In this document: one piece after another, positions 1-64,000 of the stretch
Position numbering within the stretch: position 1 is the first letter of the stretch
How the letters are laid out: every line of letters starts with the position of its first letter
Assembly (NCBI RefSeq): GCF_003334355.1
Contig: NZ_QOWP01000012.1
Length of the DNA stretch: 64,000 nt
Reading direction: 5' to 3' (one strand)
Source of the DNA: Escherichia coli
GTDB lineage: Bacteria; Pseudomonadota; Gammaproteobacteria; Enterobacterales; Enterobacteriaceae
Notes under the pieces: generated by a model
Databases searched by the model: none
What the model was told of the DNA's origin: nothing
What the model saw: the letters and a program-made list of their open reading frames with translations, nothing else
Position numbers and translations under genes: made by a program

Positions 1-395
1 TGTTTGTGTCCTGGACGATGGGACATCTTTTTCCGCACGACCGACCCTTTGTCGAAAATATCGGCTATAACTTCCTGCATCATGCGGCGGATGACTCATT
101 CCCAAGCGATCACGGTACGGTGATTTTCACCTTTGCACTGGCATTTTTATGCTGGCATCGCCTGTGGTCCGGCTCACTTTTAATGGTGCTGGCCGTCGTC
201 ATTGCCTGGTCGCGCGTTTATCTTGGCGTCCACTGGCCGCTGGATATGCTCGGTGGATTGCTGGCAGGTATGATTGGCTGCCTTAGTGCCCAGATTATCT
301 GGCAAGCGATGGGGCATAAACTCTATCAACGTCTGCAATCGTGGTATCGCGTCTGTTTTGCATTACCGATCCGCAAAGGCTGGGTGCGTGACTGA
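1..395 (+). CDS. ybjG: Undecaprenyl-pyrophosphate phosphatase YbjG (PAP2 family), C-terminal portion; gene starts upstream of the window
   Basis: ORF track 6..395 in frame to the window edge; PAP2 signature residues (PSDH, SRVYLGVHWPLD); N-terminus absent. Confidence 0.85.
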   Translation, partial: FVSWTMGHLFPHDRPFVENIGYNFLHHAADDSFPSDHGTVIFTFALAFLCWHRLWSGSLLMVLAVVIAWSRVYLGVHWPLDMLGGLLAGMIGCLSAQIIWQAMGHKLYQRLQSWYRVCFALPIRKGWVRD

Positions 396-452
396 TCTCT
401 GCTAAAAAGTGTAGTATTGAGCGGCTCGCTTCAATAACTATTCAGAGGGATT

Positions 453-1211
453 ATGGAAACACGTCGCGAAGAGCGTATCGGGCAGCTGCTGCAAGAATTA
501 AAACGCAGCGATAAGTTACATCTTAAAGACGCCGCCGCCCTGCTTGGGGTTTCGGAGATGACGATTCGTCGCGATCTGAACAACCACAGTGCGCCCGTCG
601 TTTTGCTCGGCGGCTATATTGTTCTGGAACCGCGCAGTGCCAGCCATTACCTGTTAAGCGATCAAAAATCCCGCCTGGTGGAAGAAAAACGCCGGGCGGC
701 AAAACTGGCTGCGACGCTGGTAGAACCCGATCAGACCCTCTTTTTTGACTGTGGCACCACCACGCCGTGGATTATTGAAGCGATTGATAATGAAATCCCT
801 TTTACCGCCGTTTGTTATTCGCTAAATACCTTTCTGGCGCTGAAAGAGAAACCCCATTGCCGCGCGTTTCTTTGCGGTGGTGAATTTCACGCCAGCAACG
901 CCATTTTCAAACCCATCGATTTTCAGCAAACGCTGAATAATTTTTGCCCGGATATCGCTTTCTATTCTGCGGCGGGCGTGCATGTCAGTAAAGGCGCTAC
1001 CTGTTTTAATCTTGAAGAGTTGCCGGTAAAACACTGGGCCATGTCGATGGCGCAAAAGCATGTGCTGGTTGTCGACCACAGTAAATTTGGCAAGGTGCGT
1101 CCGGCGCGCATGGGTGACCTGAAACGCTTTGATATTGTGGTGAGCGATTGTTGCCCGGAAGATGAGTATGTGAAGTACGCGCAGACGCAGCGCATTAAGT
1201 TGATGTATTAA
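453..1211 (+). CDS. deoR: DeoR transcriptional repressor of the deo operon
   Basis: 252-aa ORF; N-terminal HTH (LLGVSEMTIRRDL) and DeoR-type sugar-binding C-domain; recognised sequence. Confidence 0.93.
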   Translation: METRREERIGQLLQELKRSDKLHLKDAAALLGVSEMTIRRDLNNHSAPVVLLGGYIVLEPRSASHYLLSDQKSRLVEEKRRAAKLAATLVEPDQTLFFDCGTTTPWIIEAIDNEIPFTAVCYSLNTFLALKEKPHCRAFLCGGEFHASNAIFKPIDFQQTLNNFCPDIAFYSAAGVHVSKGATCFNLEELPVKHWAMSMAQKHVLVVDHSKFGKVRPARMGDLKRFDIVVSDCCPEDEYVKYAQTQRIKLMY

Positions 1212-1217
1212 TGACGT

Positions 1218-1250
1218 ATAACCGGATGACGTTTCGCGCCATCCGGTTAT
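1218..1250. terminator. Bidirectional hairpin terminator between convergent deoR and dacC
   Basis: Inverted repeat ataaccggatg...catccggttat in the 46-bp convergent gap. Confidence 0.6.
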
Positions 1251-1257
1251 CAGAAGA

Positions 1258-2460
1258 TTAAGAGAACCAGCTGCCGAACCACTGATGGAATTTCATCATC
1301 ACGAAATCCCACACCCGACCAAAGAATCCGCCCTCTTCCACATTTTCCATCACGATCAGCGGACGCTGCTCAATGGATTTACCGTTAAGCTGGAAATCAA
1401 TGGTCCCGACAACCTGACCTTTTTTCAGCGGTGCGGTAAGCTGCGGTTCCGTTAACGTATAACTCGCTTTCAGGTTTTTCAGCTGCCCACGCGGTATGGT
1501 CACTGAGCCCGCTTCACCTGCCCCGAGATTCACTTCGCTCTTATCACCAAACCAGACGCGCTGAGTCACAAAGGTGGCATCAGGTTTAATTGGCGTCACG
1601 GTTTCAAAGAAGCGGAAACCCCAGGTCAATAATTTCTCAGACTCATTAAAACGGATACGGTCAGTTTTCGCCCCCAGCACTACGGAGATTAAACGCATAT
1701 CACCCTGGGTAGCCGAAGCAACCAGATTATATCCCGCACCTGCCGTGGTTCCTGTCTTCATGCCATCAACATTCAGATTGCTGCTCCACAGCAGACGGTT
1801 ACGGTTAGGCTGACGAATTTTGTTGAAGGTGAACTCTTTCTCTTTATGAATGGCGTACTCTTCCGGCACATCGTGGATCAATGCTTTACCCAGCAATGCC
1901 ATATCGCGCGCGGTACTGAACTGCCCCGGCGCATCCAGACCGTGCACCGTCTGGAAGGTAGTGTTGGTCAGACCCAGTTTTTTGGCATAACCATTCATCA
2001 AACCAATAAATGACTCCTGGCTCCCGGCAACGTAATCGGCCAGCGCAATACAGGCGTCATTACCGGACTGGATAATCACACCTTTGTTCAAGTCTGCCAC
2101 CGAAACCTGATCGCCCGGTTTGAGGAACATTACCGATGAACCACGCAGTGCCGGATTTCCCGTCGCCCAGGCATCTTTACCGACCGTCACCATATCGGTG
2201 AGTTTAATCTTATCGGCCTTAAGCGCCTGCCCAACCACATAGCTGGTCATGATTTTAGTCAGGCTCGCGGGATCCAGTTTCTCATCCGCGTTGCCTTCTG
2301 CCAGCACTTTACCGCTGGCGTAATCCATTAAAATCCATGCACGCGCATCCACGCTCGGCGCTTCAACGGTTTGTTCCGCCGCGAATGCCGTTGGGGCAAA
2401 AAGGAATAAAAATGCAGAACCCGCTGCAAGACCACGAAGGAGAGAGGAGTATTGCGTCAT
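1258..2460 (-). CDS. dacC: D-alanyl-D-alanine carboxypeptidase DacC (PBP6)
   Basis: ORF 1258..2481; start placed at [10 protein letters not shown] (signal peptide); SxxK motif SLTKIMT and SGN motif present; 400 aa. Confidence 0.93.
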
Positions 2461-2706
2461 AAATGCCACCCGAGTATCCATTCAAAAAAAATACGTTATA
2501 TCGCCGTATGATAAGTTCGGTGATTAATAACGCACACACAAACTTAAAGAAACCGTAAGTTGGTAAAGTTTTTAAAGTTTATGCAATATCCTGCCGCTTC
2601 GCTGCTTCTGGTGTCATTTTTTTGCCAGCTGTTGCTTAAAAGTTAACTTTACTTCACCATCGGAGTCCTGTTCAGCCTGTGGCTGCCTGTCGGAAAAGGG
2701 GTGAGT

Positions 2707-3333
2707 ATGATTACGCTGTGGGGTCGGAATAATTCAACTAACGTAAAAAAAGTATTGCTGACGCTCGAAGAACTGGAACTACCTTATGAGCAAATTCTCG
2801 CGGGCCGTGAGTTTGGGATAAATCACGATGCTGATTTTCTGGCGATGAACCCTAACGGGCTGGTGCCGTTGTTGCGTGACGACGAAAGTGATCTCATTCT
2901 TTGGGAATCAAACGCCATTGTCCGCTATCTGGCGGCACAGTACGGGCAAAAACGCCTGTGGATCGACTCACCGGCACGTCGTGCGGAAGCGGAAAAATGG
3001 ATGGACTGGGCAAACCAGACGCTCAGTAATGCTCATCGCGGGATCCTGATGGGATTAGTCAGAACACCACCGGAAGAGCGCGATCAGGCCGCCATTGATG
3101 CCAGTTGCAAAGAGTGCGACGCCCTGTTTGCCCTGCTCGATGCGGAACTGGCAAAAGTAAAATGGTTCTCTGGCGACGAGTTTGGTGTGGGCGATATCGC
3201 TATCGCACCGTTCATCTACAATTTGTTTAACGTTGGCCTGACCTGGACACCGCGTCCAAATCTGCAACGCTGGTATCAGCAACTCACTGAACGCCCCGCA
3301 GTGCGCAAAGTGGTGATGATTCCCGTTAGCTAA
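2707..3333 (+). CDS. gstB: Glutathione S-transferase GstB
   Basis: ORF 2701..3333; start placed at [10 protein letters not shown]; GST N- and C-domains; 208 aa. Confidence 0.92.
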
Positions 3334-4445
3334 TTGCGTGGGCTAACTTTAAGTAATTCCCCACTGGACTCGTCGGTGAGAACGTATAAATAACCGTCGG
3401 GTCCAGTGCGAACATCACGAATTCGCTGCCCTCTGTCCGTTAAAATACGGCCATCTTCTGTCACTTTGTCGCCGTTGACGCTCATCACAATGACATCTTT
3501 ATCTTTCAGCGCGCCAATAAATAATTTTTGCTGCCACTGGGGGAATTTATCGCTGTTATAGAAGGCCATGCCGCTCACAGCGGGCGAATCTTTCCAGTAA
3601 AAAACAGGTTGCTCGGTCCCGGCGACGATCTCCCCTTTCGCTTCCGGTATCTTAAAGCCTGAATAGTTGATTCCCCAGGTTGCCAGCGGCCAGCCGTAGT
3701 TTTTGCCTTTTTGCGGGATATTAATTTCATCACCACCGCGCGGGCCATGTTCATTCAGCCACAGTGCATTACTCCACGGATTCATCGCCATTCCTTGCGG
3801 ATTACGAATGCCATAAGACCAGATCTCGGCGCGCGCACCGGATTCCTTTATAAAAGGATTATCATCCGGGATTTCGCCCTGGTCGGTCAGACGCACCAGT
3901 TTGCCCTGTAATTTATCCAGATCCTGCGCCGTCGGGCGCTGATTGTTTTCGCCCAGAGCAATAAAAAGATAACCTTTACCGTCGAATACCAGCCGCCCGC
4001 CAAAATGGTTGCCGGTAGACAGTTTTGGCATCTGGCGAAAGACGGTGCGGAAGTCGGTCACTTTTGAGAGATCATCACTTAAGCGGCCATAACCCACAGC
4101 AGTTCCGGCTTTGCCATCATCGCCAACTTCGGAATAACTTAACCAGATGCGGCGAGACTGAGCAAAATCAGGCGCTAAAACCACGTCCAGCAGGCCGCCC
4201 TGCCCGTGCGCCCAAACGTCCGGCACTCCGGAAAGCGGCGCAGATAATCCTTTTCCTGCTTGCCAGTGACGCAACTCGCCGCCGCGCAGAGTGATTAACA
4301 TACCGTGATTATCGGGTAAAAAGGCCAGTGACCAGGGATGGTCGAGTTTGTCTTGCAGTACTTCGACATTTACCGTTGCAGGAGCCGCCCAGAGAGCGGA
4401 AGAAAGACAAATAAGGGGCACAAGGAAAAAGAATGGTCGATGCAT
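3330..4445 (-). CDS. yliI: Soluble aldose sugar dehydrogenase YliI (PQQ-dependent, beta-propeller)
   Basis: 371-aa ORF with signal peptide; recognised sequence; stop codon overlaps gstB stop by 4 bp (convergent). Confidence 0.92.
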
Positions 4446-4504
4446 AACGCCTCCGGATTGACTCTGGCTTAAAGCGTAGTCAGTGGAGGAGATAACAAAT
4501 TCAT

Positions 4505-4550
4505 TTTTACAAAAACTTAAACATGAAGGGGGAGACGCTTTCTCCCCCTT
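4505..4550 (-). terminator. Intrinsic terminator downstream of bssR
   Basis: GC-rich hairpin aagggggaga...tctccccctt followed by a U-rich run on the minus strand. Confidence 0.6.
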
Positions 4551-4555
4551 AGTTT

Positions 4556-4939
4556 TCAGGCCTTCTCAAGCATGGCGTGCTTCTGCAGGCTCTGGATACT
4601 CAGCGTTAAGCTCATCAGACAATTTTCAAGCTTATCGGCGTTGACGGTAATAACAGTCGGGCAATCATGGTGCCCACTCATCAAACATACTGCGGCTGTC
4701 GCTAATGCTTCTTCAGCATGATGAAGAGCACTCCACTCTTCCTGATCCAGATGAAGATTCAACCGCAGCGATTTATCGTGCAGTTCGCGATTCAGTTTAA
4801 AAAAGTTATCTCGTAGATGATTGCTTTCGCTGACGGACATGTATCCTTTTGCCTTCCTCAGTTGCACGTATGCGGCGAGGTCAACGCGTGCGTCGATCAA
4901 CCGGTTCAGCAGATCGATTCGCTGTCTGTCAACGAACAT
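4556..4939 (-). CDS. bssR: Biofilm regulator BssR
   Basis: ORF 4556..4972; start placed at MFVDRQRIDLL; 127 aa. Confidence 0.9.
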   Translation of the reverse strand: MFVDRQRIDLLNRLIDARVDLAAYVQLRKAKGYMSVSESNHLRDNFFKLNRELHDKSLRLNLHLDQEEWSALHHAEEALATAAVCLMSGHHDCPTVITVNADKLENCLMSLTLSIQSLQKHAMLEKA

Positions 4940-5151
4940 ACTTCGATCCTCCTCTTTCCAGCCTTGTTGCAATTAAATAGTATGGCTATTTTTTGAGCAA
5001 AATGCTGTCCAGGATCAATTCTTCACGCCGAATTAACAAAATTTACATTTCCTTCGCCTCCACCAGCGAATGAGATTGCGATACAAATTTTATCCAGAAC
5101 TCTGTAGAATCCCTGCCCTGACCTTTCCTGTAACTGAATATTTTTTAAGCT

Positions 5152-6477
5152 ATGAGCAAAGTAACTCCCCAGCCGAAAATCGGCTTTGTTTCCCTTGGCT
5201 GTCCGAAAAACCTTGTTGATTCAGAGCGTATTCTCACCGAACTCCGCACTGAAGGTTATGACGTGGTACCGAGCTATGACGATGCGGACATGGTGATCGT
5301 CAACACCTGCGGCTTTATTGACAGCGCGGTACAAGAATCACTGGAAGCCATTGGTGAAGCGTTGAATGAAAACGGCAAGGTTATTGTGACCGGTTGTCTG
5401 GGGGCAAAAGAAGATCAGATCCGCGAAGTCCACCCGAAAGTGCTGGAAATCACCGGGCCTCATAGCTATGAGCAGGTTCTGGAGCACGTTCATCACTACG
5501 TGCCGAAACCGAAACACAACCCATTCCTGAGCCTGGTGCCAGAACAAGGTGTGAAACTGACGCCGCGTCATTATGCCTATCTGAAAATTTCTGAAGGCTG
5601 TAATCACCGCTGCACCTTCTGCATTATTCCGTCTATGCGCGGCGACCTGGTGAGCCGTCCGATTGGCGAAGTGTTAAGTGAAGCGAAACGTCTGGTAGAT
5701 GCGGGCGTTAAAGAGATTCTGGTGATCTCGCAGGATACTTCCGCCTATGGCGTTGATGTTAAACATCGTACTGGCTTCCACAACGGCGAGCCGGTAAAAA
5801 CCAGCATGGTCAGCCTGTGCGAACAGTTATCGAAACTGGGGATCTGGACACGTCTGCACTACGTTTACCCTTATCCGCATGTGGACGACGTCATCCCACT
5901 GATGGCAGAAGGCAAAATCCTGCCGTATCTGGACATTCCGTTGCAGCACGCCAGCCCGCGCATTCTCAAACTGATGAAGCGTCCGGGTTCTGTAGATCGC
6001 CAACTGGCGCGCATCAAACAGTGGCGCGAAATCTGCCCGGAACTGACCCTACGCTCAACCTTTATTGTCGGCTTCCCTGGCGAGACGGAAGAAGATTTCC
6101 AGATGCTACTCGACTTCCTGAAAGAAGCGCGTCTGGATCGCGTTGGCTGCTTTAAATACAGCCCGGTTGAAGGTGCAGACGCCAATGCCCTGCCTGACCA
6201 GGTTCCGGAAGAAGTGAAAGAAGAACGCTGGAACCGTTTCATGCAGCTGCAGCAGCAGATTTCCGCCGAGCGCCTGCAAGAGAAAGTGGGCCGTGAAATT
6301 CTGGTGATTATCGACGAAGTGGACGAAGAAGGCGCAATTGGTCGCAGCATGGCAGATGCACCGGAAATCGACGGCGCGGTTTATCTCAATGGTGAAACCA
6401 ACGTTAAGCCGGGTGATATCCTGCGTGTGAAAGTCGAGCACGCCGATGAGTACGATTTGTGGGGTAGCCGGGTTTAA
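5152..6477 (+). CDS. rimO: Ribosomal protein S12 methylthiotransferase RimO (radical SAM MTTase)
   Basis: 441-aa ORF; MTTase N-domain, radical-SAM CxxxCxxC (CNHRCTFC) and TRAM domain. Confidence 0.95.
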
Positions 6478-6483
6478 TTAATT

Positions 6484-6513
6484 CAGGCCGGGCAAAATCA
6501 TTTGTCCGGCCTG
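6484..6513. terminator. Bidirectional hairpin between convergent rimO and dgcI
   Basis: Inverted repeat caggccgggcaaa...tttgtccggcctg. Confidence 0.6.
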
Positions 6514-6523
6514 CGAATAATGA

Positions 6524-7852
6524 TTACTGCCAGCTAATCTGTGCCCTGCCGTTTTTCTTACTCTTATACAGCCGCTCATCCGCCAGCATTTTCAAGCGTT
6601 CGACGGTAGGACATTCATTTGAATGTGCTACACCGATACTGGTACTTAAATTAATGCTTCCCACCTGGAAATGAACGATTTCTTTTAGAATCGATAGCAA
6701 CTCTTCCAGCGTTCCACCCGTATAAATCACCGCAAATTCGTCACCGCCGAAGCGGTAGACTTTACCTTTATCTACCGGGATCTGTGATTTAAGGATTTTC
6801 ACCACTTTCATCAACACTTCATCGCCCAGCAAATGACCGAAGGTGTCGTTAATGTTTTTGAATTTATCGACGTCAAACAGGCACAAATAACCGCCTTTTT
6901 CCGGCAGCGCTTTTAAATCTTCGTCAAAGGATTTTCTGCCCATTGCTTTGGTCAGGTCGTCCAGGAACGCCGAGTTATACATACTGTAGAGTTTTTTGAC
7001 ATCGGCAGCCGAAAAGAAAAGCCCGCCATCCAGTACGCGTTCAAAATGGTTATTAATGATGGCTTCTTTCTCCACAATACCACGATTAATCACTCTGCGT
7101 ACCAGATAGAGGCAACTGGCACCCGATATCACTGCCACCAATGCGGCAAAGAAAATAATCAATGTACAAACCCGCAAATAAACATCTTTTTTATACGCAA
7201 ATACATACAATCCGGTCGGCAAATAGGCGAAGTGCTCCATCGCTTCCGAAACGGTGAAGATGGCGTTTTTAGCATTATATTCATCACCGGTCACCGGTTT
7301 ACCGTTCTTAAATAGAGAGAACATCAGGTTCTCGCTGTCCATCGCCAGCGATTTTGACAGTAAAGAAAAACGCTCCAGACCAAGCAAAAATATCAGACTA
7401 CGATTGTGAGTTACCGGATAGAGGTAATAGACGAAGGTTTTACCGTCAAAAGAGATAAACCCTGTATTTTTGACATGTCGATACTTCACAACCTGCATAA
7501 TATCTGCACAATAATTTTTCTCGAACTCCTTTACCTGAATACATTCGTCACTGGAAATCAGATAAGGACCGACATCGTACAAATAAGAGGGGGAAACCGA
7601 GTCGGCGTAAGCTGTGCGCAAACCAACCAACAGCTGTTCCTCCGTGGGATTTAGCGTGTTGATAAGATCAATTGCCACGCTACGCCGATATTCAGCAATA
7701 TTTGCCACCGCAAAAGCAGTATCAATAACGGACTGTTTCAGGCTATACACCCGTTCCTTTACCATTTGAGTGTAGATCCCGCAGGCAACTGCTGAAATCA
7801 TGATAAAAATCAGCAGACTGACTGTAAGTACGAACTTATTGATTCTGGACAT
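6524..7852 (-). CDS. dgcI: Diguanylate cyclase DgcI (YliF), membrane-anchored GGDEF protein
   Basis: 442-aa ORF; GGDEF motif ([10 protein letters not shown]) in the C-terminal domain; TM segments. Confidence 0.93.
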
Positions 7853-7859
7853 ACGTAAA

Positions 7860-10208
7860 CTACTCTTTTACTAATTTTCCACTTTTATCCCAGGCGGAGA
7901 ATGGCATGGGTTTCTGGTACAGATACCCCTGAGCCTGAACACATCCTAATTTAATTAATTCGCGCGCAACGTCTTCGCTCTCTACGCCTTCCGCAATCAC
8001 CGGGATCCGGTTATAGCGTGCCAGATCGAAAATAATGCGCACAATTTTTCCCGCAGTACCGAAAATATCGCCGGTAAATTGCGAGTCCACCTTTATGCTG
8101 TCTGGATTAATTTCATAAAAACGTTTCAGGTTTGACAAACCGGTGCCAAAGTCATCAATCGATATCCGTACCCCTTGTTTACGCAGTTGTTCAATATTGA
8201 GATAAAAATGTTCATTAATTCGCTCGATCACGGTTTCAGTGATCTCAACACAGAGGCTGTTCGCCTTCAGGCCATTTTCTTTCATGATGGTGGTAAAACA
8301 CTCATGAAAGTGCGGTTCGTTTAACTGCCAGGGCGAAACATTAATATGCAGTAAGAAATCATCCTTCAGCGACGCACGCTGACTAAAATGTCTGAATTCA
8401 CCCATTGCCGTTTTAATAATCTGATAACCCAGCTCATTGATAAACCCGATATCTTCAGCAATGGTAATGAACTTCAGCGGTGAAATGATCCCCCGCTCCG
8501 CAGAAACCCAACGGCACAACGCCTCCGCGCCCAGAATGGCGCGGGTGTTAATATCAACGATCGGTTGATAGACGAGGAATAGTTCGCCAATTTCCATTGC
8601 ATGGCGAATATTACGCGCAATCCAGATATTCTCTTCTATTTCGTTGAGTTTCGCGTCATCACAGAAAATAAACTCGGAGAACATATGGTCACGGATACTG
8701 GAAATCGCCAGTTTCAGTTTTTCTGCGTAACTCCAGGCGTTTTCCCCCTGCAAAGGTTCACAAATGGCAGACTTATGGATGCGCAGATTGCGGTAGCCAA
8801 AGCTGCTGTCAAAATCGTTTACCATCGCTATTTTACGGGTAAATGTCTGTACATTTTCCCGACACAGAAGTAAATAGAGATCGGCATTGAATGTCACGAT
8901 ATCGCAGCATTGCGCATATTTCTCGGCAATTCGCTGACACAATTTCCTGACGATTTTATTGCGTTCATCAACACCAAACACCGCTTCCACGGCTTCCAGA
9001 CCACACAGTTTGATGATCCCCACAGCCAGATACTGATTATTGTTGGACTCAATAATCGCCATATTTTTAATAAAACCGCTTTCCTGATCGTAAGAGATCA
9101 GTGAGAGCAATTTATTTGACCGTTCAATTTCGGCATCTTTCATTTCCGCGATCGAATTTTTGATGCTGATAATCTCTTTCGCATCGCCTTCGCGAATTTT
9201 CAGAGCCTCGATCTGATCCGTTGAGTCGGGCAAAAACGCCAGCGTATTAACCAGCTCGGTCATTTCAGAAAATTGCCGACGGAACACACGAGTGGTCATG
9301 AAATATACCACCAGCAACACGATAATAATGAACGCAAACGGTAGATAAAAAAGTTTATCTGATGCGTTCAATAAATTACCGCCAGGATAATAAAAATAGA
9401 TTTCGAACAATGCATTATTTGGCACTGCTGATGTCTTTGCAATATACTCCGTATCGACAGAATCAATAATATTATAATTACCTTCGCTATTATAAATAAT
9501 CAGTTTTTCACGAGCGAGTTGATTCTTGGCAATGATCTCATGACCTTGTTTCAAAAATAGAACTTCATCATTAGCGCTGATTTGATCAAGATACTCGTTC
9601 AGATACCGCCAGTTTAAATCGACATGAATTTTATCTACCGCTAACAAATCGTGATCTTTGCCGTTGATACGTAGCGTAAAAGAGATACATTTTTTACCCG
9701 GACGATCAAAGCAATTGTATGCCGGATTCCAGCTGTTGTTAGAGTCATCTGAAGCCACCGACCACGGTCGTTTCGATGGGTTAAAATCGGCAAAAATAAC
9801 CCGCCCTGACTCGTCGACAAGCGGTCCATTTACTTGTTCCTGATGATAAACAACGATTTTATCATTCGCCCTCCGCGAAAAGAGATAATATTTATTATCA
9901 TCAAGTACCAGTCCCACCGAGTCTAAAAATGGCATCATTTCCATTTTCAGAATCACGGCGCGTTGAATCTCCTCTGTATTTTTTAATAAATACAGTGAGT
10001 CCTTTAATGTCAGGGCCGAACGTTCAATATCTTTAAAGAAATAGCCAACGTTTTTCTGAATAAGTTCAAAGCGGCTATCGGCACGTTTTACCGCGCGTTC
10101 CGATACCAGTTGATAGTTAATGATGAAAAAAAGACCAATAAATGACAGTGCTGCCAATAAAAATAAAATTATCAGCCTTATCTTTATCTTTTCGTATAAA
10201 CTCAGCAT
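7860..10208 (-). CDS. pdeI: c-di-GMP phosphodiesterase PdeI (YliE), membrane-anchored EAL protein
   Basis: ORF 7860..10286; start placed at [12 protein letters not shown]; EAL motif (AEALCRW) in the C-terminal domain; 782 aa. Confidence 0.92.
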
Positions 10209-10385
10209 GTTAATACATTTAACAAAATAACTATCTGAACGCTGTGCCGCTGCAAAAATAGTCCCTTGCTGCGGCTTTTTAACCAAATTACCCGATTCTA
10301 CAAAATCAGCAGAAAGTTACAACACTTGCTTAGGGCAATAATTTCCTGTGAGGTGATTACCCTTTCAAGCAATATTCAAACGTAA

Positions 10386-11297
10386 CTATCCTTTAATTTT
10401 CGGATCCAGCGCATCGCGTAAACCATCGCCCAACAAATTGAACGCCAGTACGGTCAGAAAAATAGCCAGGGCCGGAAAAACAGCGACATGCGGCGCGATA
10501 ACCATATCCGCTCGTGCCTCATTGAGCATTGCTCCCCACTCTGGTGTCGGCGGCTGCGCACCGAGGCCGAGAAATGACAGGCTGGCGGCAGAGATAATCG
10601 AGGTGCCAATGCGCATGGTGAAAAACACCACGATAGACGAGACGGTCCCAGGCAAGATATGACGCAATAAAATGGTCATATCGCTGGCACCAATACTGCG
10701 TGCTGACTCAATAAAGGTTTGCTGTTTCAACACCAGCGTGTTGCCGCGCACCAGTCGGGCAAACGCGGGGATGGAAAAAATGGCGACTGCGATAATCACG
10801 TTAGCAATGCCGCTTCCCAACACCGCAACAACAGCGATCGCCAGTAAAATACCCGGGAAGGCAAACAGCACATCGCAAATGCGCATGATCAGCCGATCCC
10901 ACCAGCCTTCATAATATCCAGCCAACAAGCCCAGCAACGTCCCGATCGCCGCACCGATAAACACGGCAAACACGCCCGCCGCCAGCGAGATTTGCGCACC
11001 AACCAGGACACGGCTGAAAATGTCGCGCCCCAGTGAATCGACGCCAAACCAGTGCTGCAAAGAAGGTCCGTTATTCAGGTTGTCATAATCAAAATAATTT
11101 TCGGCGTCATAGGGAGCGATCCAGCGTGCAAAAATGGCCACCACAATCAATAAAATAACGAATAATGCGGCGGTCATCGCCATATGCTGACGGCGAAATC
11201 GTCGCCAGAATTCATGCCACGGTGTACGCACCTGGTCAGGTTTGACCAGTGGCATGGCGTTTAACACCGCCTGACGTCGCCAGTTAAATAGTCGCAT
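10386..11297 (-). CDS. gsiD: Glutathione ABC transporter permease GsiD
   Basis: 303-aa ORF; ABC permease fold, recognised sequence. Confidence 0.94.
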
Positions 11298-11299
11298 CC

Positions 11300-12220
11300 T
11301 TACTTGTACCTGATAGCCGGGTTAATGGCGGCGTAAAGCACATCCACCACTAAGTTGATAAGAATAAATTCCAGCGAGAAAAGCAGAATTTCCGCCTGAA
11401 TCACCGGGTAATCGCGCATTTCTACGGAGTCAACGAGTAAGCGTCCAAGTCCGGGCCAGTTGAAAACTTTCTCCACCACGATAGATCCACCGAGCAAAAA
11501 GCCAAACTGTAAGCCCATCATGGTCACTACCGGGATCATCGCGTTGCGTAGCCCGTGTTTGAGGACAACCCAGGTTTCGCTCACCCCTTTCGCCCTCGCG
11601 GTACGCATATAATCTTCGCTTAAAACGTCGACAAATGACGCACGGGTAAAGCGCGCCATCACGGCGGCCACTGCCGCGCCGAGCGTCAGGGAGGGTAAAA
11701 TGTAGTGCTGCCAACTGTCTGCTCCCACAGTAGGCAGCCAGCCCAGTTCAACGGAGAATACCTGAATTAAAAGCATCCCCAGAGCAAATGCCGGAAACGA
11801 GATCCCCGACACCGCAATGGTCATACTCAATCGATCCGGCCAACGATTACGCCAGACGGCGGCGATAATTCCCGCCGCCATACCAAATATCACCGCCCAG
11901 ACCATACTGGTTATGGTCAGCCACAGCGTTGGCATAAAGCGGCTGGCAATCTCATCGGCAACCGGACGACGCGACACCATCGACAGGCCAAAATCCCCCT
12001 GCACAGCATTGCTGATATAGTGCCAGAACTGGTGATACAGCGGCTGATCCAACCCCAGCTGCTGACGCACCAGTTCTATAACCTGCGCATCAGCTTCGGG
12101 CCCGGCAATCAATCGCGCCGGATCGCCGGGCAGCATATGGACAAATAAAAACACCAGCACCGAGACGATAAACAGCGTCGGAATCAACCCCAGCAAGCGT
12201 TTGATAACGTAATTAAGCAT
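11300..12220 (-). CDS. gsiC: Glutathione ABC transporter permease GsiC
   Basis: 306-aa ORF; ABC permease, recognised sequence. Confidence 0.94.
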
Positions 12221-12237
12221 TCCACTCCCTGCGTTGC

Positions 12238-13776
12238 TTATTGCAAATCCGCGTCTTCAAAGCTAAAGCCGGTGTCTGGCATGATCCAAAAACCGGTCAG
12301 GTTTTTACTGTGTGCCGACACCAGTTTTTCTACCACCAGCGGGATCCACGGCGACTCTTGCCAGATGATATCCTGCGCCGCCTTATATAAGCGGGTCTTT
12401 TCCGCCGGATCATTAGTTTTCAGTGCCTGAGCCAGGAAGTCATCCACCTGTTTATTGCTGTAAAACGCGGTATTAAACAGCGTCGGTGGCCAGTTCTGCG
12501 AGGCAAACAGCGGCGATAGTGCCCAGTCCGCTTCGCCGGTTGAAGCCGACCAGCCAGTGTAGAACATCCGCACGCCGCTCTCTTTTTGCCCTTTACCTTC
12601 AACTTCTGCCGCCCGCTGTCCGGCATCCATCGCAGTCACCTGGGCTTTAATCCCGACCTGCGCTAACTGCTGCTGGGTAAATTGCAGCACTTTCTGCGCG
12701 GTGCTGTGGTTATGTGACGACCACAGCGTGGTACTGAAACCGTTGGGATATCCCGCCTCTTTCAGTAATTCGCGCGCTTTCACTGGATCGTAAGGCCACG
12801 GTTTATAACTTTGCGCGTAGGCGATACTTGGCGGTACCACACCAGTAGCTGGCGTTGCATAGCCCGCAAAGGCAACTTTCACCAGCGCCGGACGGTTAAT
12901 GGCGTAATTCAGCGCCTCACGGACCTTCGGGTTATCGAACGGCTTTTGCGTCACGTTCATACTGATATAACGCTGCATAATTGACGGACTGGCCATCAAC
13001 TCGATATTTTTGTTTTTCTCCAGCAGTGTGGCCTGCTCGTAAGGAATGGGGAAAGCAAACTGCGCTTCACCGGTTTGCAGCATTGCCGCGCGGGTGTTGT
13101 TATCCGCCACCGGACGCCAGGTTATGCTGTCCAGTTTGGGCAATCCTGGCTGCCAGTAACCCGCGAATTTTTTCACCTTCACAAAATCGGTCTGATTCCA
13201 GGTATCCAGTTCATACGGTCCGGTTCCCACCGGATAAAAACCAATCTCCTTGCCATATTTTTCCAGCGCTGGCGGTGAAATCATCGCGGTCGCCGGATGG
13301 GCAAGAATATTAATAAACGCTGAGAACGGCTGTTTGAGGGTAATCTTTACCGTTGTCGGATCGATCGCTTCCGTTTTAGCAATATTCTTATACAGGTTAT
13401 AGCGTTTAAGATGATTCGCCGGATCGCTGGCCCGGTCCAGATTCGCTTTCACCGCCGCGGCGTTGAAATCGGTGCCATCCTGGAATTTAATGCCTTCCCG
13501 CAATTTCACGGTGTAAGTAATGCCGTCATCGGAAACGGTATAACTCTCCGCCAGCACGTTTTTCAGTTTCATCTCTTTATCCAGACCGAACAGCCCCTGG
13601 TAAAACGATTTCGCTACGGCCTGAGATAACGTGTCATTTGCGTCATACGGATCGAGCGTGGTGAAATTCGATCCTACCGCCACCACCACATCTTTGGCAG
13701 CGAATGCACAAGATGCCATCAACGCTGTCGCAATGCCCAGCGCCACTAACCCACTACGGTGTACAGCTCTTGCCAT
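12238..13776 (-). CDS. gsiB: Glutathione-binding periplasmic protein GsiB
   Basis: ORF 12238..14043; start placed at [14 protein letters not shown] (signal peptide); 512 aa; SBP family 5. Confidence 0.92.
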
Positions 13777-13795
13777 TTTATTCTCCGCCTGAATG

Positions 13796-15667
13796 TTATC
13801 TACGCATGAATGCGTATTCTGATTGTGGTTGTGCGACGTAATGCCCCGGCCCGACGCATTGCAACGAGACGGCTGCCACCTCTTCGCCACGCAGATGAAT
13901 ATTGCTGGGAAGATCGTCCGACAGCAGTACACGCTGCGGTCGTTGTCGGGACGGTTCAGCGACCGGAACTGCCGCCAGTAATTTACGCGTATAAGGATGC
14001 TGCGGGTTTTCGAAGACCGCGCGCCGTGGACCAATTTCAACAATTTGCCCGAGATACATCACCGCCACACGATGACTAATCCGCTCTACCACGGCCATAT
14101 CGTGGGAGATAAACAGATACGCAATGCCGAAATCACGCTGGAGATCGAGCAACAAGTTGATAATCTGCCCGCGAATAGAAACATCCAGCGCCGAAACGGC
14201 TTCGTCGGCAATGATCACTTTTGGATTCAATGCCAACGCGCGAGCAATGCAGATGCGCTGGCGCTGACCGCCGGAAAACTCATGCGGGTAACGCCAGGCA
14301 TGTTCAGGTAACAGGCCCACGCGCTCCAGCAACCACGCAACGCGTGCAGCCGCGTCTTTACCTGGCAATAAACCGTGTACACGCAGCGGTTCGATAATCG
14401 AATCACCGATGGTCTGACGTGGGTCCAGCGAAGCGTAAGGGTCCTGAAAAATAAACTGAATATCCCGGCGCAATGCCTGAAGTTTGCCGGGTGACAAGGT
14501 ATCGATTCTCTGACCGTTAAAGATAATTTCGCCGCCCTGCGATTCGACCAGGCGCAGCAACGCCCGCCCGGTAGTGGATTTACCGCTGCCAGACTCGCCC
14601 ACCAGCGATAGCGTTTCGCCAGGCCAGAGATCAAAACTGACTTTCTCAACGGCATGCACTTCCCGCGTTACGCGATTCAACAAACCGCTGCGCAAAGGGA
14701 AACGGGTGACAAGATTACGCACTCGTAAAACAGGTTCGCCATCCACCACCGTTTTCTGCTCGATGGGGGGGGCCTGTTTCGCTGGATGTTCAAGCGATAT
14801 CAACGGGAAACGTCGGGGATAATCTAACCCTTTCATCGCACCAAGTTGCGGAACAGCAGCTAACAGCGCACGGGTGTAAGGATGTTGCGGTGCATGAAAA
14901 ATCTGTTCGACGGTACCCGTTTCCACCGCCTCGCCCTGATACATCACCAGTACCCGATCGGCAATCTCTGCCACCACGCCCATATCGTGAGTGATAAAGA
15001 TAACGCCCATCGACATCTCTTTTTGCAATACTTTGATTAATTGCAGGATCTGCGCCTGAATAGTGACATCCAGCGCGGTGGTTGGCTCATCGGCAATCAG
15101 CACCGCCGGGCGGCATGACAGCGCCATCGCAATCATCACTCGCTGGCGCATCCCGCCAGAGAGTTGATGCGGATAACGTGAAAGAATGGTTTGTGCCTCA
15201 GGAATGCGTACCTGATCCAGCATCCGCTTCGCCTCGACCATCGCTTCTTCACGACTGGCGTTCTGATGCAGACGAATTGATTCGGCAATCTGTTCACCCA
15301 CAGTAAATACCGGGTTCAGCGATGTCATCGGCTCCTGAAATATCATCGCCATATCCGCACCGCGAACATGGCGCATTTGTGCAGCGTTCTGCTCGCTAAG
15401 TTCAATCACTTCGCGACTGCGCCGCTGCAACAGCATTTTATCGCACTGTACTAAACCGCCCGCCTGTTCCAACAGGCGCATCAATGCCAACGCAGTCACT
15501 GACTTACCGGAGCCGGATTCGCCAACAATTGCCAGCGTCTCACCGCGTTGCAGACTAAAAGAGAGATTGCGGACCGCAGCTATTTTCTGCTGGTCCTGCA
15601 TAAAGGCAATATTCAGATTTTCAACCGCCAGCACATTACCGGCATCAAGTTCATCACTGTGTGGCAA
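13796..15667 (-). CDS. gsiA: Glutathione ABC transporter ATPase GsiA (two ATPase domains)
   Basis: Two Walker A motifs (GESGSGKS twice); start placed at TTG (15665..15667) giving MPHSDELD and 623 aa; overlaps iaaA 3' end by 14 bp. Confidence 0.88.
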
Positions 15668-16619
15668 CGGTGTCCCCTTTTTCACGGTAGATACCGGTGA
15701 TTGGCGTATCGCCTGCGTAGCCCCAGGCGCGATACATTCCTTCGGTGTTAAACGGTAGCGCGACATTCCCTTCATGGTCGATAGCGATTAAGCCACCGCT
15801 ACCGCCAAGCGCAGGGAGTTTTTCCATTACTACCCGCTCGCAGGCTTCCGCGAGACTTAATCCGCCGTAATCCATTAACGCGGCGATGTCATATGCCGCC
15901 AGCGCGCGGATGAAGACTTCGCCCGTGCCGGTACAAGAAACCGCCACACTGGCGTTATTGGCGTAGCATCCGGCACCCACTAAGGGACTATCGCCAACTC
16001 GTCCGGGTAATTTATTGGTCATTCCGCCTGTGGACGTGGCTGCCGCCAAATTGCCGTCTAAATCCAACGCCACGGCCCCCACGGTGCCCATTTTCTGTTT
16101 TTCATCCAGTGGCGCACCGCTATGGTCGAGGACGGTTGCCCCTTCCTTGCGCGCTGCCAGTAGTTGTTCATAACGCAAAGGCGTGGAGAAAATCTCCGGC
16201 GAGACGCGCTCCATGCCACGAGCAAACGCAAAATTTTCTGCCCCTTCGCCAATCATCATCACATGCGGGCTTTGCTCCATCACCAGCCGGGCGGCAAGAA
16301 CCGGATTACGCAGATGACTAACGCCCGCCACCGCACCGGCTTTCAGGGTGTTACCATCCATCACACAGGCGTCCAGTTCATGGGTTTCATCACGCGTAAA
16401 GACAGCGCCAATTCCGGCGTTAAACAGTGGACACTCTTCCAGCAGACGCACCGCTTCCGTCACCACATCCAGCGCACTTTCGCCCGCTTCCAGCATTTTC
16501 TGCCCGGTTTCAACAATGGCAGACAACGCCTCAATGTAGCGTAATTCCTGTTGCAGACTCATCTGCGCGCGGCTAATTGCACCTGCGCCACCATGAATTG
16601 CAATGACTGCTTTGCCCAT
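15654..16619 (-). CDS. iaaA: Isoaspartyl dipeptidase / L-asparaginase IaaA (Ntn hydrolase)
   Basis: 321-aa ORF; Ntn-hydrolase autoprocessing region (GTVGAVALD); recognised sequence. Confidence 0.94.
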
Positions 16620-16822
16620 AGTATTCGTCCATTAAGGGTGGCTCGCCACTTTTGCTATAAATATCAGAATTTTTATGAATTACTCATTCAATTTTTGAAT
16701 ATAGAAAGATGGATATGGCATGTAAAGGCAGGAGCCAACGCTACGCCCGAGGTGGCATACAGTCTGTGGCGTTTTTCTGACATAATAGGCAAATTCGATT
16801 TTGCCTCCGCAGGAGTGTTTTC

Positions 16823-18058
16823 ATGGAATTTACCACCGGATTGATGTCGCTCGACACCGCGCTTAATGAGATGCTTTCTCGCGTTACCCCATTGACCACC
16901 CAGGAAACGCTGCCACTGGTACAGTGTTTTGGTCGTATTCTGGCGAGCGATGTCGTTTCGCCGCTTGATGTTCCGGGGTTTGACAACTCCGCAATGGACG
17001 GCTACGCGGTGCGTTTAGCCGATATTGCCTCCGGGCAACCGCTGCCCGTTGCCGGTAAATCCTTTGCCGGTCAGCCATACCATGGTGAATGGCCTGCGGG
17101 CACCTGCATTCGTATTATGACCGGTGCGCCGGTGCCGGAAGGCTGCGAAGCGGTGGTGATGCAGGAGCAGACTGAACAAACGGACAATGGCGTGCGTTTT
17201 ACTGCTGAAGTGCGTAGCGGGCAAAATATTCGCCGTCGCGGTGAAGATATCTCTGCAGGTGCGGTTGTTTTCCCGGCGGGAACTCGCCTGACTACCGCTG
17301 AACTGCCAGTGATTGCTTCACTGGGGATTGCCGAAGTTCCGGTGATTCGTAAAGTGCGTGTAGCGCTTTTTTCTACCGGTGATGAACTCCAGTTGCCCGG
17401 TCAGCCACTGGGCGATGGCCAAATCTACGATACCAACCGTCTCGCCGTACACCTGATGTTAGAACAGCTGGGTTGCGAGGTAATCAACTTAGGGATTATC
17501 CGCGACGATCCCCATGCCCTGCGCGCCGCATTTATTGAAGCCGACAGCCAGGCGGATGTAGTGATCAGTTCCGGCGGTGTTTCAGTGGGTGAAGCGGATT
17601 ACACCAAAACGATTCTTGAAGAGCTGGGGGAGATCGCCTTCTGGAAGCTGGCGATTAAACCAGGTAAACCGTTCGCGTTCGGTAAACTCAGCAATAGCTG
17701 GTTCTGCGGCCTGCCGGGCAACCCGGTTTCAGCGACGCTGACCTTCTATCAACTGGTACAGCCTTTGCTGGCAAAACTAAGCGGCAACACCGCCAGCGGC
17801 CTGCCCGCGCGCCAGCGCGTACGCACAGCGTCCCGCCTGAAAAAAACGCCAGGACGTCTTGATTTCCAGCGCGGCGTGCTGCACCGCAACGCCGATGGCG
17901 AACTGGAAGTGACGACCACCGGACATCAGGGCTCACATATATTCAGCTCCTTTAGCCTCGGCAACTGCTTTATCGTACTGGAACGCGATCGCGGCAATGT
18001 GGAAGTGGGCGAATGGGTGGAAGTAGAACCGTTTAACGCGTTGTTCGGAGGCCTGTAA
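16823..18058 (+). CDS. moeA: Molybdopterin molybdenumtransferase MoeA
   Basis: 411-aa ORF; recognised sequence; stop overlaps moeB start (ATG at 18058). Confidence 0.95.
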
Positions 18059-18807
18059 TGGCGGAACTCAGCGATCAGGAGATGCTGCGCTACAACCGGC
18101 AAATCATTCTGCGCGGTTTTGATTTTGACGGTCAGGAGGCGCTAAAAGATTCTCGTGTGCTGGTAGTCGGCCTCGGTGGACTCGGCTGCGCAGCTTCGCA
18201 GTATCTGGCAAGCGCCGGTGTCGGCAACCTGACGCTGCTCGACTTCGACTCGGTTTCGCTCTCGAATCTGCAACGCCAGACGCTGCACAGTGATGCCACG
18301 GTCGGGCAACCGAAGGTGGAATCCGCCCGTGACGCCCTGGCGCGGATCAATCCACATATCGCGATTACGCCAGTCAATGCACTGCTGGATGACGCAGAAC
18401 TTGCAGCATTGATTGCTGAACACGATCTGGTGCTCGACTGTACGGATAACGTTGCGGTACGTAATCAACTGAACGCAGGCTGTTTTGCCGCGAAGGTGCC
18501 GCTGGTTTCCGGCGCGGCAATTCGTATGGAAGGGCAAATCACGGTCTTCACTTATCAGGACGGCGAACCGTGCTATCGCTGCCTTAGCCGTTTGTTTGGC
18601 GAGAACGCATTAACCTGCGTAGAAGCAGGCGTGATGGCACCGTTGATCGGCGTAATTGGTTCGTTGCAGGCAATGGAAGCGATCAAACTGCTGGCAGGTT
18701 ATGGCAAACCGGCCAGCGGGAAAATCGTCATGTACGATGCGATGACCTGTCAGTTTCGCGAAATGAAACTGATGCGCAATCCGGGGTGTGAGGTGTGCGG
18801 GCAGTAA
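18058..18807 (+). CDS. moeB: Molybdopterin-synthase adenylyltransferase MoeB
   Basis: 249-aa ORF; ThiF/MoeB nucleotide-binding motif (GLGGLGC) and C-terminal CxxC pairs. Confidence 0.95.
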   Translation: MAELSDQEMLRYNRQIILRGFDFDGQEALKDSRVLVVGLGGLGCAASQYLASAGVGNLTLLDFDSVSLSNLQRQTLHSDATVGQPKVESARDALARINPHIAITPVNALLDDAELAALIAEHDLVLDCTDNVAVRNQLNAGCFAAKVPLVSGAAIRMEGQITVFTYQDGEPCYRCLSRLFGENALTCVEAGVMAPLIGVIGSLQAMEAIKLLAGYGKPASGKIVMYDAMTCQFREMKLMRNPGCEVCGQ

Positions 18808-18820
18808 TTGCCACCTCCAG

Positions 18821-18900
18821 GCCTGATAAGACGCGACAAGCGTCGCATCAGGCATTTGCTCCAGACGCCAGATGCGGCGTGAACGCCTTATCTGGCCTAC
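18821..18900. repeat. REP/BIME element (two inverted REP units) between convergent moeB and fsaA
   Basis: gcctgataagacgcg...cgtcgcatcaggc and gccagatgcggcgtgaacgccttatctggcctac. Confidence 0.8.
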
Positions 18901-18985
18901 GGTTCGGGCACAGATTTCCAAGCGCGGCAGGCATCGGTGCACTCCGCCACGTCATCAGCAATTTATGAGGATGCAGAACGTCCGG

Positions 18986-19648
18986 TTAAATCGACGTTCT
19001 GCCAAACGCTCCCTGCCAGTCCTGCTCAAACTTCGCCACAGCGGCTTCCACCGCCGGATAGCTAATCATCTGTTGTGCCACATCCAGTGGCAGAGTAATT
19101 GATTCACATCCTGCCAGTAAGCAGTCCAGCGCCTGACGCGGGGTTTTGAAACTCGCTGCCAGCACTTTCGCCTGCGGCGCATGCATTTTCAATAACTGGT
19201 GTAAGTCGGTCACAGTCTGAATGCCGCTACCGCCCTGAGCATCAATACGATTAACGTAAGGCGCAACATATTCCGCACCTGCCAGCGCCGACAGCAGCCC
19301 TTGTGCTGCGCCATATACCGCGGTTCCCAGCGTTGGAATCCCTTCCGCTTTTAACATCTTAATAGCTGCCAGCCCCTCGGCGGTCACCGGAACTTTCACC
19401 ACGATATCCGCAATAATAGAACGCAATTTACGTGCGTCATTCACCATCCCTTCAGCAGTGGTAGCCATTACCTGGGCAAACAGACGCCCCTGACCGCCCA
19501 TCGCTTCATGAAGTTGCGGAAGCACAACATCCAGCGGTTTTTTACCCGCGGCGATAATGCTTGGGTTAGTGGTCACACCCGCCAGCGGAAAAATACGTGA
19601 CAGCGCCTTCACCGCAACAACGTCTGAAGTATCCAGATACAGTTCCAT
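18986..19648 (-). CDS. fsaA: Fructose-6-phosphate aldolase 1 (FsaA)
   Basis: ORF 18986..19720; start placed at [12 protein letters not shown]; 220 aa; transaldolase-like fold. Confidence 0.93.
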
Positions 19649-19778
19649 AACCATCCTCAAAATGTACTTTTTGTCTGAATGTAGACTATCACGGGAAAAC
19701 TCTCTGAACAGTTGACGCACATCAATCTAACTTTCATTCGAAAGTATTTTAATGCTTGAACGAAATAGAGAGGCAACT

Positions 19779-20678
19779 ATGATTTTCAATATTCAGCGCT
19801 ACTCGACCCATGATGGCCCCGGTATCCGCACGGTCGTATTTCTTAAAGGCTGTTCGCTGGGCTGCCGCTGGTGTCAGAACCCGGAAAGCCGCGCCCGCAC
19901 GCAGGATCTGCTGTATGACGCACGACTGTGTCTGGAAGGCTGCGAGCTGTGCGCTAAGGCCGCGCCGGAAGTGATTGAGCGCGCGCTGAATGGTTTGCTT
20001 ATTCATCGGGAAAAGTTAACCCCGGAGCATCTGACGGCGTTAACCGACTGCTGTCCGACACAGGCATTAACCGTGTGTGGTGAAGTGAAAAGCGTTGAGG
20101 AGATCATGACGACCGTTCTGCGCGATAAACCGTTTTACGATCGCAGCGGCGGCGGTTTAACGCTTTCGGGTGGTGAGCCCTTTATGCAGCCGGAAATGGC
20201 GATGGCGCTACTGCAAGCCAGCCACGAGGCAGGCATTCATACTGCGGTAGAAACCTGTCTGCATGTGCCGTGGAAATATATCGCCCCTTCTCTGCCCTAT
20301 ATCGATCTGTTTCTTGCCGATTTAAAACACGTTGCCGACGCGCCGTTTAAACAGTGGACCGACGGTAACGCCGCCAGAGTGCTGGATAACCTGAAAAAAC
20401 TCGCCGCAGCGGGCAAAAAAATCATTATCCGCGTGCCGCTGATTCAGGGCTTTAATGCCGACGAAACCTCTGTAAAAGCCATTACCGATTTTGCCGCCGA
20501 CGAGCTGCACGTTGGCGAAATTCATTTTCTGCCCTACCACACGCTGGGCATCAACAAATATCACTTACTTAATCTGCCCTATGACGCCCCGGAAAAACCG
20601 CTTGATGCGCCAGAACTGCTCGACTTTGCCCAGCAGTATGCCTGCCAGAAAGGGTTAACCGCGACCTTACGAGGATAA
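19779..20678 (+). CDS. ybiY: Glycyl-radical enzyme activating protein YbiY (PflE), radical SAM
   Basis: CxxxCxxC radical-SAM motif (CSLGCRWC) near the N-terminus; RBS gagagg 5 nt upstream of ATG 19779; alternative upstream ATG at 19752 lacks an RBS. Confidence 0.9.
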
Positions 20679-20683
20679 CAACC

Positions 20684-23116
20684 ATGACCACACTGAAACT
20701 GGACACGCTCAGCGACCGCATTAAAGCGCACAAAAATGCGCTGGTGCATATTGTGAAACCGCCAGTCTGTACCGAGCGCGCGCAGCACTATACCGAGATG
20801 TATCAACAACATCTCGATAAGCCGATCCCGGTACGTCGCGCGCTGGCACTGGCGCATCACCTGGCGAATCGCACCATCTGGATCAAACACGATGAGTTGA
20901 TCATTGGCAACCAGGCAAGCGAAGTTCGCGCCGCGCCGATCTTCCCGGAATATACTGTCTCGTGGATCGAAAAAGAGATTGATGATCTGGCAGATCGTCC
21001 CGGTGCTGGCTTTGCGGTGAGCGAAGAGAACAAACGCGTTCTGCATGAAGTGTGCCCGTGGTGGCGCGGTCAGACCGTACAGGATCGCTGCTACGGCATG
21101 TTTACCGATGAGCAAAAAGGTCTGCTGGCGACCGGAATCATTAAAGCGGAAGGCAATATGACCTCCGGCGATGCGCACCTGGCGGTGAATTTCCCGCTGC
21201 TGCTGGAAAAAGGGCTTGATGGTCTGCGCGAGAAAGTAGCGGAACGTCGCTCGCGCATCAACCTGACGGTGCTGGAAGATTTACACGGTGAGCAATTCCT
21301 GAAAGCGATTGATATCGTGCTGGTGGCAGTCAGTGAACACATTGAACGTTTCGCTGCCCTGGCGCGTGAAATGGCCGCGACCGAAACCCGCGAAAGCCGT
21401 CGCGATGAACTGCTGGCGATGGCAGAAAACTGCGATCTTATCGCCCACCAGCCGCCGCAGACTTTCTGGCAGGCGCTGCAACTGTGTTACTTCATCCAGT
21501 TGATTTTGCAGATCGAATCTAACGGTCACTCAGTATCGTTTGGTCGTATGGACCAGTATCTCTACCCGTACTATCGCCGCGACGTTGAACTCAACCAGAC
21601 GCTGGATCGCGAACACGCCATCGAGATGCTGCATAGCTGCTGGCTGAAACTGCTGGAAGTGAACAAGATCCGCTCCGGCTCACACTCAAAAGCCTCTGCG
21701 GGAAGTCCGCTGTATCAGAACGTCACTATTGGCGGGCAAAATCTGGTTGATGGTCAACCAATGGACGCGGTGAATCCACTCTCTTACGCGATCCTCGAAT
21801 CCTGCGGTCGCCTGCGTTCCACTCAGCCTAACCTCAGCGTGCGTTACCATGCAGGAATGAGCAACGATTTCCTCGACGCCTGCGTACAGGTGATCCGTTG
21901 CGGCTTCGGGATGCCGGCGTTCAACAACGACGAAATCGTGATCCCGGAATTTATTAAACTCGGTATTGAACCGCAGGACGCTTATGACTACGCAGCGATT
22001 GGTTGTATAGAAACCGCCGTCGGTGGCAAATGGGGCTATCGCTGTACCGGCATGAGCTTTATCAACTTCGCCCGCGTGATGCTGGCGGCGCTGGAAGGCG
22101 GGCATGATGCCACCAGCGGCAAAGTGTTCCTGCCACAAGAAAAAGCGTTGTCGGCAGGTAACTTCAACAACTTCGATGAAGTGATGGACGCGTGGGATAC
22201 GCAAATCCGTTACTACACCCGCAAATCAATCGAAATCGAATATGTCGTCGACACCATGCTGGAAGAGAACGTGCACGATATTCTCTGCTCGGCGCTGGTG
22301 GATGACTGTATTGAGCGAGCGAAAAGTATCAAGCAAGGCGGCGCGAAATATGACTGGGTTTCTGGCCTGCAGGTCGGCATTGCCAACCTCGGCAACAGCC
22401 TGGCGGCAGTGAAGAAACTGGTGTTTGAACAAGGTGCGATTGGTCAGCAACAGCTTGCTGCCGCACTGGCAGATGACTTCGACGGCCTGACTCACGAGCA
22501 GCTGCGTCAGCGGCTGATTAACGGTGCGCCGAAGTACGGCAACGACGATGATACTGTCGATACGCTGCTGGCTCGCGCTTATCAGACCTATATCGACGAA
22601 CTGAAACAGTACCATAATCCGCGCTACGGTCGTGGTCCGGTTGGCGGCAACTATTACGCGGGTACGTCATCAATCTCCGCTAACGTACCGTTTGGCGCGC
22701 AGACTATGGCAACACCGGACGGGCGTAAAGCCCACACCCCGCTGGCAGAAGGCGCAAGCCCGGCCTCCGGTACTGACCATCTTGGCCCTACTGCGGTCAT
22801 TGGCTCAGTGGGTAAACTGCCTACGGCAGCGATTCTCGGCGGCGTGTTGCTCAACCAGAAACTGAATCCGGCAACGCTGGAGAACGAATCTGACAAGCAG
22901 AAACTGATGATCCTGCTGCGTACCTTCTTTGAAGTGCATAAAGGCTGGCATATTCAGTACAACATCGTTTCCCGCGAAACGCTGCTGGATGCGAAAAAAC
23001 ATCCCGATCAGTATCGCGATCTGGTAGTGCGTGTCGCGGGCTATTCCGCGTTCTTCACCGCGCTCTCTCCAGACGCTCAGGACGATATCATCGCCCGTAC
23101 TGAACATATGCTGTAA
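20684..23116 (+). CDS. ybiW: Glycyl-radical enzyme YbiW (PflF), PFL-like
   Basis: 810-aa ORF; C-terminal glycyl-radical motif (RVAGYSAFF); PFL-like fold. Confidence 0.94.
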   Translation: MTTLKLDTLSDRIKAHKNALVHIVKPPVCTERAQHYTEMYQQHLDKPIPVRRALALAHHLANRTIWIKHDELIIGNQASEVRAAPIFPEYTVSWIEKEIDDLADRPGAGFAVSEENKRVLHEVCPWWRGQTVQDRCYGMFTDEQKGLLATGIIKAEGNMTSGDAHLAVNFPLLLEKGLDGLREKVAERRSRINLTVLEDLHGEQFLKAIDIVLVAVSEHIERFAALAREMAATETRESRRDELLAMAENCDLIAHQPPQTFWQALQLCYFIQLILQIESNGHSVSFGRMDQYLYPYYRRDVELNQTLDREHAIEMLHSCWLKLLEVNKIRSGSHSKASAGSPLYQNVTIGGQNLVDGQPMDAVNPLSYAILESCGRLRSTQPNLSVRYHAGMSNDFLDACVQVIRCGFGMPAFNNDEIVIPEFIKLGIEPQDAYDYAAIGCIETAVGGKWGYRCTGMSFINFARVMLAALEGGHDATSGKVFLPQEKALSAGNFNNFDEVMDAWDTQIRYYTRKSIEIEYVVDTMLEENVHDILCSALVDDCIERAKSIKQGGAKYDWVSGLQVGIANLGNSLAAVKKLVFEQGAIGQQQLAAALADDFDGLTHEQLRQRLINGAPKYGNDDDTVDTLLARAYQTYIDELKQYHNPRYGRGPVGGNYYAGTSSISANVPFGAQTMATPDGRKAHTPLAEGASPASGTDHLGPTAVIGSVGKLPTAAILGGVLLNQKLNPATLENESDKQKLMILLRTFFEVHKGWHIQYNIVSRETLLDAKKHPDQYRDLVVRVAGYSAFFTALSPDAQDDIIARTEHML

Positions 23117-23261
23117 TCTCCTCGGCCCGGCGGCGTCGTCGCCGGGCTAAATCATTCACATCATCAATTTCATCCTTACTTTCATTCGAAATATAATTTG
23201 TGCTCTGCGTCACATTGTTATTACACTGTTACGGTTTCATTTTCGAGCCAGGAGCACACCT

Positions 23262-24077
23262 ATGAGCGTAAAAGTTATCGTCACAGACATGGACGGTACT
23301 TTTCTTAACGACGCCAAAACGTACAACCAACCACGTTTTATGGCGCAATATCAGGAACTGAAAAAGCGCGGCATTAAGTTCGTTGTTGCCAGCGGTAATC
23401 AGTATTACCAGCTTATTTCATTCTTTCCTGAGCTAAAGGATGAGATCTCTTTTGTCGCGGAAAACGGCGCACTGGTTTACGAACATGGCAAGCAGTTGTT
23501 CCACGGCGAACTAACCCGACATGAATCGCGGATTGTTATTGGCGAGTTGCTAAAAGATAAGCAACTCAATTTTGTCGCCTGCGGTCTGCAAAGTGCATAT
23601 GTCAGCGAAAATGCCCCCGAAGCATTTGTCGCACTGATGGCAAAACACTACCATCGCCTGAAACCTGTAAAAGATTATCAGGAGATTGACGACGTACTGT
23701 TCAAGTTTTCGCTCAACCTGCCGGATGAACAAATCCCGTTAGTGATCGACAAACTGCACGTAGCGCTCGATGGCATTATGAAACCCGTTACCAGTGGTTT
23801 TGGCTTTATCGACCTGATTATTCCCGGTCTACATAAAGCAAACGGTATTTCGCGGTTACTGAAACGCTGGGATCTGTCACCGCAAAATGTGGTAGCGATT
23901 GGCGACAGCGGTAACGATGCGGAGATGCTGAAAATGGCGCGTTATTCCTTTGCGATGGGCAATGCTGCGGAAAACATTAAACAAATCGCCCGTTACGCTA
24001 CCGATGATAATAATCATGAAGGCGCGCTGAATGTGATTCAGGCGGTGCTGGATAACACATCCCCTTTTAACAGCTGA
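23262..24077 (+). CDS. ybiV: Sugar phosphatase YbiV (Cof-type HAD hydrolase)
   Basis: 271-aa ORF; HAD motif I (DMDGT) at the N-terminus and GDSGND motif. Confidence 0.93.
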
Positions 24078-24228
24078 CCTCTCTACCGGAGCCGTGCGCT
24101 CCGGTTTTCCCTTCTTTTTACATCCTGTACATCACATCAAATCATTAAACTTGCATTAACTTATTTATAACTTATATTGTCACATGCAAATCAGAATGGT
24201 TTCGAATGAAAGTTAATGAGAGGTGGTT

Positions 24229-36065: not shown

Positions 36066-36086
36066 CCTCTCCCCTATGGGGAGAGG
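36066..36086 (+). other. Intercistronic GC-rich stem-loop between glnH and glnP
   Basis: cctctccc-ctatg-gggagagg (8-bp stem) followed by a G-rich tract; lies inside the operon, so more likely an mRNA stabiliser or attenuator than a full terminator. Confidence 0.5.
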
Positions 36087-36170
36087 ATTAGGGTGAGGGG
36101 CGCAAACCCGCTCCGGGGCCATTAATTACCCTGAATTTGATTATTTACACCACGGTAACAGGAACAACAT

Positions 36171-36830
36171 ATGCAGTTTGACTGGAGTGCCATCTGGCCT
36201 GCCATTCCGCTTCTGATTGAAGGTGCCAAAATGACCCTGTGGATTTCGGTCCTCGGTCTGGCAGGCGGTCTGGTAATCGGATTGCTGGCAGGTTTTGCAC
36301 GCACCTTCGGAGGTTGGATAGCCAACCACATCGCGCTGGTCTTTATTGAAGTGATCCGCGGCACACCTATCGTCGTCCAGGTGATGTTTATTTATTTCGC
36401 CCTGCCGATGGCGTTTAACGACTTACGCATCGACCCATTTACTGCGGCGGTGGTCACCATCATGATCAACTCCGGCGCGTATATTGCGGAAATCACGCGT
36501 GGTGCGGTGCTGTCTATCCACAAAGGTTTTCGTGAAGCAGGACTGGCGCTCGGTCTTTCACGTTGGGAAACCATTCGCTACGTCATTTTACCGCTGGCAC
36601 TGCGTCGTATGCTGCCGCCGCTGGGTAACCAGTGGATCATCAGCATTAAAGACACCTCGCTGTTTATTGTGATCGGCGTGGCGGAACTGACCCGTCAGGG
36701 GCAAGAAATTATTGCCGGTAACTTCCGCGCCCTTGAGATCTGGAGCGCCGTGGCGGTGTTCTATCTGATTATTACCCTGGTGCTGAGCTTTATTCTGCGT
36801 CGTCTGGAAAGAAGGATGAAAATCCTGTGA
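36171..36830 (+). CDS. glnP: Glutamine ABC transporter permease GlnP
   Basis: 219-aa ORF; polar amino-acid permease family. Confidence 0.95.
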
Positions 36831-37549
36831 TTGAATTTAAAAACGTCTCCAAGCACTTTGGCCCAACCCAGGTGCTGCACAATATCGATTTGAACATTGC
36901 CCAGGGCGAAGTCGTGGTGATTATCGGGCCGTCCGGTTCCGGTAAATCGACCCTGCTGCGCTGCATCAACAAACTGGAAGAAATCACCTCCGGCGATCTG
37001 ATTGTCGATGGCCTGAAGGTTAACGATCCGAAAGTTGACGAGCGCCTGATTCGCCAGGAAGCAGGTATGGTGTTCCAGCAGTTTTACCTCTTCCCGCATC
37101 TGACGGCGCTGGAAAACGTCATGTTTGGCCCGCTACGCGTGCGTGGCGCGAACAAAGAAGAGGCGGAAAAACTGGCACGTGAGCTGCTGGCGAAAGTCGG
37201 TCTGGCAGAACGTGCACATCACTACCCTTCCGAACTTTCTGGTGGTCAACAGCAGCGTGTGGCGATTGCCCGCGCGCTGGCGGTGAAGCCGAAAATGATG
37301 CTGTTTGATGAACCGACTTCCGCTCTTGACCCGGAACTGCGCCATGAAGTGCTGAAGGTTATGCAGGATCTGGCTGAAGAAGGGATGACGATGGTGATCG
37401 TGACCCACGAAATCGGTTTTGCCGAGAAAGTAGCTTCGCGGCTGATCTTTATCGACAAAGGCCGGATTGCGGAAGATGGCAATCCGCAGGTGTTGATCAA
37501 GAACCCGCCGAGCCAGCGCTTGCAGGAATTTTTGCAGCACGTCTCTTAA
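36827..37549 (+). CDS. glnQ: Glutamine ABC transporter ATPase GlnQ
   Basis: 240-aa ORF; Walker A (GPSGSGKST), ABC signature (LSGGQQQRV), Walker B; start overlaps glnP stop by 4 bp. Confidence 0.95.
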
Positions 37550-37560
37550 TAAGACACATT

Positions 37561-37659
37561 GCCTGATGCGCTACGCTTATCAGGCCTACAGGATATCTGG
37601 CAACTTATTAAAATTGCATGAACTTGTAGGACGGATAAGGCGTTCACGCCGCATCCGGC
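37561..37659. repeat. BIME/RIP-like repeat (two inverted REP units around an A/T-rich core) downstream of glnQ
   Basis: gcctgatgcgctacgcttatcaggcctac ... aacttattaaaattgcatgaactt ... gtaggacggataaggcgttcacgccgcatccggc. Confidence 0.8.
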
Positions 37660-37809
37660 AAAAAAGCCCGCACGTTGTCAGCAACCTGCTTAATATCCCT
37701 TCCTCCCTTTCACCCGAAAGGGAGGCACACCAGATTCCTCTCATTTAAAATCGCCCCTCCTCCAGCATCTATACTTATCTTTTTGCTCTATTTTCTCACT
37801 GGAGGAGTC

Positions 37810-40035
37810 ATGCGGTGGATCCTGTTCATCCTCTTCTGCCTGCTGGGCGCACCTGCCCACGCGGTATCCATACCCGGCGTTACAACCACAACGACAACGG
37901 ACTCAACGACTGAACCGGCCCCGGAACCGGATATCGAACAAAAAAAAGCGGCCTATGGCGCACTGGCGGATGTGCTGGATAATGACACCTCGCGTAAAGA
38001 GTTGATCGACCAGTTGCGCACCGTTGCCGCTACGCCCCCTGCTGAACCGGTACCAAAAATAGTGCCGCCGACGCTGGTCGAAGAGCAAACCGTGCTGCAA
38101 AAGGTCACCGAAGTCAGCCGCCATTATGGTGAAGCCCTTTCCGCCCGCTTCGGGCAACTTTATCGCAATATCACCGGCTCCCCGCATAAGCCGTTTAATC
38201 CACAAACCTTCAGCAATGCGCTGACCCATTTTTCAATGTTAGCGGTATTAGTGTTTGGTTTTTACTGGCTGATTCGCCTGTGCGCACTGCCGCTGTATCG
38301 CAAAATGGGTCAGTGGGCGCGGCAAAAAAATCGTGAGCGCAGCAACTGGTTGCAGCTTCCGGCGATGATTATCGGGGCGTTTATTATCGACCTGCTGTTA
38401 CTGGCCCTGACATTATTTGTCGGCCAGGTATTAAGCGACAACCTGAATGCAGGCAGTCGCACCATCGCTTTCCAACAAAGTTTGTTTCTCAACGCCTTTG
38501 CCCTCATTGAATTTTTCAAAGCCGTACTACGCCTGATTTTTTGCCCAAACGTGGCGGAGCTGCGCCCGTTCACGATTCAGGACGAGAGCGCCCGTTACTG
38601 GAGTCGTCGCCTGAGCTGGTTAAGCAGTTTGATAGGTTATGGCCTGATTGTGGCCGTGCCGATTATCTCTAATCAGGTGAATGTACAGATAGGTGCGCTG
38701 GCGAACGTCATCATTATGCTGTGCATGACCGTCTGGGCGTTGTACCTGATCTTTCGTAATAAAAAAGAGATTACCCAGCATTTGCTCAACTTCGCGGAGC
38801 ATTCGCTGGCCTTTTTCAGCCTGTTTATCCGCGCCTTTGCGCTGGTGTGGCACTGGCTGGCAAGCGCCTATTTTATCGTGCTGTTTTTCTTTTCGTTGTT
38901 CGATCCGGGCAACAGCCTGAAATTTATGATGGGTGCAACGGTGCGCAGCCTGGCGATTATTGGTATCGCAGCGTTTGTTTCCGGTATGTTTTCCCGCTGG
39001 CTGGCGAAAACCATCACTCTCTCGCCACATACTCAGCGTAACTATCCGGAGCTGCAAAAACGGTTGAATGGCTGGCTGTCGGCGGCGCTGAAAACGGCGC
39101 GTATTCTGACAGTCTGCGTGGCGGTAATGTTGCTGTTGAGCGCATGGGGATTGTTCGATTTCTGGAACTGGCTGCAAAACGGCGCGGGGCAGAAAACCGT
39201 AGATATCCTGATCCGTATCGCACTCATTCTTTTCTTCTCGGCGGTTGGCTGGACGGTGCTCGCCAGTTTGATCGAAAACCGGCTGGCTTCGGATATTCAT
39301 GGCCGCCCGCTACCCAGCGCCCGCACGCGTACCCTGCTTACGCTGTTTCGTAACGCGCTGGCGGTGATTATCAGTACCATCACCATCATGATTGTGTTGT
39401 CGGAAATCGGCGTCAATATCGCGCCATTGCTGGCAGGTGCCGGGGCATTAGGTCTGGCTATCTCGTTTGGTTCGCAAACGCTGGTGAAAGATATTATCAC
39501 CGGGGTATTTATTCAGTTTGAAAACGGCATGAACACTGGAGATTTGGTGACTATCGGGCCGTTGACCGGCACAGTGGAACGGATGTCGATTCGCTCCGTG
39601 GGCGTACGCCAGGATACCGGGGCGTATCACATCATTCCGTGGTCTTCGATAACCACCTTTGCTAACTTTGTCCGCGGCATTGGTTCGGTGGTGGCAAATT
39701 ATGATGTTGATCGCCATGAAGATGCTGATAAAGCCAATCAGGCACTGAAAGATGCGGTAGCGGAATTAATGGAAAACGAAGAAATTCGCGGGCTGATTAT
39801 TGGTGAACCGAATTTTGCCGGGATTGTCGGCTTAAGCAATACCGCGTTTACACTGCGTGTTTCGTTCACCACGCTGCCACTCAAACAGTGGACGGTACGC
39901 TTTGCCCTCGACAGCCAGGTGAAAAAACATTTCGACCTGGCGGGCGTTCGCGCGCCAGTGCAGACTTATCAGGTGCTGCCTGCTCCGGGCGCGACCCCGG
40001 CTGAACCGTTACCGCCGGGGGAACCAACGCTTTAA
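37810..40035 (+). CDS. ybiO: MscS-family mechanosensitive channel YbiO
   Basis: ORF 37675..40035; start placed at ATG 37810 ([18 protein letters not shown] signal peptide) with ggagg RBS; 741 aa. Confidence 0.92.
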
Positions 40036-40958
40036 CGCTGGCGATTGACAAAACGGCGGCGCTGCTCGTCGTTCATAAAGGTCCAGGCAATAAAGCGACT
40101 CTGCTTTTGCCCCTGGGCCATCTCTTTTTTAACCACCTTCACCGCGCCCACGTCCGTCAGGGCACGATACAACGGCGGTAAGTTTTCACCACGAGATACC
40201 AGTGATGTAAACCACATCACCTGCTTCGCGAAGCCTTTGCTCTCTTCAATCATCTTTTTGATAAAGGTGACTTCACCGCCTTCACACCACAACTCCTGTT
40301 GCTGGCCGCCAAAGTTCAGTGCATCGTCTTTGTTCAGCCCCAGGTTACGGCGTTTACGCTCACTACCTGCCCGTGCCGCAGCGGCGGAATCGTGGAATGG
40401 CGGGTTACACAAGGTCGCGTCGTATTGCTCGTTTTTATGGATGATGCCGTTAAAAATCGCCCCACTCTCTTTTTGCCGACGCAGACGAATGGCGCGGTTA
40501 AGCCCCGGATTAGAACTGATAATCGCCTGCGCACTGCTTAACGCCTGGCTGCTGGTTTCACTACCGGTAAAACGCCAGCCATATTCATGTACGCCAATCA
40601 GCGGATAAATACAGTTCGCACCAACGCCGATATCCAGAATGCTGGCATTCGCTGGAATTGTTCCGCTTGCTTCTGCCAGTAAATCGGCAAGGTGATGAAT
40701 ATAATCCGCCCGGCCCGGTACTGGTGGGCAGAGAAAACCGTCGGGGATATCCCAGTTCGCTACGGCGTAAAAATGGGCCAGCAACGCCTTATTGAGCGCC
40801 TTCACCGCCAGCGGATTGGCAAAGTCTACGCTTTGCTCCCCGGCGGGTGTAAGCGTGAGGAATTGCCTGAGTTCAGGATTGACCTGACAAAGCGTGGCGA
40901 GATCGTAGCGGCTGTGATGACGGTTGCGCGGATGCAACCCCGGTTTCTGGGCGGACAT
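40032..40958 (-). CDS. rlmF: 23S rRNA m6A1618 methyltransferase RlmF (YbiN)
   Basis: ORF 40032..41039; start placed at [12 protein letters not shown]; 308 aa; SAM-MTase motif ([11 protein letters not shown]) and NPPF motif. Confidence 0.92.
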
Positions 40959-41233
40959 AGCATTCTCCTTTAAGCAGCGGCGTAAGATACCCGCATAACG
41001 CGACAGGGTAAATATCTGGCTGCGTTTATCATTCCCCAAAACCTTAACATGGCTATGGTTTATGGCAATTCATCATAAAAATCAGCATTATGCATGTCAT
41101 TGATTTGTCTTATTTTGTAAAAATATATCGTTCAAAAAATAAGCACATCTCTGTCAATTTTTTGCGTCATTTGCATCGCGCAGGCGACCTACACTTATCA
41201 GGCACTACCCGTTGTATTTATGAGGATGTCATT

Positions 41234-41494
41234 ATGAAAAAGTGCCTCACACTACTGATTGCCACCGTCCTGAGCGGAATCTCTCTCACGGCTTATGCCG
41301 CGCAACCGATGAGTAACCTGGACAGCGGTCAGCTACGGCCCGCCGGTACCGTTTCGGCAACTGGCGCATCAAACCTAAGCGATCTGGAGGATAAACTGGC
41401 AGAAAAAGCGCGCGAACAAGGCGCGAAAGGTTATGTCATTAATTCCGCAGGCGGAAATGACCAGATGTTCGGTACTGCAACCATCTACAAATAA
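41234..41494 (+). CDS. mcbA: DUF1471/YhcN-family periplasmic protein McbA (YbiM)
   Basis: ORF 41090..41494; start placed at MKKCLTLLIATVLSGISLTAYA (signal peptide); 86 aa. Confidence 0.9.
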   Translation: MKKCLTLLIATVLSGISLTAYAAQPMSNLDSGQLRPAGTVSATGASNLSDLEDKLAEKAREQGAKGYVINSAGGNDQMFGTATIYK

Positions 41495-41508
41495 CCCCAC
41501 CAACGTAA

Positions 41509-41535
41509 CTGCATTCGCCTCTGGATGCAGTTTTC
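41509..41535 (+). terminator. Intrinsic terminator downstream of mcbA
   Basis: ctgcattc-gcctct-ggatgcag followed by tttt. Confidence 0.65.
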
Positions 41536-41628
41536 GTCTGTTTTGTAATCAAAAAACATCAAATATGAACTCAATGTAAATAAATGTATTTCTTTTTCGC
41601 GCAATGGGTGATAGAAAATCGCTCCAAG

Positions 41629-41656
41629 TGATAATGCTTATCAAAATTATTATCAC
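41629..41656. promoter_or_regulatory. Fur box in the fiu promoter
   Basis: tgataatgcttatcaaaattattatcac, matching the GATAATGATAATCATTATC Fur consensus, about 100 bp upstream of the fiu ATG. Confidence 0.7.
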
Positions 41657-41758
41657 TTGCACAAACACTATCACGGGATTAACAGTGGCATCGCATCCGC
41701 AGAGATGCTTTCTCGTGGCAGTGAAAATTTCAACATATAAGAAAAAGTCACCTGCAAA

Positions 41759-44041
41759 ATGGAAAACAATCGCAATTTCCCTGCCAGACAATTTCATTCG
41801 CTCACGTTCTTTGCCGGTCTTTGTATTGGCATCACGCCTGTGGCTCAGGCACTCGCCGCCGAAGGGCAAACTAACGCGGATGACACGCTGGTTGTCGAAG
41901 CATCAACGCCTTCGCTTTATGCGCCACAACAATCTGCCGATCCGAAATTCTCGCGTCCGGTAGCGGATACTACCCGCACGATGACGGTAATTTCTGAACA
42001 AGTGATTAAAGATCAGGGCGCAACCAACCTTACCGACGCGCTCAAAAACGTCCCCGGCGTGGGTGCGTTTTTTGCGGGTGAGAACGGTAACTCCACCACT
42101 GGCGACGCCATTTATATGCGTGGTGCCGATACCTCTAACAGTATTTATATTGATGGCATTCGCGATATCGGCAGCGTCTCGCGCGACACCTTCAATACCG
42201 AGCAGGTCGAAGTGATTAAAGGGCCGTCCGGCACCGACTACGGGCGCAGCGCACCGACAGGCTCGATCAATATGATCAGCAAGCAGCCGCGCAATGATTC
42301 CGGCATTGACGCCTCCGCCAGTATTGGCAGCGCCTGGTTCCGCCGCGGCACGCTGGACGTCAATCAGGTCATTGGTGATACCACCGCGGTGCGCCTGAAT
42401 GTAATGGGCGAAAAAACGCACGATGCCGGACGCGACAAAGTCAAAAATGAGCGTTACGGCGTCGCCCCTTCTGTCGCTTTTGGCCTTGGTACAGCGAATC
42501 TTTTGTATCTTAATTATCTGCATGTCACCCAGCACAACACGCCAGACGGCGGCATTCCGACCATCGGTTTGCCGGGCTATTCTGCCCCATCTGCGGGAAC
42601 GGCGGCCCTGAATCATTCCGGAAAAGTTGATACTCATAACTTTTACGGCACGGATTCCGATTACGACGATTCGACCACCGACACCGCCACCATGCGTTTT
42701 GAGCACGACATCAACGATAACACCACCATTCGCAATACTACCCGTTGGTCGCGCGTAAAGCAGGATTACCTGATGACGGCGATTATGGGCGGGGCGTCGA
42801 ATATTACTCAGCCCACCAGCGATGTGAATAGCTGGACCTGGTCACGCACGGCGAATACCAAAGATGTGAGTAATAAAATTCTCACCAACCAGACCAACCT
42901 GACCTCGACGTTCTATACCGGTTCTATCGGTCATGATGTCAGTACCGGCGTGGAATTTACCCGTGAAACGCAGACTAACTACGGCGTTAATCCGGTGACG
43001 TTACCCGCGGTAAATATTTATCATCCTGACAGCAGCATTCATCCCGGCGGCCTGACGCGCAACGGCGCAAACGCCAATGGTCAGACGGATACCTTCGCAA
43101 TTTACGCCTTTGATACGCTGCAAATCACCCGTGATTTTGAGCTGAACGGCGGGATCCGTCTGGATAATTATCATACTGAATATGACAGTGCCACCGCCTG
43201 CGGCGGCAGCGGACGCGGTGCCATCACCTGCCCAACTGGTGTGGCAAAAGGTTCTCCGGTCACCACCGTCGACACCGCCAAGTCGGGCAATCTGATGAAC
43301 TGGAAAGCCGGGGCGCTGTATCACCTGACGGAAAACGGCAATGTCTATATTAACTATGCCGTTTCCCAGCAGCCTCCGGGCGGCAACAACTTCGCCCTTG
43401 CGCAGTCTGGCAGCGGTAACAGTGCCAACCGCACCGATTTTAAACCGCAAAAAGCCAACACCAGCGAGATTGGCACCAAATGGCAGGTTCTGGATAAACG
43501 TCTGTTGCTCACCGCCGCGCTGTTCCGCACTGATATCGAAAATGAAGTTGAGCAAAATGATGACGGAACTTACTCGCAATACGGTAAGAAACGCGTCGAA
43601 GGCTATGAGATATCCGTGGCCGGGAATATCACTCCCGCGTGGCAGGTGATTGGCGGCTATACCCAGCAAAAAGCAACCATCAAAAACGGCAAAGATGTTG
43701 CCCAGGATGGTTCCTCATCGCTGCCGTATACCCCGGAGCACGCCTTCACCTTATGGAGCCAATATCAGGCAACCGACGATATCTCTGTTGGCGCGGGCGC
43801 ACGCTATATCGGCAGTATGCATAAAGGTTCAGACGGCGCGGTGGGAACGCCAGCGTTTACCGAAGGTTACTGGGTCGCCGATGCCAAACTGGGGTATCGA
43901 GTTAATCGCAATCTCGACTTCCAGCTAAACGTTTACAACCTGTTTGATACCGATTACGTCGCCTCAATCAACAAGAGCGGCTACCGTTATCACCCGGGCG
44001 AGCCAAGAACCTTCTTGCTCACAGCCAATATGCATTTCTGA
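41759..44041 (+). CDS. fiu: TonB-dependent catecholate siderophore receptor Fiu
   Basis: 760-aa ORF; signal peptide, TonB box region, plug and 22-strand barrel with terminal Phe. Confidence 0.95.
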
Positions 44042-44048
44042 ATCAGAT

Positions 44049-44071
44049 GTGGGGCGCAGGCCCCACTTTTT
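44049..44071 (+). terminator. Hairpin plus T5 between fiu and ybiX (likely partial terminator/attenuator within the operon)
   Basis: gtgggg-cgcagg-ccccac followed by ttttt. Confidence 0.55.
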
Positions 44072-44082
44072 GGAGAAATTGT

Positions 44083-44760
44083 ATGATGTACCACATTCCC
44101 GGCGTGTTATCGCCACAGGACGTCGCTCGTTTTCGCGAACAACTGGAACAAGCCGAATGGGTGGATGGACGCGTCACCACCGGCGCACAAGGTGCGCAAG
44201 TTAAGAACAATCAACAGGTCGACACCCGCAGCACGTTATACGCCGCCCTGCAAAATGAGGTGCTGAACGCGGTTAACCAACATGCTTTATTCTTTGCCGC
44301 GGCCTTGCCGCGTACCCTTTCCACGCCGCTGTTTAATCGCTATCAGAACAATGAAACCTATGGTTTCCATGTGGATGGCGCAGTACGCAGCCATCCACAA
44401 AACGGCTGGATGCGTACTGACCTTTCTGCCACGCTGTTTTTAAGCGATCCACAAAGCTACGACGGCGGCGAACTGGTCGTTAATGACACCTTCGGACAAC
44501 ATCGGGTAAAACTCCCGGCAGGCGATCTCGTGTTGTATCCCTCCAGCAGCCTGCATTGCGTGACACCCGTAACCCGCGGCGTACGAGTGGCATCATTTAT
44601 GTGGATCCAGTCGATGATCCGCGATGATAAAAAGCGCGCCATGCTGTTTGAACTGGACAACAATATTCAGTCGCTGAAAAGCCGCTACGGCGAAAGTGAA
44701 GAGATCCTGTCGCTGCTTAATCTTTATCATAATCTGCTGCGGGAATGGTCGGAGATCTGA
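44083..44760 (+). CDS. ybiX: PKHD-type Fe(II)/2-oxoglutarate-dependent hydroxylase YbiX
   Basis: ORF 44047..44760; start placed at [10 protein letters not shown]; 225 aa; H-x-D...H iron-binding facial triad consistent with a 2OG oxygenase. Confidence 0.9.
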
Positions 44761-44833
44761 TGCTTGAACTGCCCGAGTTCGTCCCTGGATTAGCTACACT
44801 TAACTGTACAAGTATTGATATGGGGAGGTCGAT

Positions 44834-45034
44834 ATGGCATCCGGTTGGGCTAACGATGACGCCGTCAACGAACAGATCAACAGTACAATTGAAGATGCGA
44901 TTGCCCACGCTCGGGGTGAAATTCCGCGCGGCGAAAGCCTGGATGAATGTGAAGAGTGCGGTGCCCCCATCCCGCAGGCCCGTCGGGAAGCCATTCCTGG
45001 CGTGCGCTTATGTATTCATTGTCAGCAGGAGTAA
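44834..45034 (+). CDS. ybiI: DksA/TraR-type C4 zinc-finger protein YbiI; the ORF here ends 3 residues after the second CxxC (66 codons), possibly truncated
   Basis: MASGWANDDAV...CEEC...CIHCQQE then TAA at 45032; the frame stays open for 21 more codons to a TAA at 45098 (see findings). Confidence 0.8.
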   Translation: MASGWANDDAVNEQINSTIEDAIAHARGEIPRGESLDECEECGAPIPQARREAIPGVRLCIHCQQE

Positions 45035-45364
45035 GATTTACAAAAACCAGCTTATACAGGATATAATCGCAGAGGTTCGAAAGACAGCCAGTTACGTTAA
45101 CTACAACTGGCGAGATGCATAGCGAGTATAATTTGTATTTTGCGTGTCATTCCGTGCCTTTAACGCTGCTGTGACTGCCACGCGGTATAAAACAAGTTCA
45201 TAAGTACAACAAATAAATGGTTTATCAGTAGGTTAGATATCAATCAATTTATTTGAACAAGGCGGTCAATTCTCTTCGATTTTATCTCTCGTAAAAAAAC
45301 GTGATACTCATCACATCGACGAAACAACGTCACTTATACAAAAATCACCTGCGAGAGATTAATT

Positions 45365-45625
45365 ATGAAAACTATCAATACTGTTGTTGCTGCTATGGCT
45401 CTTTCAACTCTGTCATTTGGCGTGTTCGCGGCGGAACCGGTAACGGCATCCCAGGCACAGAACATGAATAAAATCGGCGTGGTTTCTGCCGATGGCGCAT
45501 CCACCCTCGATGCCCTGGAAGCGAAACTGGCTGAGAAAGCCGCGGCAGCCGGTGCCAGTGGATACAGCATCACTTCCGCCACCAACAACAATAAATTAAG
45601 CGGTACTGCGGTAATTTATAAGTAA
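45365..45625 (+). CDS. ybiJ: DUF1471/YhcN-family periplasmic protein YbiJ (paralog of McbA)
   Basis: 86-aa ORF with signal peptide; same domain architecture and C-terminal motif (GTAxIYK) as McbA. Confidence 0.92.
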   Translation: MKTINTVVAAMALSTLSFGVFAAEPVTASQAQNMNKIGVVSADGASTLDALEAKLAEKAAAAGASGYSITSATNNNKLSGTAVIYK

Positions 45626-45628
45626 TTC

Positions 45629-45749
45629 GTAGGACGGATAAGGCGTTTACGCCGCATCCGGCAACAGATGCCTGATGCGACGCTACCGCGTCTTATCAGG
45701 CCTACAAAATCCGAACCGTTGGACGGATCAGGCGTTTACGCTACGTCCA
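45629..45749. repeat. REP/BIME cluster (three REP units) between convergent ybiJ and ybiC
   Basis: gtaggacggataaggcgtttacgccgcatccggc / gcctgatgcgacgctaccgcgtcttatcaggcctac / ggacggatcaggcgtttacgctacgtccag. Confidence 0.8.
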
Positions 45750-45853
45750 GCACAAGTATTTCCCTGTCTGTTTGCCGACAGACGCATATGCTCTAACCCT
45801 CATTGATCCTATGTTACCCTTGTTTGCCCGTCCGCCACTGGACGGGCTTTTTT

Positions 45854-46951
<1,098 letters not shown>

Positions 46952-46996
46952 TTTATGTTATGTGTTTGTTGTATTTTTATGCTGCACGCCGGGCGT

Positions 46997-47073
<77 letters not shown>

Positions 47074-47079
47074 AAAGAA

Positions 47080-48042
<963 letters not shown>

Positions 48043-48069
48043 TTACGACTCCTTACCTGACTCACATCA

Positions 48070-50220
48070 TTAACGCCGCCGACGGCGTGGGGATTTCGTT
48101 TTTTCTTTCTTTTTAACTATACCTTCAGGGACTTCCGGTTGCTCTATCGGAAATACCGGTAATGCATCCAGTAGTCGCTTGCCATAATTTTTGGTCAGCA
48201 AGCGTTTGTCGTAGATAACCACTTCGCCCCAGCAACCGTGGCTTCGAATCAGTCGCCCAACCTGCTGAATCAGGTTAAACGAGGCGCTCGGCAGGCTTTG
48301 CACCTCAAACGGATAGCGGTTGAGGCTTTTCAGCCATTCCCCTTCGGTGATCACCACCGGGCTGTCGATGGGCGGAAAAGCGATTTTGTGGATATGCACC
48401 TGGCTGAGCAGATCACCTTTCAAATCAAGCCCTTCGGCAAATGACTGTAAGCCCACCAGCACGCTGCGCTCACCGTTGGCGACGCGTTTGCGGTGCAGTT
48501 CAACTAAACGGTAACGCGGCTGATCGCCCTGAACCAGCAACATCAGACGTAAATCCGTCACATAGTCGAGAAAGCGCTGCATCGCCCGTCCGCTGGCAAA
48601 CAGTACCAACATACCGAGATGTTTTTTGCTCTCCACCTGCTTACGGAAAAAGGCCGCCATTTCGGCAATATGCTGCTCTTCGTTGTCGATGGAAGGCTCA
48701 ACGCGCATCCGGGGAATAACAATTTTGCCCTGTTCGCAGTGGTTAAAGGGGGAATCCAGCGCCACAAAACGGTCGCCCGCTTTCTCTTTCAGACCACTCA
48801 TCTCCTGCAAACGCGAAAAACTGTTCAGCGAACGCAAGGTTGCGGAGGTGACAATAATGTGCGGAATACTGCGCCACAGCAGCCTTTCCAGCTGATCGCT
48901 GACACGTATTCCCACGCAGTGAAACCAGAGGTGTAGCTGCCCTTCGCGCTCTTCCCGCGTCGCCCATTTGGTCACCGGTGCACCGGAAGATTGCGCCAGC
49001 GAAGCCAGCCGCCAGAGTTTGCTTTGCGCCTCGAACATCCCCAACGCGCGGTTCATCTGCAAAATCAACCGATGCAGACGTACAATGTCATGGCTGCCGG
49101 TTTTCTCACTTAAATCGTTAAGAAATAACTCCGCCAGGCCACGCAGCATCTCGGTGAGTTTTGCCAGCCGCTGGCAGATCTCCAGCACTTCATCTGGCAG
49201 TTCGCCCATCGCAAAACGGTGCTCTGCCTCCTGCCCGGCAGGCATGTAGAGATTGAGAATGTTGTTTAACGAGGCGATAAGCTCATACAACTCTTCACAA
49301 TGCGCATTCAAACGTTCAGGAATCGCCAGCGGTGGGATGGTCTTCGGGCGAAACTGCTCCATGCAGGTAGCGACCAGTTTCGTGAACAAGTCCAGCTGTA
49401 GCCGATACCACGGCGCGGTGATTTCGGCGCTCATCTCAAGCGCATCCCGCGCCACATCCGGCAGGTGATGGCCTTCGTCCAGCACCAGCAGTAAATTTTT
49501 CGGGTCAGGCAATACCGCTTCGCTTTCCATCGCCGCCATCACCAGCGCATGGTTTGCCACCACCACTTCCGCTTCCTGAATCTCCCGACGAGCGACAAAA
49601 AACGGGCATTCACGATAGTAGTAACAATTGCGGTTGAGGCAGCTGGCTTTGTCGGTACTTAAACGACGCCAGAGATCGTCATCTATAGCGATATCAGTAT
49701 GATCGCGCAGACCATCCCATTTATAAGTATCGAGATCGCCCTTCAGCTTCGCACAACGTTTTTGCTCTTCCTGATTGTTCGGGGTCAGTTCGTCGTCAAG
49801 AAACGCCAGCAGATCCTGTTGCGTGGGTTCAGTACTGGCGAGCGCCGTCAGATTACGCGGACAAACGTAGCGCCCACGCCCAAAAGCGGCAGTGAATTTA
49901 AGATCGGGAATGATCTTTTTCAGCAGCGGTAAATCTTTGCTGTAAATCTGATCCTGCAATGCCACGTTGGCGGTACTCACCACCAGCGTTTTTTGCTCTT
50001 CGCGGGCAATGGCGATGCCGGGAATCAAATAAGAGAGCGTTTTCCCAACGCCGGTGGGGGCTTCAATCGCCAGATGTCGCCCTTCTTCTCCGGCCAGCGT
50101 TTTGGCGACGTCCGCAATCATCTGCCGCTGCGGCGCACGGGGAATAAAGTCGGGGATCTGTTCCTGAAGCGCCTTATACCAGGCGGCAATTTGCGCTTTA
50201 AGCGCGGCGGTTAATGCCAT
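48070..50220 (-). CDS. dinG: ATP-dependent DNA helicase DinG (FeS, superfamily 2)
   Basis: ORF 48070..50355; start placed at MALTAALKAQIA; 716 aa; Walker A (APTGVGKT) and DEAH box (VLDEGHHL). Confidence 0.94.
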   Translation of the reverse strand: MALTAALKAQIAAWYKALQEQIPDFIPRAPQRQMIADVAKTLAGEEGRHLAIEAPTGVGKTLSYLIPGIAIAREEQKTLVVSTANVALQDQIYSKDLPLLKKIIPDLKFTAAFGRGRYVCPRNLTALASTEPTQQDLLAFLDDELTPNNQEEQKRCAKLKGDLDTYKWDGLRDHTDIAIDDDLWRRLSTDKASCLNRNCYYYRECPFFVARREIQEAEVVVANHALVMAAMESEAVLPDPKNLLLVLDEGHHLPDVARDALEMSAEITAPWYRLQLDLFTKLVATCMEQFRPKTIPPLAIPERLNAHCEELYELIASLNNILNLYMPAGQEAEHRFAMGELPDEVLEICQRLAKLTEMLRGLAELFLNDLSEKTGSHDIVRLHRLILQMNRALGMFEAQSKLWRLASLAQSSGAPVTKWATREEREGQLHLWFHCVGIRVSDQLERLLWRSIPHIIVTSATLRSLNSFSRLQEMSGLKEKAGDRFVALDSPFNHCEQGKIVIPRMRVEPSIDNEEQHIAEMAAFFRKQVESKKHLGMLVLFASGRAMQRFLDYVTDLRLMLLVQGDQPRYRLVELHRKRVANGERSVLVGLQSFAEGLDLKGDLLSQVHIHKIAFPPIDSPVVITEGEWLKSLNRYPFEVQSLPSASFNLIQQVGRLIRSHGCWGEVVIYDKRLLTKNYGKRLLDALPVFPIEQPEVPEGIVKKKEKTKSPRRRRR

Positions 50221-50235
50221 GAGAAAACCTGAAAT

Positions 50236-50255
50236 ACTGTATAAACAGCCAATAT
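50236..50255. promoter_or_regulatory. LexA (SOS) box in the dinG promoter
   Basis: tactgtataaacagccaata, a CTGT...ACAG-type non-canonical SOS box 16 bp upstream of the dinG start. Confidence 0.7.
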
Positions 50256-50339
50256 TGTGGCATTTTTCGGTTTTCAGGGGTAATGGTTTTTCTGTTTCTG
50301 GAAAGCGGCTCGCAATAACCACCAACATAATGCGGTTTA

Positions 50340-50822
50340 ATGCCCGTTCGAGCACAAAGGATCCAACACGTCATGCAAGACACCATCATAAATTTCTACA
50401 GCACCAGCGATGACTACGGTGATTTTTCTAACTTTGCCGCCTGGCCCATCAAGGTTGACGGGAAAACCTGGCCCACCTCAGAACACTATTTTCAGGCACA
50501 AAAATTCCTTGATGAAAAATACCGCGAAGAGATCCGTCGGGTTTCTTCCCCTATGGTCGCCGCACGCATGGGGCGCGATCGTTCTAAGCCTCTGCGTAAA
50601 AACTGGGAGTCGGTCAAAGAACAGGTGATGCGAAAAGCACTTCGCGCTAAATTCGAACAGCATGCAGAACTGCGTGCGCTCTTGCTGGCAACCGCGCCCG
50701 CAAAACTGGTTGAGCATACGGAAAACGATGCTTACTGGGGAGACGGTGGTCATGGTAAGGGCAAGAATCGACTGGGCTACCTTTTAATGGAGTTGCGCGA
50801 ACAATTGGCTATAGAGAAGTAA
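50340..50822 (+). CDS. ybiA: N-glycosidase YbiA (NADAR/DUF1768 family)
   Basis: 160-aa ORF; recognised sequence. Confidence 0.92.
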   Translation: MPVRAQRIQHVMQDTIINFYSTSDDYGDFSNFAAWPIKVDGKTWPTSEHYFQAQKFLDEKYREEIRRVSSPMVAARMGRDRSKPLRKNWESVKEQVMRKALRAKFEQHAELRALLLATAPAKLVEHTENDAYWGDGGHGKGKNRLGYLLMELREQLAIEK

Positions 50823-50903
50823 CGTCTCGGTGGCTTATGGGCGGTAAAACAGATAAATTTTTTCCCGTGTTCTCAAATTGCTGACAAGTGCTTGTTGTGA
50901 AAT

Positions 50904-51001
<98 letters not shown>

Positions 51002-51053
51002 AGTTTTGCGTTTGTTCATCAGCCTGATGCCGGGCATAGCCCGGCATAAAAGA

Positions 51054-52418
51054 TTACTGCGCAGCGGCAGGTTTACGCGGACGGCGGCGACGTTGTTGTT
51101 CGCCTGCCGGTTTGGCATCGCCGAGGCGGCGAGACGGTTTTTCTGCAGGTTTCGCGCTTGCAGATTTTGCGCCACCTTCCCCACGGCGTGGTTGCTGTTG
51201 ACCGCGACCACCACCTTGCCCACGACCGCCGCCGCCACGTTGCTGGCGACCGTTCTGGATCGGTTCGGCTTTGATTGACGGGTCCGGCTCATAGCCCGGA
51301 ATCGCAATGCGCGGGATCTCTTTTTTCAGCAGTTTTTCGATATCACGCAGCAGTTTGTGTTCATCAACACACACCAGCGACAACGCTTCACCGGTAGCAG
51401 CCGCACGACCGGTACGCCCGATACGGTGGACATAATCTTCAGGTACGTTTGGCAGTTCATAGTTGACGACGTGCGGCAGCTCTTCAATATCCAGGCCGCG
51501 CGCAGCGATGTCAGTTGCCACCAGTACACGAATATCGCCCGATTTAAAATCAGCCAGCGCACGAGTACGCGCACCTTGCGATTTATTGCCGTGGATCGCC
51601 GCACTACGGATGCCATCTTTATTGAGCTGTTCAGCCAGATGGTTAGCGCCGTGTTTGGTACGGGTAAACACCAGCACCTGCTGCCAGTTCCCTTTCCCAA
51701 TCATGTGCGACAGCAATTCGCGTTTGCGTTTCTTATCGACAAAGTGAACGTGCTGGGTCACCTGATCAGACGCGGTATTGCGGCGTGCCACTTCGATTTC
51801 CAGCGGGTTGTGCAACAGTTTTTCCGCCAGGGCTTTAATATCGTCAGAGAAGGTCGCGGAGAATAACAGGTTCTGGCGCTTCGCAGGTAGTTTTGTTAAC
51901 ACGCGACGGATATCGTGGATAAAGCCCATGTCGAGCATGCGGTCAGCTTCATCGAGGACGAGGATTTCAACCTGATCCAGCTTCACTGCATTCTGATGTT
52001 CCAGGTCCAGCAAACGTCCCGGGGTTGCCACCAGCACATCAACGCCGCCACGCAGTTTCATCATCTGCGGGTTAATACTCACACCACCAAACACCACCAG
52101 CGAACGAATGTTCAGGTATTTGCTGTAATCACGGACGTTTTCGCCAATCTGCGCCGCCAGTTCACGGGTCGGGGTAAGAATGAGCGCACGTACCGGACGA
52201 CGCCCTTTGGCGTGCGGCTGGCGAGTGATCAGGTGTTGCAACAGCGGCAGCGTAAAGCCCGCTGTTTTGCCGGTGCCGGTCTGGGCGCTAGCCATCAGGT
52301 CGCGGCCTTCCAGCACCGCAGGGATCGCCTGCTGCTGAATAGGGGTGGGTTCACGGTAACCCTGCTCGGCAACGGCGCGCAGGATATCAGGGCTTAAACC
52401 CAAAGAATCGAAAGACAT
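51054..52418 (-). CDS. rhlE: ATP-dependent RNA helicase RhlE (DEAD-box)
   Basis: 454-aa ORF; Q-motif, Walker A (AQTGTGKT), DEAD box (VLDEADRM), basic Arg/Gly-rich C-terminal tail. Confidence 0.95.
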
Positions 52419-52646
52419 AACTACTCCGAACCGCCCCGACCGTTACCGGTGTAGTTTTCAGGGAGATACTGAAAAGGAAAATGACAAAAACCACAATGTC
52501 ATGAGGGAGCGGAGTGTAGCAGTTTTTGTGACGCAGCGCATAAATTATCCCTGTGACTGGCGTTGCTAAAATTCTTAGCCATACTGGACAACTCCCCTAT
52601 GGAGTCATAATCTTAATCAATCATTTGATTAAGAATGGACTGTGCG

Positions 52647-56037
<3,391 letters not shown>

Positions 56038-56045
<8 letters not shown>

Positions 56046-57171
56046 CCCGATCCTGTCCTGGCGTCGCGTACGGGCGCTGTGCGTTAAAGAGACGCGGCAG
56101 ATCGTTCGCGATCCGAGTAGCTGGCTGATTGCGGTAGTGATCCCGCTGCTACTGCTGTTTATTTTTGGTTACGGCATTAACCTCGACTCCAGCAAGCTGC
56201 GGGTCGGGATTTTACTGGAACAGCGTAGCGAAGCGGCGCTGGATTTCACCCACACCATGACCGGTTCGCCCTACATCGACGCCACCATCAGCGATAACCG
56301 TCAGGAACTGATCGCCAAAATGCAGGCGGGGAAAATTCGCGGTCTGGTGGTTATTCCGGTGGATTTTGCGGAACAGATGGAGCGCGCCAACGCCACCGCA
56401 CCGATTCAGGTGATCACCGACGGCAGTGAGCCGAATACCGCTAACTTTGTACAGGGGTATGTCGAAGGGATCTGGCAGATCTGGCAAATGCAGCGAGCGG
56501 AGGACAACGGGCAGACTTTTGAACCGCTTATTGATGTACAAACCCGCTACTGGTTTAACCCGGCGGCGATTAGCCAGCACTTCATTATCCCCGGTGCGGT
56601 GACCATTATCATGACGGTCATCGGCGCGATTCTCACCTCGCTGGTGGTGGCGCGAGAATGGGAACGCGGCACCATGGAGGCTCTGCTCTCTACGGAGATT
56701 ACCCGCACGGAACTGCTGCTGTGTAAGCTGATCCCTTATTACTTTCTCGGGATGCTGGCGATGTTGCTGTGTATGCTGGTGTCAGTGTTTATTCTCGGCG
56801 TGCCGTATCGCGGGTCGCTGCTGATTCTGTTTTTTATCTCCAGCCTGTTTTTACTCAGTACCCTGGGGATGGGGCTGCTGATTTCCACGATTACCCGCAA
56901 CCAGTTCAATGCCGCTCAGGTCGCCCTGAACGCCGCTTTTCTGCCGTCGATTATGCTTTCCGGCTTTATTTTTCAGATCGACAGTATGCCCGCGGTGATC
57001 CGCGCGGTGACGTACATTATTCCCGCTCGTTATTTCGTCAGCACCCTGCAAAGCCTGTTCCTCGCCGGGAATATTCCAGTGGTGCTGGTGGTAAACGTGC
57101 TGTTTTTGATCGCTTCGGCGGTGATGTTTATCGGCCTGACGTGGCTGAAAACCAAACGTCGGCTGGATTAG
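56038..57171 (+). CDS. ybhS: ABC-2 family permease YbhS
   Basis: 377-aa polytopic ORF; start overlaps ybhF stop by 8 bp. Confidence 0.93.
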
Positions 57172-57181
57172 GGAGAAGAGC

Positions 57182-58288
57182 ATGTTTCATCGCTTATGGA
57201 CGTTAATCCGCAAAGAGTTGCAGTCGTTGCTGCGCGAACCGCAAACCCGCGCGATTCTGATTTTACCCGTGCTAATTCAGGTGATCCTGTTCCCGTTCGC
57301 CGCCACGCTGGAAGTGACTAACGCCACCATCGCCATCTACGATGAAGATAACGGCGAGCATTCGGTGGAGCTGACCCAACGTTTTGCCCGCGCCAGCGCC
57401 TTTACTCATGTGCTGCTGCTGAAAAGCCCACAGGAGATCCGCCCAACCATCGACACACAAAAGGCGTTACTACTGGTGCGTTTCCCGGCTGACTTCTCGC
57501 GCAAACTGGATACCTTCCAGACCGCGCCTTTGCAGTTGATCCTCGACGGGCGTAACTCCAACAGTGCGCAAATTGCCGCCAACTACCTGCAACAGATCGT
57601 CAAAAATTATCAGCAGGAGCTGCTGGAAGGAAAACCGAAACCTAACAACAGCGAGCTGGTGGTACGCAACTGGTATAACCCGAATCTCGACTACAAATGG
57701 TTTGTGGTGCCGTCACTGATCGCCATGATCACCACTATCGGCGTAATGATCGTCACTTCACTTTCCGTCGCCCGCGAACGTGAACAAGGTACGCTCGATC
57801 AGCTACTGGTTTCGCCGCTCACCACCTGGCAGATCTTCATCGGCAAAGCCGTACCGGCGTTAATTGTCGCCACCTTCCAGGCCACCATTGTGCTGGCGAT
57901 TGGTATCTGGGCGTATCAAATCCCCTTCGCCGGATCGCTGGCGCTGTTCTACTTTACGATGGTGATTTATGGTTTATCGCTGGTGGGATTCGGTCTGTTG
58001 ATTTCATCACTCTGTTCAACACAACAGCAGGCGTTTATCGGCGTGTTTGTCTTTATGATGCCCGCCATTCTCCTTTCCGGTTACGTTTCTCCGGTGGAAA
58101 ACATGCCGGTATGGCTGCAAAACCTGACGTGGATTAACCCTATTCGCCACTTTACGGACATTACCAAGCAGATTTATTTGAAGGATGCGAGTCTGGATAT
58201 TGTGTGGAATAGTTTGTGGCCGCTACTGGTGATAACGGCCACGACAGGGTCAGCGGCGTACGCGATGTTTAGACGTAAGGTGATGTAA
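57182..58288 (+). CDS. ybhR: ABC-2 family permease YbhR
   Basis: 368-aa polytopic ORF, paralogous to YbhS. Confidence 0.93.
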
Positions 58289-58660
58289 CTTCTTATCTTT
58301 CGCCAGCAAAGACACTACCGCCGGGCCGGCAAGGATTGCCAGCCCTGCAATTGCCAGCAAAAAGTTGTTTTCCAGAACGCGGGACAACAGCCACAGCACA
58401 ATCAGCGCTGCGCCAAAATACCAGGTCGTGGTCAGCTCTTCCAGCACGTCTGCCACCTCACGCCAGCGTTGCTCGGGGTGGCGCTGAAACACCAGCATCA
58501 TCACTACCGTGACACAATACAGTGCGCATAATCCCACGCCGACGTGAACCAGAGTCTTACTCATCCAGCCCACCACCAGCAGCGCCACTACCAGTAAATG
58601 CAACATAATCTGCCAGCAACTTAGACCCGTTGCGACACGAACACGTTGTTGCCACTTCAT
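58250..58660 (-). CDS. ybhQ: Inner membrane protein YbhQ
   Basis: 136-aa ORF with 4 predicted TM helices; 3' end overlaps the ybhR 3' end by 39 bp (convergent). Confidence 0.88.
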
Positions 58661-58792
58661 GGCTTCTCTCCTGAAGAATTTATCTCTACTTACTCAGAGT
58701 ACCGAACTTTACGGAAAATTCCGTAAGACCGCACCTTTTTGTGACGCCGACTACACTATTTCAATGAGATAAGAGGCAAAGACAGGAAAATT

Positions 58793-59554
58793 ATGCCCGA
58801 TCAAACACAACAATTTTCGTTCAAGGTGCTCACCATCAATATTCACAAAGGCTTTACCGCGTTTAACCGACGCTTCATTTTGCCGGAACTTCGCGACGCC
58901 GTGCGTACCGTCAGCGCCGATATTGTTTGCCTGCAGGAAGTGATGGGCGCGCACGAAGTTCATCCGCTGCATGTGGAAAACTGGCCCGATACCTCGCACT
59001 ACGAGTTTCTCGCCGACACTATGTGGAGCGATTTTGCCTACGGTCGCAATGCCGTATACCCGGAAGGGCATCACGGCAACGCCGTACTGTCGCGTTATCC
59101 CATTGAACATTATGAGAATCGCGATGTTTCGGTCGATGGTGCGGAAAAGCGCGGCGTGCTCTACTGCCGCATTGTGCCGCCGATGACCGGAAAAGCGATT
59201 CATGTGATGTGCGTACATCTGGGCCTGCGTGAGGCGCACCGTCAGGCGCAGCTTGCGATGCTCGCCGAATGGGTGAATGAGCTACCGGACGGCGAACCGG
59301 TATTGGTGGCGGGTGATTTCAATGACTGGCGGCAAAAAGCTAATCATCCGTTAAAAGTGCAGGCCGGACTGGATGAGATATTTACCCGCGCCCACGGACG
59401 CCCGGCGCGCACGTTTCCGGTGCAATTTCCTCTACTACGTCTGGACAGGATCTACGTCAAAAATGCCAGCGCCAGCGCGCCAACCGCGTTGCCGCTGCAG
59501 ACATGGCGACACCTTTCTGATCATGCCCCTTTAAGTGCGGAGATTCATTTATGA
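58793..59554 (+). CDS. ybhP: Endonuclease/exonuclease/phosphatase-family protein YbhP
   Basis: 253-aa ORF; EEP fold; stop overlaps clsB start by 4 bp. Confidence 0.92.
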
Positions 59555-60792
59555 AATGTAGCTGGCGTGAAGGCAATAAGATCGAGTTGCTGGAAAACGG
59601 CGAGCAATATTATCCCGCGGTGTTTAAGGCGATTGGCGAGGCACAAGAACGCATCATTCTTGAAACGTTTATCTGGTTTGAGGATGACGTCGGCAAACAG
59701 CTGCATGCGGCACTACTGGCAGCAGCGCAACGCGGGGTTAAAGCGGAAGTCTTGCTGGATGGCTACGGTTCGCCGGATCTCAGCGATGAGTTTGTCAATG
59801 AACTGACGGCAGCTGGCGTGGTATTTCGCTACTACGATCCCCGCCCTCGCCTTTTTGGTATGCGCACCAATGTGTTTCGCCGGATGCATCGCAAAATTGT
59901 GGTGATCGACGCGCGTATCGCCTTTATTGGCGGGCTGAATTACTCCGCCGAGCATATGTCCAGCTACGGTCCAGAGGCTAAACAGGATTACGCGGTACGC
60001 CTTGAAGGGCCGATTGTCGAAGATATTCTCCAGTTTGAGCTGGAAAACCTGCCTGGACAGAGCGCGGCACGACGCTGGTGGCGACGTCATCACAAAGCGG
60101 AAGAAAATCGCCAGCCGGGAGAAGCGCAGGTATTGCTGGTCTGGCGCGATAACGAAGAACACCGCGATGATATAGAACGCCACTATCTGAAAATGCTCAC
60201 TCAGGCGCGGCGGGAAGTCATTATCGCCAACGCCTACTTCTTCCCCGGCTATCGATTTTTACACGCCTTGCGTAAAGCGGCACGCCGCGGGGTGCGGATC
60301 AAACTGATCATTCAGGGCGAACCGGATATGCCGATTGTCAGAGTCGGCGCGCGCTTGCTGTATAACTATCTGGTTAAAGGCGGCGTTCAGGTGTTTGAGT
60401 ACCGCCGCCGCCCGCTCCACGGCAAAGTAGCATTGATGGACGATCACTGGGCGACAGTAGGGTCCAGTAATCTCGATCCGCTCAGTTTGTCACTGAATCT
60501 CGAAGCAAATGTCATCATCCACGATCGTAATTTTAACCAGACGCTGCGCGATAATCTGAACGGCATTATCGCCGCAGATTGTCAGCAGGTGGATGAAACC
60601 ATGCTGCCCAAACGCACCTGGTGGAACCTGACCAAAAGCGTGCTGGCGTTCCACTTTTTACGCCACTTCCCGGCGCTGGTTGGCTGGCTTCCGGCACACA
60701 CGCCACGTCTGGCGCAGGTTGATCCGCCCGCACAACCGACAATGGAAACGCAGGATCGGGTAGAAACTGAAAACACGGGGGTAAAACCCTGA
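59551..60792 (+). CDS. clsB: Cardiolipin synthase B (ClsB, phospholipase D family)
   Basis: 413-aa ORF; two HKD motifs ([16 protein letters not shown]). Confidence 0.94.
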
Positions 60793-61748
60793 TGAGTAAA
60801 TCACACCCGCGCTGGCGCTTAGCAAAGAAGATCCTCACCTGGCTGTTTTTTATCGCGGTGATTGTGTTGCTGGTGGTCTACGCCAAAAAAGTGGACTGGG
60901 AAGAGGTCTGGAAGGTCATCCGCGACTACAATCGCGTTGCGCTGCTTAGTGCGGTCGGGCTGGTGGTCGTCAGCTATCTGATTTACGGCTGCTATGACCT
61001 GCTCGCCCGCTTTTACTGCGGTCACAAACTGGCGAAGCGCCAGGTGATGCTGGTGTCGTTTATCTGCTACGCCTTCAACCTGACGCTCAGTACCTGGGTC
61101 GGCGGCATTGGTATGCGCTATCGTTTGTACTCTCGTCTGGGGTTGCCCGGTAGCACTATTACGCGGATTTTCTCGCTCAGTATTACCACCAACTGGCTGG
61201 GCTACATTTTACTGGCAGGGATTATCTTTACCGCAGGCGTGGTGGAGTTGCCGGATCACTGGTATGTCGATCAAACTACGCTGCGTATTCTCGGCATTGG
61301 CTTACTGATGATTATCGCGGTTTATTTGTGGTTTTGCGCTTTCGCGAAGCACCGCCATATGACCATCAAAGGGCAAAAGCTGGTGCTGCCTTCATGGAAA
61401 TTCGCCCTCGCTCAGATGCTGATTTCCAGCGTTAACTGGATGGTAATGGGGGCGATTATCTGGCTGTTACTTGGTCAAAGCGTGAACTATTTCTTTGTAC
61501 TGGGCGTGTTACTGGTTAGTAGTATTGCTGGCGTCATCGTGCATATTCCGGCGGGGATCGGTGTGCTGGAAGCGGTGTTTATCGCACTACTGGCTGGGGA
61601 GCATACCTCCAAAGGTACAATTATCGCCGCCCTACTCGCTTACCGTGTGCTGTATTACTTTATCCCACTGCTGCTGGCGCTGATCTGTTACCTGTTGCTG
61701 GAAAGCCAGGCGAAGAAGCTACGGGCGAAAAATGAAGCGGCGATGTGA
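60792..61748 (+). CDS. ybhN: UPF0104-family inner membrane protein YbhN
   Basis: 318-aa polytopic ORF; start overlaps clsB stop. Confidence 0.92.
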   Translation: MSKSHPRWRLAKKILTWLFFIAVIVLLVVYAKKVDWEEVWKVIRDYNRVALLSAVGLVVVSYLIYGCYDLLARFYCGHKLAKRQVMLVSFICYAFNLTLSTWVGGIGMRYRLYSRLGLPGSTITRIFSLSITTNWLGYILLAGIIFTAGVVELPDHWYVDQTTLRILGIGLLMIIAVYLWFCAFAKHRHMTIKGQKLVLPSWKFALAQMLISSVNWMVMGAIIWLLLGQSVNYFFVLGVLLVSSIAGVIVHIPAGIGVLEAVFIALLAGEHTSKGTIIAALLAYRVLYYFIPLLLALICYLLLESQAKKLRAKNEAAM

Positions 61749-61783
61749 AGTTTAGTTAAGTTCTTTAGTATGTGCATTTACGG

Positions 61784-62497
61784 CTAATGAAAAAAACGCG
61801 TATGCCTTTGCCAGACAAGCGTTATAGCTATCGCGGCAAGTATCCCAAAGAAGCCGATAAAATAGTAATAGAGTGTTAATGCACCTGTAAAAGCGCAACG
61901 AACCGGACTCCACAACTCTTCACTATGGCATTTCCCCGCCAATTCAAGGAGCTTATTTCGTCCATGCGAGATAATGCCTGACCATAACACAATCATTAAG
62001 CAACTTATTACCCAAATGGGCCGTTCACTCATTAATGCCGCATTCACGATGATTACCAGGGCCAACCCTGTCAACGTCATCATAATGATAAAACGGTGAG
62101 AACCAGGATCAACATTAAATAATAAACCGGCCAGCATACTGATTAAAAACATCGCGCCCGCAGTGCTGAACACGATGATAATGGCATATACAGGAACTAA
62201 ACTTGCAACGACAATCGCCACCAAAGAGAGTAAAAACAGATATATTACGCCCGCGATGGCGGCATTTATCTTGTTGATATCCTTACTTAAGCCATACATA
62301 CAAAGTAATAATAACCCTATGGCGACATACATTGGTGGTGAATCATATTTGGTTGCCGTAATTTCGAGATACTTAGCTCCCCAGGCTAGTCCTGCGGTTG
62401 CCACCAAACCTAAAGCGGTAATGAGCCATATACCGTTTAATATCCTGGCCTCGTGCTGAAAATCTAATTTATTGCTGTTTTGCGAGTATGATTCCAT
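61784..62497 (-). CDS. ybhM: Bax-inhibitor-1/YccA-family inner membrane protein YbhM
   Basis: 237-aa ORF with 7 predicted TM helices; AT-rich by eye. Confidence 0.9.
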   Translation of the reverse strand: MESYSQNSNKLDFQHEARILNGIWLITALGLVATAGLAWGAKYLEITATKYDSPPMYVAIGLLLLCMYGLSKDINKINAAIAGVIYLFLLSLVAIVVASLVPVYAIIIVFSTAGAMFLISMLAGLLFNVDPGSHRFIIMMTLTGLALVIIVNAALMSERPIWVISCLMIVLWSGIISHGRNKLLELAGKCHSEELWSPVRCAFTGALTLYYYFIGFFGILAAIAITLVWQRHTRFFH

Positions 62498-62653
62498 TCT
62501 TTTAGTTATCCTTAGAAAAAATATTAATATTCACCATCAATAAATTTAAAACCACGCATACAAAATACTTTTGCATTTATGGATACAGAAAACGCTTCCG
62601 CTCGTCCATAAGGCATATTTTATACCTGGTACTTGTTAAGTGTCGTTTTTAGT

Positions 62654-62683
62654 AAGAAAAAAATCCCGACACATGGCCGGGAT
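62654..62683 (-). terminator. Intrinsic terminator downstream of ybhL
   Basis: atcccg...cgggat hairpin followed on the minus strand by a T7 run. Confidence 0.65.
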
Positions 62684-62701
62684 AGTGATGGTGAAAAAGA
62701 A

Positions 62702-63406
62702 TTAACGGCGGTTGCCGAAGATCCGCAACAACATCAGGAACAGGTTGATGAAGTCCAGATACAAGGTTAACGCGCCAAGAATGGAATATTTGCGCAGGTT
62801 CGACGTGTCGCGGGTATCAATCTGCTCACCCATATTTTTCAGTTTCTGCGTGTCATACGCCGTCAATCCGACAAAGACAATCACGCCGATGTAGGTAACT
62901 GCCCACATCAATGCTTCGCTTTTCAACCAGAAGTTGACCAGCGATGCCAGCACAATGCCGATTAACGCCATAAACAGCATATTGCCAAAGCCACTTAAAT
63001 CGCGCTTCGTGGTGTAACCGTACAGGCTCATTGCGCCGAACATCCCGGCAGTAACGACGAAAGTACTGGCGATAGAAGCAGCGGTATAGACAATGAATAT
63101 ACTGGAAAGCGTAAGACCCGTCAGCGCCGAATAAAGCATAAAGAGCATCGTCGTTACACCTGCGCTCAGCTTTTGAATCATCGCTGATAACACAATAACC
63201 AATGCTAATTGCGCGATGATCAGACCGATTAAAAAGACACGGTTAGTGAACAACAGCTCCATCACGGCCGCGGAATTAGCCGCATACCAGGCAACAAATG
63301 CGGTCAGCAACAAGCCAACGGTCATCCAGCCATAGACTTGAGCCATATAAGTTTGCAAGCCAGCCCGGGGTTGTACGATTGAATCAGAACGTGGGAATCT
63401 GTCCAT
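62702..63406 (-). CDS. ybhL: Bax-inhibitor-1/YccA-family inner membrane protein YbhL
   Basis: 234-aa ORF with 7 predicted TM helices; recognised sequence. Confidence 0.92.
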   Translation of the reverse strand: MDRFPRSDSIVQPRAGLQTYMAQVYGWMTVGLLLTAFVAWYAANSAAVMELLFTNRVFLIGLIIAQLALVIVLSAMIQKLSAGVTTMLFMLYSALTGLTLSSIFIVYTAASIASTFVVTAGMFGAMSLYGYTTKRDLSGFGNMLFMALIGIVLASLVNFWLKSEALMWAVTYIGVIVFVGLTAYDTQKLKNMGEQIDTRDTSNLRKYSILGALTLYLDFINLFLMLLRIFGNRR

Positions 63407-63504
63407 GACGATCTCCTGAAGATATAAGGAATATCTTAAGGATACTGCAAAATGATGAGGCTGTGCATCGACGCAGCGTAAACGTATGTACTGAGCGGTG
63501 AAAT

Positions 63505-64000: not shown

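Follow-up and report, generated by a model that had tools for sequence, protein, structure and literature searches.

The pdeI-dgcI operon of Escherichia coli, a probable old horizontal acquisition between rimO and gsiD

The 3.9-kb stretch between the rimO and gsiD stop codons in the 64,000-nucleotide E. coli DNA analysed here (the window) most probably represents a two-gene operon, pdeI followed by dgcI, that was acquired horizontally by an Escherichia ancestor, has been kept at this site and is bound by H-NS (probability of about 0.85). Entry would have come after the Escherichia line had parted from those of Salmonella and Citrobacter, and the AT-richness of the pair would stem from an origin in an AT-rich mobile gene pool, with a presumably AT-rich donor. 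The locus is the known yliE-yliF (pdeI-dgcI; b0833-b0834) operon of E. coli K-12, and the main finding as such contains nothing new. Positions 5000-12500 of the window are 100% identical to E. coli strain EC5, and both genes carry their names (pdeI and dgcI) in RefSeq.

Organization of the locus

An earlier note on this DNA described a GGDEF gene and an EAL gene lying tail-to-head on the same strand, and the annotation bears this out, the dgcI ATG lying 7 nt downstream of the pdeI stop codon (Table 1). The order dgcI-pdeI given in the title of that note is the reverse of the actual order of transcription, pdeI then dgcI. Its end coordinate of 10286 corresponds to the far end of the longest open reading frame (TTG start), 78 nt 5' of the accepted start codon; the annotated pdeI ATG is at 10208 (MLSLYEK...), which is also the start that has been used experimentally.

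The right-hand edge of the insert is a GC-rich hairpin that is likely, from its sequence, to act as a bidirectional terminator; a comparable hairpin is found between rimO and gsiD in genomes with an empty site. In O157:H7 a toxin-antitoxin segment takes the place of the rimO-dgcI spacer. The left-hand edge is the gsiD-pdeI spacer, in which a sigma-70-like site was found on the minus strand (10322-10295) as a consensus match only; consensus promoter and terminator scans of the locus gave no more sites than did shuffled sequence. No integrase, tRNA or transposase genes, known RNA families or direct or inverted repeats were found at the borders of the pair.

Table 1. Features of the pdeI-dgcI locus (window coordinates) and its mobile paralogues
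Feature	Coordinates	Strand	Description
rimO	5152-6477	+	From annotation; conserved flank, convergent with dgcI; GC 0.528; 99.8% amino-acid identity to E. albertii
GC-rich hairpin CAGGCCGG...CCGGCCTG	6484-6513	.	Read in the 46-bp rimO-dgcI spacer
dgcI (yliF)	6524-7852	-	442-aa membrane diguanylate cyclase; second in operon; GC 0.435
DgcI GGDEF catalytic domain	6542-6970	-	aa 295-437; RFGGDEF intact
DgcI periplasmic GAPES2 sensor	7166-7777	-	aa 26-229; predicted tandem PAS/dCache-like fold; invariant Cys104/Cys115 pair
pdeI (yliE)	7860-10208	-	782-aa membrane protein; first in operon; GC 0.418
PdeI EAL domain	7908-8615	-	aa 532-767; EALCR, EITE, DDFGTG and EGVE intact
PdeI GGDEF-like domain, predicted degenerate	8619-9080	-	aa ~377-530; contains G412
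PdeI periplasmic sensor	9369-10106	-	aa ~35-280; Pfam CHASE9 at aa 35-150; most AT-rich coding part
gsiD-pdeI spacer	10209-10385	-	177 bp; GC 0.373; promoter region of the yliEF unit
gsiD	10386-11297	-	From annotation; conserved flank; last gene of iaaA-gsiABCD; adjoins rimO in outgroups
Paralogous pair, pheV island			Beside integrase and TraI_2
Paralogous pair, IncF and other plasmids			Beside bcsA/bcsB or IS elements
Paralogous pair, Rep3/CcdAB plasmid contig			

Base composition, codon usage and H-NS

The GC content of dgcI (43.5%) and pdeI (41.8%) lies ~4.0 and ~4.8 sd, respectively, below the mean of the window's 38 remaining genes (52.8%, sd 2.3, minimum 0.466). All of the 3.7-kb windows of lowest GC in the 64 kb begin at 6501-6901 (0.42 compared with a median of 0.521), so that the earlier description of the pair as AT-richer than its flanks holds, as does the emphasis that it placed on the 5' half of pdeI: the 5' 316 codons have a GC content of 0.379 (GC3 0.386) and are the most AT-rich part of the gene, compared with 0.451 for the EAL domain. 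The enrichment in Phe, Ile, Asn, Lys and Tyr noted by eye is also found on counting, these residues making up 30.5% of DgcI and 33.2% of PdeI against 21.1% (sd 4.0).

Sliding-window GC and codon usage had been proposed together as a check on the locus, and the two gave different answers. The GC deficit falls mainly at codon positions 1 and 2, in keeping with proteins rich in these five residues, and GC3 is modestly low (0.497 for dgcI and 0.455 for pdeI versus 0.577, sd 0.040). The codon adaptation index (z of -0.7 and -0.8) and a leave-one-out likelihood of synonymous choice (z of -0.6 and 0.0) are both indistinguishable from those of the neighbouring genes; the index uses weights after the Sharp-Li E. 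coli table, and the likelihood measure is independent of those weights. Since GC3 is only modestly low and both codon measures are neighbour-like, the anomaly of the pair is one of base and amino-acid composition and not of codon preference. Viewed as an islet, the pair is atypical in base composition (4-5 sd, in the lowest-GC stretch of the window) and indistinguishable from the window genes in codon usage. The neighbour-like codon usage is read here as amelioration, although taken alone it would be compatible with a native gene too; the synonymous sites of the chromosomal copy would have drifted largely to host values, with the AT-encoded amino-acid composition persisting.

H-NS occupancy was looked up in the literature and is recorded for yliF and for the yliD-yliE spacer. 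By ChAP-seq, yliF is bound by H-NS and is listed as a predicted transferred gene, the yliEF unit being bound (Higashi et al., 2016; PMC4720273, table S2), and the yliD-yliE spacer is scored TRUE both for H-NS binding and for a known promoter (PMC4720273, table S3). The pdeI coding sequence is unlisted, since the ortholog table of that study does not include yliE. DgcI was undetectable under standard laboratory conditions (PMC5635695), expression of both genes is higher at 37 than at 23 °C (PMC12890032), and expression of the pair also rises in biofilm subpopulations. A literature search for hns-mutant expression data on the pair found none. Thus, the binding part of the earlier suggestion that the cassette is H-NS-silenced stands for yliF and the yliD-yliE spacer, while the silencing part is suggested by binding taken together with low expression: H-NS located on the AT-rich promoter region and on at least the dgcI coding sequence would silence the operon.

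Distribution, mobile relatives and origin

The synteny comparison that had been proposed for rimO and gsiD shows the two genes to be adjacent where the pair is absent. They adjoin directly, with no gene between them, in Salmonella enterica (90 bp) and Citrobacter rodentium (87 bp), and the junction is also gene-free in C. werkmanii, two 'Enterobacter' isolates and Mangrovibacter (44-110 bp). In Klebsiella, Erwinia psidii and Enterobacter sp. Ag1 the two genes are separated by 0.5-0.9 kb, in which there is no pdeI or dgcI homologue. The empty junctions are GC-rich (61-68%). This outgroup sample, in which at least six species have a tight junction, is wide rather than dense within the Enterobacteriaceae; the Salmonella, C. 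rodentium, Klebsiella and E. whittamii loci were found through BssR homologues. The pair is thus not conserved at this position in the other enterobacteria sampled, and the empty site supports the claim that it was acquired rather than native.

All 5,426 complete E. coli genomes match the region, 5,399 of them with a coverage of 80% or more of the 7.5-kb query, and the gsiD-rimO interval is occupied by the pair in E. coli, E. albertii and E. fergusonii. In E. whittamii it adjoins rimO on a contig that ends inside pdeI, and a protein index contains a PdeI sensor-region protein from E. marmotae. The shared site and the host-like codon usage agree with the acquisition being ancient, as the earlier note had it. 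In an index of 5.8 billion proteins the PdeI sensor region matched only Escherichia proteins, and among 1.84 billion cluster representatives it gave only 55 matches, most of which were fragments of that one protein. With the DgcI sensor, no match was named outside Escherichia/Shigella. The distribution is therefore restricted, with an empty site in relatives. The search for a donor lineage found none, and the sole relative that is plausibly from outside E. coli is a CHASE9 fragment at a contig end, whose neighbour is a rutR gene sharing 85% identity with that of E. coli.

The two-gene cassette exists in four deeply diverged versions, of which three are carried on E. coli plasmids or on the pheV island (Table 1), always with the EAL gene preceding the GAPES2-GGDEF gene. 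These copies are 42-47% (EAL protein) and 32-41% (DgcI) identical to the chromosomal proteins, and about 25-47% over all; unlike the chromosomal pair, they are flanked by mobility genes. Their catalytic motifs are intact, and the plasmid lineages have a sensor without the RPW motif. Their GC content is 0.30-0.36 and their GC3 0.26-0.31, the latter rising to 0.37-0.40 in E. fergusonii and 0.46-0.50 in E. coli, with GC2 constant at ~0.31-0.34. Homologues of YliE and YliF on bcs plasmids, seemingly restricted to Escherichia, have been described (bioRxiv 10.1101/2025.05.09.653004). The pairwise identities of PdeI and of DgcI across cassettes are correlated (r = 0.97), and this was discarded as evidence of co-evolution of the partners since a few close pairs drive the correlation.

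These observations bear on a reading that we disfavour and consider very improbable, in which the pair was ancestral to the Enterobacteriaceae, was lost independently elsewhere and is AT-rich owing simply to the amino acids that membrane and periplasmic sensors require. The neighbour-like codon usage and adaptation index, the lack of mobility genes or scars alongside and the concentration of the GC deficit at codon positions 1 and 2, where it reflects protein composition, are all what such a history would leave. It would nevertheless require many clean independent deletions, because the junction is tight and gene-free in at least six outgroup species and the short gaps of three more contain neither pdeI nor dgcI, and it does not accommodate sensor domains with essentially no relatives outside Escherichia. 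In addition, the low GC and very low GC3 of the plasmid and island copies, together with the GC3 of 5' pdeI, argue that AT-richness is a property of the DNA of this family and not of its proteins only.

Old native genes in decay, with relaxed selection and AT-biased mutation lowering the GC content of pseudogenes in waiting, would account for the very low expression (PMC5635695), for a dN 2-5 times that of the flanking genes and for occasional lesions: one strain has an IS1 deletion, the assembly of the E. albertii type strain carries a 5' frameshift, and the protein index includes truncated clusters. Relative to E. albertii, however, dN/dS is 0.049 for dgcI and 0.056 for pdeI and lies at 0.04-0.07 in all five domains (dS of ~0.6-1.7), and the within-species averages for yliF are a dN of 0.0041 and a dS of 0.0775 (PMC4720273). 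A dN/dS of ~0.05 and catalytic residues that are intact in all four chromosomal and mobile lineages indicate, at the level of sequence, that pdeI and dgcI are working genes, and deletion and over-expression phenotypes have been reported (PMC3484386, PMC7553319, PMC11651652), so that decay is a highly unlikely explanation. Somewhat less remote, though still improbable, is a recent acquisition that spread among Escherichia by homologous recombination through the rimO and gsi flanks instead of entering once in an ancestor. Around the module, divergence between species is unusually high: dS between E. coli and E. fergusonii exceeds 1 from deoR to gsiA, compared with 0.29-0.38 for moeA and moeB, and dS relative to E. 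albertii is 1.13 for pdeI, a value above those of the flanks (0.5-0.85) and of bssR (0.21). Import of alleles can give such patterns, but divergence of this size within the module argues for age, the codon usage is ameliorated, and the module is matched in every complete E. coli genome and in four other Escherichia species. A single ancestral acquisition followed by retention at the same site remains the preferred reading.

Predicted proteins and relation to known systems

PdeI and DgcI are both predicted to be inner-membrane c-di-GMP enzymes in which a double-Cache-like periplasmic sensor, with a transmembrane helix on either side, precedes a cytoplasmic output region. Pfam reports CHASE9 (2.4e-62) and EAL (1.9e-68) for PdeI and GAPES2 (2.3e-143) and GGDEF (PF00990; 1.6e-24) for DgcI, with no dCache family in either. 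The structural models nevertheless show both periplasmic regions to be dCache-like, each having a long N-terminal helix and two PAS-like alpha/beta modules between the two transmembrane helices. A common origin of the two sensors was rejected (hhalign profile-profile probability of 0.4%), and sequence searches identified no solved structure of either. NCBIfam lacks a dedicated model for either PdeI or DgcI, and the equivalog matches were all far below their cut-offs. Besides an R147-P-W149 motif, the PdeI sensor contains a Cys166/Cys174 pair; the literature yielded no assigned ligand for it, as the earlier note had stated.

In DgcI the RFGGDEF motif and the metal- and substrate-binding residues are invariant in six family members, and a published residue table gives KNDHDRGGDEF for yliF (PMC3484386). 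DgcI is toxic on over-production (PMC5635695). The RxxD inhibitory site five residues upstream of GGDEF is absent from all four cassette lineages, and the domain thus reads as a complete cyclase domain lacking the product-inhibition site. This site is common in the GGDEF family and is not required.

The EAL domain of PdeI gives a significant, full-length profile match, and its translation contains EALCR, HINVS, EITE, DDFGTG, EGVE and QGY, in line with the entry EALR / QRDD / TE / ENEEDKEQ for yliE (PMC3484386); judged by these residues, it appears to be a catalytically complete phosphodiesterase domain. The preceding domain has a GGDEF-like fold with NADLY in place of GGDEF and KLC in place of the metal-binding DxD (DVD), the equivalence having been established by pairing secondary-structure elements in the PdeI model with those in the DgcI model. 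The catalytic motif and the metal-binding aspartates are accordingly missing, Pfam gave no GGDEF match in this domain at E <= 10 and hhalign gave no usable alignment with the GGDEF domain of DgcI, and the models depict it as degenerate and non-catalytic.

Published reports on PdeI conflict. Over-expression of pdeI blocks phage N4 as other phosphodiesterases do (PMC7553319) and also lowers biofilm, whereas in another study it led to an 11-fold rise in c-di-GMP that depended on G412 (PMC11651652), a residue that is present in the PdeI of the window; dgcI goes unmentioned in the latter paper. The two proteins may form one signal-gated source and sink. A stronger version, in which the EAL and GAPES2-GGDEF genes encode an obligate two-protein unit and PdeI is a ligand-gated activator of DgcI or of another cyclase, is doubtful but worth stating: the first part is suggested by the survival of adjacency and gene order across four lineages, of which three are carried by mobile elements, at 32-47% identity, and the second by a non-catalytic GGDEF-like domain that nonetheless goes with a G412-dependent rise in c-di-GMP. 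On this stronger version, the cassette would be a portable, self-contained c-di-GMP switch circulating in the Escherichia mobilome, often beside clusters for cellulose synthase and without a source traceable beyond the genus.

The consequence for genome annotation is small, since the gene names, the flags from composition methods (decades old), the tabulated H-NS binding and the plasmid homologues (in a 2025 preprint) were known already. The locus does provide a clean textbook case of an old acquisition, with an exact empty site in sister genera, a foreign amino-acid composition, equilibrated synonymous sites and living plasmid relatives at ~33% GC. The present analysis adds a few small points: the predicted dCache-like sensors, a conserved periplasmic cysteine pair in each, the apparently non-catalytic GGDEF-like domain of PdeI and the pairing in four lineages; they may aid the search for the signals that control pdeI-dgcI and may help to settle whether PdeI lowers or raises c-di-GMP.

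Compared with yliE-yliF of E. coli K-12, the locus has the same gene order, the same 782- and 442-residue products and the same domains (CHASE9 and EAL; GAPES2 and GGDEF), and is a strain-level allele without substantive difference. The PdeI sensor shares 9-15% sequence identity with the ligand-binding dCache_1 domains of the chemoreceptors and sensor kinases McpU, PctA/PctD and CqsR and differs from them in being filed as CHASE9, in giving no Pfam dCache_1 match and in having the additional conserved Cys166/Cys174 pair. The plasmid and island YliE/YliF pairs described by the Romling group beside bcs clusters resemble the chromosomal pair in gene order, domains and intact motifs and, as far as searched, in being confined to Escherichia; they differ in their lower GC content, in sequence (25-47% identity) and in their flanking IS, integrase, relaxase or replication genes. 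Finally, the pair resembles the H-NS-bound acquired 'core' genes of Higashi et al. (2016), among which yliF and the yliD-yliE spacer are listed, in its AT-richness, conservation in all strains, transferred flag, H-NS binding and faster evolution than its neighbours.

Locus and base composition

The region belongs to the E. coli chromosome: strain EC5 is 100% identical over positions 5000-12500, which are matched at an identity of at least 95% in 5,426 of 5,426 complete E. coli genomes. The stop codon of pdeI (yliE), the upstream gene, lies only 7 nt before the start of dgcI (yliF), and the two are therefore read as one unit transcribed from pdeI into dgcI. A 177 bp spacer separates gsiD (yliD) from pdeI, while the 46 bp spacer between dgcI and the convergent rimO contains a GC-rich hairpin. 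The end at 10286 proposed in the earlier note is how far upstream the longest ORF extends; pdeI is accepted to start from the ATG at 10208, where the published cloning primers also begin.

Positions of the pdeI-dgcI module, its flanking genes and selected internal features
Feature	Position	Strand	Source
rimO	5152-6477	+	RefSeq annotation
rimO-dgcI spacer	6478-6523		
dgcI	6524-7852	-	RefSeq annotation
DgcI Cys104/Cys115	7508-7543		
pdeI	7860-10208	-	RefSeq annotation
PdeI Cys166/Cys174	9687-9713		
gsiD	10386-11297	-	RefSeq annotation

The earlier note had described an AT-rich, anciently acquired and probably H-NS-silenced cassette; the composition it noted is confirmed, and its interpretation is supported. 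The GC contents of dgcI (43.5%) and pdeI (41.8%) compare with a mean of 52.8% (s.d. 2.3, minimum 46.6) for the window's 38 remaining annotated genes, and the five 3.7 kb windows of lowest GC in the 64 kb all begin at 6501-6901. As had been noticed by eye, the 5' half of pdeI is the most extreme part, with 37.9% GC over the first 316 codons (membrane and periplasmic part), and both products are enriched in Phe, Ile, Asn, Lys and Tyr (30.5% for dgcI and 33.2% for pdeI versus 21.1%, s.d. 4.0). The spacer upstream of pdeI has 37.3% GC. The deficit is uneven among codon positions: GC1 (∼0.49) and GC2 (0.31-0.32) are both very low, and GC3 is only about 2-3 s.d. low (0.497 for dgcI and 0.455 for pdeI versus 0.577). 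The two genes do not stand apart from their neighbours in the codon-adaptation index (CAI; Sharp-Li weights) or in a leave-one-out likelihood of synonymous codon use, a measure that is independent of those weights. Of the refuting pattern set out in the earlier note, GC content and codon usage like those of the flanking genes, the codon-usage half thus holds but the GC half clearly does not.

Empty sites, occupied sites and mobile relatives

The synteny comparison proposed in the earlier note, anchored on rimO or bssR, gave a clear answer. gsiD and rimO adjoin with no gene between them in Salmonella enterica (90 bp), Citrobacter rodentium (87 bp), and C. werkmanii, Enterobacter sp. Bisph1 and BIGb0383 and Mangrovibacter (44-110 bp); in Klebsiella, Erwinia psidii and Enterobacter sp. 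Ag1 the gap is 0.5-0.9 kb and lacks pdeI and dgcI. Hairpin or REP-like sequence of high GC content (61-68%) fills the empty junctions. The pair occupies the site in E. albertii and E. fergusonii and adjoins rimO in E. whittamii, where the contig stops within pdeI; a protein-index search places PdeI in E. marmotae. It follows that the module is a genus-specific insertion of Escherichia, already present before the species split, which supports the anciently acquired, non-core origin proposed.

The same site holds different cargo in Superficieibacter electus (comparison locus L003:11448-14286), namely four ORFs unrelated to pdeI or dgcI, including HEAT-repeat-like and metallophosphoesterase-like proteins (assigned by eye). 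In O157:H7 (L082:1984-2978) a segment of ∼1 kb and 42% GC, encoding a RelE/ParE-family toxin and an HTH antitoxin, takes the place of the rimO-dgcI hairpin spacer, a replacement found in roughly a fifth of spread-sampled E. coli genomes (7/30 among the rows listed); insertions have therefore recurred in the gap beside rimO. Variation also affects the opposite side of this gene, since the rimO-bssR interval contains an extra LacY-like permease in Klebsiella (L094:7417-8658) and, in E. whittamii (L095:4036-8896), such a permease with a LacI-family regulator and a GH42 β-galactosidase.

In an index of 5.8 billion proteins the PdeI sensor region (residues 1-530) matches only Escherichia, and among 1.84 billion cluster representatives it has just 55 matches, mostly fragments of PdeI itself; no match to the DgcI sensor was named outside Escherichia/Shigella in the protein-index search. 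The few remote matches (25-36% identity) are all on E. coli mobile DNA, each an EAL gene followed immediately by a GAPES2-GGDEF gene: on a pheV-tRNA island with an integrase and a TraI_2 relaxase, on IncF and other plasmids (adjoining bcsA/bcsB or between IS elements) and on a Rep3/CcdAB plasmid contig. The four cassette lineages, including the chromosomal one, share just 42-47% (EAL) and 32-41% (DgcI-like) identity; all four keep EALxR, DDFG, EGVE and GGDEF, and all four lack the RxxD site. The mobile copies have 30-36% GC, and GC3 rises from 0.26-0.31 in these through 0.37-0.40 in E. fergusonii to 0.46-0.50 in E. coli, with GC2 flat at ∼0.31-0.34. Under the amelioration model of Lawrence and Ochman, an AT-rich import adjusts first at synonymous sites, and the gradient has the pattern expected of such an import. 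Plasmid YliE/YliF homologues, apparently restricted to Escherichia, have been described (Romling-group preprint, bioRxiv 10.1101/2025.05.09.653004). At the end of a metagenomic contig (L091:149-2427) lies part of a CHASE9 gene with 32% identity to PdeI, ∼1.1 kb downstream from rutR, which is just 85% identical to its E. coli counterpart; this divergence hints that an enterobacterium other than E. coli, which may be a second host of the family, has a distant version elsewhere in its chromosome.

Maintenance and expression

Both genes are maintained and not decaying: dN/dS against E. albertii is 0.039-0.067 across three regions of PdeI and 0.048-0.051 in both of DgcI, with dN two to five times that of the flanking genes. 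Lesions are occasional. One is a deletion caused by IS1 in a pig isolate; in the natural knockout E. coli HCP30S3_I2 (L083:3025-3853) an IS1A element has removed all of pdeI and all but a 114 bp remnant of dgcI. Another is at the 5' end of pdeI in the draft E. albertii type-strain assembly (NBRC 107761; L002:6322-6400), where the initial 26 codons do not share the reading frame of the rest; the cause is a frameshift or an error of sequencing, and the full 782-residue PdeI is present in other entries of that species (protein entry P0002). Between E. coli and E. fergusonii (453-15667 versus L085) dS is saturated (1.1-2.2) for every gene in the deoR-gsiA stretch, rimO among them, but just 0.29-0.38 for the neighbouring moeA and moeB, and iaaA is absent from E. 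fergusonii. It looks from these sequences as if either E. coli or E. fergusonii had exchanged a block of ∼15 kb around the module with some more distant lineage.

The binding part of the H-NS proposal is documented, and silencing itself would follow by inference: yliF is listed as H-NS-bound, as is the transcription unit yliEF (Higashi et al., 2016, PMC4720273, table S2), and the yliD|yliE spacer is H-NS-bound with a known promoter (table S3). The transferred-gene code of yliF, 'L/N' (table S2), would read Lawrence-Ochman and Nakamura if the codes stand for references 40-42 of that paper. DgcI is one of four GGDEF/EAL proteins that were undetectable, and its over-production is toxic (Sarenko et al., 2017, PMC5635695), which fits a missing product-inhibition site. 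In CFT073 both mRNAs are higher at 37 than at 23 °C (PMC12890032).

Function and sensor anatomy

On the best-supported reading, the two proteins are an antagonistic pair, gated by signals and normally near-silent, that supplies and drains the c-di-GMP pool. Over-expression of PdeI blocks phage N4, as does that of six other phosphodiesterases (PMC7553319), and is reported to lower biofilm; yliF deletion alters bladder-cell adherence, complemented by a foreign cyclase (PMC3484386), and is reported to change curli heterogeneity. Against a simple phosphodiesterase role, PdeI over-production gave an 11-fold c-di-GMP increase that G412S abolished, in a study that did not consider dgcI (eLife 2024, PMC11651652). 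When the secondary-structure elements of the two models are matched, the metal-binding DVD of DgcI corresponds to KLC in PdeI and GGDEF to NADLY, and Gly412 lines up with the glycine conserved in 'FGH'. By inference the GGDEF-like domain of PdeI, devoid of catalytic residues, is no canonical cyclase, and any increase must arise indirectly; given the conserved pairing with a DgcI-type cyclase, this partner is an obvious, if speculative, candidate.

The locus, its foreign composition, H-NS binding and the plasmid relatives are already in the literature. The additions made here are modest: a series of empty sites set out explicitly, the rise in GC3 among the cassette lineages, a dCache assignment for both sensors, conserved cysteine pairs and a residue-level case for a non-catalytic GGDEF-like domain in PdeI. 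Pfam recognizes CHASE9 and EAL in PdeI, and its AlphaFold model is confident over residues 40-280 (pLDDT ∼80-87; family alignment of 13 sequences). Both periplasmic sensors are assigned as dCache-like from their predicted structures; profile-profile comparison detected no sequence relationship between them. The PdeI segment Arg147-Pro-Trp149, which resembles the dCache_1 signature, is absent from the plasmid lineages. Both sensors keep their cysteine pair in the diverged island and plasmid paralogues, and that of DgcI is invariant in 6/6 sequences; redox or disulfide control of these sensors is conceivable, by analogy with CSS-domain phosphodiesterases.

Follow-up and report, generated by a model that had tools for sequence, protein, structure and literature searches.

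The TTG start of Escherichia coli gsiA within the 3′ end of iaaA, and a probable stop-loss origin of the 14-nt overlap

Introduction

The closest described counterpart of the locus studied here is gsiA of Escherichia coli K-12 (b0829, formerly yliA). In current records (U00096.3/NC_000913.3, RefSeq PGAP) this gene begins at a TTG codon, encodes a product of 623 amino acids (aa), and overlaps the preceding gene, iaaA (b0828), by 14 nt. Its annotated start has not always been the same. The 2006 K-12 record (U00096.2) had it at a GTG 33 nt downstream from the TTG (codon +11, with the TTG as codon 0), the 2014 record shifted it from the GTG to the TTG, and in NC_000913.3 it stands at position 867520 (INRI-seq Table S2). 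Nakahigashi et al. (2016; PMC4909307, Table S2, row 8) reported for yliA (= gsiA) a new initiation site, a TTG 33 nt upstream of the 2006 start; the protein deduced from their tetracycline-inhibited ribosome profiling (TetRP) begins MPHSDELD and agrees with the 2014 re-annotation. The supplement of Huber et al. (2023) lists the pair as NGHB#788 (b0828 iaaA, b0829 gsiA), with a distance of -14 and the entry "not" under CMPLX.

Several kinds of described gene junction provide further points of comparison. Canonical translationally coupled pairs are co-directional, have the start and Shine-Dalgarno (SD) sequence of the second gene within the upstream reading frame, and lie at very short distances, the spacings -4 (NTGA), -1 (TGATG or TAATG), and -8 being enriched. 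Short same-strand overlaps arise through loss of the upstream stop codon in a general model reportedly put forward by Fukuda and colleagues in 2003. For the class of E. coli operon junctions with a +10 nt spacer that contains an SD, independent initiation is considered likely (Huber et al. 2023).

Here, we compare one copy of the iaaA-gsiA junction with these systems. Its start codon, 623-aa product, and 14-nt overlap are identical to those of K-12. A gsiA start at the TTG in the last iaaA codons, and not at the ATG further upstream, is strongly supported by RefSeq, NC_000913.3, TetRP, and comparative tests. Since annotations have used this start as standard from 2014 on, and published ribosome profiling stands behind it, the finding is correct but ordinary, and already known; a stop-loss explanation of the overlap is a small, tidy addition to it. 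Very probably, gsiA is translated from the UUG on a polycistronic iaaA-gsiABCD mRNA, with the UUG selected by its SD and a 623-aa product beginning fMet-Pro-His-Ser-Asp, and the overlap is a by-product of stop loss and not a coupling device.

Genes and proteins at the junction

The window analysed is a 64,000-nt stretch of E. coli DNA (contig NZ_QOWP01000012.1 of assembly GCF_003334355.1), and all coordinates below are positions within it. The features used in this study are the following:

13796..15667, minus strand: coding sequence of gsiA as read from the TTG, 623 codons and a stop (open reading frame [ORF] list, RefSeq boundaries in three E. coli genomes, NF007613)
15654..16619, minus strand: iaaA coding sequence, 321 codons plus TGA, isoaspartyl/beta-aspartyl peptidase (ORF list, RefSeq, NF007589, EcAIII structures)
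15654..15667, minus strand: iaaA/gsiA overlap, 14 nt, GT TGC CAC ACA GTG A, reading frames offset; identical in RefSeq
15665..15667, minus strand: gsiA initiation codon TTG (TetRP peak; start-type codon at the homologous site in relatives)
15673..15679, minus strand: gsiA SD, AAGGGGA, 5 nt 5′ of the TTG and within iaaA codons; duplex with the anti-SD, -7.8 kcal/mol
15678..15680, minus strand: AAA, IaaA Lys314, at the position of the presumed ancestral iaaA stop TAA (ungapped junction alignment)
15654..15656, minus strand: current iaaA stop TGA, made from gsiA codons 4-5 (AGT GAT)
15773..15775, minus strand: upstream in-frame ATG, codon -36; rejected as gsiA start
15632..15634, minus strand: in-frame GTG, codon +11 (Val12), gsiA start in the 2006 K-12 annotation; rejected
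16698..16726, minus strand: sigma-70-like promoter match upstream of iaaA, candidate operon promoter; a consensus match only

The first-pass annotation, made from the letters and an ORF list, had put the gsiA start at a TTG inside the 3′ end of iaaA with a 14-bp overlap, and these coordinates agree with the sequence, the ORF list, and RefSeq. Its one oddity is that coordinates of minus-strand genes were written in plus-strand order. In each of the three genomes compared (one derived from K-12, one of ST131, and one from a divergent clinical isolate), RefSeq/PGAP gives iaaA as 982..1947 and begins gsiA, 1,872 nt long, at 1934, so that the overlap is again 14 nt. Polymorphisms relative to K-12 are few, for example IaaA Thr to Ile at 15700, and none is substantial. 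An 801-nt junction query matched all 5,426 complete E. coli genomes, with 94-100% coverage and at least 97% identity.

GsiA scores 1376.3 bits against the NCBIfam equivalog NF007613 (cutoff, 1077), its residues 1-623 aligning to model positions 1-623. It is the ATPase of a glutathione ABC importer and carries two ABC ATPase domains, both of the Dpp/Opp type, in one fused chain; residues ~12-277 and ~308-591 match DppD/OppD-type and DppF/OppF-type models and structures, respectively. IaaA scores 711 bits against NF007589 (cutoff, 567), aligned over residues 1-321 of 321, and matches the chains of PDB entries 2zak, 1jn9, and 1k2x (EcAIII) with E-values of 1e-89 to 1e-206.

In E. coli genomes, iaaA lies upstream of gsiA and gsiB downstream from it (RefSeq), the operon context being iaaA-gsiA-gsiB(-gsiC-gsiD); the operon is induced when glutathione is the only source of sulfur. 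A consensus scan of this strand between moeA and gsiA gave a single promoter-like match, 5′ of iaaA, and none within iaaA, a pattern that would fit, if weakly, co-transcription of iaaA and gsiA.

The gsiA start codon

The longest ORF in the gsiA frame runs from 15775 to 13796 on the minus strand, begins with ATG, and encodes 659 aa. Near the GsiA N-terminus, the in-frame start-type codons are ATG at -36 and -33, GTG at -6, TTG at 0, GTG at +11, and ATG at +22; no ATG therefore yields the conserved N-terminus. The TTG at 15667..15665 reads TTG CCA CAC AGT GAT GAA CTT GAT, that is, (M)PHSDELD, and translation and the ORF list confirm the 623-aa product. All of this had been claimed in the first-pass annotation, as had the 36 residues that a start at ATG 15775 would add (659 - 623 = 36). 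When the six codons were scored for an SD, the TTG was best (-7.8 kcal/mol), the other five ranging from +0.4 to -4.8 kcal/mol. The SD is retained in relatives as AAGGGG or AAGGAG.

Initiation-site profiling, proposed earlier as a check on this start, bears it out in one published data set. TetRP values at the gsiA TTG are 46.3, 140.5, and 70.6 in three samples, compared with 0, 0, and 2.98 at the 2006 GTG (PMC4909307); the method covered NUG codons up to 60 nt from the 2006 start and so did not reach the ATG at -36. The UUG thus has both a start-enriched profiling signal and an SD at functional spacing, as used to judge non-AUG initiation sites. Ribo-RET in vivo gave no signal at the gsiA start, a method in which 82% of annotated starts are missed (~18% detected). 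INRI-seq in vitro gave 0 CPM in five of five replicates with the template present at 151 CPM, and called no alternative site; its gsiA construct begins at -30, which leaves the ATG at -36 outside, and ~30% of annotated starts are missed (~70% detected). As iaaA and moeB likewise scored 0, the INRI-seq zero for gsiA is weak evidence. The data sets searched hold no N-terminal peptide of GsiA: The field "N-peptide found" is blank in PMC4909307 Table S2, the TRAINSPOTTER entries listed include an IaaA N-terminal peptide and none for GsiA, and the supplement of the Salmonella riboproteogenomics study has no gsiA entry. A search of structures for the N-terminus of a construct found no solved GsiA structure. 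Homologous ABC structures align with GsiA from residue 9-13, so that the TTG start leaves a normal short N-terminal tail.

For the comparative analysis, we retrieved 80 orthologous gsiA loci (Salmonella is not among them), 66 of which have an iaaA homolog directly upstream. At the site that corresponds to the E. coli TTG, 20 Enterobacteriaceae loci have TTG, GTG, or ATG: TTG in Escherichia including E. albertii, Citrobacter, Superficieibacter, and Pseudocitrobacter; GTG in Enterobacter, Lelliottia, Phytobacter, Siccibacter, and P. gergoviae; and ATG in Leclercia, Cedecea, Enterobacter sp. Ag1/R1, and Pluralibacter sp. None of the nine Escherichia/Citrobacter sequences that we compared departs from the TTG. 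Of 5423 E. coli genomes, 5130 share one identical sequence over the 59 nt between -31 and +28, and three sampled junction variants, differing at -4, -12, and -17, all keep the TTG intact. The codons of GsiA residues 2-4 have changed synonymously (that of Ser, for one, from AGT to TCT), and Pro-His-Ser is retained. The ortholog alignment suggested as a second check agrees with the TTG, with a start-type codon at the homologous site, Pro-His-Ser retained after it, and an extension that is poorly conserved. The NF007613 model likewise covers residues 1-623 and leaves the 36-aa extension unaligned, although this evidence is partly circular, since the model was built from sequences annotated with the TTG-equivalent start. 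GTG or TTG is the start in 15 of the 20 tabulated enterobacterial junctions, which are not phylogenetically independent; this hints that low initiation efficiency may be tolerated or favored for GsiA.

Among the alternatives, a start at the GTG of codon +11 (15634..15632), as in the 2006 annotation, would give a 612-aa protein with no iaaA overlap. We consider it very improbable. That it was once the annotated start (U00096.2), that GsiA has its conserved ABC domain from near residue 12 onward, and that many relatives have GTG at this codon are all in its favor, but the codon is GTA, GTT, or GTC in seven other loci, has no SD (-3.0 kcal/mol), and is preceded by residues 2-8 that are conserved as protein through synonymous changes. 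The TetRP counts point in the same direction (0/0/2.98 versus 46/140/71 at the TTG).

Initiation at ATG 15775..15773 is more improbable still and is effectively refuted. It would produce the 659-aa protein, with its first 36 codons dual-coding and a 122-nt overlap with iaaA. This is the first ATG of the longest ORF, the frame is open upstream to codon -40 in Escherichia and Citrobacter, and the codon lies outside both the TetRP search range and the INRI-seq construct. It has, however, no SD (-1.5 kcal/mol) and is absent in E. albertii, and the TetRP peak is at the TTG. Many relatives have in-frame stops 3-5 codons before codon 0; in six of the loci, a longer GsiA N-terminus is impossible because the frame is closed at this distance. 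Over the extension (-108 to -1), the Escherichia/Citrobacter clade has 35 variable columns, 28 of them at iaaA third positions, which are second positions of the gsiA frame. Only the iaaA frame is therefore under selection here. When the 36 codons of E. coli are set against those of Citrobacter or E. albertii, amino acid identity is 53%-61% in the gsiA frame, compared with 89%-94% in the iaaA frame.

The other start-type codons can be set aside, ATG -33 having an SD-like GAAGGGA that abuts it with zero spacer and being lost in three loci, GTG -6 having no SD and being lost in five loci and one E. coli variant, and ATG +22 having no SD and removing the first beta-strand of the ABC domain.

Beyond annotation quality, the result on the gsiA start matters little. 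It does show that a correct non-ATG start could be recovered by a reader without tools, and that the TTG, which in 2014 replaced the GTG of the 2006 K-12 record, is backed by ribosome profiling and comparative evidence.

Origin of the overlap

The iaaA-gsiA junction aligns without gaps across genera. In most of the sampled Enterobacteriaceae, IaaA ends in ...GIYRE, its stop codon is TAA, and 9-11 nt with GGAG or GGGGG separate this stop from the gsiA start. A TAA stands at this site in Leclercia, Enterobacter, Lelliottia, Phytobacter, Superficieibacter, Pseudocitrobacter, and Siccibacter; among the sampled genera, only Escherichia and Citrobacter have AAA in its place. The Leclercia junction (stop in square brackets, start in braces) and the E. 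coli junction aligned to it are as follows:

Leclercia: ...CGTGAA[TAA]GGGGGAAGGG{ATG}
E. coli: ...CGTGAAAAAGGGGACACCG{TTG}

The TAA is replaced by AAA in the second line, and spelled out, the E. coli junction is ...CGTGAA AAA GGGGACACCG TTG. Because the AAA stands exactly where the others have TAA, the iaaA stop appears to have been lost by a single T-to-A change. With the direction set by parsimony over the sampled genera (Salmonella apart), the alignment shows a stop loss that would have turned a +10 nt spacer into the 14-nt overlap and added eight residues, KGDTVATQ, to IaaA. Salmonella IaaA is 313 aa long, which would match the ancestral stop.

The junction may be compared with two of the described systems. 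Before the stop loss, it would have been the same as the "+10/11 nt" class of E. coli operon junctions (Huber et al. 2023), with the SD in a short spacer; the difference is that Escherichia and Citrobacter lost the stop, and the spacer is now translated as the IaaA tail. It does not differ from what the general model of overlaps through upstream stop loss describes, a single TAA-to-AAA change lengthening the ORF until its frame next meets a stop, within the downstream gene, and is in this respect a textbook example.

The junction has also taken other forms. Cedecea, Enterobacter sp. Ag1/R1, and Pluralibacter sp. have a -1 overlap (TGATG or TAATG), and the spacings sampled (+9 to +13, -1, and -14) occur with the operon kept throughout; the junction is evolutionarily labile.

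The residues of the IaaA tail vary (DT, DA, or ES) over the SD-to-start spacer, and VATQ is set by the gsiA start and the Pro-His-Ser codons. For this reason, the eight-residue tail seems simply to be carried along with the gsiA initiation region, and we infer that it is. For expression of the two proteins, the correct GsiA N-terminus is MPHSDELD, and the last eight residues of E. coli IaaA are specific to the lineage and result from reading through the gsiA ribosome-binding site.

Translation of gsiA and coupling to iaaA

The SD AAGGGGA with its 5-nt spacer, in the last iaaA codons, guides initiation to the gsiA UUG, and iaaA itself is read through the gsiA ribosome-binding site and start and ends at the TGA in gsiA codons 4-5. 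A ribosome completing iaaA would terminate 11 nt 3′ of the UUG. Since it would then cover the gsiA start region, iaaA translation probably modulates gsiA initiation: Initiation could benefit, if the ribosome melts local structure or steps back a short way and re-initiates, or suffer, if the ribosome blocks the site. With its non-AUG start, GsiA is probably made in small amounts. Translational coupling of iaaA and gsiA, which the first-pass annotation had read from the overlap, is on these grounds plausible. Our full-text literature search (gsiA/iaaA/yliA/ybiK) found no coupling experiment on this pair and no study of the gsiA start codon or the junction.

The pair resembles canonical coupled pairs in being co-directional, in having the gsiA start and SD within the upstream ORF, and in its very short distance. 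It differs in that its distance of -14 lies outside the enriched classes (-4, -1, and -8) and outside the range -8 to +10, and in that the partners do not belong to one complex; the -1 arrangement itself is present in Cedecea, Enterobacter sp. Ag1/R1, and Pluralibacter sp. We found no stable, conserved mRNA structure that would mask the ribosome-binding site, as an unfolding model would have it, in folds of the region -30 to +15 or of 130 nt around the junction: The first has a free energy of -9.7 kcal/mol, no stronger than shuffled sequences (z = -0.08), and the second has z = -1.38 against shuffles.

How far initiation at the UUG depends on iaaA translation is a separate question from where gsiA starts. 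One answer, to which we give an even chance, is that the start is independent and driven by its SD, the overlap being a neutral relic of stop loss and iaaA translation having little effect or a negative, occluding one. The strong, conserved SD at optimal spacing argues for this, as do the lability of the junction (+9 to +13, -1, and -14) without loss of the operon and the five enterobacterial loci with gsiA and no upstream iaaA; because of these loci, gsiA can evidently be expressed alone. The isolated start region, however, showed no de novo initiation in vitro (INRI-seq), and a ribosome-binding site inside a translated ORF is generally affected by that translation, as a review has it.

The opposite answer, that the TTG start depends strongly on iaaA translation, we regard as possible but hold only tentatively. 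Coupling would then be obligatory, achieved either by ribosomes that terminate, move back ~11-14 nt, and re-initiate or by ribosomes that unfold a hairpin containing the SD. Such a dependence would suit a start and SD that lie inside the iaaA ORF with the terminating ribosome 11 nt downstream, short stop-to-start distances being needed for coupling according to the literature, and it would suit a start codon that is, as general knowledge has it, intrinsically weaker. The SD is partly paired in the predicted fold of -30 to +15, but the pairing partners differ in Citrobacter, and the fold, as noted, does not exceed its shuffles. The isolated start region scored 0 CPM in vitro despite its strong SD, compared with a clear TetRP peak in vivo; this is not a controlled comparison, and the zero is shared with iaaA and moeB. 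Against obligatory coupling also stand the rarity of overlaps longer than the enriched spacings, the ancestral spacing of +10 with the SD in the spacer, and the fact that IaaA and GsiA do not form a complex with each other (Huber et al. 2023).

A more specific scenario, which we consider unlikely, combines stop loss and coupling. The TAA-to-AAA change would have made an independent +10 junction into one whose UUG serves mainly ribosomes that have just finished iaaA, through an unusual backward re-initiation over -14. If true, this would explain why the gsiA start is silent in vitro and active in vivo, and it would tie synthesis of the importer ATPase to that of the peptidase.

The spacings of +10, -1, and -14 among close relatives form a clean natural series, with which the effect of spacing on translational coupling could be tested.

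Conservation of gene order

Of the 80 orthologous gsiA loci (L004-L083), 66 have an iaaA homologue as the gene immediately preceding gsiA. Members of the Burkholderiales (Achromobacter, Bordetella, Paraburkholderia, Variovorax, and Cupriavidus) are among these 66, and the association of the peptidase with the glutathione importer therefore far predates the Enterobacteriaceae. Five enterobacterial loci (L009, L015, L017, L018, and L023) carry gsiA without an upstream iaaA; in two of them, L017 and L018, the GsiA N terminus differs, because translation is read from an ATG that precedes the aligned position by two codons.

The IaaA C terminus and the junction

In most Enterobacteriaceae IaaA ends in ...GIYRE, whereas in E. 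coli it continues to a final eight residues, KGDTVATQ (15654..15680, minus strand), a lineage-specific extension (loci L001-L008 compared with L011-L028). Comparison of the sequences indicates that this tail was created by a TAA-to-AAA change at codon 314. Residue 315 is the last residue of the IaaA beta subunit in one PDB entry, 2zal_B. In Siccibacter colletis (L027), iaaA and gsiA share one reading frame and are separated solely by a TAA and 9 nt; were the stop to be lost here, the result would be an IaaA-GsiA fusion rather than an out-of-frame overlap.

Variation among E. coli strains

At position 15700 (minus strand), within ...GDTP[T/I]TGIY..., IaaA of the window has Ile (ATC) in place of the Thr (ACC) encoded by K-12 and by the other E. 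coli loci in the comparison; this difference is a strain polymorphism. In E. coli strain ExPEC (L086, NZ_CM172609.1), gsiA is annotated in two pieces:

2532..4626, comprising a 510-aa product named "ATP-binding cassette domain-containing protein" and a partial pseudogene

Either a frameshift inside gsiA or an error in sequencing it is the likely source of the split; the annotation still uses the TTG start. Across the E. coli genome collection, five matches to the iaaA-gsiA junction lie in plasmid-labelled records, and one genome carries the junction in two copies; these cases may reflect misassigned replicons or duplication.

Neighboring genes and putative alternative initiation sites

A second overlapping pair lies nearby on the plus strand:

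16823..18058, plus strand, moeA
18058..18807, plus strand, moeB

The two genes overlap by 1 nt, at position 18058, the canonical -1 spacing for coupling, and their distance is likewise given as -1 by Huber et al. (2023). The MoeB start has 0 CPM in the in vitro initiation profiling (INRI-seq). Table S3 of the INRI-seq study also lists two putative alternative starts called in vitro: an in-frame ATT 15 nt into iaaA (866582 in K-12 NC_000913.3 numbering) and an out-of-frame ATT 8 nt into gsiD (871897; 157 CPM).

Follow-up and report, generated by a model that had tools for sequence, protein, structure and literature searches.

A BoxC-type repeat at a mapped glnH mRNA 3' end in the glnH-glnP spacer of Escherichia coli

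The glnHPQ locus was analysed within a 64-kb stretch of Escherichia coli K-12-type DNA (the window), whose plus strand carries rhtA, dps, glnH, glnP, glnQ and ybiO according to its list of open reading frames. Gene order and annotation of the glnHPQ region are the same as in MG1655 (NC_000913.3), and the MG1655 coordinate is obtained by subtracting the window coordinate from 883290. The upstream cistron, glnH, encodes the periplasmic glutamine-binding protein and occupies 35286–36032 on the plus strand, as given by the open reading frame list and the MG1655 annotation; its TAA stop codon, ending at 36032, is immediately followed by a second in-frame TAA. The glnP gene lies on the same strand (36171–36830) and begins with an ATG at 36171; its Shine-Dalgarno sequence (AGGA) and start codon are contained in 36160–36173. 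The two genes are separated by a spacer of 138 nt. No sigma-70-like promoter was found in this spacer by a promoter scan, so that an internal promoter for glnP is not indicated.

A hairpin follows glnH, as stated in the preliminary description, and proved to be one pair longer than claimed there. Its 5' arm, CCTCTCCCC (36066–36074, plus strand), is joined by a TAT loop (36075–36077) to the 3' arm, GGGGAGAGG (36078–36086), giving nine perfect Watson-Crick pairs and a predicted energy of -18.3 kcal/mol for the hairpin alone. The G-rich run that had been reported before glnP was also present, as ATTA GGGTGAGGGG CGCAAACCCGCTCCGGGG at 36087–36118. The absence of a canonical U-tract was borne out, since the 8 nt on the 3' side of the stem read AUUAGGGU and a terminator scan identified no intrinsic terminator at the glnH hairpin. 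A search of the region 34800–37800 with permissive thresholds returned no credible Rfam family at the hairpin site, only chance-level matches to Antizyme_FSE and whalefall-1. Perfect hairpins with a stem of at least 9 bp and a loop of 3–8 nt gave 18 overlapping hits at 11 loci in the 64-kb window, against a mean of 2.1 when the same criteria were applied to dinucleotide shuffles of the window. Fold z-scores around the hairpin were modest (-2.0 for 146 nt and -1.5 for 70 nt), because shuffles of such a G+C-rich stretch fold well too. The decisive evidence that the hairpin is not a chance occurrence is that its 36-nt core is a repeat.

When a 96-nt query was compared by BLAST with complete E. 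coli genomes, matches were found in all 5426; the median number of matching places in a genome was 13, and the highest 26. The core and both flanks aligned with copies at yihR-yihS, gntP-fimH, tauD-hemB, adk-hemH and ycjD-fabI, among others, and ten MG1655 loci were fetched and aligned with their flanks. These ten defined a unit of approximately 60 nt, composed of a 5' flank (gCaC...acGGTC), three blocks and a 3' tail (Gaaaacc(c)gca). This repeat is BoxC, which was reportedly described by Bergler in 1992 and by Bachellier. It was rediscovered as the PIT (potential intrastrand triplex) element (Hoyne/Maher 2000), and subsequently received the name TMECO, for triplex motif of E. coli (Holder et al. 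2015, PMC4666352). Judged by comparison with 14 further E. coli copies, aligned together with their flanks, by BLAST and by the published motif (Holder et al. 2015), the hairpin and the G-rich run are a single, slightly degenerate BoxC copy extending from approximately 36053 to 36111, with the G-rich strand on the plus (mRNA) strand. Its core is preceded on the 5' side by the flank gcactggcagtt and followed by the 3' tail cgcaaacccgc, and since the whole of this interval fits the repeat unit, hairpin and G-rich tract belong together. Both features of the preliminary description therefore exist, but as parts of one dispersed repeat and not as a regulatory design specific to this locus.

The TMECO consensus is CCCTCNCCC-N3-6-GGGNGAGGG-N3-GGGNGAGGG; strict copies number 23 in MG1655 and 3610 across 262 proteobacterial genomes, and there are none in Salmonella (Holder et al. 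2015, PMC4666352). The glnH-glnP copy agrees with it at all but one base. Block 1, the C-rich block that supplies the 5' arm, is present as CCCTCTCCC at 36065–36073. Block 2, which supplies the 3' arm, appears after the first loop as GGGAGAGGA at 36079–36087, where the final G of the consensus is replaced by A; this residue, A36087, is the next base after the 3' arm and the sole difference from the type-A consensus. The second loop is of type A (TTA, 36088–36090), and block 3 is present in the window as GGGTGAGGG at 36091–36099. Block 3 corresponds to the 'G-rich tract' of the earlier account (GGGTGAGGGG, 36091–36100, plus strand) and, by consensus and alignment, to the third strand of the proposed purine-motif DNA triplex; the G run as a whole is made up of block 3 and the 3' tail of the repeat. 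The G-to-A change at 36087 places the copy outside the strict pattern, and explains why it is absent from the 23 strict MG1655 copies in Table 1 of PMC4666352. In most other respects the copy resembles its family: it has three blocks, the TTA loop, a 5' flank of the form gcaC...aGTy, a tail ending in aaacccgc, and an intergenic location wholly inside the 138-nt spacer. It differs in its stem, which is perfect where 16 of the 23 listed copies have a mismatch ('mm' types). A T in block 1, where most copies have G, makes the stem perfect, and the resulting energy is -18.3 kcal/mol against -15.7 kcal/mol for the common mismatched type.

BoxC-type repeats were also seen in distant genomes. A near-identical core, approximately TCCCCTCTCCCC-loop-GGGGAGAGGGTTAGGGTGAGGGG, was common to the copies at yihR-yihS and gntP-fimH and to copies from Pantoea, Sinorhizobium and Rhizobium, and its GGTTAGGGTGAGGGG part was identical in all five. 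The latter copies lie on pSymB of Sinorhizobium meliloti, a plasmid of Rhizobium leguminosarum and a plasmid of Pantoea dispersa (approximately positions 1500–1555 of the extracted records), with up to 30 BoxC-type places in one Sinorhizobium record; the Rhizobium copy stands directly after an ABC-transporter binding-protein gene. Such tight conservation across classes suggests either horizontal spread or strong constraint.

The motif raises two readings at the level of nucleic acid structure. The BoxC consensus GGGGAGAGGGTTAGGGTGAGGGG is itself a canonical four-tract G-quadruplex motif, so that an RNA or DNA quadruplex built from the G runs might be supposed. However, the second tract of the glnH-glnP copy is only GG, and no canonical motif (four runs of at least three G, with loops of 1–7 nt) occurs on either strand of the 64-kb window; nuclear magnetic resonance of the consensus DNA indicated a triplex rather than a quadruplex (Holder et al. 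2015, PMC4666352), and the stable RNA described below ends at 36090, ahead of tracts 3 and 4. A quadruplex is excluded for this copy by its sequence and was rejected as scarcely credible. The other reading is that the three blocks form an intrastrand purine-motif triplex (H-DNA-like) in single-stranded DNA, acting on replication, recombination or genome stability. TMECO oligonucleotides do adopt triplexes in vitro, where they block polymerases, and rearrangements between strains are commoner at TMECO loci, but the triplex was not detected in vivo, the data concern consensus oligonucleotides only, and RNA does not form triplexes of the purine motif (Holder et al. 2015, PMC4666352). At glnH-glnP, one triplet position has been lost (GGA for GGG) and the third block is damaged in B2 and O157 alleles. 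One insertion could be taken as a sign of instability: in strain B2.3 (NZ_CM185023.1), among the few E. coli genomes without an intact spacer, an IS21-family element (ISEc10, with istB annotated) lies inside the BoxC 5' arm at approximately window position 36070 and splits glnH from glnP. Yet 5402 of 5426 genomes retain the locus intact, so that it is not unstable, and a role in DNA is considered very improbable here.

Published Term-seq data place a dominant 3' end of glnH transcripts at window position 36090 (MG1655 847200, minus strand). Its three entries are for LB at OD 0.4, LB at OD 2.0 and M63, with displayed read counts of 30331.8 and 130459 (Adams et al. 2021, PMC7815308, Supplementary file 1). 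The flanking sequence printed for this end is identical to window 36040–36100, and the terminal nucleotide is A36090, 4 nt beyond the last stem pair. A discrete RNA end at the hairpin, the outcome that the check proposed in the preliminary description would count in its favour, is accordingly found in all three growth conditions; the core of that description, an RNA 3' end at a U-less hairpin behind the binding-protein gene, is thus supported. Between the two cistrons, the sense RNA carries a stable hairpin at whose base an RNA 3' end lies, as would be expected of an intercistronic stabiliser.

Three other BoxC-type hairpins have Term-seq ends exactly 4 nt past the stem: 3781065(+), which follows lldD, 3959467(-), on the side of ppiC, and 4231270(-). 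At 632098(+), the end falls 11 nt past a BoxC-type stem. Hairpins with such ends occur in both orientations. The notion that ends are found only at copies with perfect stems was rejected, because those at 4231270 and 632098 follow mismatched stems. Missing ends at adk, zntA, tldD and other copies are uninformative, since the curated list of Adams et al. holds only about 1000 ends per condition. These observations are mildly new, in that one BoxC copy marks an mRNA 3' end and several others probably do so as well.

Two further ends were noted near glnH. One, at window 35233 (MG1655 848057, minus strand; Adams et al.), lies 53 nt upstream of the glnH start codon and comes directly after CTGGCACGATTTTTTCATA, which resembles the sigma-54 -24/-12 promoter region of glnH; it may reflect read-through or upstream-promoter transcripts that end in the glnH leader. 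The other belongs to dps, whose terminator hairpin (34920–34955, plus strand; GGCTTCC...GGAGGCC followed by a T-run) matches a strong Term-seq 3' end at MG1655 848340, and was also the source of a spurious Rfam match to ctRNA_p42d.

In intrinsic termination, the 3' end usually lies 7–9 nt past the stem. The glnH site resembles such terminators in that an RNA 3' end closely follows a GC-rich hairpin, and it might be proposed that some RNA polymerases stop just past the U-less stem, directly lowering transcription of glnPQ. The closeness of the end to the stem and its strength in all conditions would suit this, as would the hairpin and T-run that make many orthologous spacers resemble terminator-like attenuators. 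Against it, the E. coli tail AUUAGGGU has no U-tract, the terminator scan was negative, and an end at +4 is shorter than one at +7 to +9. Earlier reporter assays of PIT/BoxC, in so far as they are related by Holder et al., revealed neither promoter nor terminator activity and no effect on RNA polymerase or gene expression. Without a U-tract, the E. coli copy cannot attenuate canonically, and partial termination is considered rather improbable. True attenuation may be ancestral in other genera, to judge from the T-run that often follows the hairpin in their orthologues.

Precise ends just past U-less stem-loops have been recognized as the signature of transcripts trimmed by exonucleases and protected by a hairpin; such stem-loops determine exactly where steady-state RNAs end, and shield them from PNPase and RNase II (Dar and Sorek 2018). 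The glnH site, a stable stem-loop that has no U-tract and a precise 3' end directly beyond it, is like those at Rho-dependent 3' ends. It is unlike them in that the curated and bicyclomycin data of Adams et al. contain neither a Rho termination region nor, other than 847200 itself, any 3' end between 846400 and 847299, which covers glnP and the start of glnQ. Rho-dependent termination inside glnP is therefore unsupported as the source of the end, although this is an absence of evidence only. The same gap is a point in favour of termination at the hairpin, since the downstream event that trimming needs is not documented. Nevertheless, trimming is favoured over termination because the end is precise and U-less, and because PIT elements lacked terminator activity.

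To compare the spacer among relatives, 80 enterobacterial glnH loci were fetched and their spacers extracted, making 81 with the window. Every one of the 81 contained a stable hairpin (-13.7 to -38 kcal/mol, median -20.9), and these belonged to unrelated sequence types. The automatic sorting into REP-like, U-run and other hairpins was crude, and its reliable part is that all spacers have a stable hairpin, of several unrelated types. BoxC was confined to the window type and to Escherichia sp. E1V33, being absent from this spacer in E. albertii, a divergent genome labelled E. coli (L018), Citrobacter, Salmonella and Enterobacter. Both E. albertii and L018 instead had the hairpin GCCCGGCAG...CTGACCGGGC, and the REP-like hairpins of Citrobacter, Salmonella and Enterobacter were related to the E. 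albertii type. In Kluyvera, Kosakonia, Lelliottia and others, the hairpin was AGGGGCG-ACCTTT-CGCCCCT followed by a T-run, while Klebsiella had yet another palindrome. By parsimony, a BoxC copy would have taken the place of a REP-like hairpin on the branch leading to E. coli. The segment gcactggcag (36053–36062) may derive from gcccggcag, the REP-like arm of the ancestor; the usual 5' flank of BoxC, such as gcacggacagtc at adk, fits it as well. The occupation of one slot by unrelated hairpins in different genera is, on this sequence comparison, a second mildly new point, and a position conserved in spite of divergent sequences is the strongest argument for the need of a hairpin there. The slot after glnH, to judge from the orthologues, looks constrained.

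Within E. coli the spacer is nearly fixed, being intact in the 5402 of 5426 complete genomes mentioned above. Both hairpin arms were invariant in five E. coli alleles and in Escherichia sp. E1V33, while the loop read TAT, TCT or GCC depending on the E. coli allele. Damage to the third block took two forms: O157:H7 had GGGTGA-GGG, with a 1-nt deletion, and ST131 and ExPEC strains had GGGTGAAGGG, with a G-to-A change, so that neither allele retains the block 3 consensus. Escherichia sp. E1V33 keeps GGG at the end of block 2, where the window has GGA. Invariant arms combined with a drifting loop and third block agree with selection for the hairpin and not for a DNA triplex or G-quadruplex, albeit in a small sample of five E. 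coli alleles.

These patterns bear on the view that the copy is a neutral passenger, that is, a repeat that arrived selfishly or by accident and plays no selected part in glnHPQ expression, where the RNA 3' end is an unavoidable by-product of any stable hairpin. BoxC is dispersed, lineage-specific and missing from the same spacer in the relatives named above, and this copy is decaying in blocks 2 and 3. As a class, BoxC elements have no demonstrated function, occur in either orientation and show no bias towards any class of gene (Holder et al. 2015). Set against this are the stable hairpin in every orthologous spacer, the invariance of the arms while loop and third block change, and the near fixation of the copy in E. 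coli. Neutral insertion is regarded as the strongest competitor of the favoured reading, though an unlikely one.

The lower part of the spacer contains a separate control of glnP that the preliminary description had overlooked. The pairing site of the sRNA GlnZ, CCACGGUAAC (36150–36159, plus strand), lies immediately upstream of the glnP Shine-Dalgarno sequence, and is defined by the seed duplex and by published experiments. GlnZ represses glnP by pairing, as demonstrated with compensatory mutations in E. coli and Salmonella, and a pulse of GlnZ in Salmonella lowered glnP and glnQ more than 4-fold (bioRxiv 10.1101/2022.04.01.486790; PMC9731577). Since the unconstrained comparison of full-length GlnZ with the spacer returned a meaningless long duplex, a seed-only prediction near the ribosome-binding site was used, which gave -18.4 kcal/mol for the duplex with 36150–36159. 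The last 25 nt or so before glnP, including the Shine-Dalgarno sequence and the GlnZ target, were strongly conserved across orthologues, and the site or a close variant was kept in most of the 80 orthologous spacers. The spacer is therefore composed of two modules: an upstream hairpin that defines a glnH-only RNA, and a downstream sRNA site that tunes glnPQ.

The reading that we favour, and consider probable, is that a degenerate BoxC copy in the glnHPQ mRNA forms a hairpin that marks and protects the 3' end of a glnH-only transcript, most likely through trimming, while glnPQ is controlled separately by GlnZ. In RNA, only BoxC blocks 1 and 2 would matter, as they form the perfect 9-bp hairpin. 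Cleavage or termination further downstream would be followed by 3'-to-5' trimming by PNPase or RNase II, until the hairpin blocks it and leaves the discrete, abundant end 4 nt downstream, much as REP hairpins act in malE-malF and U-less stem-loops at Rho-dependent 3' ends. A glnH-only RNA would accordingly accumulate together with the complete glnHPQ mRNA. The glnPQ portion would be controlled on its own, through GlnZ pairing at the glnP ribosome-binding site, and the net outcome would be more binding protein than permease. The hairpin and the conserved GlnZ site would together explain how one operon sets different outputs for its first and later cistrons.

The arrangement resembles the REP/BIME element at malE-malF. 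REP hairpins were reportedly identified as intercistronic mRNA stabilisers by Newbury, Higgins and colleagues in 1987, with malE-malF as the paradigm. In both cases, a dispersed, GC-rich palindromic repeat lies between the binding-protein and permease genes of an ABC importer operon, has no U-tract and coincides with an RNA 3' end. Unlike malE-malF, the glnH-glnP repeat belongs to a different family with no REP consensus, and stabilisation of glnH would follow by analogy. The REP consensus palindrome (of the GCCGGATG... type) was not found in 36033–36170, although REP-like hairpins occupy the equivalent position in Citrobacter, Salmonella, Enterobacter and E. albertii. The Rfam naRNA4 family, a REP-derived RNA, was matched only downstream of glnQ (37629–37690, plus strand), below threshold at 36.1 bits (E = 0.00044). 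Together with a neighbouring match to ES036 at 37582–37625, it points to a REP/BIME element where the glnHPQ operon ends.

A broader and more tentative proposal, to which we give rather less than even weight, is that BoxC hairpins constitute a second dispersed family of hairpins beside REP that define 3' ends and block exonucleases, and that the glnH-glnP copy has been domesticated as a non-homologous replacement in a conserved hairpin slot. The four BoxC-type ends at +4 nt, the hairpin in all 81 spacers, and the retention of the arms while the triplex block decays are compatible with this. The glnH-glnP copy lies inside an operon, in the sense orientation and at a strong RNA 3' end, while no such role has been reported for the BoxC family; a concrete role in RNA is thereby proposed for one copy of a repeat family that has been without a reported function for 30 years. 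In this spacer, the requirement for a hairpin after the binding-protein gene would be fulfilled by unrelated sequences in different genera. All of the components are of known kinds, and the importance of the locus beyond correct annotation is low; the proper label for the region is a BoxC copy with a mapped glnH mRNA 3' end, rather than a bespoke regulatory design.

Several minor features of the spacer and its counterparts were recorded. In the fold of the full-length spacer, UUAGGGUGA (36088–36096, comprising loop 2 and part of the third BoxC block) pairs with UUACCCUGA (36127–36135), making a second helix that adjoins the glnH hairpin. A G-to-A change in Escherichia sp. E1V33 converts one G-U pair of this helix to A-U. 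The second helix could form only in read-through transcripts. Finally, an intercistronic BoxC copy was observed in another ABC-importer operon, in the pstA-pstB spacer (MG1655 3908495–3908530), where it has the opposite orientation and places the C-rich strand in the mRNA.

Follow-up and report, generated by a model that had tools for sequence, protein, structure and literature searches.

A stable hairpin lies between glnQ and the mechanosensitive channel gene ybiO of Escherichia coli, and the question it raises is which of the two neighboring transcripts, if either, it belongs to. The initial annotation, made from the letters of a 64,000-nucleotide stretch of E. coli DNA (contig NZ_QOWP01000012.1, hereafter the window), offered three readings: the structure could be the processed end of gln mRNA, part of the 5' leader of ybiO, or what remains of a small RNA. 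The first is supported and the other two are not, for reasons given below. The hairpin is an ordinary feature of a known kind, and with a probability of roughly three in four it is the stem-loop at the 3' end of the mRNA for the glutamine transporter (glnHPQ), a former intrinsic terminator without a U-tail, with Rho terminating transcription farther downstream and exonucleases trimming the RNA back. Positions are those of the window, whose + strand is the minus strand of MG1655; the MG1655 coordinate equals 883290 minus the window position.

The hairpin and its surroundings

The genome is K-12-like: in the glnQ-ybiO spacer (37540-37815) it shows 100% identity with both ATCC 8739 and a record of K-12 EMG2, and the gene layout and the 260-nt spacer length are those of MG1655. 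On the + strand, the TAA stop codon of glnQ (37547-37549) is followed by a BIME (37550-37688), composed of two inverted REP units (inverted repeats I1 and I2) with sub-threshold naRNA4/REP matches, then by the hairpin (37702-37725), and finally by the 741-aa coding sequence of ybiO (37810-40035). The stem begins 14 nt past the end of the BIME and ends 84 nt before the ybiO ATG (37810), in agreement with its original placement about 85 bp upstream of the ybiO start and just past the BIME. Its arms, CCTCCCTTTC (37702-37711) and GAAAGGGAGG (37716-37725), form 10 perfect base pairs, 7 of them G-C, around the loop ACCC. Thus the structure first described near ybiO is real and stable, but has a 10-bp stem and a 4-nt loop instead of 9 bp and 7 nt. 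The minimum free energy (MFE) is -17.1 kcal/mol (z = -6.0), and none of 200 dinucleotide shuffles folded equally well.

With respect to the hallmarks of intrinsic terminators, the hairpin has the GC-rich stem (about 5-14 bp) and the short loop, but lacks the T-run: the tail CACACCAG has 0 T in 8 nt. The earlier statement that there is no T-tract on either strand is confirmed by the flanking sequences, CACACCAGA on the + strand and AAGGGATAT on the - strand, and a consensus terminator scan of both strands did not call the hairpin.

The 64-kb window contains 8 distinct perfect hairpins of at least 10 bp with 3-8 nt loops, whereas only 0.5 would be expected by chance under a first-order Markov model of its composition, and the motif of this hairpin has its sole match here even with up to 3 mismatches allowed. 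Of 5426 complete E. coli genomes, 5421 have just one copy of a 121-nt core that includes the hairpin (median, 1 place per genome), as against 9-54 places per genome for the adjoining BIME, and membership of the hairpin in the REP/BIME family was thereby ruled out. An Rfam search of the region returned no family at or above its gathering score, leaving the proposed small-RNA remnant without support. The best matches were sub-threshold: naRNA4 (36.1 bits versus 59.5), which lies on the REP and merely mirrors REP similarity, and ncr952 (22.6 versus 100), a chance match which lies on the hairpin but on the minus strand.

The BIME is a variable part of the spacer. Counting as positive those genomes with at least 80% coverage of the BIME-containing spacer, the K-12-type form occurs in 2231 of 5426 complete E. 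coli genomes (about 41%) and is missing from the remaining 59%. In BIME-less alleles, which comprise the other sampled E. coli and most other genera, the spacer is about 116 nt long and the hairpin follows the glnQ stop codon by 7-8 nt. This short spacer is the ancestral form; the BIME half has no counterpart in any other genus, and the hairpin, found in the sampled BIME-less alleles, is older than the BIME insertion. Both stem arms are invariant among 11 E. coli/Escherichia alleles, in which the loop (A, C or a deletion at one place, C or T at another) and the flanking bases vary.

The BIME-containing insertion, 144 nt in length, is bracketed by a 7-bp direct repeat, CTTAATA (37545-37551 and 37689-37695); at the insertion place, one CTTAAC is found in E. 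coli alleles that lack the BIME. The repeat looks like an insertion-site duplication, yet the 8 nt to its right also differ between the two allele types.

Coding readings of the region were considered as well. A 60-aa open reading frame on the + strand (37566-37748), a 52-aa frame on the - strand and the old 786-aa start of YbiO (TTG at 37675) were all rejected because the three starts fall in the BIME, which most E. coli lack. The 786-aa mis-annotation arose because the hairpin region is free of stop codons and in frame with ybiO. The 741-aa form is supported by a conserved Shine-Dalgarno (SD) sequence and ATG at 37810, and by the point at which protein similarity between genera sets in.

Conservation across the Enterobacteriaceae

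A scan of one genome per species yielded 80 loci with a YbiO relative; 78 spacers were examined, the window included, and 77 were scored for the tail of the hairpin. glnQ lies directly upstream of ybiO in all 77 loci that gave a match for each of the two genes. In 78 of 78 Enterobacteriaceae spacers glnQ is directly followed by a stable hairpin, the sequence of which varies. The distance from its end to CTATACTTA, the -10 element of the ybiO promoter discussed below, is 43-57 nt in most spacers, with outliers at 35 nt and up to 142 nt that are mainly spacers lengthened by repeat insertions. When the stretch of 40-60 nt preceding the promoter was folded and compared with dinucleotide shuffles, the median z-score of the MFE was -3.0 and 63 of 78 loci scored below -2; the few poor scores occur because those hairpins fall outside the fixed slice that was folded.

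Stem sequences are unrelated between genera: CCTCCCTTTC is found in Escherichia and Citrobacter, GCCGGGC in Enterobacter, Lelliottia and Leclercia, CCCCTC in Kosakonia and Atlantibacter, and GGCTCTCCC in Klebsiella and Raoultella. Column-by-column covariation was dropped in favor of the per-locus shuffle z-scores, since stem and loop lengths differ and the MAFFT alignment fits no single consensus structure. Nonetheless, a search for compensatory changes, as the initial annotation had advised, revealed paired arm changes within the Escherichia/Citrobacter/Salmonella clade, next to the invariant arms of the 11 Escherichia alleles. In the C. freundii group one base is gone from each arm (TTTC/GAAA becoming TTC/GAA), in C. 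amalonaticus-like loci T-A is replaced by C-G at the ninth pair, along with a U·G pair, and in S. enterica arizonae the inner stem differs.

The most telling feature is the sequence that follows the stem. At 35 of the 77 scored loci, the first 8 nt past it include at least 5 T, for example GCCCGGCTTTTTTA and GGGGGTTTTTTATT, which are canonical intrinsic terminators; 3-4 T are present at 27 loci, and 2 or fewer at 15. All four Escherichia sequences have 0-1 T after the stem, and at the place where Citrobacter has a short T-run (GGGAGGTTTTTCACCAG) E. coli has GGGAGGCACACCAG; the T-run has been lost in both Escherichia and Salmonella. The comparison of tails leads to the conclusion that E. coli has here a positional ortholog of the intrinsic terminator of glnHPQ from which the U-tract has been lost. 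Judging from the sequences compared, this loss occurred more than once, on the line leading to Escherichia and separately in certain other lineages. The description of the hairpin as not an obvious terminator therefore holds for E. coli, but overlooks that its positional orthologs elsewhere in the Enterobacteriaceae are canonical intrinsic terminators.

Such terminators follow glnQ in Enterobacter, Lelliottia, Leclercia, Atlantibacter and Siccibacter. Like the E. coli hairpin, they lie right behind glnQ, with some 45-50 nt separating them from the -10 box of ybiO; their stems are GC-rich and comparable in size and energy, and the ancestral role presumed for all of them is to end the gln operon and insulate ybiO. 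They differ in that 5-8 of the 8 nt past the stem are T, compared with 0 in the E. coli copy, and the E. coli RNA ends at +4, with published data indicating Rho dependence.

The RNA 3' end and a possible signal for Rho

A curated Term-seq 3' end with 29,295 reads maps to MG1655 845561(-) (Adams et al. 2021, eLife 10:e62438, PMC7815308). This steady-state end corresponds to window position 37729 on the + strand, 4 nt after the stem (GGGAGGCACA^, the caret marking the end), within the sequence ...CCTCCCTTTCACCCGAAAGGGAGGCACA^CCAGATTCCT (Adams et al. 2021, PMC7815308). It was called in one of three growth conditions, M63 glucose only (sheet M63 0.4), and was classed as 'orphan' (PMC7815308), because the BIME moves the 3' end more than 50 nt away from the glnQ stop codon. 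It is missing from the list of 3' ends in 5' UTRs of Adams et al., which suggests that there is no dRNA-seq transcription start site (TSS) within 200 nt upstream, and that the end belongs to the gln transcript.

The same source (PMC7815308) places a Rho termination region at 845551(-), equivalent to window 37739, on the basis of DirectRNA-seq in LB with and without bicyclomycin, with a Rho score of 4.04 and a significance of 5.6e-9; the score rests on 800-nt read windows and low counts (83/58 versus 45/127). The bicyclomycin signal is ambiguous, in that the ybiO promoter lies about 40 nt downstream, inside the read window, and its induction would mimic read-through. The mapped end and the Rho peak agree with the proposal that the hairpin marks a processed gln 3' end.

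These data also bear on the reading in which the hairpin is a weak, non-canonical intrinsic terminator and 37729 its primary product, possibly with help from NusA or NusG. The very stable stem, the sharp 3' end adjoining it and the positional orthology to canonical terminators would fit such a terminator, but the tail offers no T in 8 nt and the terminator scan is silent. The geometry points the same way: the RNA ends at +4 and not at the +7 to +9, inside a U-run, that is usual for intrinsic termination, and the bicyclomycin-sensitive peak stands 10 nt further on, in what are genome-wide and not locus-specific data. Weak intrinsic termination is for these reasons considered unlikely.

Downstream of the stem, the untranslated + strand tract at 37726-37803, which contains the Rho-region position 37739, has 26 C and 6 G in 78 nt (33% C, 8% G). 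The excess of C over G, 20, ranks at the 99.8th percentile among the 78-nt segments of the window. A Rho-utilization site would be expected to have such a composition, and the tract is a candidate for one. It is tempting to view the C-rich tract as a specific response to loss of the U-tract, but this idea was rejected: C is at 41-44% and G at 12-14% in all three T-tract classes, and the skew is not an adaptation to Rho dependence because it is equally strong where the full T-tract is kept. Rather, the C-over-G skew is a conserved property of the ybiO promoter region and may serve the promoter.

Together, these elements suggest the following sequence of events. Transcripts of glnHPQ would run through the BIME, where present, and the hairpin; without a U-tract, RNA polymerase would mostly not be released there. 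Rho would load on the unstructured, C-rich and G-poor untranslated RNA and terminate transcription farther downstream. 3'-to-5' exonucleases would then trim the RNA to the base of the hairpin, producing the precise end 4 nt after the stem, and the retained hairpin would shield gln mRNA from further decay.

The classical case of such processing is that of trp mRNA, which Rho terminates at trp t' and which is then shortened as far as the hairpin of trp t. A whole class of Rho-dependent transcripts was described that end right after stable stem-loops without U-rich tails, followed by enrichment of C over G (Dar & Sorek 2018, PMC6061677), and such stem-loops protect the transcripts from PNPase and RNase II (Dar & Sorek 2018, PMC6061677). 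The gln locus shares with this class the stable U-less stem-loop, the precise 3' end (here at +4) and the downstream C-over-G bias, along with a bicyclomycin-sensitive signal that is ambiguous in the way described above. It departs from the class in two respects: trimming and Rho loading are deduced at this locus, and the C-rich tract doubles as the promoter of the next gene, being equally C-rich where a functional U-tract is present.

REP/BIME elements likewise act as 3' stabilizers of mRNA, as between malE and malF. The gln hairpin resembles them as a stable extragenic structure at the end of an ABC-transporter message, predicted to be able to block 3' exonucleases, and in K-12 a BIME lies directly upstream of it; it differs in being single-copy, in not being a REP and in predating the BIME.

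The possibility that the BIME and the hairpin together (about 37554-37729) constitute a trans-acting small RNA must also be weighed, given that 3'UTR-derived sRNAs are common in enterobacteria. A RACE 5' end at 845736, considered below, and the Term-seq 3' end at 845561 do bracket a highly structured segment of 176 nt. However, the U-tail for Hfq binding is missing, most E. coli and all other genera lack the BIME half, and the Rfam matches are sub-threshold, naRNA4 reflecting REP similarity only. There is also no conserved single-stranded seed, the sequence adjacent to the hairpin being variable. The existence of an sRNA of this kind is most improbable.

A promoter downstream of the hairpin

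The element CTATACTTA (37769-37777, +), 44 nt downstream of the stem, is invariant in 78 of 78 spacers. With C at -13 followed by TATACT, it fits the consensus of sigma-S extended -10 elements, and it is assigned to the ybiO promoter. ybiO is RpoS-dependent and induced by NaCl, and sigma70/S promoters have been reported no more than 135 bp from its start codon (Edwards et al. 2012, PMC3508906). From the position of the -10 box, the ybiO TSS should lie at about 37781-37785, which would place the hairpin at about -80 to -57 and therefore outside ybiO mRNA. A 5'-leader element has to lie within the transcript of its gene; with the start predicted from the -10 box, the hairpin is upstream of the ybiO promoter instead.

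The polypyrimidine tract CCCCTCCTCC (37754-37763) had been noted as atypical. It is indeed present, but to judge by its location it is the C-rich spacer between the -35 and -10 regions of the ybiO promoter, the composition of which is conserved. This spacer (37751-37769 and the orthologous positions of loci L001-L080) is C-rich and G-poor in every genus, its exact sequence not being conserved. It has been suggested that sigma-38 promoters under osmotic induction have special elements in the -35 region (Lee & Gralla 2004 and Rosenthal et al. 2006, both cited in PMC5924526).

Immediately upstream is the block CCAGATTCCTCTCATTTAAAA (37730-37750, +; consensus CCAGATTnnTCyCAwww), presumed to be an upstream element of the ybiO promoter. 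It is better conserved across genera than is the hairpin sequence and occupies about -52 to -32 of the predicted promoter. The block could be a transcription-factor site or UP-like elements of the sigma-S promoter. A YciT ChIP-exo peak has been reported upstream of ybiO (PMC8464067), and an entry for ybiO is absent from the sigma-S ChIP-seq supplement of Peano.

A different start has been in use for ybiO. The high-throughput RACE TSS at 845736 in RegulonDB was the sole ybiO TSS adopted by Reg-Seq, which saw an RNA polymerase (RNAP) site in that construct. The RACE TSS corresponds to window 37554, 5 nt after the glnQ stop codon, in the BIME and upstream of the hairpin; lying in a strain-variable BIME, it cannot be the conserved ybiO start. 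The window mutagenized in Reg-Seq (-115 to +45) took in the end of glnQ and the first REP but did not reach CTATACTTA, and the 'ybiO' RNAP site is probably not the native sigma-S promoter. Reporters for ybiO and annotation of its promoter are consequently best anchored on CTATACTTA, the RACE TSS at 845736 and the 786-aa start being poor anchors on account of the strain-variable BIME.

A sigma-54 promoter over the 3' arm of the hairpin (GGCAC-N-TTCC) was tried as a candidate and rejected, the match being weak and GGCAC varying within E. coli (GGTAC, GGATC).

Access to the ybiO Shine-Dalgarno sequence

An upstream start, at 37554 or at a putative sigma-54 promoter, would place the hairpin in a long ybiO 5' leader, in which the pyrimidine tract might mask the SD sequence. 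The RACE TSS at 845736 and the RNAP site in the Reg-Seq construct are on the side of this reading, as is the possible sigma-54 promoter upstream of the sigma-S one (Edwards et al., PMC3508906). So, too, is a pairing found in K-12: CTCCTCCAG (37757-37765, +), part of the polypyrimidine tract, is a perfect 9-bp complement of CTGGAGGAG (37799-37807) over the ybiO SD. In the fold of K-12 read-through RNA the SD is fully paired (dG -40.4, z -4.8), whereas the short promoter-proximal transcript has no stable structure and its SD is more open.

The pairing does not withstand comparison. The other ten sampled E. coli/Escherichia alleles have CTCCCCCAG, with a mismatch in the middle of the pairing, so the perfect anti-SD is specific to K-12. 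Over 78 loci, the mean unpaired value of the SD is 0.157 in read-through RNA versus 0.24 in short RNA (p = 3e-6), but composition-matched shuffling of the promoter spacer gives 0.162 versus the native 0.157 (p = 0.48), no excess of masking. Hence the masking of the SD is a by-product of pyrimidine-rich composition, and a conserved alternative pairing that controls SD access was not found among the 78 loci.

The remaining evidence against an upstream start accords with this. The sigma-S -10 box downstream of the hairpin is invariant in 78 of 78 spacers, the RACE TSS lies within a BIME missing from 59% of E. coli genomes, and Rfam gives no match. The 3' end at 845561 is not in the 5'-UTR list of Adams et al., as would be expected if no TSS lies within 200 nt upstream. 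A ybiO leader containing the hairpin is accordingly very unlikely, and the 5'-leader role once suggested falls with it, given the location of the -10 box and the shuffle-level masking.

A riboswitch or attenuator in the ybiO leader was also entertained, with arms 1-4 being CCTCC, GGGAGG, CCTCCTCC and GGAGGAG. Attractive in K-12, the idea was rejected because the -10 box is downstream of the hairpin, the anti-SD is K-12-specific, and masking does not exceed the shuffle level.

In IS10 and IS50, a fold-back in read-through transcripts masks the ribosome-binding site. Similarly, K-12 transcripts that enter ybiO from upstream carry a 9-nt anti-SD that is absent from the transcript of ybiO's own promoter; the ybiO pairing differs in being neither conserved within E. 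coli nor in excess of composition, and the likeness is one of resemblance only.

In a more elaborate view, the U-less hairpin and the C-rich tract would separate the glnHPQ operon, regulated by nitrogen, from osmotic/sigma-S-controlled ybiO as a gate that is conditional and depends on Rho. If this were true, limitation of Rho or a very high level of gln transcription would let polymerase enter ybiO, and in K-12 the anti-SD would prevent translation of the read-through messages, making a two-layer insulator that evolved from a plain terminator. Regulation of this type is rated as distinctly improbable.

Probable terminator decay and a second hairpin in the operon

Although the spacer is well studied in E. 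coli, the hairpin had been left unannotated; reading it as the 3'-end stem-loop of glnHPQ mRNA gives it a function, and corrects the idea of a role in ybiO regulation. The orthologous loci form a series that may be of use in itself, from a full intrinsic terminator (Enterobacter) through a short T-run (Citrobacter) to no T-run (Escherichia and Salmonella), with the hairpin always kept. This series illustrates clearly how, in nature, an intrinsic terminator can decay until its hairpin marks the 3' end of a Rho-dependent transcript, and suggests that the stem is kept for protection of the mRNA 3' end even after the capacity for self-termination is lost.

Among ABC transporters, stabilized single-gene messages are common for the binding-protein genes. 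A second U-less hairpin lies in the glnH-glnP spacer (36066-36090), with the structure CCCTCTCCCC-TAT-GGGGAGAGG followed by TAGGGTGAGGGG and a boxC-like look. A Term-seq 3' end at MG1655 847200, equivalent to window 36090, was called a few nucleotides past the glnH-glnP hairpin (sheet M63 0.4; Adams et al., PMC7815308), and probably marks a stabilized glnH-only message. BoxC-like repeats (CCCTCTCCC...GGGAGAGGG...GGGTGAGGG) also occur in the glnQ-ybiO spacer itself in Pseudocitrobacter, Buttiauxella and Enterobacteriaceae bacterium 89 (loci L052, L053, L060, L063 and L079).

Follow-up and report, generated by a model that had tools for sequence, protein, structure and literature searches.

What has an enzyme of the cytoplasm to do with a receptor in the outer membrane, that the two should be written into a single operon and placed under a single iron signal? 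The question is raised by positions 41234-45625 of a 64,000-nucleotide stretch of Escherichia coli DNA (NZ_QOWP01000012.1; hereafter 'the window'), a piece of the E. coli core chromosome in which the order of genes is mcbA, fiu-ybiX, ybiI and ybiJ, every one of them on the + strand. The locus was found in 5417 of 5426 complete genomes and is the one known from E. coli K-12, where fiu-ybiX forms a Fur-regulated operon with ybiI downstream. The open reading frames match the RefSeq annotation of a strain with 99.9% identity, which has its genes in the same order and shares both the Fur operator and the hairpin between fiu and ybiX, and all five proteins score above the curated cut-off of their own NCBIfam model; the identities given to the five genes by an initial annotation of this DNA are established on both counts. 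Four single-nucleotide differences separate the locus from its nearest genome: one at 41663, in the leader/promoter region of fiu, and those that give Fiu R248L, YbiI R25H and YbiI K67*. As a whole, the segment is very probably best explained as a known core locus whose functional heart is a Fur-repressed unit of two genes. The synteny of fiu and ybiX, their Fur control, their functional coupling and the idea that the enzyme 'processes an imported substrate' are already published, the coupling being in print for cciT-cciO of Caulobacter, piuA-piuC of Pseudomonas aeruginosa and ybiX mutants of E. coli.

The first gene of the unit, fiu (41759..44041, + strand), encodes a TonB-dependent catecholate siderophore receptor of 760 amino acids, present here as its R248L allele; it scores 1503 bits against the NCBIfam equivalog model NF007349 (cut-off 686; residues 1-760 of 760 covered), and exactly this protein occurs on 6 public contigs. 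Literature cited in PMC12004947 and PMC12004943 describes TonB-dependent transport of catecholate iron complexes by E. coli Fiu. A sigma-70 promoter is predicted at 41608..41635 (+ strand) from a consensus match only (9/12), with GTGATA as its -35 and GATAAT as its -10 element across a 16-nt spacer, and the predicted -10 element sits within the Fur box. The operator (41630..41654, + strand; GATAATGCTTATCAAAATTATTATC) is an array of GATAAT-type hexamers that makes up two overlapping 19-mers, 41630-41648 with 14-15 and 41636-41654 with 14 of 19 consensus positions. It is a degenerate site: no match to the canonical 19-mer was found at three mismatches or fewer, the best having 4-5. A score of 14/19 is reached by 1.5% of shuffled intergenic sequences, and across the full 64 kb no more than 2 sites attain 15/19. 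The conservation of the operator is established, the Fur block being the most conserved part of the fiu promoter in Escherichia, Citrobacter, Kluyvera, Pseudocitrobacter and Rosenbergiella, and Fur-box-like sites (at least 14/19) stand upstream of the receptor gene at 26 of 66 homologous loci (39%), against 1.5% of random windows. [quoted passage not shown] Footprint, enrichment in other taxa and these two studies all uphold the Fur control first proposed for the unit, and ybiX is iron co-regulated with fiu. Operator and predicted -10 element overlap; under iron scarcity, Fur would leave this site, and fiu mRNA would be made.

How much of that message reaches the enzyme would depend on the 41 nt between the two genes (TGATTCAG in K-12, TGAATCAG in the window). 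This gap is taken up by a hairpin with a U5 tract (44049..44071, + strand; GTGGGGC-GCAG-GCCCCAC, then T5) and, straight after the U5 tract, by the ybiX Shine-Dalgarno sequence GGAG at 44072-44075, and because these elements fill the spacer no promoter fits within it. The hairpin has a 7-bp stem with 6 G-C pairs and a 4-nt GCAG loop, with the U5 tract directly after; it folds at -17.5 kcal/mol (z = -4.6), a stability reached by 0 of 200 shuffles. An in vivo 3' end at the hairpin is established by Term-seq of K-12 in M63 medium, in which the primary fiu 3' end is the last U of the U5 tract (PMC7815308, supplement 1). The hairpin-T5 element, annotated at the outset as an attenuator, is an intrinsic terminator of partial effect or an element at which 3' ends form; processing and protection, instead of termination, could also produce the fiu 3' end. 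The same stem is present in Kluyvera, Citrobacter and Pantoea, and a strict hairpin followed by T4 in 21 of 61 receptor-oxygenase loci; about 15 of the 61 have spacers shorter than 30 nt and no hairpin. In the mechanism we propose, a large share of fiu transcripts would end at the hairpin-U5 just past the fiu stop codon, while the rest would read through into ybiX, whose ribosome-binding site begins right after the U tract; the expected outcome is a receptor in excess over its enzyme, with both on one iron signal. We infer the read-through fraction and the receptor-to-enzyme ratio from this arrangement. In published work, the highest cefiderocol MIC was accompanied by an IS insertion in the fiu-ybiX spacer (bioRxiv 2025.02.14.638246).

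The second gene, ybiX (44083..44760, + strand), encodes a cytoplasmic PiuC-family (PKHD-type) Fe(II)/2-oxoglutarate oxygenase of 225 amino acids, which scores 519.8 bits against NCBIfam NF003972 (cut-off 399) and comprises a 2OG-Fe(II) oxygenase domain (Pfam PF13640, E 1.8e-14) followed by PKHD_C (PF18331, E 1.8e-18). A signal peptide is absent and the 2OG-oxygenase active site is complete, with the iron triad H-x-D...H and the 2OG arginine in place: across 29 diverse homologues D98 and R168 never vary, and conservation of H96 and H158 is 90% or more. Its fold is that of the solved PiuC, and among characterised folds those of protein hydroxylases come nearest, including the protein prolyl hydroxylases HIF-PHD/EGLN, P. 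putida PPHD (which acts on EF-Tu) and OGFOD1/Tpa1 (on ribosomal protein uS12). YbiX shares only 13-23% sequence identity with protein prolyl hydroxylases and adds a family-specific, C-terminal helical PKHD_C domain; its membership of a protein-hydroxylase family is a candidate assignment and is not established.

The partnership of receptor and oxygenase reaches far past E. coli. In a synteny survey of 80 species/loci, the best 80 of 590 confirmed matches and biased to closer relatives, a Fiu-like receptor gene lies on the same strand no more than 300 nt upstream of the oxygenase gene at 61 loci, and within 1 kb at 7 more, in agreement with PMC12004947 and PMC12004943; the ancient synteny of the pair is established here and in those papers. 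Among the systems with which it can be compared, piuA-piuC of P. aeruginosa and Acinetobacter joins a TonB-dependent receptor to the PKHD-type hydroxylase PiuC, and in cciT-cciO of Caulobacter crescentus, as in fiu-ybiX, Fur regulates an operon that couples a Fiu/PiuA-like receptor with a 2OG/Fe(II) dioxygenase and that in this case also includes an sRNA gene (PMC12004943). Receptor function in Caulobacter has been shown by genetics to be strictly dependent on the oxygenase; unlike Fiu, CciT does not import cefiderocol, and the mutants are more sensitive to it, not less (PMC12004947). At many non-enteric loci the pair is accompanied by envelope genes (PepSY_TM-like, DUF2271, DUF4198, a CysJ-like flavoprotein and ApbE), none of which is found at the E. 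coli locus.

Fiu would serve this system as an outer-membrane importer of catecholate iron chelates and of catechol-drug conjugates. The initial annotation suggested import followed by oxidative processing, that is, a Fiu-imported catecholate would reach the cytoplasm and be oxidised there by YbiX, whether to release its iron, to detoxify it or to keep up the import gradient. We regard this as possible though doubtful. The pair is tightly syntenic and co-regulated, the enzyme has the location and the intact active site that such a role would call for, and the proposal has been made in print for PiuC, YbiX and CciO (PMC12004947, discussion; PMC12004943). Caulobacter ΔcciO cells, moreover, contain less iron and de-repress the Fur regulon, phenotypes of iron starvation that fit equally well with an imported chelate giving up its iron in the cytoplasm (PMC12004947). 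Of the original suggestion, the tight pairing stands and the processing is unproven.

Cefiderocol has its target in the periplasm, and a step that takes place after arrival in the cytoplasm should therefore not matter to it, barring feedback on uptake or on receptor expression. Loss of the oxygenase nevertheless protects: the cefiderocol MIC rises 16-32-fold in PAO1 ΔpiuC (PMC12691625), and in E. coli it is raised in a ΔcirA ΔybiX double mutant and unchanged in the ΔybiX single mutant (bioRxiv 2025.02.14.638246), so that loss of the oxygenase by itself has the greater effect in P. aeruginosa, and in E. coli an effect is seen only in the ΔcirA background. A ybiX nonsense mutant is likewise resistant to a catechol-PNA conjugate (bioRxiv 2023.10.30.564798), and Caulobacter ΔcciO makes more CciT protein, yet phenocopies loss of the receptor (PMC12004947). 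The genetic requirement for the oxygenase is established by these studies, and on the proposed mechanism the Fiu-type route would need YbiX activity to function at all. Both the rise in MIC and the ΔcciO phenotype fit purely downstream cytoplasmic processing poorly, catecholate turnover is not reported in the cited literature, and processing that simply follows import is disfavoured by the published genetics of periplasm-acting drugs and by the resemblance of YbiX in fold to prolyl hydroxylases. YbiX, we think, acts at or before the uptake step and not in the catabolism of an imported catecholate.

An action before import would also be had if YbiX made or modified an endogenous small molecule, such as a cell-associated chelator or a cofactor, and this molecule were the real ligand of the Fiu-type receptor or assisted it. 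A membrane-tethered siderophore has been proposed as a model for CciO (PMC12004947); a product of this kind would account for an oxygenase mutant that phenocopies receptor loss despite higher receptor levels, and the envelope proteins that attend many of the non-enteric pairs are in keeping with it. It does not obviously explain the lower uptake of exogenous catechol drugs, which are themselves iron-binding; the E. coli locus does without the accessory envelope genes, no such metabolite is on record, and we consider this reading unlikely. Hydroxylation of a protein or other endogenous target by YbiX is, by analogy, the likeliest option, because the closest characterised structural relatives of the enzyme are protein prolyl hydroxylases, and it is from these relatives that we infer the nature of its substrate.

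Downstream of the pair, ybiI (44834..45034, + strand) encodes a DksA/TraR-family C4 zinc-finger protein. The gene had been recognised as ybiI, with a TraR-like zinc finger, and its identity as ybiI holds; what had been overlooked is that its product is here cut to 66 amino acids by a rare nonsense codon, K67* (AAA->TAA at 45032, stop 45032-45034), in an ancestral frame that extends to 45100 and normally yields 88 amino acids, and that it carries R25H besides. The window's allele occurs in 0 of 4412 complete genomes and the exact 66-aa protein on 5 Logan contigs; across three genera neither the lost tail GYNRRGSKDSQLR nor R25 varies. YbiI scores 117.9 bits against NCBIfam NF008243 (cut-off 96), and the cysteines of its CxxC...CxxC zinc finger (C39, C42, C60 and C63) are invariant; the truncated 66-aa product scores 59.3 bits against the TraR subfamily TIGR02419, whose cut-off is 59.7. 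With F-plasmid TraR it shares the C4 zinc finger (E 5.5e-10 over residues 12-77), the N-terminal tips falling outside the HMMER alignment. [quoted passage not shown] YbiI has a conserved C-terminal tail of its own, the one missing in the window's allele. Overexpressed YbiI is reported, as data not shown, to rescue ΔdksA auxotrophy, and according to Blankschien et al. ybiI clusters in an operon for iron metabolism (PMC2613031). As a plain follow-on member of the operon, however, ybiI does not survive closer inspection, since it has a putative promoter to itself and a separate 3' end. A candidate -10 region aligned at 44794..44804 (+ strand; GCTACACTTAA, with TACACT at 44796-44801) is conserved, reading TATAAT in Citrobacter and Pseudocitrobacter; a sigma-factor SELEX peak, strongest for RpoS, lies in the ybiX-ybiI spacer (PMC5493296); and in LB, at OD 0.4 and 2.0, Term-seq calls a strong primary 3' end for ybiI and none for fiu (PMC7815308, supplement). 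The stretch 45087..45124 (+ strand) contains a hairpin that overlaps the normal ybiI stop codon, a weak one of -9.5 kcal/mol (z = -1.7), and this mapped end (~45124).

The locus is bracketed on the + strand by two genes for 86-aa DUF1471 periplasmic proteins, each a separate transcription unit: mcbA (ybiM; 41234..41494), whose product scores 174.5 bits against NCBIfam NF040473, and ybiJ (45365..45625), whose product scores 173.1 bits against NF007611 (cut-off 110 for each). Their hydrophobic N-terminal leaders end in A-x-A (LTAYA/AQ in McbA, GVFA/AE in YbiJ), and the proteins are 47% identical across all 86 residues. That two paralogs flank fiu-ybiX, as first noted, is correct; that the bracket belongs to the unit is not. 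A reading of the entire mcbA-ybiJ segment as a single functional cassette, with the DUF1471 proteins and YbiI aiding iron uptake by Fiu and YbiX, could appeal to five genes on one strand, to the co-expression of ybiI in the Fur-1 iModulon (PMC10164565) and to its described clustering with iron metabolism (PMC2613031), and is very improbable. After mcbA comes a strong intrinsic terminator of its own (41507..41545, + strand; a 10-bp stem then a U-rich tract, -15.9 kcal/mol, z = -4.0, matched by 0 of 200 shuffles). Upstream of ybiJ lie 330 nt, and this gene too is provided with a terminator. Both genes are missing from the Fur-1 iModulon as far as it is given in Table 3 of PMC10164565, and Salmonella lacks mcbA (PMC4092069). 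Within the best 80 of 590 loci, mcbA stands beside fiu only in Escherichia, Citrobacter and Kluyvera; of the 7 Enterobacterales loci surveyed 3 have mcbA and 5 have ybiJ next to the pair, and neither these nor ybiI occurs at any of 73 non-enteric loci. McbA and YbiJ, moreover, each score nearer to the NCBIfam BhsA model than to each other's. On these transcription signals, iModulon absences, patchy distribution and BhsA-closer scores the single cassette is already disfavoured; ybiI, mcbA and ybiJ are lineage-specific enterobacterial additions with transcription signals of their own, outside the fiu-ybiX module.

Beyond ybiJ comes a cluster of REP/BIME-type repeats (45628..45752, + strand), with two 36-nt copies in direct repeat and a match to naRNA4 (REP325) at 45632-45702 (Rfam RF02564, 78.4 bits against a gathering score of 59.5). 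The ybiJ unit ends in a strong terminator at 45826..45857 (+ strand), an 8-9-bp G+C stem with U8 that folds at -17.6 kcal/mol (z = -4.2). This terminator adjoins the 3' end of hcxB on the opposite strand.

Oxygenases of the PiuC/YbiX/CciO type are co-inherited with Fiu/PiuA-type receptors across the Proteobacteria, and resistance against the siderophore-cephalosporin cefiderocol recurrently arises through their loss. Were the role of the enzyme known, it would explain both a clinically selected resistance mechanism and cytoplasmic control over a transport step at the outer membrane. In the window, the ORF list and the RefSeq annotation of the nearest strain place mcbA (41234-41494), fiu (41759-44041), ybiX (44083-44760), ybiI (from 44834) and ybiJ (45365-45625) on the plus strand, with rlmF, ybiE and hcxB on the minus strand. 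All five plus-strand proteins exceed the curated cut-off of their own NCBIfam model, and YbiX carries the Pfam domains 2OG-FeII_Oxy_3 and PKHD_C; the coordinates and gene calls of the initial annotation are therefore correct, with ORF list, RefSeq annotation and NCBIfam scores in agreement. The region from 40.5 to 46.5 kb is E. coli core chromosome, matched in 5426 of 5426 complete RefSeq E. coli genomes (at least 80% query coverage in 5417) and at 99.9% identity in the top E. coli matches. The locus is textbook E. coli, so that its identification adds nothing new.

Distant YbiX homologues numbered 4628 representatives at E ≤1e-3, and a genome scan with a 9-sequence YbiX alignment, one genome per species, supplied the loci surveyed here, the best 80 of 590, drawn from Gamma-, Beta- and Alphaproteobacteria and single metagenome-assembled genomes (MAGs) of Verrucomicrobia and Acidobacteria. 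Among these 80, 61 have a Fiu-like receptor gene on the same strand that ends no more than 300 nt before the oxygenase, an adjacency by which phylogenetic profiling bears out the co-occurrence of fiu and ybiX beyond E. coli; in 7 further loci the receptor gene ends 300-1000 nt upstream, and of the 12 left over, 6 offer less than 2.6 kb of sequence on the upstream side. Synteny of the pair across Proteobacteria, with Fur regulation, was also published in 2025 (PMC12004947, PMC12004943). As adjacency and Fur-like sites recur, and ybiI, ybiJ and mcbA are confined to enterics, the conserved module consists of the receptor and the oxygenase, controlled by iron; ybiI and the two DUF1471 genes are recent enterobacterial additions. 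In the same best 80 of 590, the neighbours of non-enteric pairs include PepSY_TM-like (21 loci), DUF2271 (20), DUF4198 (19), CysJ-like flavoprotein (18) and ApbE (15) genes, along with ExbB- and ExbD-like genes (14 loci each, judged from example sequences only). Three of the recurrent families received no name from NCBIfam and were resolved with Pfam; examples of the neighbour families, from survey loci L009-L081, are L025:6760-7404, L072:7363-7881, L030:7884-8732, L020:2022-3515 and L014:1100-2119. These families have the look of an envelope set for iron reduction or uptake, and the E. coli locus has none of the PepSY_TM-like, DUF2271, DUF4198, CysJ-like flavoprotein and ApbE genes; their company suggests a larger ancestral envelope module for iron uptake or reduction of which E. 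coli may have retained only two genes.

Control by Fur, which the initial annotation had proposed, rests on a degenerate operator. A textbook 19-mer Fur box was not found in the 64-kb window at up to three mismatches, and the search was redone as a graded scan with shuffles and a phylogenetic footprint. Two overlapping Fur-like sites emerged, at 41630-41648 (14-15/19) and 41636-41654 (14/19), where 15/19 is reached at only 2 places in the 64-kb window and 14/19 in 1.5% of shuffled versions of the intergenic region. The Fur-like site overlaps the best predicted -10 hexamer, GATAAT, and forms the best conserved block in the aligned fiu upstream regions of five genera (Escherichia, Citrobacter, Kluyvera, Pseudocitrobacter and Rosenbergiella). 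Of 66 loci, 26 (39%) have a match of 14/19 or better in the 250 nt preceding the receptor gene, as against 1.5% of random windows from the same 66 loci, a contrast somewhat inflated by the coding DNA in that background; very G+C-rich receptor promoters still show 16/19 matches. Together with the published listing of fiu-ybiX as a Fur operon (PMC4676285) and the common membership of fiu, ybiX and ybiI in the Fur-1 iModulon (PMC10164565), site, footprint and enrichment uphold Fur control, and the locus is secure in both identity and regulation. All five enteric genera also share a second conserved block, ATGTAAATAAATGTATTT(A/C)TTTTT at 41573-41596, some 35-55 nt 5' of the Fur box; the block could be an UP element or the site of another regulator. 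Its half-sites are spaced by 10 bp, which does not match the 11-bp spacing of ArcA repeats. ArcA binding has been reported at the fiu promoter region (PMC4676285). A hairpin in the 5' leader of fiu (~41693-41708), considered as a conserved regulatory element, was rejected as such, with z = -0.5 in E. coli, an unfavourable RNAalifold covariation term (+0.36) and several broken pairs.

Between the two genes, a hairpin (GTGGGGC-GCAG-GCCCCAC followed by TTTTT; 44049-44071) begins 7 nt past the fiu stop codon, with a folding energy of -17.5 kcal/mol (z = -4.6) and the ybiX Shine-Dalgarno GGAG directly 3' of the U5 tract. Described at first as an attenuator, it is a real 3'-end-forming element, because the 'primary' fiu 3' end of K-12 Term-seq (50+1+10-nt context ACAGCC...GTGGGGCGCAGGCCCCACTTTTT|GGAGAAATTG; Adams et al. 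2021, PMC7815308, supplementary file 1), called in M63 minimal glucose medium, is the last U of that tract. Hairpin, U tract and ribosome-binding site fully take up the 41-nt spacer, and ybiX must therefore be transcribed from upstream, consistent with its Fur operon listing and the Fur-1 iModulon. On the simplest reading, the hairpin-U5 would act as a constitutive partial terminator that sets the level of receptor above that of enzyme. The same stem is present in Kluyvera, Citrobacter and Pantoea with varying U tracts; a strict hairpin with T4 occurs in 21 of 61 loci of other taxa and none in about 15 with spacers shorter than 30 nt (best 80 of 590), and the hairpin is thus common in the receptor-oxygenase module and not essential to it. 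An IS insertion in this spacer was selected in an E. coli cefiderocol study (bioRxiv 2025.02.14.638246). In an Undibacterium locus (L026 of the survey) the spacer holds a terminator-like hairpin and then the Fur-box-like AATGATAAAAATTATCAAGATA, so that the oxygenase of some taxa may be driven by an iron-regulated promoter of its own instead of read-through. In M63 medium, Term-seq also places two 3' ends within the reading frames themselves (supplement of PMC7815308), one 77 nt into fiu (K-12 position 841454, ~41835) and the other 344 nt into ybiX (838863, ~44426); they could stem from processing, from early termination of transcription or from an sRNA-like fragment.

The flanking DUF1471 genes are paralogues as first described, with 47% identity across the entire 86 residues, but their bracketing of the operon is not part of the unit, being absent from the conserved module and present in few enteric loci: ybiJ adjoins the receptor-oxygenase pair in 5 and mcbA in 3 of the best 80 of 590. 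The mcbA gene closes with its own strong terminator (-15.9 kcal/mol, z = -4.0, followed by a U-rich run) and is not co-transcribed with fiu. A local tandem duplication framing an inserted cassette is likewise unsupported, because McbA and YbiJ each score closer to the BhsA model than to the other's and the bracket is restricted to few genera. Ten DUF1471 paralogues are described in E. coli, with mcbA missing from Salmonella (PMC4092069), and in the parts of the paralogue literature consulted no link to iron was found.

The place of ybiI in the operon stands in part. It shares the Fur-1 iModulon with fiu and ybiX, but the ybiX-ybiI spacer holds a conserved -10, TACACT within GCTACACTTAA (44794-44804) in E. 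coli and TATAAT in Citrobacter and Pseudocitrobacter; we take GCTACACTTAA to resemble the sigma-S-type extended -10 consensus. Genomic SELEX places sigma-factor holoenzyme peaks in this spacer, that of RpoS strongest (PMC5493296), and in LB a strong ybiI 3' end was called at OD 0.4 and OD 2.0 (read count ~2x higher at the latter) where no fiu 3' end was called (PMC7815308). For these reasons ybiI is, at least partly, an independent unit. Limited to Escherichia, Citrobacter and Pseudocitrobacter among the best 80 of 590 loci, it encodes a protein of known NMR structure (2KGO); a 2009 paper called it a homologue of TraR in 'an iron metabolism operon', able on overexpression to rescue delta-dksA (PMC2613031). 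In the window, codon 67 at 45032 is changed from AAA to TAA (K67*), deleting the C-terminal tail GYNRRGSKDSQLR, and codon 25 at 44907 gives R25H. Both tail and R25 are invariant in the three genera, and ybiI is thus probably undergoing inactivation in a rare lineage: the K67* codon occurs in none of 4412 complete E. coli genomes matching a 61-mer around the site, and the exact 66-aa protein on 5 Logan contigs.

The initial observation is confirmed and its interpretation partly supported. The model in which a substrate imported by the receptor Fiu is then oxidatively processed by cytoplasmic YbiX is already in print, hence not new, and is not the best-supported mechanism. Cefiderocol acts in the periplasm, and a cytoplasmic enzyme working past import should leave it unaffected, yet loss of the oxygenase protects. 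Knockout of piuC raises the cefiderocol MIC of P. aeruginosa 16-32-fold (PMC12691625); in E. coli, MICs are higher in delta-cirA delta-ybiX (bioRxiv 2025.02.14.638246) and a nonsense mutation in ybiX makes cells resistant to a catechol-PNA conjugate (bioRxiv 2023.10.30.564798). In Caulobacter, CciO is strictly required for the function of its receptor CciT, though CciT protein rises in the cciO mutant (PMC12004947). Feedback on receptor expression could nonetheless rescue processing after import and, the case against it being modest, we retain it as a possible though improbable account. Rather than processing siderophores, YbiX/PiuC may, with less than even probability, be a protein or iron/oxygen-sensing hydroxylase whose modification of a cellular target licenses Fiu/PiuA-type TonB-dependent uptake. 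Such a role would account for the blocked entry of periplasm-acting catechol drugs when the oxygenase is lost, and its substrate would be some protein that serves uptake, energy transduction or translation. The prolyl-hydroxylase-like fold, the genetics in three organisms and the ancient synteny are compatible with such licensing. Crystal structures of PiuC are in the PDB (entries released 2026), and our literature search found no published biochemical or structural paper on the protein.

Compared with the nearest complete genome, the 6-kb region holds four differences: the two in YbiI, Fiu R248L (codon 248 at 42501) and a G->A change at 41663, which lies in the leader or promoter region of fiu and 9 nt past the Fur box. 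Each is non-synonymous, nonsense or non-coding, and against ~11 mismatches over 25 kb (a bit-score estimate) their density is unremarkable. That K67*, R25H and R248L are artefacts was rejected: the exact Fiu allele is on 6 public contigs and, as the YbiI protein also recurs, both alleles are natural rare variants. Immediately 3' of ybiJ lies a REP/BIME-type repeat cluster (45628-45752) with two 36-nt copies (83% identical) and a hit to Rfam naRNA4 (REP325) that passes the gathering score; the cluster probably explains the median of 11 matching places per E. coli genome for the 6-kb query; the 20-aa ybiE ORF is annotated just past it on the opposite strand.

Follow-up and report, generated by a model that had tools for sequence, protein, structure and literature searches.

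The ybiI reading frame in the window (the whole stretch of 64,000 nt of Escherichia coli DNA that was analysed) ends at a TAA right behind its zinc finger, while the same frame then stays open for 21 more codons. This raises the question whether ybiI normally ends at this position or whether a longer gene was interrupted and, in the latter case, whether the interruption is real and what it does to the protein. An earlier note on this DNA had read a frame of 66 codons (...GVRLCIHCQQE) that is closed by the TAA at 45032-45034 and stays open behind it up to the TAA at 45098-45100, and it had excluded an extension at the N-terminus. Re-reading and re-translation of the sequence gave the same coordinates, and in-frame stops upstream of the start (TAA at 44801-44803, TGA at 44816-44818) indeed rule out such an extension. 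The features of the gene are:

44822-44828, + strand: Shine-Dalgarno-like GGGGAGG, 5 nt before the ybiI start, same in K-12
44834-45034, + strand: shortened ybiI frame, 66 codons and the premature TAA, with the ATG at 44834
44906-44908, + strand: codon 25, CAC (His) instead of CGC (Arg) in the reference; SNP 44907 G>A
44948-44959, + strand: first CxxC of the zinc finger (C39, C42), intact
45011-45022, + strand: second CxxC of the zinc finger (C60, C63), intact
45032-45034, + strand: premature ochre stop TAA at codon 67, AAA (Lys) in the reference; SNP 45032 A>T
45035-45097, + strand: untranslated remnant, ybiI codons 68-88 (DLQKPAYTGYNRRGSKDSQLR), without extra mutations and including the G76-R88 motif
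45098-45100, + strand: ancestral ybiI stop TAA

The ybiI gene of K-12 MG1655 comprises 267 nt and encodes a YbiI of 88 aa (WP_000146343.1), the length given in the earlier note, with AAA (Lys) at codon 67. Alignment of the 551 nt from 44700 to 45250 to MG1655 revealed two differences only, both within ybiI, which result in R25H and K67*. The change from AAA to TAA at codon 67, which the earlier note had offered as an example of a fitting mutation, turned out to be the exact change (45032 A>T); R25H (44907 G>A) is a second change that it did not contain. The 66 nt at 45035-45100 are the same as codons 68-88 plus stop of MG1655 ybiI, and therefore the open frame behind the TAA is an unmutated remnant of the gene and not a coincidence. 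Out of 5,426 complete genomes of E. coli, 5,421 contain a match to the stretch of 551 nt, with ybiX and 'C4-type zinc finger protein YbiI' as its annotation. None of these 5,426 genomes, PSS-12 included, has the exact 60-mer that surrounds either SNP (44907, 45032), which excludes that reference ybiI genes end at the same TAA.

The order of genes, fiu (41759-44041), ybiX, ybiI and ybiJ (45365-45625), is as in K-12, and the frame thus takes the position of a YbiI orthologue, behind fiu and ybiX and ahead of ybiJ. Compared to K-12 YbiI (b0803; NMR structure PDB 2KGO), the locus fiu-ybiX-ybiI-ybiJ is the same, and 265 of 267 nt, the start, the ribosome-binding site and the zinc-finger cysteines are identical. 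The allele of the window differs by R25H and K67* and specifies 66 aa instead of 88, without the conserved C-terminal tail. No in-frame start codon follows the premature stop, and a terminator scan revealed no convincing intrinsic terminator on the + strand that would be exposed by the early stop. No RNA element from Rfam overlaps the stop site; the sole match, REP-derived naRNA4 (RF02564, 78 bits), lies at 45632-45702, directly after ybiJ. A 7-bp inverted repeat (GCCAGTT...AACTGGC, 45087-45111) extends across the ancestral stop codon. At this site a terminator-like hairpin of 9 pairs (G-T allowed) was flagged on the minus strand only, and no T-run follows on the + strand.

The 66-aa protein with His25 is encoded in public Logan assemblies of ERR3469332, ERR4578542, SRR3823860, SRR25039422 and SRR25039423. 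The contig from ERR3469332 (8,020 nt, seen in 5 samples) matches the window across the stop with 100% identity. Identity to the window was also 100% for 3,821 nt, the fetched part of an 8,000-nt contig, of ERR4578542, and for the contigs of SRR3823860 (5,091 nt), SRR25039422 (1,024 nt) and SRR25039423 (1,000 nt). Since these contigs stem from independent public runs, the K67* allele is real and marks a repeatedly sequenced clone. No NCBI accession was found for the K67* protein, which came up in Logan assemblies only. The 8-kb Logan contigs stop within naRNA4, at 45654-45664.

A real TAA at the same codon was also detected on the contig L009, whose haplotype is unrelated and B1-like, shows 45 differences over 3.8 kb and carries Arg25; this Arg25 version of K67* is absent from the complete genomes. 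K67* at first sight seemed common, as 43 contigs encode the 66-aa prefix with Arg25, but most of them merely end at 45031-45033, and a real TAA is present only in L009 and in one similar place. In many unrelated public assemblies contigs end exactly before or inside the AAA codons of K67 and K71 (L010-L018 and L032-L037; 45031-45033 and 45043-45045). These contigs come from Logan and from several metagenome assemblers (names in metaSPAdes NODE style and in k141 style) and represent several haplotypes, and nearly no contigs (0-3) show prefixes that end before codons which are not one step away from a stop. Such ends could stem from an artefact, from points where k-mers merge or from a mixture of alleles in one sample.

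The allele thus combines a premature stop relative to the orthologues, a downstream frame that still matches and independent sequence support. In our view it is likely to be a natural, clone-specific nonsense allele of ybiI, which codes for a C4 zinc-finger protein of the DksA/TraR family, with the activity of the protein lost or much reduced. A single A>T transversion at 45032 changed Lys codon 67 to TAA on an allele that already carried R25H, recently enough for the downstream 66 nt to stay unchanged. Translation should end at UAA followed by G and yield a protein of 66 residues that has the N-terminal region and the four zinc-binding cysteines and is devoid of residues 67-88. The activity of YbiI(1-66) is presumably lost or much reduced, which would make ybiI effectively a young pseudogene or a hypomorph, and the loss would be tolerated as the gene appears to be dispensable under many conditions. 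Loss or reduction of function is likely because the nearly invariant GYNRRGSKDSQLR tail is removed. Residual activity is possible, considering the intact zinc finger and a score above the cut-off of the YbiI family model NF008243, and so is an ochre suppressor elsewhere in the genome, outside the window.

According to a first alternative the 66-aa YbiI is still functional, the tail being dispensable and the allele effectively neutral or a working short isoform. We regard this as rather unlikely, although several observations speak for it. Its N-terminal region is intact, and the C4 finger is kept, as the earlier note had stated: C39, C42, C60 and C63 are present, and residues 39-66 match the DksA/TraR C4 zinc-finger family (Pfam PF01258, CxxC...CxxC) with E=1e-11. 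Against the NCBIfam equivalog model NF008243 (PRK11019) the 66-aa product scored 117.9 bits over profile positions 1-66 of 88, which is above the cut-off of 96 bits; the 88-aa reference YbiI reached 160.5 bits. Furthermore, the AlphaFold2 model of YbiI, which has low confidence (mean pLDDT 60), shows a helix from 61 to 70 followed by coil, so that the tail is predicted to be unstructured; with the same low confidence, the premature stop would cut the predicted helix 61-70.

The conservation of the tail argues against a dispensable C-terminus. All listed YbiI orthologues from Escherichia, Citrobacter, Enterobacter, Salmonella and Pseudenterobacter have 88 aa, a length that the product of the window does not reach, while the DNA for its GYNRRGSKDSQLR tail persists after the stop. 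Residues G76-R88 (GYNRRGSKDSQLR) are at least 90% conserved across enterobacterial genera, whereas the linker 68-75 varies, and this pattern indicates that the tail is under clear purifying selection between genera.

[quoted passage not shown] It is homologous to YbiI (E=5.5e-10), has the same C4 finger, and is the nearest solved relative of YbiI apart from YbiI's own NMR structure 2KGO. TraR is only about 40% identical to YbiI, which is longer by a conserved extension of about 13 aa. By eye, the WANDDA sequence of YbiI (5-10) fits the DxxDxA motif, which TraR has at the tip of its N-terminal helix, only at D8 and A10, and the residues of this motif are unpaired in both alignments, since the HMMER alignment starts at residue 12 and MAFFT leaves the motif unaligned. 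In TraR, a globular domain (28-57) lies between an N-terminal helix (2-27) and a C-terminal helix (58-73). The C-terminal helix contacts the beta lobe-Si1 region of RNA polymerase, and an RNA polymerase that lacks Si1 is unresponsive to TraR (PMC6970531, PMC9239242). In the alignment YbiI residues 12-77 correspond to TraR 12-75, and YbiI K67-Y74 pairs with TraR Q65-Y72, so that the lost segment aligns with the part of TraR beyond the last Cys, in line with the resemblance that the earlier note had seen. The allele ends at the equivalent of TraR Y64: only 58-64 of the C-terminal helix have counterparts left, and those of Q65-A73 lie after the stop. The alignment with TraR together with the conservation of the tail supports the view that the stop cuts a TraR-like C-terminal helix, whose equivalent in TraR makes a functionally required contact, and deletes a segment that appears to be under purifying selection. 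DksA (151 aa) shares the C4 zinc-finger domain PF01258 with YbiI, though the match is very weak (E=0.05), and the coiled coil of DksA is absent from YbiI.

Little is known about the function of YbiI. Overexpressed wild-type YbiI was reported to rescue the auxotrophy of a delta-dksA strain (data not shown in that study; PMC2613031), the ybiI promoter is preferred by sigma-S (PMC4447067), and serum induces ybiI together with Fur-regulated iron genes (PMC4145685). Beyond these three reports we found essentially no literature on YbiI function.

Natural isolates carry further stop alleles of ybiI, which were collected by prefix look-ups and spot checks:

Q65*, TAG, 64 aa, e.g., CTW11489.1; verified, widespread, including a chromosome-sized contig of 5.2 Mb
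K71*, TAA, 70 aa, WP_338265782.1; verified
76-aa form, WP_407803755.1; NCBI-annotated
47-aa form, CAD5957012.1; NCBI-annotated
85-aa form, EEW3248634.1; NCBI-annotated
69-aa form; NCBI-annotated

Like K67*, these are single-base stops with a readable downstream frame; they affect different codons, and K67* of the window is coupled to R25H. The persistence of alleles without the tail (Q65*, K71*, 69 and 76 aa) in natural isolates, some of them on contigs of 100 kb up to the size of a chromosome, would be expected if the short form worked. However, the finger is hit by stops as well (47-, 59- and 62-aa forms), so that their persistence points to a gene that is dispensable as a whole and not to a dispensable tail. 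A concentration of the stops in the tail was ruled out by the prefix look-ups, which revealed similar or higher numbers for the finger. Stops in both finger and tail are to be expected when a gene is dispensable and its species has been sequenced very deeply, and the kind of event seen in K67* is already represented in public data.

The full-length R25H allele (WP_078187767.1) occurs on near-identical as well as on divergent haplotypes, and two of the near-identical haplotypes (L022 and L023) have R25H and lack the stop. This distribution indicates that R25H is older and recurrent and that K67* is the recent event, and it rules out that one recent double hit caused both changes. R25 is conserved throughout a set of 17 orthologues and also in TraR, as R22. 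Haplotypes that diverge by about 2% from the window (L019-L021, L024) also carry R25H (CGC>CAC). For R25H and R248L of Fiu all four combinations of alleles exist, which implies recurrent mutation or recombination at 44907.

The window itself is a natural piece of the E. coli chromosome that extends from mdfA to moaE, with a gene order collinear to K-12. Its closest complete genome is that of PSS-12, an isolate from human faeces in Ecuador; the two show 10 differences over 40,060 nt (99.975% identity). A K-12 background was ruled out: the window is separated from MG1655 by 69 SNPs in 39 kb, most of which are synonymous, with clusters in ybhF and clsB, and the first 19 kb diverge more strongly from K-12 than these remaining 39 kb. 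Together, these differences mark the window, as judged from its sequence, as natural, mosaic E. coli rather than K-12. About 103 bp in the moeB-fsa interval (18836-18938) are missing from MG1655, and a repeat of about 155 bp, probably of the REP/BIME type, is present in two intergenic copies (25542-25696 and 50869-51024) that are 86% alike.

K-12, VG888-46E9 and PSS-12 all have AAA at codon 67 and an 88-aa YbiI, and the polarity of the SNPs in 40 kb was determined with these three as references. The lineage of the window gained seven SNPs in the 40 kb: the A>T at 45032 and six changes from G to A on the + strand (23513, 36330, 41663, 44907, 49321, 55901). The strand asymmetry among the changes since the split from PSS-12, with six G>A of seven and no C>T, has a chance of about 1/32 and may reflect a replication-strand bias.

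A further alternative, which we consider improbable, is that the stop was selected, as an adaptive inactivation within a remodelled, iron-regulated fiu-ybiX-ybiI locus; the pressure would perhaps have come from siderophore-linked antibiotics, colicins or phage. In its favour, the clone has the exchange R248L in Fiu (42501, G>T, codon 248), which only 1 of 5,426 complete genomes, PSS-12, shares. Some 96 nt upstream of fiu, the G>A at 41663 adjoins a Fur-box-like GATAATGCTTATC; this change is shared by only 2 complete genomes. K67* arose also on the unrelated haplotype L009, and ybiI is induced by serum together with Fur-regulated iron genes. On the other hand, PSS-12 has R248L together with an intact ybiI, and for this reason R248L is older than the stop. 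Given one SNP in ybiI, the chance that a second one out of the other six lineage SNPs hits the same 267 bp is only about 0.04, and this second SNP, R25H, is an older polymorphism. Moreover, the allele is rare, and any stop that needs a single step is expected to recur among the very many sequenced E. coli genomes. A Fur-box-like GATAATGCTTATCAAAATTATTATC is located at 41630-41654, just before the G>A at 41663, and the iron-regulated unit fiu-ybiX-ybiI as a whole shows three rare changes, namely the ybiI stop, R248L in Fiu and the G>A at 41663.

A broader claim, that loss of the conserved YbiI tail is recurrently selected in E. coli, is equally doubtful. Hints come from K67* on two unrelated haplotypes, from stops at Q65, Q70, K71, Y77 and Q86, and from the rare change in the fiu promoter region and Fiu R248L that accompany the stop. 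If it were true, ybiI would be a contingency-type target similar to rpoS and would tune transcription in stationary phase or for iron uptake by way of RNA polymerase.

That the stop is an error of sequencing or assembly, or a deliberate ochre codon in a suppressor strain, is hardly credible: no complete RefSeq genome of E. coli has the allele and the A>T transversion is odd next to six G>A, but identical sequence was obtained from at least five run series of independent assemblies, and the window is nearly identical to the faecal isolate PSS-12. Neither engineering scars, cassettes or other engineered features nor tRNA genes, including those for suppressor tRNAs, were found within the window. 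The earlier note had left the choice between a natural allele and an engineered ochre stop undecided; the wild-type-like chromosome, the faecal origin of the nearest relative and the recurrence of the identical haplotype in several unrelated public runs favour the natural allele.

As a natural nonsense allele, K67* is an ordinary rare variant and not a new kind of element, and it is of little import for biology at large. For annotation it carries a caveat, since pipelines would call a 66-aa protein or flag ybiI as a pseudogene. Its use lies in the protein family: the allele can serve as a natural tail-less variant for testing the role of the GYNRRGSKDSQLR tail of YbiI.

Follow-up and report, generated by a model that had tools for sequence, protein, structure and literature searches.

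Two convergent genes of Escherichia coli, ybhR and ybhQ, are annotated as sharing the DNA of their 3' ends, which raises the question of whether this overlap is real, which of the two genes dictates the shared sequence and whether the overlap has a regulatory role of its own. We examined the junction within a window of 64,000 nucleotides of E. coli DNA, which is the whole stretch that was analysed and in which all positions below are numbered. The ybhR coding sequence (57182..58288, + strand) encodes 368 aa, ends in TAA and is the last gene of the cecR-ybhGFSR unit; its product is the ABC-2 permease of the YbhFSR exporter. The ybhQ coding sequence (58250..58660, - strand) encodes an inner-membrane protein of 136 aa (Pfam PF11076) and ends in TGA. 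The gene order in the window is ybhF-ybhS-ybhR / ybhQ / ybhP-clsB-ybhN. The open reading frames and the RefSeq annotation gave the same ends for both genes, and the 39-bp antiparallel overlap of the two 3' ends described in the first-pass annotation was thereby confirmed. The same annotation had stated that ybiO/rlmF and gstB/yliI overlap by just 4 bp each, which also proved correct when all 12 convergent pairs of the window were compared; the remaining nine pairs, apart from these two and ybhR/ybhQ, are separated by gaps of 35-240 bp.

The dual-coding segment (58250..58288, both strands) comprises 13 codons of each gene and encodes YbhR S357-M368 plus the stop on the + strand and YbhQ L124-R136 plus the stop on the - strand. 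The two frames lie in exact mirror register, with codon position 2 opposite position 2 and position 1 opposite position 3. On the + strand, the ybhR codons read TCA GCG GCG TAC GCG ATG TTT AGA CGT AAG GTG ATG TAA, and on the - strand, the ybhQ codons read TTA CAT CAC CTT ACG TCT AAA CAT CGC GTA CGC CGC TGA. The ybhR Ser357 codon TCA (58250..58252, both strands) is the ybhQ stop codon TGA on the opposite strand. Identical ends of both genes were found in the RefSeq/PGAP annotation of two E. coli strains. Of 5426 complete E. coli genomes, 5424 contained the region, and 5232 of these 5424 had an identical 91-bp sequence around the overlap.

A scan of one genome per species revealed 80 loci with ybhQ, or 82 together with two earlier E. 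coli loci, and in 64 of these 82 a distance of exactly 39 bp separated the ybhQ and ybhR stops. In a curated species-level set of 58 loci, the 39-bp overlap was present in 44, a spacer in 13 and a 48-bp overlap in one (Kosakonia cowanii). The exact 39-bp overlap spans more than 15 genera, including Escherichia, Salmonella, Citrobacter, Leclercia, Enterobacter, Kluyvera, Yokenella, Atlantibacter, Cedecea, Mangrovibacter, Siccibacter, Trabulsiella, Superficieibacter and others; Cronobacter sakazakii, which stands beyond the 58-locus set, also has 39 bp. The 13 spacer species, with spacers of 2-206 bp, comprise three Kosakonia, Raoultella, two Phytobacter, Pluralibacter gergoviae and a few mislabelled isolates. 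Four other loci carried a nonsense codon or a frameshift in one gene, which are probably assembly errors.

The lengths of both proteins were closely maintained. YbhR orthologs had 367-368 aa with a C-terminus that was conserved in 58 of 58 species, and in 44 species the YbhQ frame, mostly of 136 aa, closed at the identical mirrored stop; every junction indel in the overlap species was a multiple of 3, giving YbhQ proteins of 135-139 aa. Rare YbhQ variants of 161 aa were also observed, in which a frameshift leads into a mirrored frame without a stop for a further 25 codons. That 13 codons of a mirror frame should be open is not improbable in itself, and it is the conservation that exceeds chance. 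The ybhR/ybhQ pair is a conserved convergent overlapping gene pair, with two real genes, retention beyond close strains and purifying selection on both frames. A mis-annotated stop in either gene, which the first-pass annotation had named as the possible source of error, was ruled out by comparison of the orthologs, since both stops are conserved, and the overlap survived this check.

The shared sequence is dictated by ybhR. The C-terminal end of YbhR (..[IV][AM]) was the same in every species, with overlap or spacer, and it is because the YbhR tail is equally conserved with and without the overlap that we assign the leading part to this frame. The last 13 residues of YbhQ are a mirror reading of the YbhR C-terminus, and the E. 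coli tail ends ..KHRVRR. In the overlap species, the invariant K-H of YbhQ mirrors M-F of YbhR, the variable [A/T/S/P] pair of YbhQ corresponds exactly to synonymous changes of the two Arg codons of ybhR, and position 124 of YbhQ is L when the ybhR stop is TAA or TAG and S when it is TGA. In such a mirror register, a stop codon arises only opposite Leu (TTA, CTA) or Ser (TCA) codons. The last 12 residues of YbhR contain neither Leu nor Ser; therefore, the mirror frame is open as far as Ser357 and the overlap measures 39 bp. Any ybhQ frame that entered the ybhR tail would be obliged to run on to the Ser357 codon TCA, read as TGA. Being short and basic, the mirrored YbhQ tail resembles unrelated tails that YbhQ has in other lineages and so would be tolerated. 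The earlier proposal that the overlap constrains both C-termini is thus borne out on one side, in that ybhQ holds its stop and a few basic residues, and fails on the other, where the ybhR tail is conserved regardless.

Selection from the ybhQ side was sought at synonymous sites in 52 full-length ybhR genes aligned by codon. Ser357 was TCA in 38 of 38 Ser-bearing overlap species, and its heterozygosity of 0 was lower than in any of the 16 remaining conserved Ser columns, whose mean was 0.43, while the neighbouring Gly, Thr and Thr codons were near saturation (0.57-0.73). The sole departures from TCA in overlap species were changes from Ser to Leu with the codon CTA, which still provides a mirrored stop, TAG. 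Ala359 was GCG in 37 of 39 overlap species, with a heterozygosity below that of all 22 other Ala columns, and the third base of codon 358 was always G. Additionally, Phe363 was TTT in 35 of 39 overlap species, which keeps Lys rather than Glu in YbhQ. The Ser357 site of all 13 spacer species contained TCA in eight, TCG in three, ACA in one and GCA in one; those spacer species that were part of the codon alignment had GCG (8), GCC (3) or GCA (1) at Ala359 and TTT in 3 of 12 at Phe363. Four ybhQ-less relatives had AGT or AGC at the Ser site. The two Arg codons of ybhR in the overlap were more variable than every other Arg column. Selection from the ybhQ side is therefore detectable at only three to four ybhR codons, namely TCA, GCG, the G-ending codon 358 and TTT. 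As judged from these sequence patterns, the YbhQ tail is probably translated, and selection keeps the ybhQ stop and a few basic residues by way of the synonymous sites of ybhR.

A third layer of information was found upstream of the overlap in ybhR. Folding revealed a conserved stem-loop of 11 bp (58216..58242, - strand) within ybhR codons W346-T354, which begins 7 nt after the ybhQ stop and which we propose to be a protective 3'-end hairpin of the ybhQ mRNA. Its sequence on the ybhQ-sense strand is GUGGCCGUUAU-CACCA-GUAGCGGCCAC, with 11 pairs formed. The stem-loop was present in essentially all 58 species, including the spacer species. The stem lies inside the ybhR coding sequence and is therefore maintained through synonymous and rare codons of ybhR: Pro347 was CCG in 52 of 52 genes of the codon alignment, position 348 accounted for 28 of the 89 rare Leu codons CTA in the alignment, and position 351 accounted for 39 of its 124 rare Ile codons ATA. 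The observed mean stability of approximately -19 kcal/mol fell in the 1.2% tail of a synonymous-recoding null (-12.7 +/- 3.5 kcal/mol), in which the peptide alone already favours a moderate hairpin. Compensatory changes were thin, with four cells at two pairs, such as a G-C to A-U change in Mangrovibacter. Yersinia, Hafnia, Dickeya and Pragia, which have ybhR without an adjacent ybhQ, encode the same WPLLVIT.TTGS peptide and lack the hairpin (-6.7 to -9.2 kcal/mol), a comparison in which the presence of ybhQ is confounded with family membership, as all four of these controls come from other families.

Several other searches around the stem-loop were negative. The element is intragenic and occurs as a single copy in the window, even when up to three mismatches were allowed, so it does not behave as a REP-like repeat. 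Matches to the stem-loop in a plasmid collection were mislabelled chromosomal pieces. There was no Rfam family at E <= 1 within 56000..60000, and global folding of 200 nt per strand was no more stable than that of shuffled sequences (z = +0.26 and -0.73). A + strand hairpin past the ybhR stop (58320..58348) was considered as a counterpart for ybhR and rejected, the ybhQ codons that encode it being highly variable (heterozygosity 0.54-0.73).

Published RNA data place the end of the ybhQ transcript directly at the stem-loop. In the Term-seq data of Adams et al. 2021 (PMC7815308), the steady-state 3' end of the ybhQ mRNA lies at MG1655 825080 (+), corresponding to position 58210 on the - strand of the window; supplementary file 1, in which the end is entered on two condition sheets, classifies it as a primary end of ybhQ that is antisense to ybhR. 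The sequence strings of the table were calibrated on thrL and sgrS, the 3' end being base 51 of each string. Position 58210 is 6 nt past the stem-loop, and the resulting 3' UTR of 40 nt lies wholly within ybhR. Supplementary file 2 of the same study (PMC7815308) contains two facing regions of Rho termination, for which the method uses 800-nt windows, and the peak positions are approximate. The ybhQ-sense peak, at ~58108 on the - strand (MG1655 825182 (+), score 3.95, p = 5e-7), is inside ybhR; the ybhR-sense peak, at ~58361 on the + strand (MG1655 824929 (-), score 3.85, p = 2e-7), is inside ybhQ, 73 nt past the ybhR stop. On the - strand, the hairpin is immediately followed by a C-rich, G-poor stretch (58163..58215) that is putatively rut-like in function, with a C/G ratio of 2.7 in the 60 nt from 58222 to 58163 compared with 0.90 over the whole ybhR antisense strand.

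The junction resembles intrinsic and bidirectional terminators in having a G+C-rich stem-loop between convergent genes, but it differs from them in its flanks and in its published mode of termination, which is Rho-dependent on both strands. The tail that follows the stem on the ybhQ strand, AAACUAUUCC, has no U-tract; the stem is followed by AAACTATT on the ybhQ strand and by GACAGGGT on the ybhR strand. A consensus scan revealed no intrinsic terminator at the hairpin, and neither a U-tract after the stem nor an A-tract before it was present on either strand. A canonical intrinsic or bidirectional terminator was rejected; the scan's only nearby match, a weak-tailed one at 58332..58318 on the - strand, falls within ybhQ.

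Dar and Sorek 2018 (PMC6061677) described Rho-dependent transcripts that terminate diffusely downstream and are trimmed by PNPase and RNase II to a protective stem-loop. The ybhQ end is similar to these ends, with a stable stem-loop just upstream of a precise 3' end, no U-tract, an excess of C over G downstream and, in the published data, a bicyclomycin-sensitive termination region further downstream. The difference is that the ybhQ stem-loop and the whole 3' UTR are inside the coding sequence of the convergent gene. By analogy, the trimming model may hold at ybhQ as well. Both convergent transcripts are terminated by Rho within the coding region of the partner, and the ybhQ transcript would most likely then be trimmed to the hairpin by 3'-5' exonucleases, with the hairpin presumably acting as the exonuclease block on the ybhQ strand.

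Given the published 3' ends and Rho regions, the ybhQ and ybhR transcripts overlap by roughly 150 nt or more. The first-pass annotation had held that the arrangement forces transcriptional collision, and this is supported only in the sense that the transcripts overlap, as the 58210 end lies inside ybhR and the Rho peaks at ~58108 and ~58361. Such an overlap speaks for a regulatory excludon, in which convergent transcription would lead to polymerase collision, to RNase III cleavage of the duplex or to both, and one unit would lower the other, an idea akin to the antisense interference that the first-pass annotation had considered. The pair is explicitly included in the 165 convergent excludons of MG1655 reported by ExcludonFinder (PMC12288877), which were detected in no fewer than 50% of 58 RNA-seq samples and which also include rlmF-ybiO and yliI-gstB, and the conservation of the arrangement across the family points in the same direction. 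Compared with the excludons in general (PMC12288877), ybhQ and ybhR are alike in their convergent, overlapping transcripts; they differ in that the coding sequences overlap, beyond the UTRs, and membership is known for this pair by transcript overlap. However, listing is almost automatic for a pair with a coding overlap, the 13 spacer species, which have no coding overlap, are scattered over the local tree, and the constraints at the codon level are what protein coding together with a single hairpin would lead one to expect. In the literature examined, we found no pair-specific evidence of reciprocal expression or duplex cleavage. We regard a regulatory excludon as unlikely here. Because the spacer species keep the hairpin inside ybhR, the transcript overlap is independent of the 39-bp coding overlap, and any antisense interplay would rest on the overlap of the transcripts, which is probably retained in the spacer species, rather than on the 39 coding bases. 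The coding overlap as such seems dispensable, and it presumably has no regulatory role of its own.

It is also conceivable that the stem-loop at 58216..58242 serves ybhR or the DNA itself and is unrelated to ybhQ, for instance as a pause site for translation close to the final YbhR transmembrane helix, as a stabiliser of the ybhGFSR mRNA or as a protein-binding palindrome. The ybhR-sense strand does fold well, at a mean of -17.9 kcal/mol, and its hairpin is more stable than that of the ybhQ-sense strand in 23 of 58 species, the reverse being true in 35 of 58; the proportion of paired stem cells was 84% on the ybhR-sense and 90% on the ybhQ-sense strand. In 20 sequences, an apical pair persists as G-U on the ybhR-sense strand alone, whereas the wobble-compatible changes of the core stem favour the ybhQ-sense strand (16 cells against 5), and as a whole the G-U patterns show a modest lean to ybhQ-sense as the functional strand. 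The retention of the hairpin in spacer species, at 50-250 nt from the ybhQ stop and even where the spacer has hairpins of its own, would fit a function for ybhR, but the measured RNA 3' end just beyond the stem-loop is that of the ybhQ-sense strand, ribosomes translating the ybhR strand would unwind the stem, and the four ybhR orthologs without a neighbouring ybhQ have the peptide and no hairpin. A hairpin unconnected with ybhQ is thus quite improbable in our view. A still more ambitious proposal would join the overlap, the stem-loop and the facing Rho zones into one antisense module, in which the CecR-controlled YbhFSR would be inversely coupled to YbhQ and the hairpin would tune this coupling; we offer it as speculation and consider it very improbable. 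That the overlap is an annotation artefact, with one of the two genes truly ending earlier, is scarcely credible, for although annotations of long overlaps in prokaryotes are often wrong and Palleja et al. 2008 (PMC2478687) assigned 124 of 178 convergent overlaps exceeding 60 bp to the class of 3' extensions, both ends are set here by stop codons, to which start-codon errors are irrelevant, neither gene has an earlier in-frame stop, the length and C-terminus of YbhR and YbhQ are kept across genera, and the ybhQ stop is under selection at a synonymous site of ybhR, where all changes keep a stop.

The YbhQ family is small, with 66 clusters at 50% identity. Distant YbhQ proteins of insect symbionts have short basic tails and are encoded near moa/ybhL without ybhR, and in Dickeya ybhFSR is directly followed by ybhP-clsB with no ybhQ. 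Within the data examined, the convergent ybhQ/ybhR junction is specific to Enterobacteriaceae. One distant YbhQ (P0141, tail ..ASSKHQ) was considered as a hidden ybhR overlap and was rejected, its neighbour being a different gene. In the spacer lineages, the spacer is a clean insertion of 45-200 bp, bounded exactly by the ybhQ codons for K-[DE]-K-[KRS] on one side and by the ybhR stop on the other; some spacers have their own hairpins and others do not. These lineages are scattered over a local four-protein tree, which suggests that the overlap is ancestral and was lost at least six times. Counter to an ancestral overlap, the spacer alleles share a homologous tail motif and the overlap alleles share one junction. 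A tandem duplication of the 39 bp was not detected in the spacer species, where local alignment scores were not above those of shuffled sequences.

Conserved convergent overlapping gene pairs of prokaryotes were reportedly described by Rogozin and co-workers in 2002. In E. coli, Huvet and Stumpf 2014 (PMC4161906) counted 75 convergent overlaps among 663 overlapping pairs, and Palleja et al. 2008 (PMC2478687) found the convergent orientation to be the sole one that allows long real overlaps. The ybhR/ybhQ pair resembles such pairs in that both of its oppositely oriented genes are bona fide and their 3' ends came to be shared through movement of a stop codon. It differs in that the overlap of 39 bp is longer than the common 4-bp class, is kept throughout the family, beyond close species, and has a length fixed by a partner tail without Leu or Ser.

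Taken together, we read the locus as a genuine and long-conserved overlap that is best explained by genome compaction and not by a dedicated device, with ybhR as the master from which the tail, the stop and the 3' UTR of ybhQ are borrowed; we assign this reading a probability of roughly 0.7. The overlap is real, was correctly described and is ordinary. It was already known, as it figures in the standard annotation of E. coli and in the excludon list, and the RNA 3' ends are in published tables. What is added here is that the tail of ybhQ, its stop and the hairpin at its mRNA end are all inside the ybhR coding sequence and can be read at synonymous sites. As it stands, the finding matters little, since this is one of about 75 convergent overlaps of E. 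coli. Its wider meaning lies in the fact that a single stretch of 80 bp carries three layers, namely the C-terminus of a permease, another protein's mirrored tail together with its stop, and the hairpin at the end of the mRNA for this other protein. These layers leave separable signatures at synonymous sites, which are relaxed in the spacer species and the ybhQ-less relatives, so that these provide a natural control. The locus could serve for teaching and for benchmarking the detection of multi-layer constraint, and it would be convenient for testing whether hairpins embedded in coding sequences protect Rho-terminated mRNAs.

The first-pass annotation had stated that two other convergent pairs in the window, gstB/yliI and ybiO/rlmF, overlap by only 4 bp, and this was borne out by the coordinates (3433..3436 and 40032..40035, respectively). 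Both pairs are also included in a published list of excludons (PMC12288877).

Inspection of the sequence downstream of ybhR in E. coli revealed a bulged hairpin on the + strand at 58320..58348, 32-60 nt 3' of the ybhR stop codon. This hairpin was located inside ybhQ codons 105-114, just upstream of the region in which ybhR-sense transcripts show a Rho termination peak (approximately 58361). As the underlying ybhQ codons were highly variable across species, with a heterozygosity of 0.54-0.73, the hairpin was rejected as a conserved element. A further RNA 3' end, located within ybhQ, was found in the published Term-seq data (PMC7815308); this ORF-internal end lies 61 nt into the gene, at 58600 on the - strand of the window (824690, +, in MG1655). 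The internal-ends table from that study gives this end as 'No' with a ratio of 0.595, where 'No' presumably means not Rho-dependent.

Rare YbhQ variants of 161-165 aa (P0002, P0029 and P0018) were present in public assemblies. Each variant carried a frameshift near the C-terminus, entering another mirrored frame of ybhR that was open for at least 25 codons, and was represented by 1-5 member sequences versus 1122 for the normal form. We also observed disrupted copies of both genes. In Escherichia albertii NBRC 107761, ybhQ (L006:529-939) contained a nonsense codon at W16 (TGG to TAG) and was otherwise intact, as was the 39-bp overlap; either the gene is a pseudogene in this strain or the base change reflects a sequencing error. 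Three loci (L022, L035 and L044), from Leclercia adecarboxylata NCTC13032, Kluyvera genomosp. 3 and a Citrobacter amalonaticus assembly, seemed to have a ybhR with a frameshift or truncation, probably owing to assembly indel errors.

The organism names of three records look wrong. The ybhQ-ybhR regions of 'Chryseobacterium sp. 18061' (L053) and 'Citrobacter sp. 18056' (L057) were enterobacterial, nearly identical and clustered with Pluralibacter-like taxa, and 'Citrobacter freundii M-21' (L071) clustered with Atlantibacter. In Raoultella, the two genes were separated by spacers of 183 bp (L068:2936-3118) and 206 bp (L070:2939-3144), in which the ybhQ 3' end and its downstream sequence were repeated as a second, tandem copy. 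Outside Enterobacteriaceae, the gene order of the neighbourhood was different: Dickeya zeae (L094) lacked ybhQ, and ybhFSR was followed directly by the co-directional ybhP-clsB, while the insect symbionts with reduced genomes (L083, L086 and L088) carried ybhQ near moaDE/ybhL, without ybhR.

What the first reader, a model, noticed from the sequence alone, without database searches (positions are those of the whole stretch)
61784..63406. Tandem Bax-inhibitor-1 family paralogs with contrasting base composition (ybhM versus ybhL)
Two adjacent, same-strand genes encode 7-TM BI-1/YccA-family proteins. By eye ybhL has typical E. coli composition, whereas ybhM is markedly AT-rich and separated by an AT-rich 204-bp spacer. 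This suggests ybhM is a horizontally acquired paralog inserted next to the resident gene rather than a recent local duplication. The family modulates FtsH proteolysis and Ca2+/H+ leak, and the reason for keeping two copies is unknown.
Basis: partly seen in the sequence, partly recalled or inferred. Interest (0 to 1): 0.3.

Follow-up and report, generated by a model that had tools for sequence, protein, structure and literature searches.

The report
Acquired, fast-evolving BI-1 gene beside ybhL
ybhM is a real, AT-rich, fast-evolving and often-broken copy of a membrane-protein gene, sitting on a small inserted DNA islet next to the conserved ybhL; this is an ordinary kind of acquired gene, and the only hint of something new is that its relatives sit beside toxin-immunity genes.

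Summary
ybhM (61784..62497, -) and ybhL (62702..63406, -) both match Pfam Bax1-I but share only 25% identity. ybhM has the lowest GC (0.42) and GC3 (0.45) and the most atypical codon use of 43 local genes. ybhL has normal GC3 (0.62). The 204-bp spacer has GC 0.33.

In 49 of 56 Enterobacterales species with conserved synteny, ybhL abuts convergent ybhN. The window carries a 906-bp islet (61755..62660, GC 0.40) inserted just after the ybhL terminator.

YbhM belongs to a small clade found only in a few Enterobacteriaceae genera. The clade is never sister to E. coli YbhL, and none of its 20 aligned members keeps both aspartates of the BI-1 pH/Ca2+ sensor.

The insertion is old. Its dS equals that of the flanking genes, its dN is about 14-fold higher (omega 0.32 versus 0.02-0.03), and at least 12% of complete E. 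coli genomes carry an obviously disrupted copy. Copy number at the site varies from 1 to 3.

In relatives the islet also carries SUKH-4 and remote Sip4-like immunity genes, and one homologue lies near vgrG. An immunity-like role against membrane toxins is my favoured guess for function (about 0.3) and is untested.

The parts
62702..63406 (-). ybhL: the conserved, resident BI-1 family gene (234 aa)
   Evidence: ORF. Pfam Bax1-I E 1.1e-62. Aligns to BsYetJ (4PGR) and keeps both sensor aspartates, D185 and D218. It is 84-94% identical across genera. GC3 0.617. Omega 0.027.
62663..62683 (-). Intrinsic terminator hairpin of ybhL. In species with an empty site the same hairpin sits between convergent ybhL and ybhN. 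It marks the left edge of the islet.
   Evidence: Terminator scan: 8-bp stem with 5 GC pairs, followed by a T run. Homology with the empty-site genome L017 ends at window 62661.
61755..62660 (.). Inserted islet of 906 bp (GC 0.400 against 0.515 for the window), consisting of the AT-rich leader/promoter region plus ybhM
   Evidence: Filled-versus-empty site comparison with L017 gives breakpoints at 62661 and 61754. GC. No flanking direct repeats, tRNA gene or recombinase gene.
62498..62701 (-). 204-bp ybhL-ybhM spacer (GC 0.328) that carries ybhM's own promoter and a reported H-NS site
   Evidence: GC. Shimada et al. 2014 (PMC3946193, Table 3) list an RpoD holoenzyme site, ACGACA-16-TATAAA, and an H-NS SELEX site in this spacer.
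62617..62646 (-). Sigma-70-like promoter hexamers (ACGACA, 18 nt, TAAAAT) upstream of ybhM
   Evidence: Consensus scan. The -35 hexamer is the same as in the published SELEX promoter. This is a consensus match only.
61784..62497 (-). ybhM: a divergent BI-1-fold gene (237 aa) of the YbhM-like clade
61749..61783 (.). 35-bp gap between the convergent stop codons of ybhM and ybhN (GC 0.31). The right edge of the islet lies within it.
60792..61748 (+). ybhN: the conserved core gene that flanks the insertion site on the right
   Evidence: ORF, annotation. It is the next gene after ybhL in most Enterobacterales. Omega 0.028.

Best explanation
ybhM lies on a small AT-rich islet (window 61755..62660) that was inserted between the ybhL terminator and the 3' end of ybhN. 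The insertion predates the diversification of E. coli. This junction is a recurrent insertion hot spot in Enterobacteriaceae.

The gene encodes a seven-helix inner-membrane protein with the BI-1 fold. It belongs to a small, fast-evolving clade restricted to a few Enterobacteriaceae genera, and this clade has lost the di-aspartyl pH/Ca2+ sensor of canonical BI-1 channels. ybhM has its own promoter in a spacer reported to bind H-NS. It is dispensable and often disrupted, yet intact copies remain under weak purifying selection.

Shown here:
- the insertion and its boundaries;
- the atypical composition;
- clade membership and loss of the sensor residues;
- the evolutionary rate;
- copy-number and presence/absence variation.

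Inferred function (my estimate about 0.3): YbhM-like proteins act as orphan, immunity-like protective factors in the inner membrane against membrane-targeting, pore-forming toxins delivered by competitors. The reasons are that their relatives are co-operonic with Sip4-like membrane proteins, share the islet with a SUKH-4 immunity gene, in one genus lie near vgrG, and show the diversification and gain/loss pattern of orphan immunity gene arrays.

The origin part alone I put at about 0.8.
For: Composition: lowest GC and GC3 and most atypical codon use of 43 local genes; islet GC 0.40.

Empty site: 49 of 56 syntenic Enterobacterales loci have ybhL and ybhN (or clsB/ybhQ) 27-456 bp apart with no YbhM-like gene. 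Other cargo occupies the same site elsewhere: a PLD-like gene with three Sel1-repeat genes, a small two-gene pair, and a catalase gene with a second unidentified gene. The breakpoints are defined.

Family: phmmer against 1.84 billion representative proteins gives only 97 hits at E<=1e-3. The closest full-length relatives outside the YbhM cluster (25-35% identity) that carry a source name are all from Escherichia, Salmonella, Kluyvera georgiana, Pseudocitrobacter or Superficieibacter.

Clade support and sensor residues. About 40 of 54 other BI-1 proteins in the alignment have aspartate at both sensor columns; none of the 20 YbhM-like and Phytobacter-type proteins does.

Variation in E. coli:
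- A third paralogue X is present in 749-793 of 5426 complete genomes.
- A fourth paralogue, P232, occurs in some Escherichia lineages and one E. coli strain.
- The ybhM CDS matches at >=80% coverage in only 4788 of 5426 genomes, with IS1, IS91 and IS200 events, an internal deletion and an internal stop codon seen in sampled strains.

Rates: ybhM dN 0.0565, dS 0.178, omega 0.32; flanking genes omega 0.022-0.028 with dS 0.12-0.19.

H-NS site and promoter: PMC3946193. Transcript induced 4.6-5.1-fold in O157 on lettuce: PMC6891304.

Immunity context:
- E. coli 042 islet reads ybhM(pseudogene)-DUF3969-152 aa-SUKH-4 immunity-73 aa (Pfam SUKH-4 E 1.5e-4).
- Salmonella has tight operons of a YbhM-like gene followed by two membrane-protein genes, at two different loci, with gaps of -1 to 24 bp.
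- All four of those membrane proteins hit NCBIfam 'immunity protein Sip4' at E 3e-4 to 3.5e-8. Sip4 is the 4-TM inner-membrane immunity protein to the pore-forming type VI secretion system (T6SS) effector Ssp4 (PMC12669606).
- The second Salmonella locus adjoins a TsiV gene.
- The Superficieibacter homologue is followed by an 864-aa gene and then vgrG.
Against: - No cognate toxin gene lies next to ybhM in the window or in any E. coli locus examined.
- The Sip4 similarity is remote, 21-34 bits against a curated cut-off of 240, and a profile search recovered only Salmonella proteins.
- The 864-aa Superficieibacter neighbour is unidentified and looks soluble.
- There are no PADLOC or PHROG matches, and no plasmid or phage carriers.
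- No integrase, tRNA gene or direct repeats mark the islet, so how it inserted is unknown.
- The family has no relatives outside Enterobacteriaceae, and its closest canonical relatives are YbhL-type proteins (Smith-Waterman scores 105-206 against 36-63 for YccA). It may therefore have arisen from ybhL itself.
- YbhM-like genes in Phytobacter and a related genome are GC-rich (0.60-0.61), so AT-richness is not a property of the whole family.
- A 14-fold higher dN could by itself reduce vertically inherited orthologues to about 30% identity.
Confidence: 0.6

Rival explanations
1. ybhM descends from an ancient tandem duplication of ybhL at this locus in an ancestor of Escherichia and Salmonella. 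The spare copy was released from constraint, evolved about 14 times faster, drifted towards AT under mutation bias and low expression, and was then lost precisely in most lineages.
For: YbhM-like genes lie immediately downstream of ybhL, in the same orientation, in Escherichia, Salmonella, Kluyvera georgiana, Pseudocitrobacter, Phytobacter and a related genome. The clade scores higher against YbhL-type proteins than against YccA and has no relatives outside Enterobacteriaceae. dN is 14-fold that of ybhL while dS is equal, which could account for about 30% identity between genera. Tandem pairs of a canonical and a divergent BI-1 gene also occur elsewhere (L102).
Against: It needs very many independent, clean deletions. 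49 of 56 syntenic loci are empty, including all nine Citrobacter genomes sampled, Pseudocitrobacter faecalis, a second Kluyvera lineage and one Escherichia lineage. Copies also exist away from ybhL, in the Salmonella guaA island and the Superficieibacter vgrG region. The same site holds unrelated cargo in other genera. The tested groupings of the clade with E. coli and Salmonella YbhL had no bootstrap support, although the distances are saturated.
Confidence: 0.2
2. ybhM is a functionless remnant on its way to becoming a pseudogene. Its atypical composition, variability and frequent disruption reflect nothing more than neutral decay.
For: At least 12% of complete E. coli genomes lack an intact-length copy: only 4788 of 5426 have >=80% coverage. 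IS insertions, an internal deletion allele and a nonsense allele were seen among sampled strains. Many truncated protein clusters exist, including in Shigella. A reported H-NS site suggests silencing. No phenotype was found in the searchable literature.
Against: Omega is 0.32 (range 0.12-0.40), not about 1, across eight lineages with dS around 0.18. The 237-codon frame is kept in most genomes and in E. albertii and other Escherichia relatives. Clade-wide invariant residues persist despite 25-45% identity. The transcript is induced in O157 on lettuce.
Confidence: 0.15
3. YbhM works like a conventional bacterial BI-1/YccA protein, either as a pH-gated Ca2+/H+ leak channel or as an FtsH substrate and modulator, kept as a condition-specific backup to YbhL and YccA.
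Against: Both sensor aspartates are replaced, by G179 and Y212, and the wider clade has also lost the pair. There is no sequence-level match to any PDB chain at E<=1, whereas YbhL matches YetJ. YccA is the most distant of the three E. coli paralogues (Smith-Waterman score 56). Rapid evolution, copy-number variation and frequent loss are atypical of a housekeeping modulator.
Confidence: 0.2

Closest known systems
BsYetJ / TMBIM (Bax inhibitor-1) pH-sensitive Ca2+ leak channels (PDB 4PGR; Pfam PF01027)
   Different: The two aspartates that form the pH/Ca2+ sensor (D171/D195 in BsYetJ, from my own knowledge of Chang et al. 2014) correspond to D185/D218 in YbhL but to G179/Y212 in YbhM. The whole YbhM-like clade lacks the pair. 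There is no sequence-level PDB hit.
E. coli YbhL (neighbour) and YccA (FtsH protease modulator)
   Same: All three belong to the same Pfam family, and ybhL and ybhM are adjacent on the same strand.
   Different: YbhL is 84-94% conserved between genera, has omega 0.027 and normal codon use. YbhM-like proteins are 25-45% identical between genera, have omega 0.32 and atypical codon use. YccA is the most distant (Smith-Waterman score 56). FtsH interaction was not tested.
Sip4, the 4-TM inner-membrane immunity protein to the Serratia T6SS pore-forming effector Ssp4 (PMC12669606)
   Same: In Salmonella the YbhM-like gene heads a tight operon with two membrane-protein genes whose products remotely match the NCBIfam Sip4 model. 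All are inner-membrane proteins by prediction.
   Different: YbhM itself is not homologous to Sip4. The Sip4-like genes are absent from the window. The similarity is far below the curated cut-off, and no Ssp4-like toxin gene is adjacent.
Orphan immunity-gene arrays of polymorphic toxin systems (orphan cdiI/rhsI arrays, acquired interbacterial defence islands; SUKH superfamily)
   Same: Variable copy number, rapid diversification, AT-rich composition, presence/absence polymorphism, tight same-strand arrays, and co-occurrence with a SUKH-4 immunity gene and a TsiV gene.
   Different: No toxin remnant, no recombinase and no repeated homology blocks were found. No BI-1-fold immunity protein is reported in the searchable literature. 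The comparison with known arrays rests on my general knowledge.
H-NS-silenced, horizontally acquired AT-rich islets of E. coli
   Same: GC 0.40 against 0.515. A published H-NS site and a constitutive promoter lie in the leader. The islet is absent from the syntenic site of most relatives. IS insertions are frequent, in line with H-NS-bound regions being transposition hot spots (PMC11335895, abstract seen).
   Different: The islet is very small (906 bp, one gene) and has no mobility genes. The cargo is a paralogue of the adjacent core gene, and the family is unknown outside Enterobacteriaceae.

Membership tests
Bax1-I / TMBIM (Pfam PF01027) | Significant match to the family profile HMM | tested here: met
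   YbhM E 1.1e-20, 74.8 bits, model positions 3-205 of 207. YbhL E 1.1e-62.
Bax1-I / TMBIM (Pfam PF01027) | Seven-helix membrane fold like BsYetJ | tested here: inconclusive
Bax1-I / TMBIM (Pfam PF01027) | Di-aspartyl pH/Ca2+ sensor (BsYetJ D171 and D195; residue numbers from my own knowledge) | tested here: not met
   YbhL keeps D185 and D218, aligned to the YetJ motifs YD..Q and LYLDFINLF. YbhM has G179 and Y212. None of the 20 YbhM-like and Phytobacter-type proteins has both aspartates, against about 40 of 54 other BI-1 proteins in the alignment.
YccA-type FtsH modulators | Binding to, and degradation by, FtsH through the N-terminal tail | not testable with these tools
   Sequence only: YbhM versus YccA gives a Smith-Waterman score of 56, against 167 versus YbhL. 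The N-terminal tail of YbhM is the most variable part among strains.
Horizontally acquired, H-NS-silenced islet | Composition atypical for the host genome | tested here: met
   Islet GC 0.400 against window GC 0.515. ybhM has the lowest GC and GC3 and the most atypical codon use of 43 genes.
Horizontally acquired, H-NS-silenced islet | Absent from the syntenic site of related species, with defined insertion boundaries | tested here: met
   49 of 56 syntenic loci are empty. The breakpoints are at window 62661 and 61754.
Horizontally acquired, H-NS-silenced islet | H-NS occupancy | not tested
   Literature only: a Genomic SELEX H-NS site in the ybhL>ybhM spacer (PMC3946193 Table 3).
Horizontally acquired, H-NS-silenced islet | Mobility signatures (integrase, tRNA gene, flanking repeats, plasmid or phage copies) | tested here: not met
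   No flanking repeats and no Rfam match. The plasmid hits are mislabelled chromosome-sized or near-identical E. coli records. No phage hit.
Toxin-immunity proteins (T6SS / polymorphic toxin systems) | Genetic linkage to a cognate toxin, or to other immunity genes in an orphan array | tested here: inconclusive
   No toxin gene is adjacent in any locus examined. Linkage to a SUKH-4 gene, to Sip4-like genes and to TsiV. The Superficieibacter copy is two genes from vgrG.
Toxin-immunity proteins (T6SS / polymorphic toxin systems) | Rapid diversification and presence/absence or copy-number polymorphism | tested here: met
   Omega 0.32 against 0.02-0.03 for the flanking genes. One to three copies in Escherichia and three in L016. 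Paralogue X is in about 14% of E. coli genomes.
Toxin-immunity proteins (T6SS / polymorphic toxin systems) | Neutralises a specific toxin | not testable with these tools
   This needs competition or co-expression assays.

The most novel reading that the evidence does not exclude
The YbhM-like clade is a BI-1-fold family recruited as orphan immunity or protective proteins against pore-forming or other membrane-targeting interbacterial toxins. On this reading, the ybhL|ybhN junction of Escherichia and Salmonella is a small interbacterial-defence islet, of which the window strain (near-identical to K-12) retains only ybhM.
Probability: 0.25. Interest if true: 0.65.

Novelty: new variant of a known kind. 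Interest (0 to 1): 0.35.

Why it matters
As stated, the finding is ordinary: an old, reportedly H-NS-bound, acquired gene beside a core paralogue. Three results add value.

- ybhM should not be annotated by transfer from YccA or BI-1, because the sensor aspartates are gone.
- The ybhL|ybhN junction is a recurrent insertion hot spot across Enterobacteriaceae.
- If YbhM-like proteins protect against membrane-targeting toxins, this would be the first BI-1-fold immunity family. It would also give a testable function to an uncharacterised gene that matches in 5400 of 5426 complete E. coli genomes.

Tried and rejected
- Recent local duplication: rejected. The two proteins share 25% identity and fall in separate clades.
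- Mobile-element signatures: none. There are no direct or inverted repeats at the edges and no Rfam hit.
- Plasmid or phage carriage: none. The plasmid hits are mislabelled chromosome-sized or near-identical E. coli records.
- Anti-phage defence: no PADLOC or PHROG match for YbhM, its relatives or their neighbours.
- The search for related loci with the YbhM-like alignment failed because the alignment was too divergent. The single genome scan was therefore spent on YbhL synteny instead.
- Profile search with the YbhM-like alignment returned only the known genera. Profile search with the four Sip4-like proteins returned only Salmonella proteins and did not bridge to Serratia Sip4.
- Pfam on 14 small neighbouring proteins, joined with linkers, gave only SUKH-4. 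The Serglycin hits are linker artefacts. NCBIfam gave one sub-threshold MafI hit.
- The 864-aa Superficieibacter neighbour has no match in Pfam, NCBIfam or the PDB.
- The first neighbour-joining script timed out. The first monophyly test failed only because P0105 (a copy of X) and P0126 (Phytobacter-type) had been left out of the test set.
- Deep branching order is unresolved because distances exceed 1.9 substitutions per site.
- Literature: no functional study of ybhM, no paper on DUF3969, and no paper linking Bax inhibitor proteins with T6SS immunity.
Full report
OBSERVATION. The locus is E. coli. Over the 2.1 kb compared it is 100% identical to several strains and 99.9% identical to K-12, and RefSeq calls both genes 'Bax inhibitor-1/YccA family protein'. 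Both match Pfam Bax1-I, YbhM at E 1.1e-20 and YbhL at E 1.1e-62. They share only 25% identity over 151 residues.

Among 43 annotated neighbouring genes, ybhM has the lowest GC (0.423, z -3.6) and the lowest GC3 (0.454, z -2.7). It also has the most atypical synonymous codon choice and the most rare codons, including 10 ATA and 16 TTA. ybhL has GC 0.487 but an ordinary GC3 of 0.617, so its low overall GC comes from first codon positions, that is from its amino-acid make-up. The 204-bp spacer has GC 0.328. This is the lowest of 26 local intergenic regions but not an outlier.

LOCAL ANATOMY. ybhL ends in a strong hairpin followed by a T run at 62683..62663. The spacer holds sigma-70-like hexamers at 62646..62617. 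Genomic SELEX data place a constitutive RpoD promoter (ACGACA-16-TATAAA) and an H-NS site in this spacer (PMC3946193 Table 3). ybhM converges on ybhN with 35 bp between the stop codons. No repeats, tRNA genes or Rfam families flank the gene.

PRESENCE AND ABSENCE. I used the single genome scan on YbhL, which returned 80 Enterobacterales species with 7-kb flanks, and annotated what follows ybhL by tblastn.
- In 56 loci, ybhL is still followed by ybhN, clsB or ybhQ.
- In 49 of these the gap is 27-456 bp with no YbhM-like gene. They include nine Citrobacter genomes, Enterobacter, Klebsiella oxytoca, Lelliottia, Kosakonia, Pantoea, Erwinia, Superficieibacter, Pseudocitrobacter faecalis and a second Kluyvera lineage.
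- One further empty site is in a genome labelled E. coli whose flanking DNA is only 87% identical to the window, so it represents another Escherichia lineage.

Aligning that empty site to the window puts the breakpoints at 62661, just after the ybhL terminator, and at 61754, six bases from the ybhN stop codon. The window therefore carries a 906-bp insertion with GC 0.400. The same junction holds unrelated cargo in other genera:
- a PLD-like gene with three tandem Sel1-repeat lipoprotein genes;
- a small two-gene pair that may be a toxin-antitoxin module, judged by size only;
- a 488-aa gene that reads as a catalase, with a second gene, identified by eye only.
So this junction is an insertion hot spot.

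THE FAMILY. A filter-only phmmer search of 1.84 billion representative proteins found just 97 hits at E<=1e-3. The nearest full-length relatives outside the YbhM cluster are 25-35% identical. Those that carry a source name come only from Escherichia, Salmonella, Kluyvera georgiana, Pseudocitrobacter and Superficieibacter. Their contexts show a variable array at the same site:
- E. coli IAI1 has ybhL-X-ybhM. X is present in 749-793 of 5426 complete genomes.
- Some Escherichia lineages and strain GF4-3 have ybhL-X-ybhM-P232-DUF3969 followed by small genes.
- Salmonella has ybhL-M235-202 aa-186 aa-ybhN.
- Kluyvera georgiana has ybhL-M235-ybhQ.
- Pseudocitrobacter and an unnamed relative carry one and three YbhM-like genes respectively, interspersed with small ORFs.
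- Phytobacter and a related genome have a single GC-rich copy, GC 0.60-0.61.

Copies also exist away from ybhL. A second Salmonella cassette (M238-203-184) lies downstream of guaA, next to a TsiV gene. The Superficieibacter gene is followed by an 864-aa gene and then vgrG.

PHYLOGENY AND MOTIFS. In a neighbour-joining analysis of 75 BI-1 proteins, the YbhM-like proteins form one 19-member clade in 58% of bootstrap replicates. In 93% of replicates the smallest clade holding the nine core members has 19 or 21 members, the extras being the Phytobacter-type pair. The tested groupings of the clade with E. coli and Salmonella YbhL had 0 of 300 support. Distances are saturated, so the sister group is unresolved. 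Smith-Waterman scores are higher to YbhL-type proteins (105-206) than to YccA (36-63).

YbhL aligns to BsYetJ and keeps both aspartates of the di-aspartyl sensor, D185 and D218. YbhM has G179 and Y212 at those positions. About 40 of 54 other BI-1 proteins in the alignment have aspartate at both columns, whereas none of the 20 YbhM-like and Phytobacter-type proteins does.

TEMPO. Across eight Escherichia strains, ybhM has dN 0.0565, dS 0.178 and omega 0.32, and X has omega 0.35. The flanking genes moaE, ybhL, ybhN and clsB have omega 0.022-0.028 with dS 0.12-0.19.
- Equal dS means the islet has diverged together with its flanks. It predates E. coli diversification, in line with its presence in E. 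albertii and other Escherichia lineages.
- Omega well below 1 argues against pure decay.

The gene is nevertheless dispensable. The CDS matches in 5400 of 5426 complete genomes but reaches 80% coverage in only 4788. Among 60 evenly sampled genomes, five carry an internal deletion allele (a span of about 390 bp instead of 714) and four carry IS1. Strain 042 has an internal stop codon. Strain EC14 has an IS91-associated deletion, and RR1 carries IS5 (PMC5379014). The transcript is induced 4.6-5.1-fold in O157 on lettuce, in a table that also lists espX, espY3 and csgD (PMC6891304).

WHAT IT MIGHT DO. Direct evidence is absent, so the argument is by association.
- In E. coli 042 the islet reads ybhM(pseudogene)-DUF3969-152 aa-SUKH-4 family immunity protein-73 aa. 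Pfam gives SUKH-4 at E 1.5e-4.
- In Salmonella the YbhM-like gene heads tight operons, with gaps of -1 to 24 bp, at two different loci. The two downstream membrane proteins at each locus all hit the NCBIfam model 'immunity protein Sip4' at E 3e-4 to 3.5e-8, far below the curated cut-off.

Together with rapid diversification, copy-number variation, AT-richness and a reported H-NS site, this resembles an orphan immunity array.

Against this reading:
- no toxin gene is adjacent anywhere;
- the Sip4 similarity is remote and did not extend beyond Salmonella;
- the neighbour in the vgrG region is unidentified;
- no defence-system or phage family matches.
I put the immunity-like reading at about 0.3. 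The searchable literature contains no BI-1-fold immunity protein and no functional study of ybhM.

VERDICT.
- the event is old;
- the donor is unknown and possibly enterobacterial;
- ybhM is one unit of a variable array in an insertion hot spot;
- it lacks the BI-1 sensor residues.
An ancient ybhL duplication followed by many precise losses remains a less parsimonious rival (about 0.2). On its own terms the finding is ordinary. The immunity-islet reading is the only part that would surprise a specialist, and it is testable.

Noticed in passing
L002:2568-3272 (E. coli IAI1), inserted between the positions matching window 62498 and 62701: A third tandem BI-1-like gene, 'X' (234-246 aa, GC 0.43, 24-29% identical to YbhM), lies between ybhL and ybhM in 749-793 of 5426 complete E. 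coli genomes. Its closest relatives are the Kluyvera, Superficieibacter and Salmonella copies rather than YbhM.
   Followed up: partly
window 61784-62497 compared with E. coli genome hits H62, H84, H85, H115-H120: ybhM is a hot spot for disruption. Among 60 evenly sampled genomes, four have IS1 insertions and five have an internal deletion allele (a span of about 390 bp instead of 714). IS5, IS91 and IS200 events were seen in individual strains. This fits the published idea that H-NS-bound DNA captures transposons (PMC11335895), which I did not test.
   Followed up: partly
window 62453-62497 (first 15 codons of ybhM) and 61784-61801 (last codons): The cytoplasmic N-terminal tail of YbhM exists in at least three very different versions among strains (MESYSQNSNKLDFQ, MNSRSANNITNDFQ, MKSYSSKNITNDFQ), and the C-terminal tail also varies (RFFH, RFHI, RFQW). 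The helices are much better conserved.
   Followed up: no
L018:8063-9724 (E. albertii NBRC 107761): An AT-rich (GC 0.37) 553-aa phosphoethanolamine-transferase homologue (CptA/EptA-like, far below the MCR cut-offs) is inserted in the islet. ybhM there is reduced to an 81-codon remnant, followed by a P232-like gene and a DUF3969 gene.
   Followed up: partly
L045:7763-12553 (Enterobacter sp. BIGb0383): The same ybhL|ybhN junction holds a 611-aa PLD-like gene followed by three tandem genes of about 327 aa for Sel1-repeat lipoproteins. The layout recalls Tle5/Tli5 T6SS effector-immunity modules; that resemblance is from memory, and only weak NCBIfam hits were obtained.
   Followed up: partly
L009:5001-6900 and L010:2434-6900 (Salmonella enterica, downstream of guaA): A second copy of the three-gene cassette (YbhM-like gene plus two Sip4-like genes, 37-45% identical to the copy at the ybhL locus) sits in an accessory island with TsiV, a Sel1-repeat protein, DUF1266, DjlB_C and a transposase.
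   Followed up: partly
L097:8001-13275 (Superficieibacter electus): The YbhM-like gene is not at the ybhL locus, which is empty in this species (L036). It lies upstream of an 864-aa protein with no detectable family, followed by a T6SS vgrG gene. AT-rich spacers (GC 0.33-0.37) separate the three genes.
   Followed up: partly
L016:1-7227 (unnamed Pseudocitrobacter-like contig): This is the largest array seen: ybhL followed by three YbhM-like genes and nine small ORFs, mostly AT-rich. One 101-aa protein gives a sub-threshold MafI immunity hit (E 0.0056).
   Followed up: partly
L073:7829-8533 and L103:7001-7708: Phytobacter massiliensis and a related genome carry a single YbhM-like gene at the same site, but it is GC-rich (0.60-0.61). 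In L103 it is richer than its flanking genes (0.52), so the family's composition is not uniformly AT-rich.
   Followed up: partly
L102:196-1697 (short metagenomic contig): An apparently non-enterobacterial tandem pair consists of a divergent BI-1 gene (glutamate and glycine at the two sensor positions) followed by a YbhL-like one that is 42% identical to YbhL. Tandem 'canonical plus divergent' BI-1 pairs may therefore arise repeatedly.
   Followed up: no
L054:7821-8416 (Siccibacter colletis): An 80-aa plus 118-aa gene pair with overlapping stop and start codons occupies the ybhL|ybhN junction. By size and layout it may be a toxin-antitoxin pair, but no family match was found.
   Followed up: no
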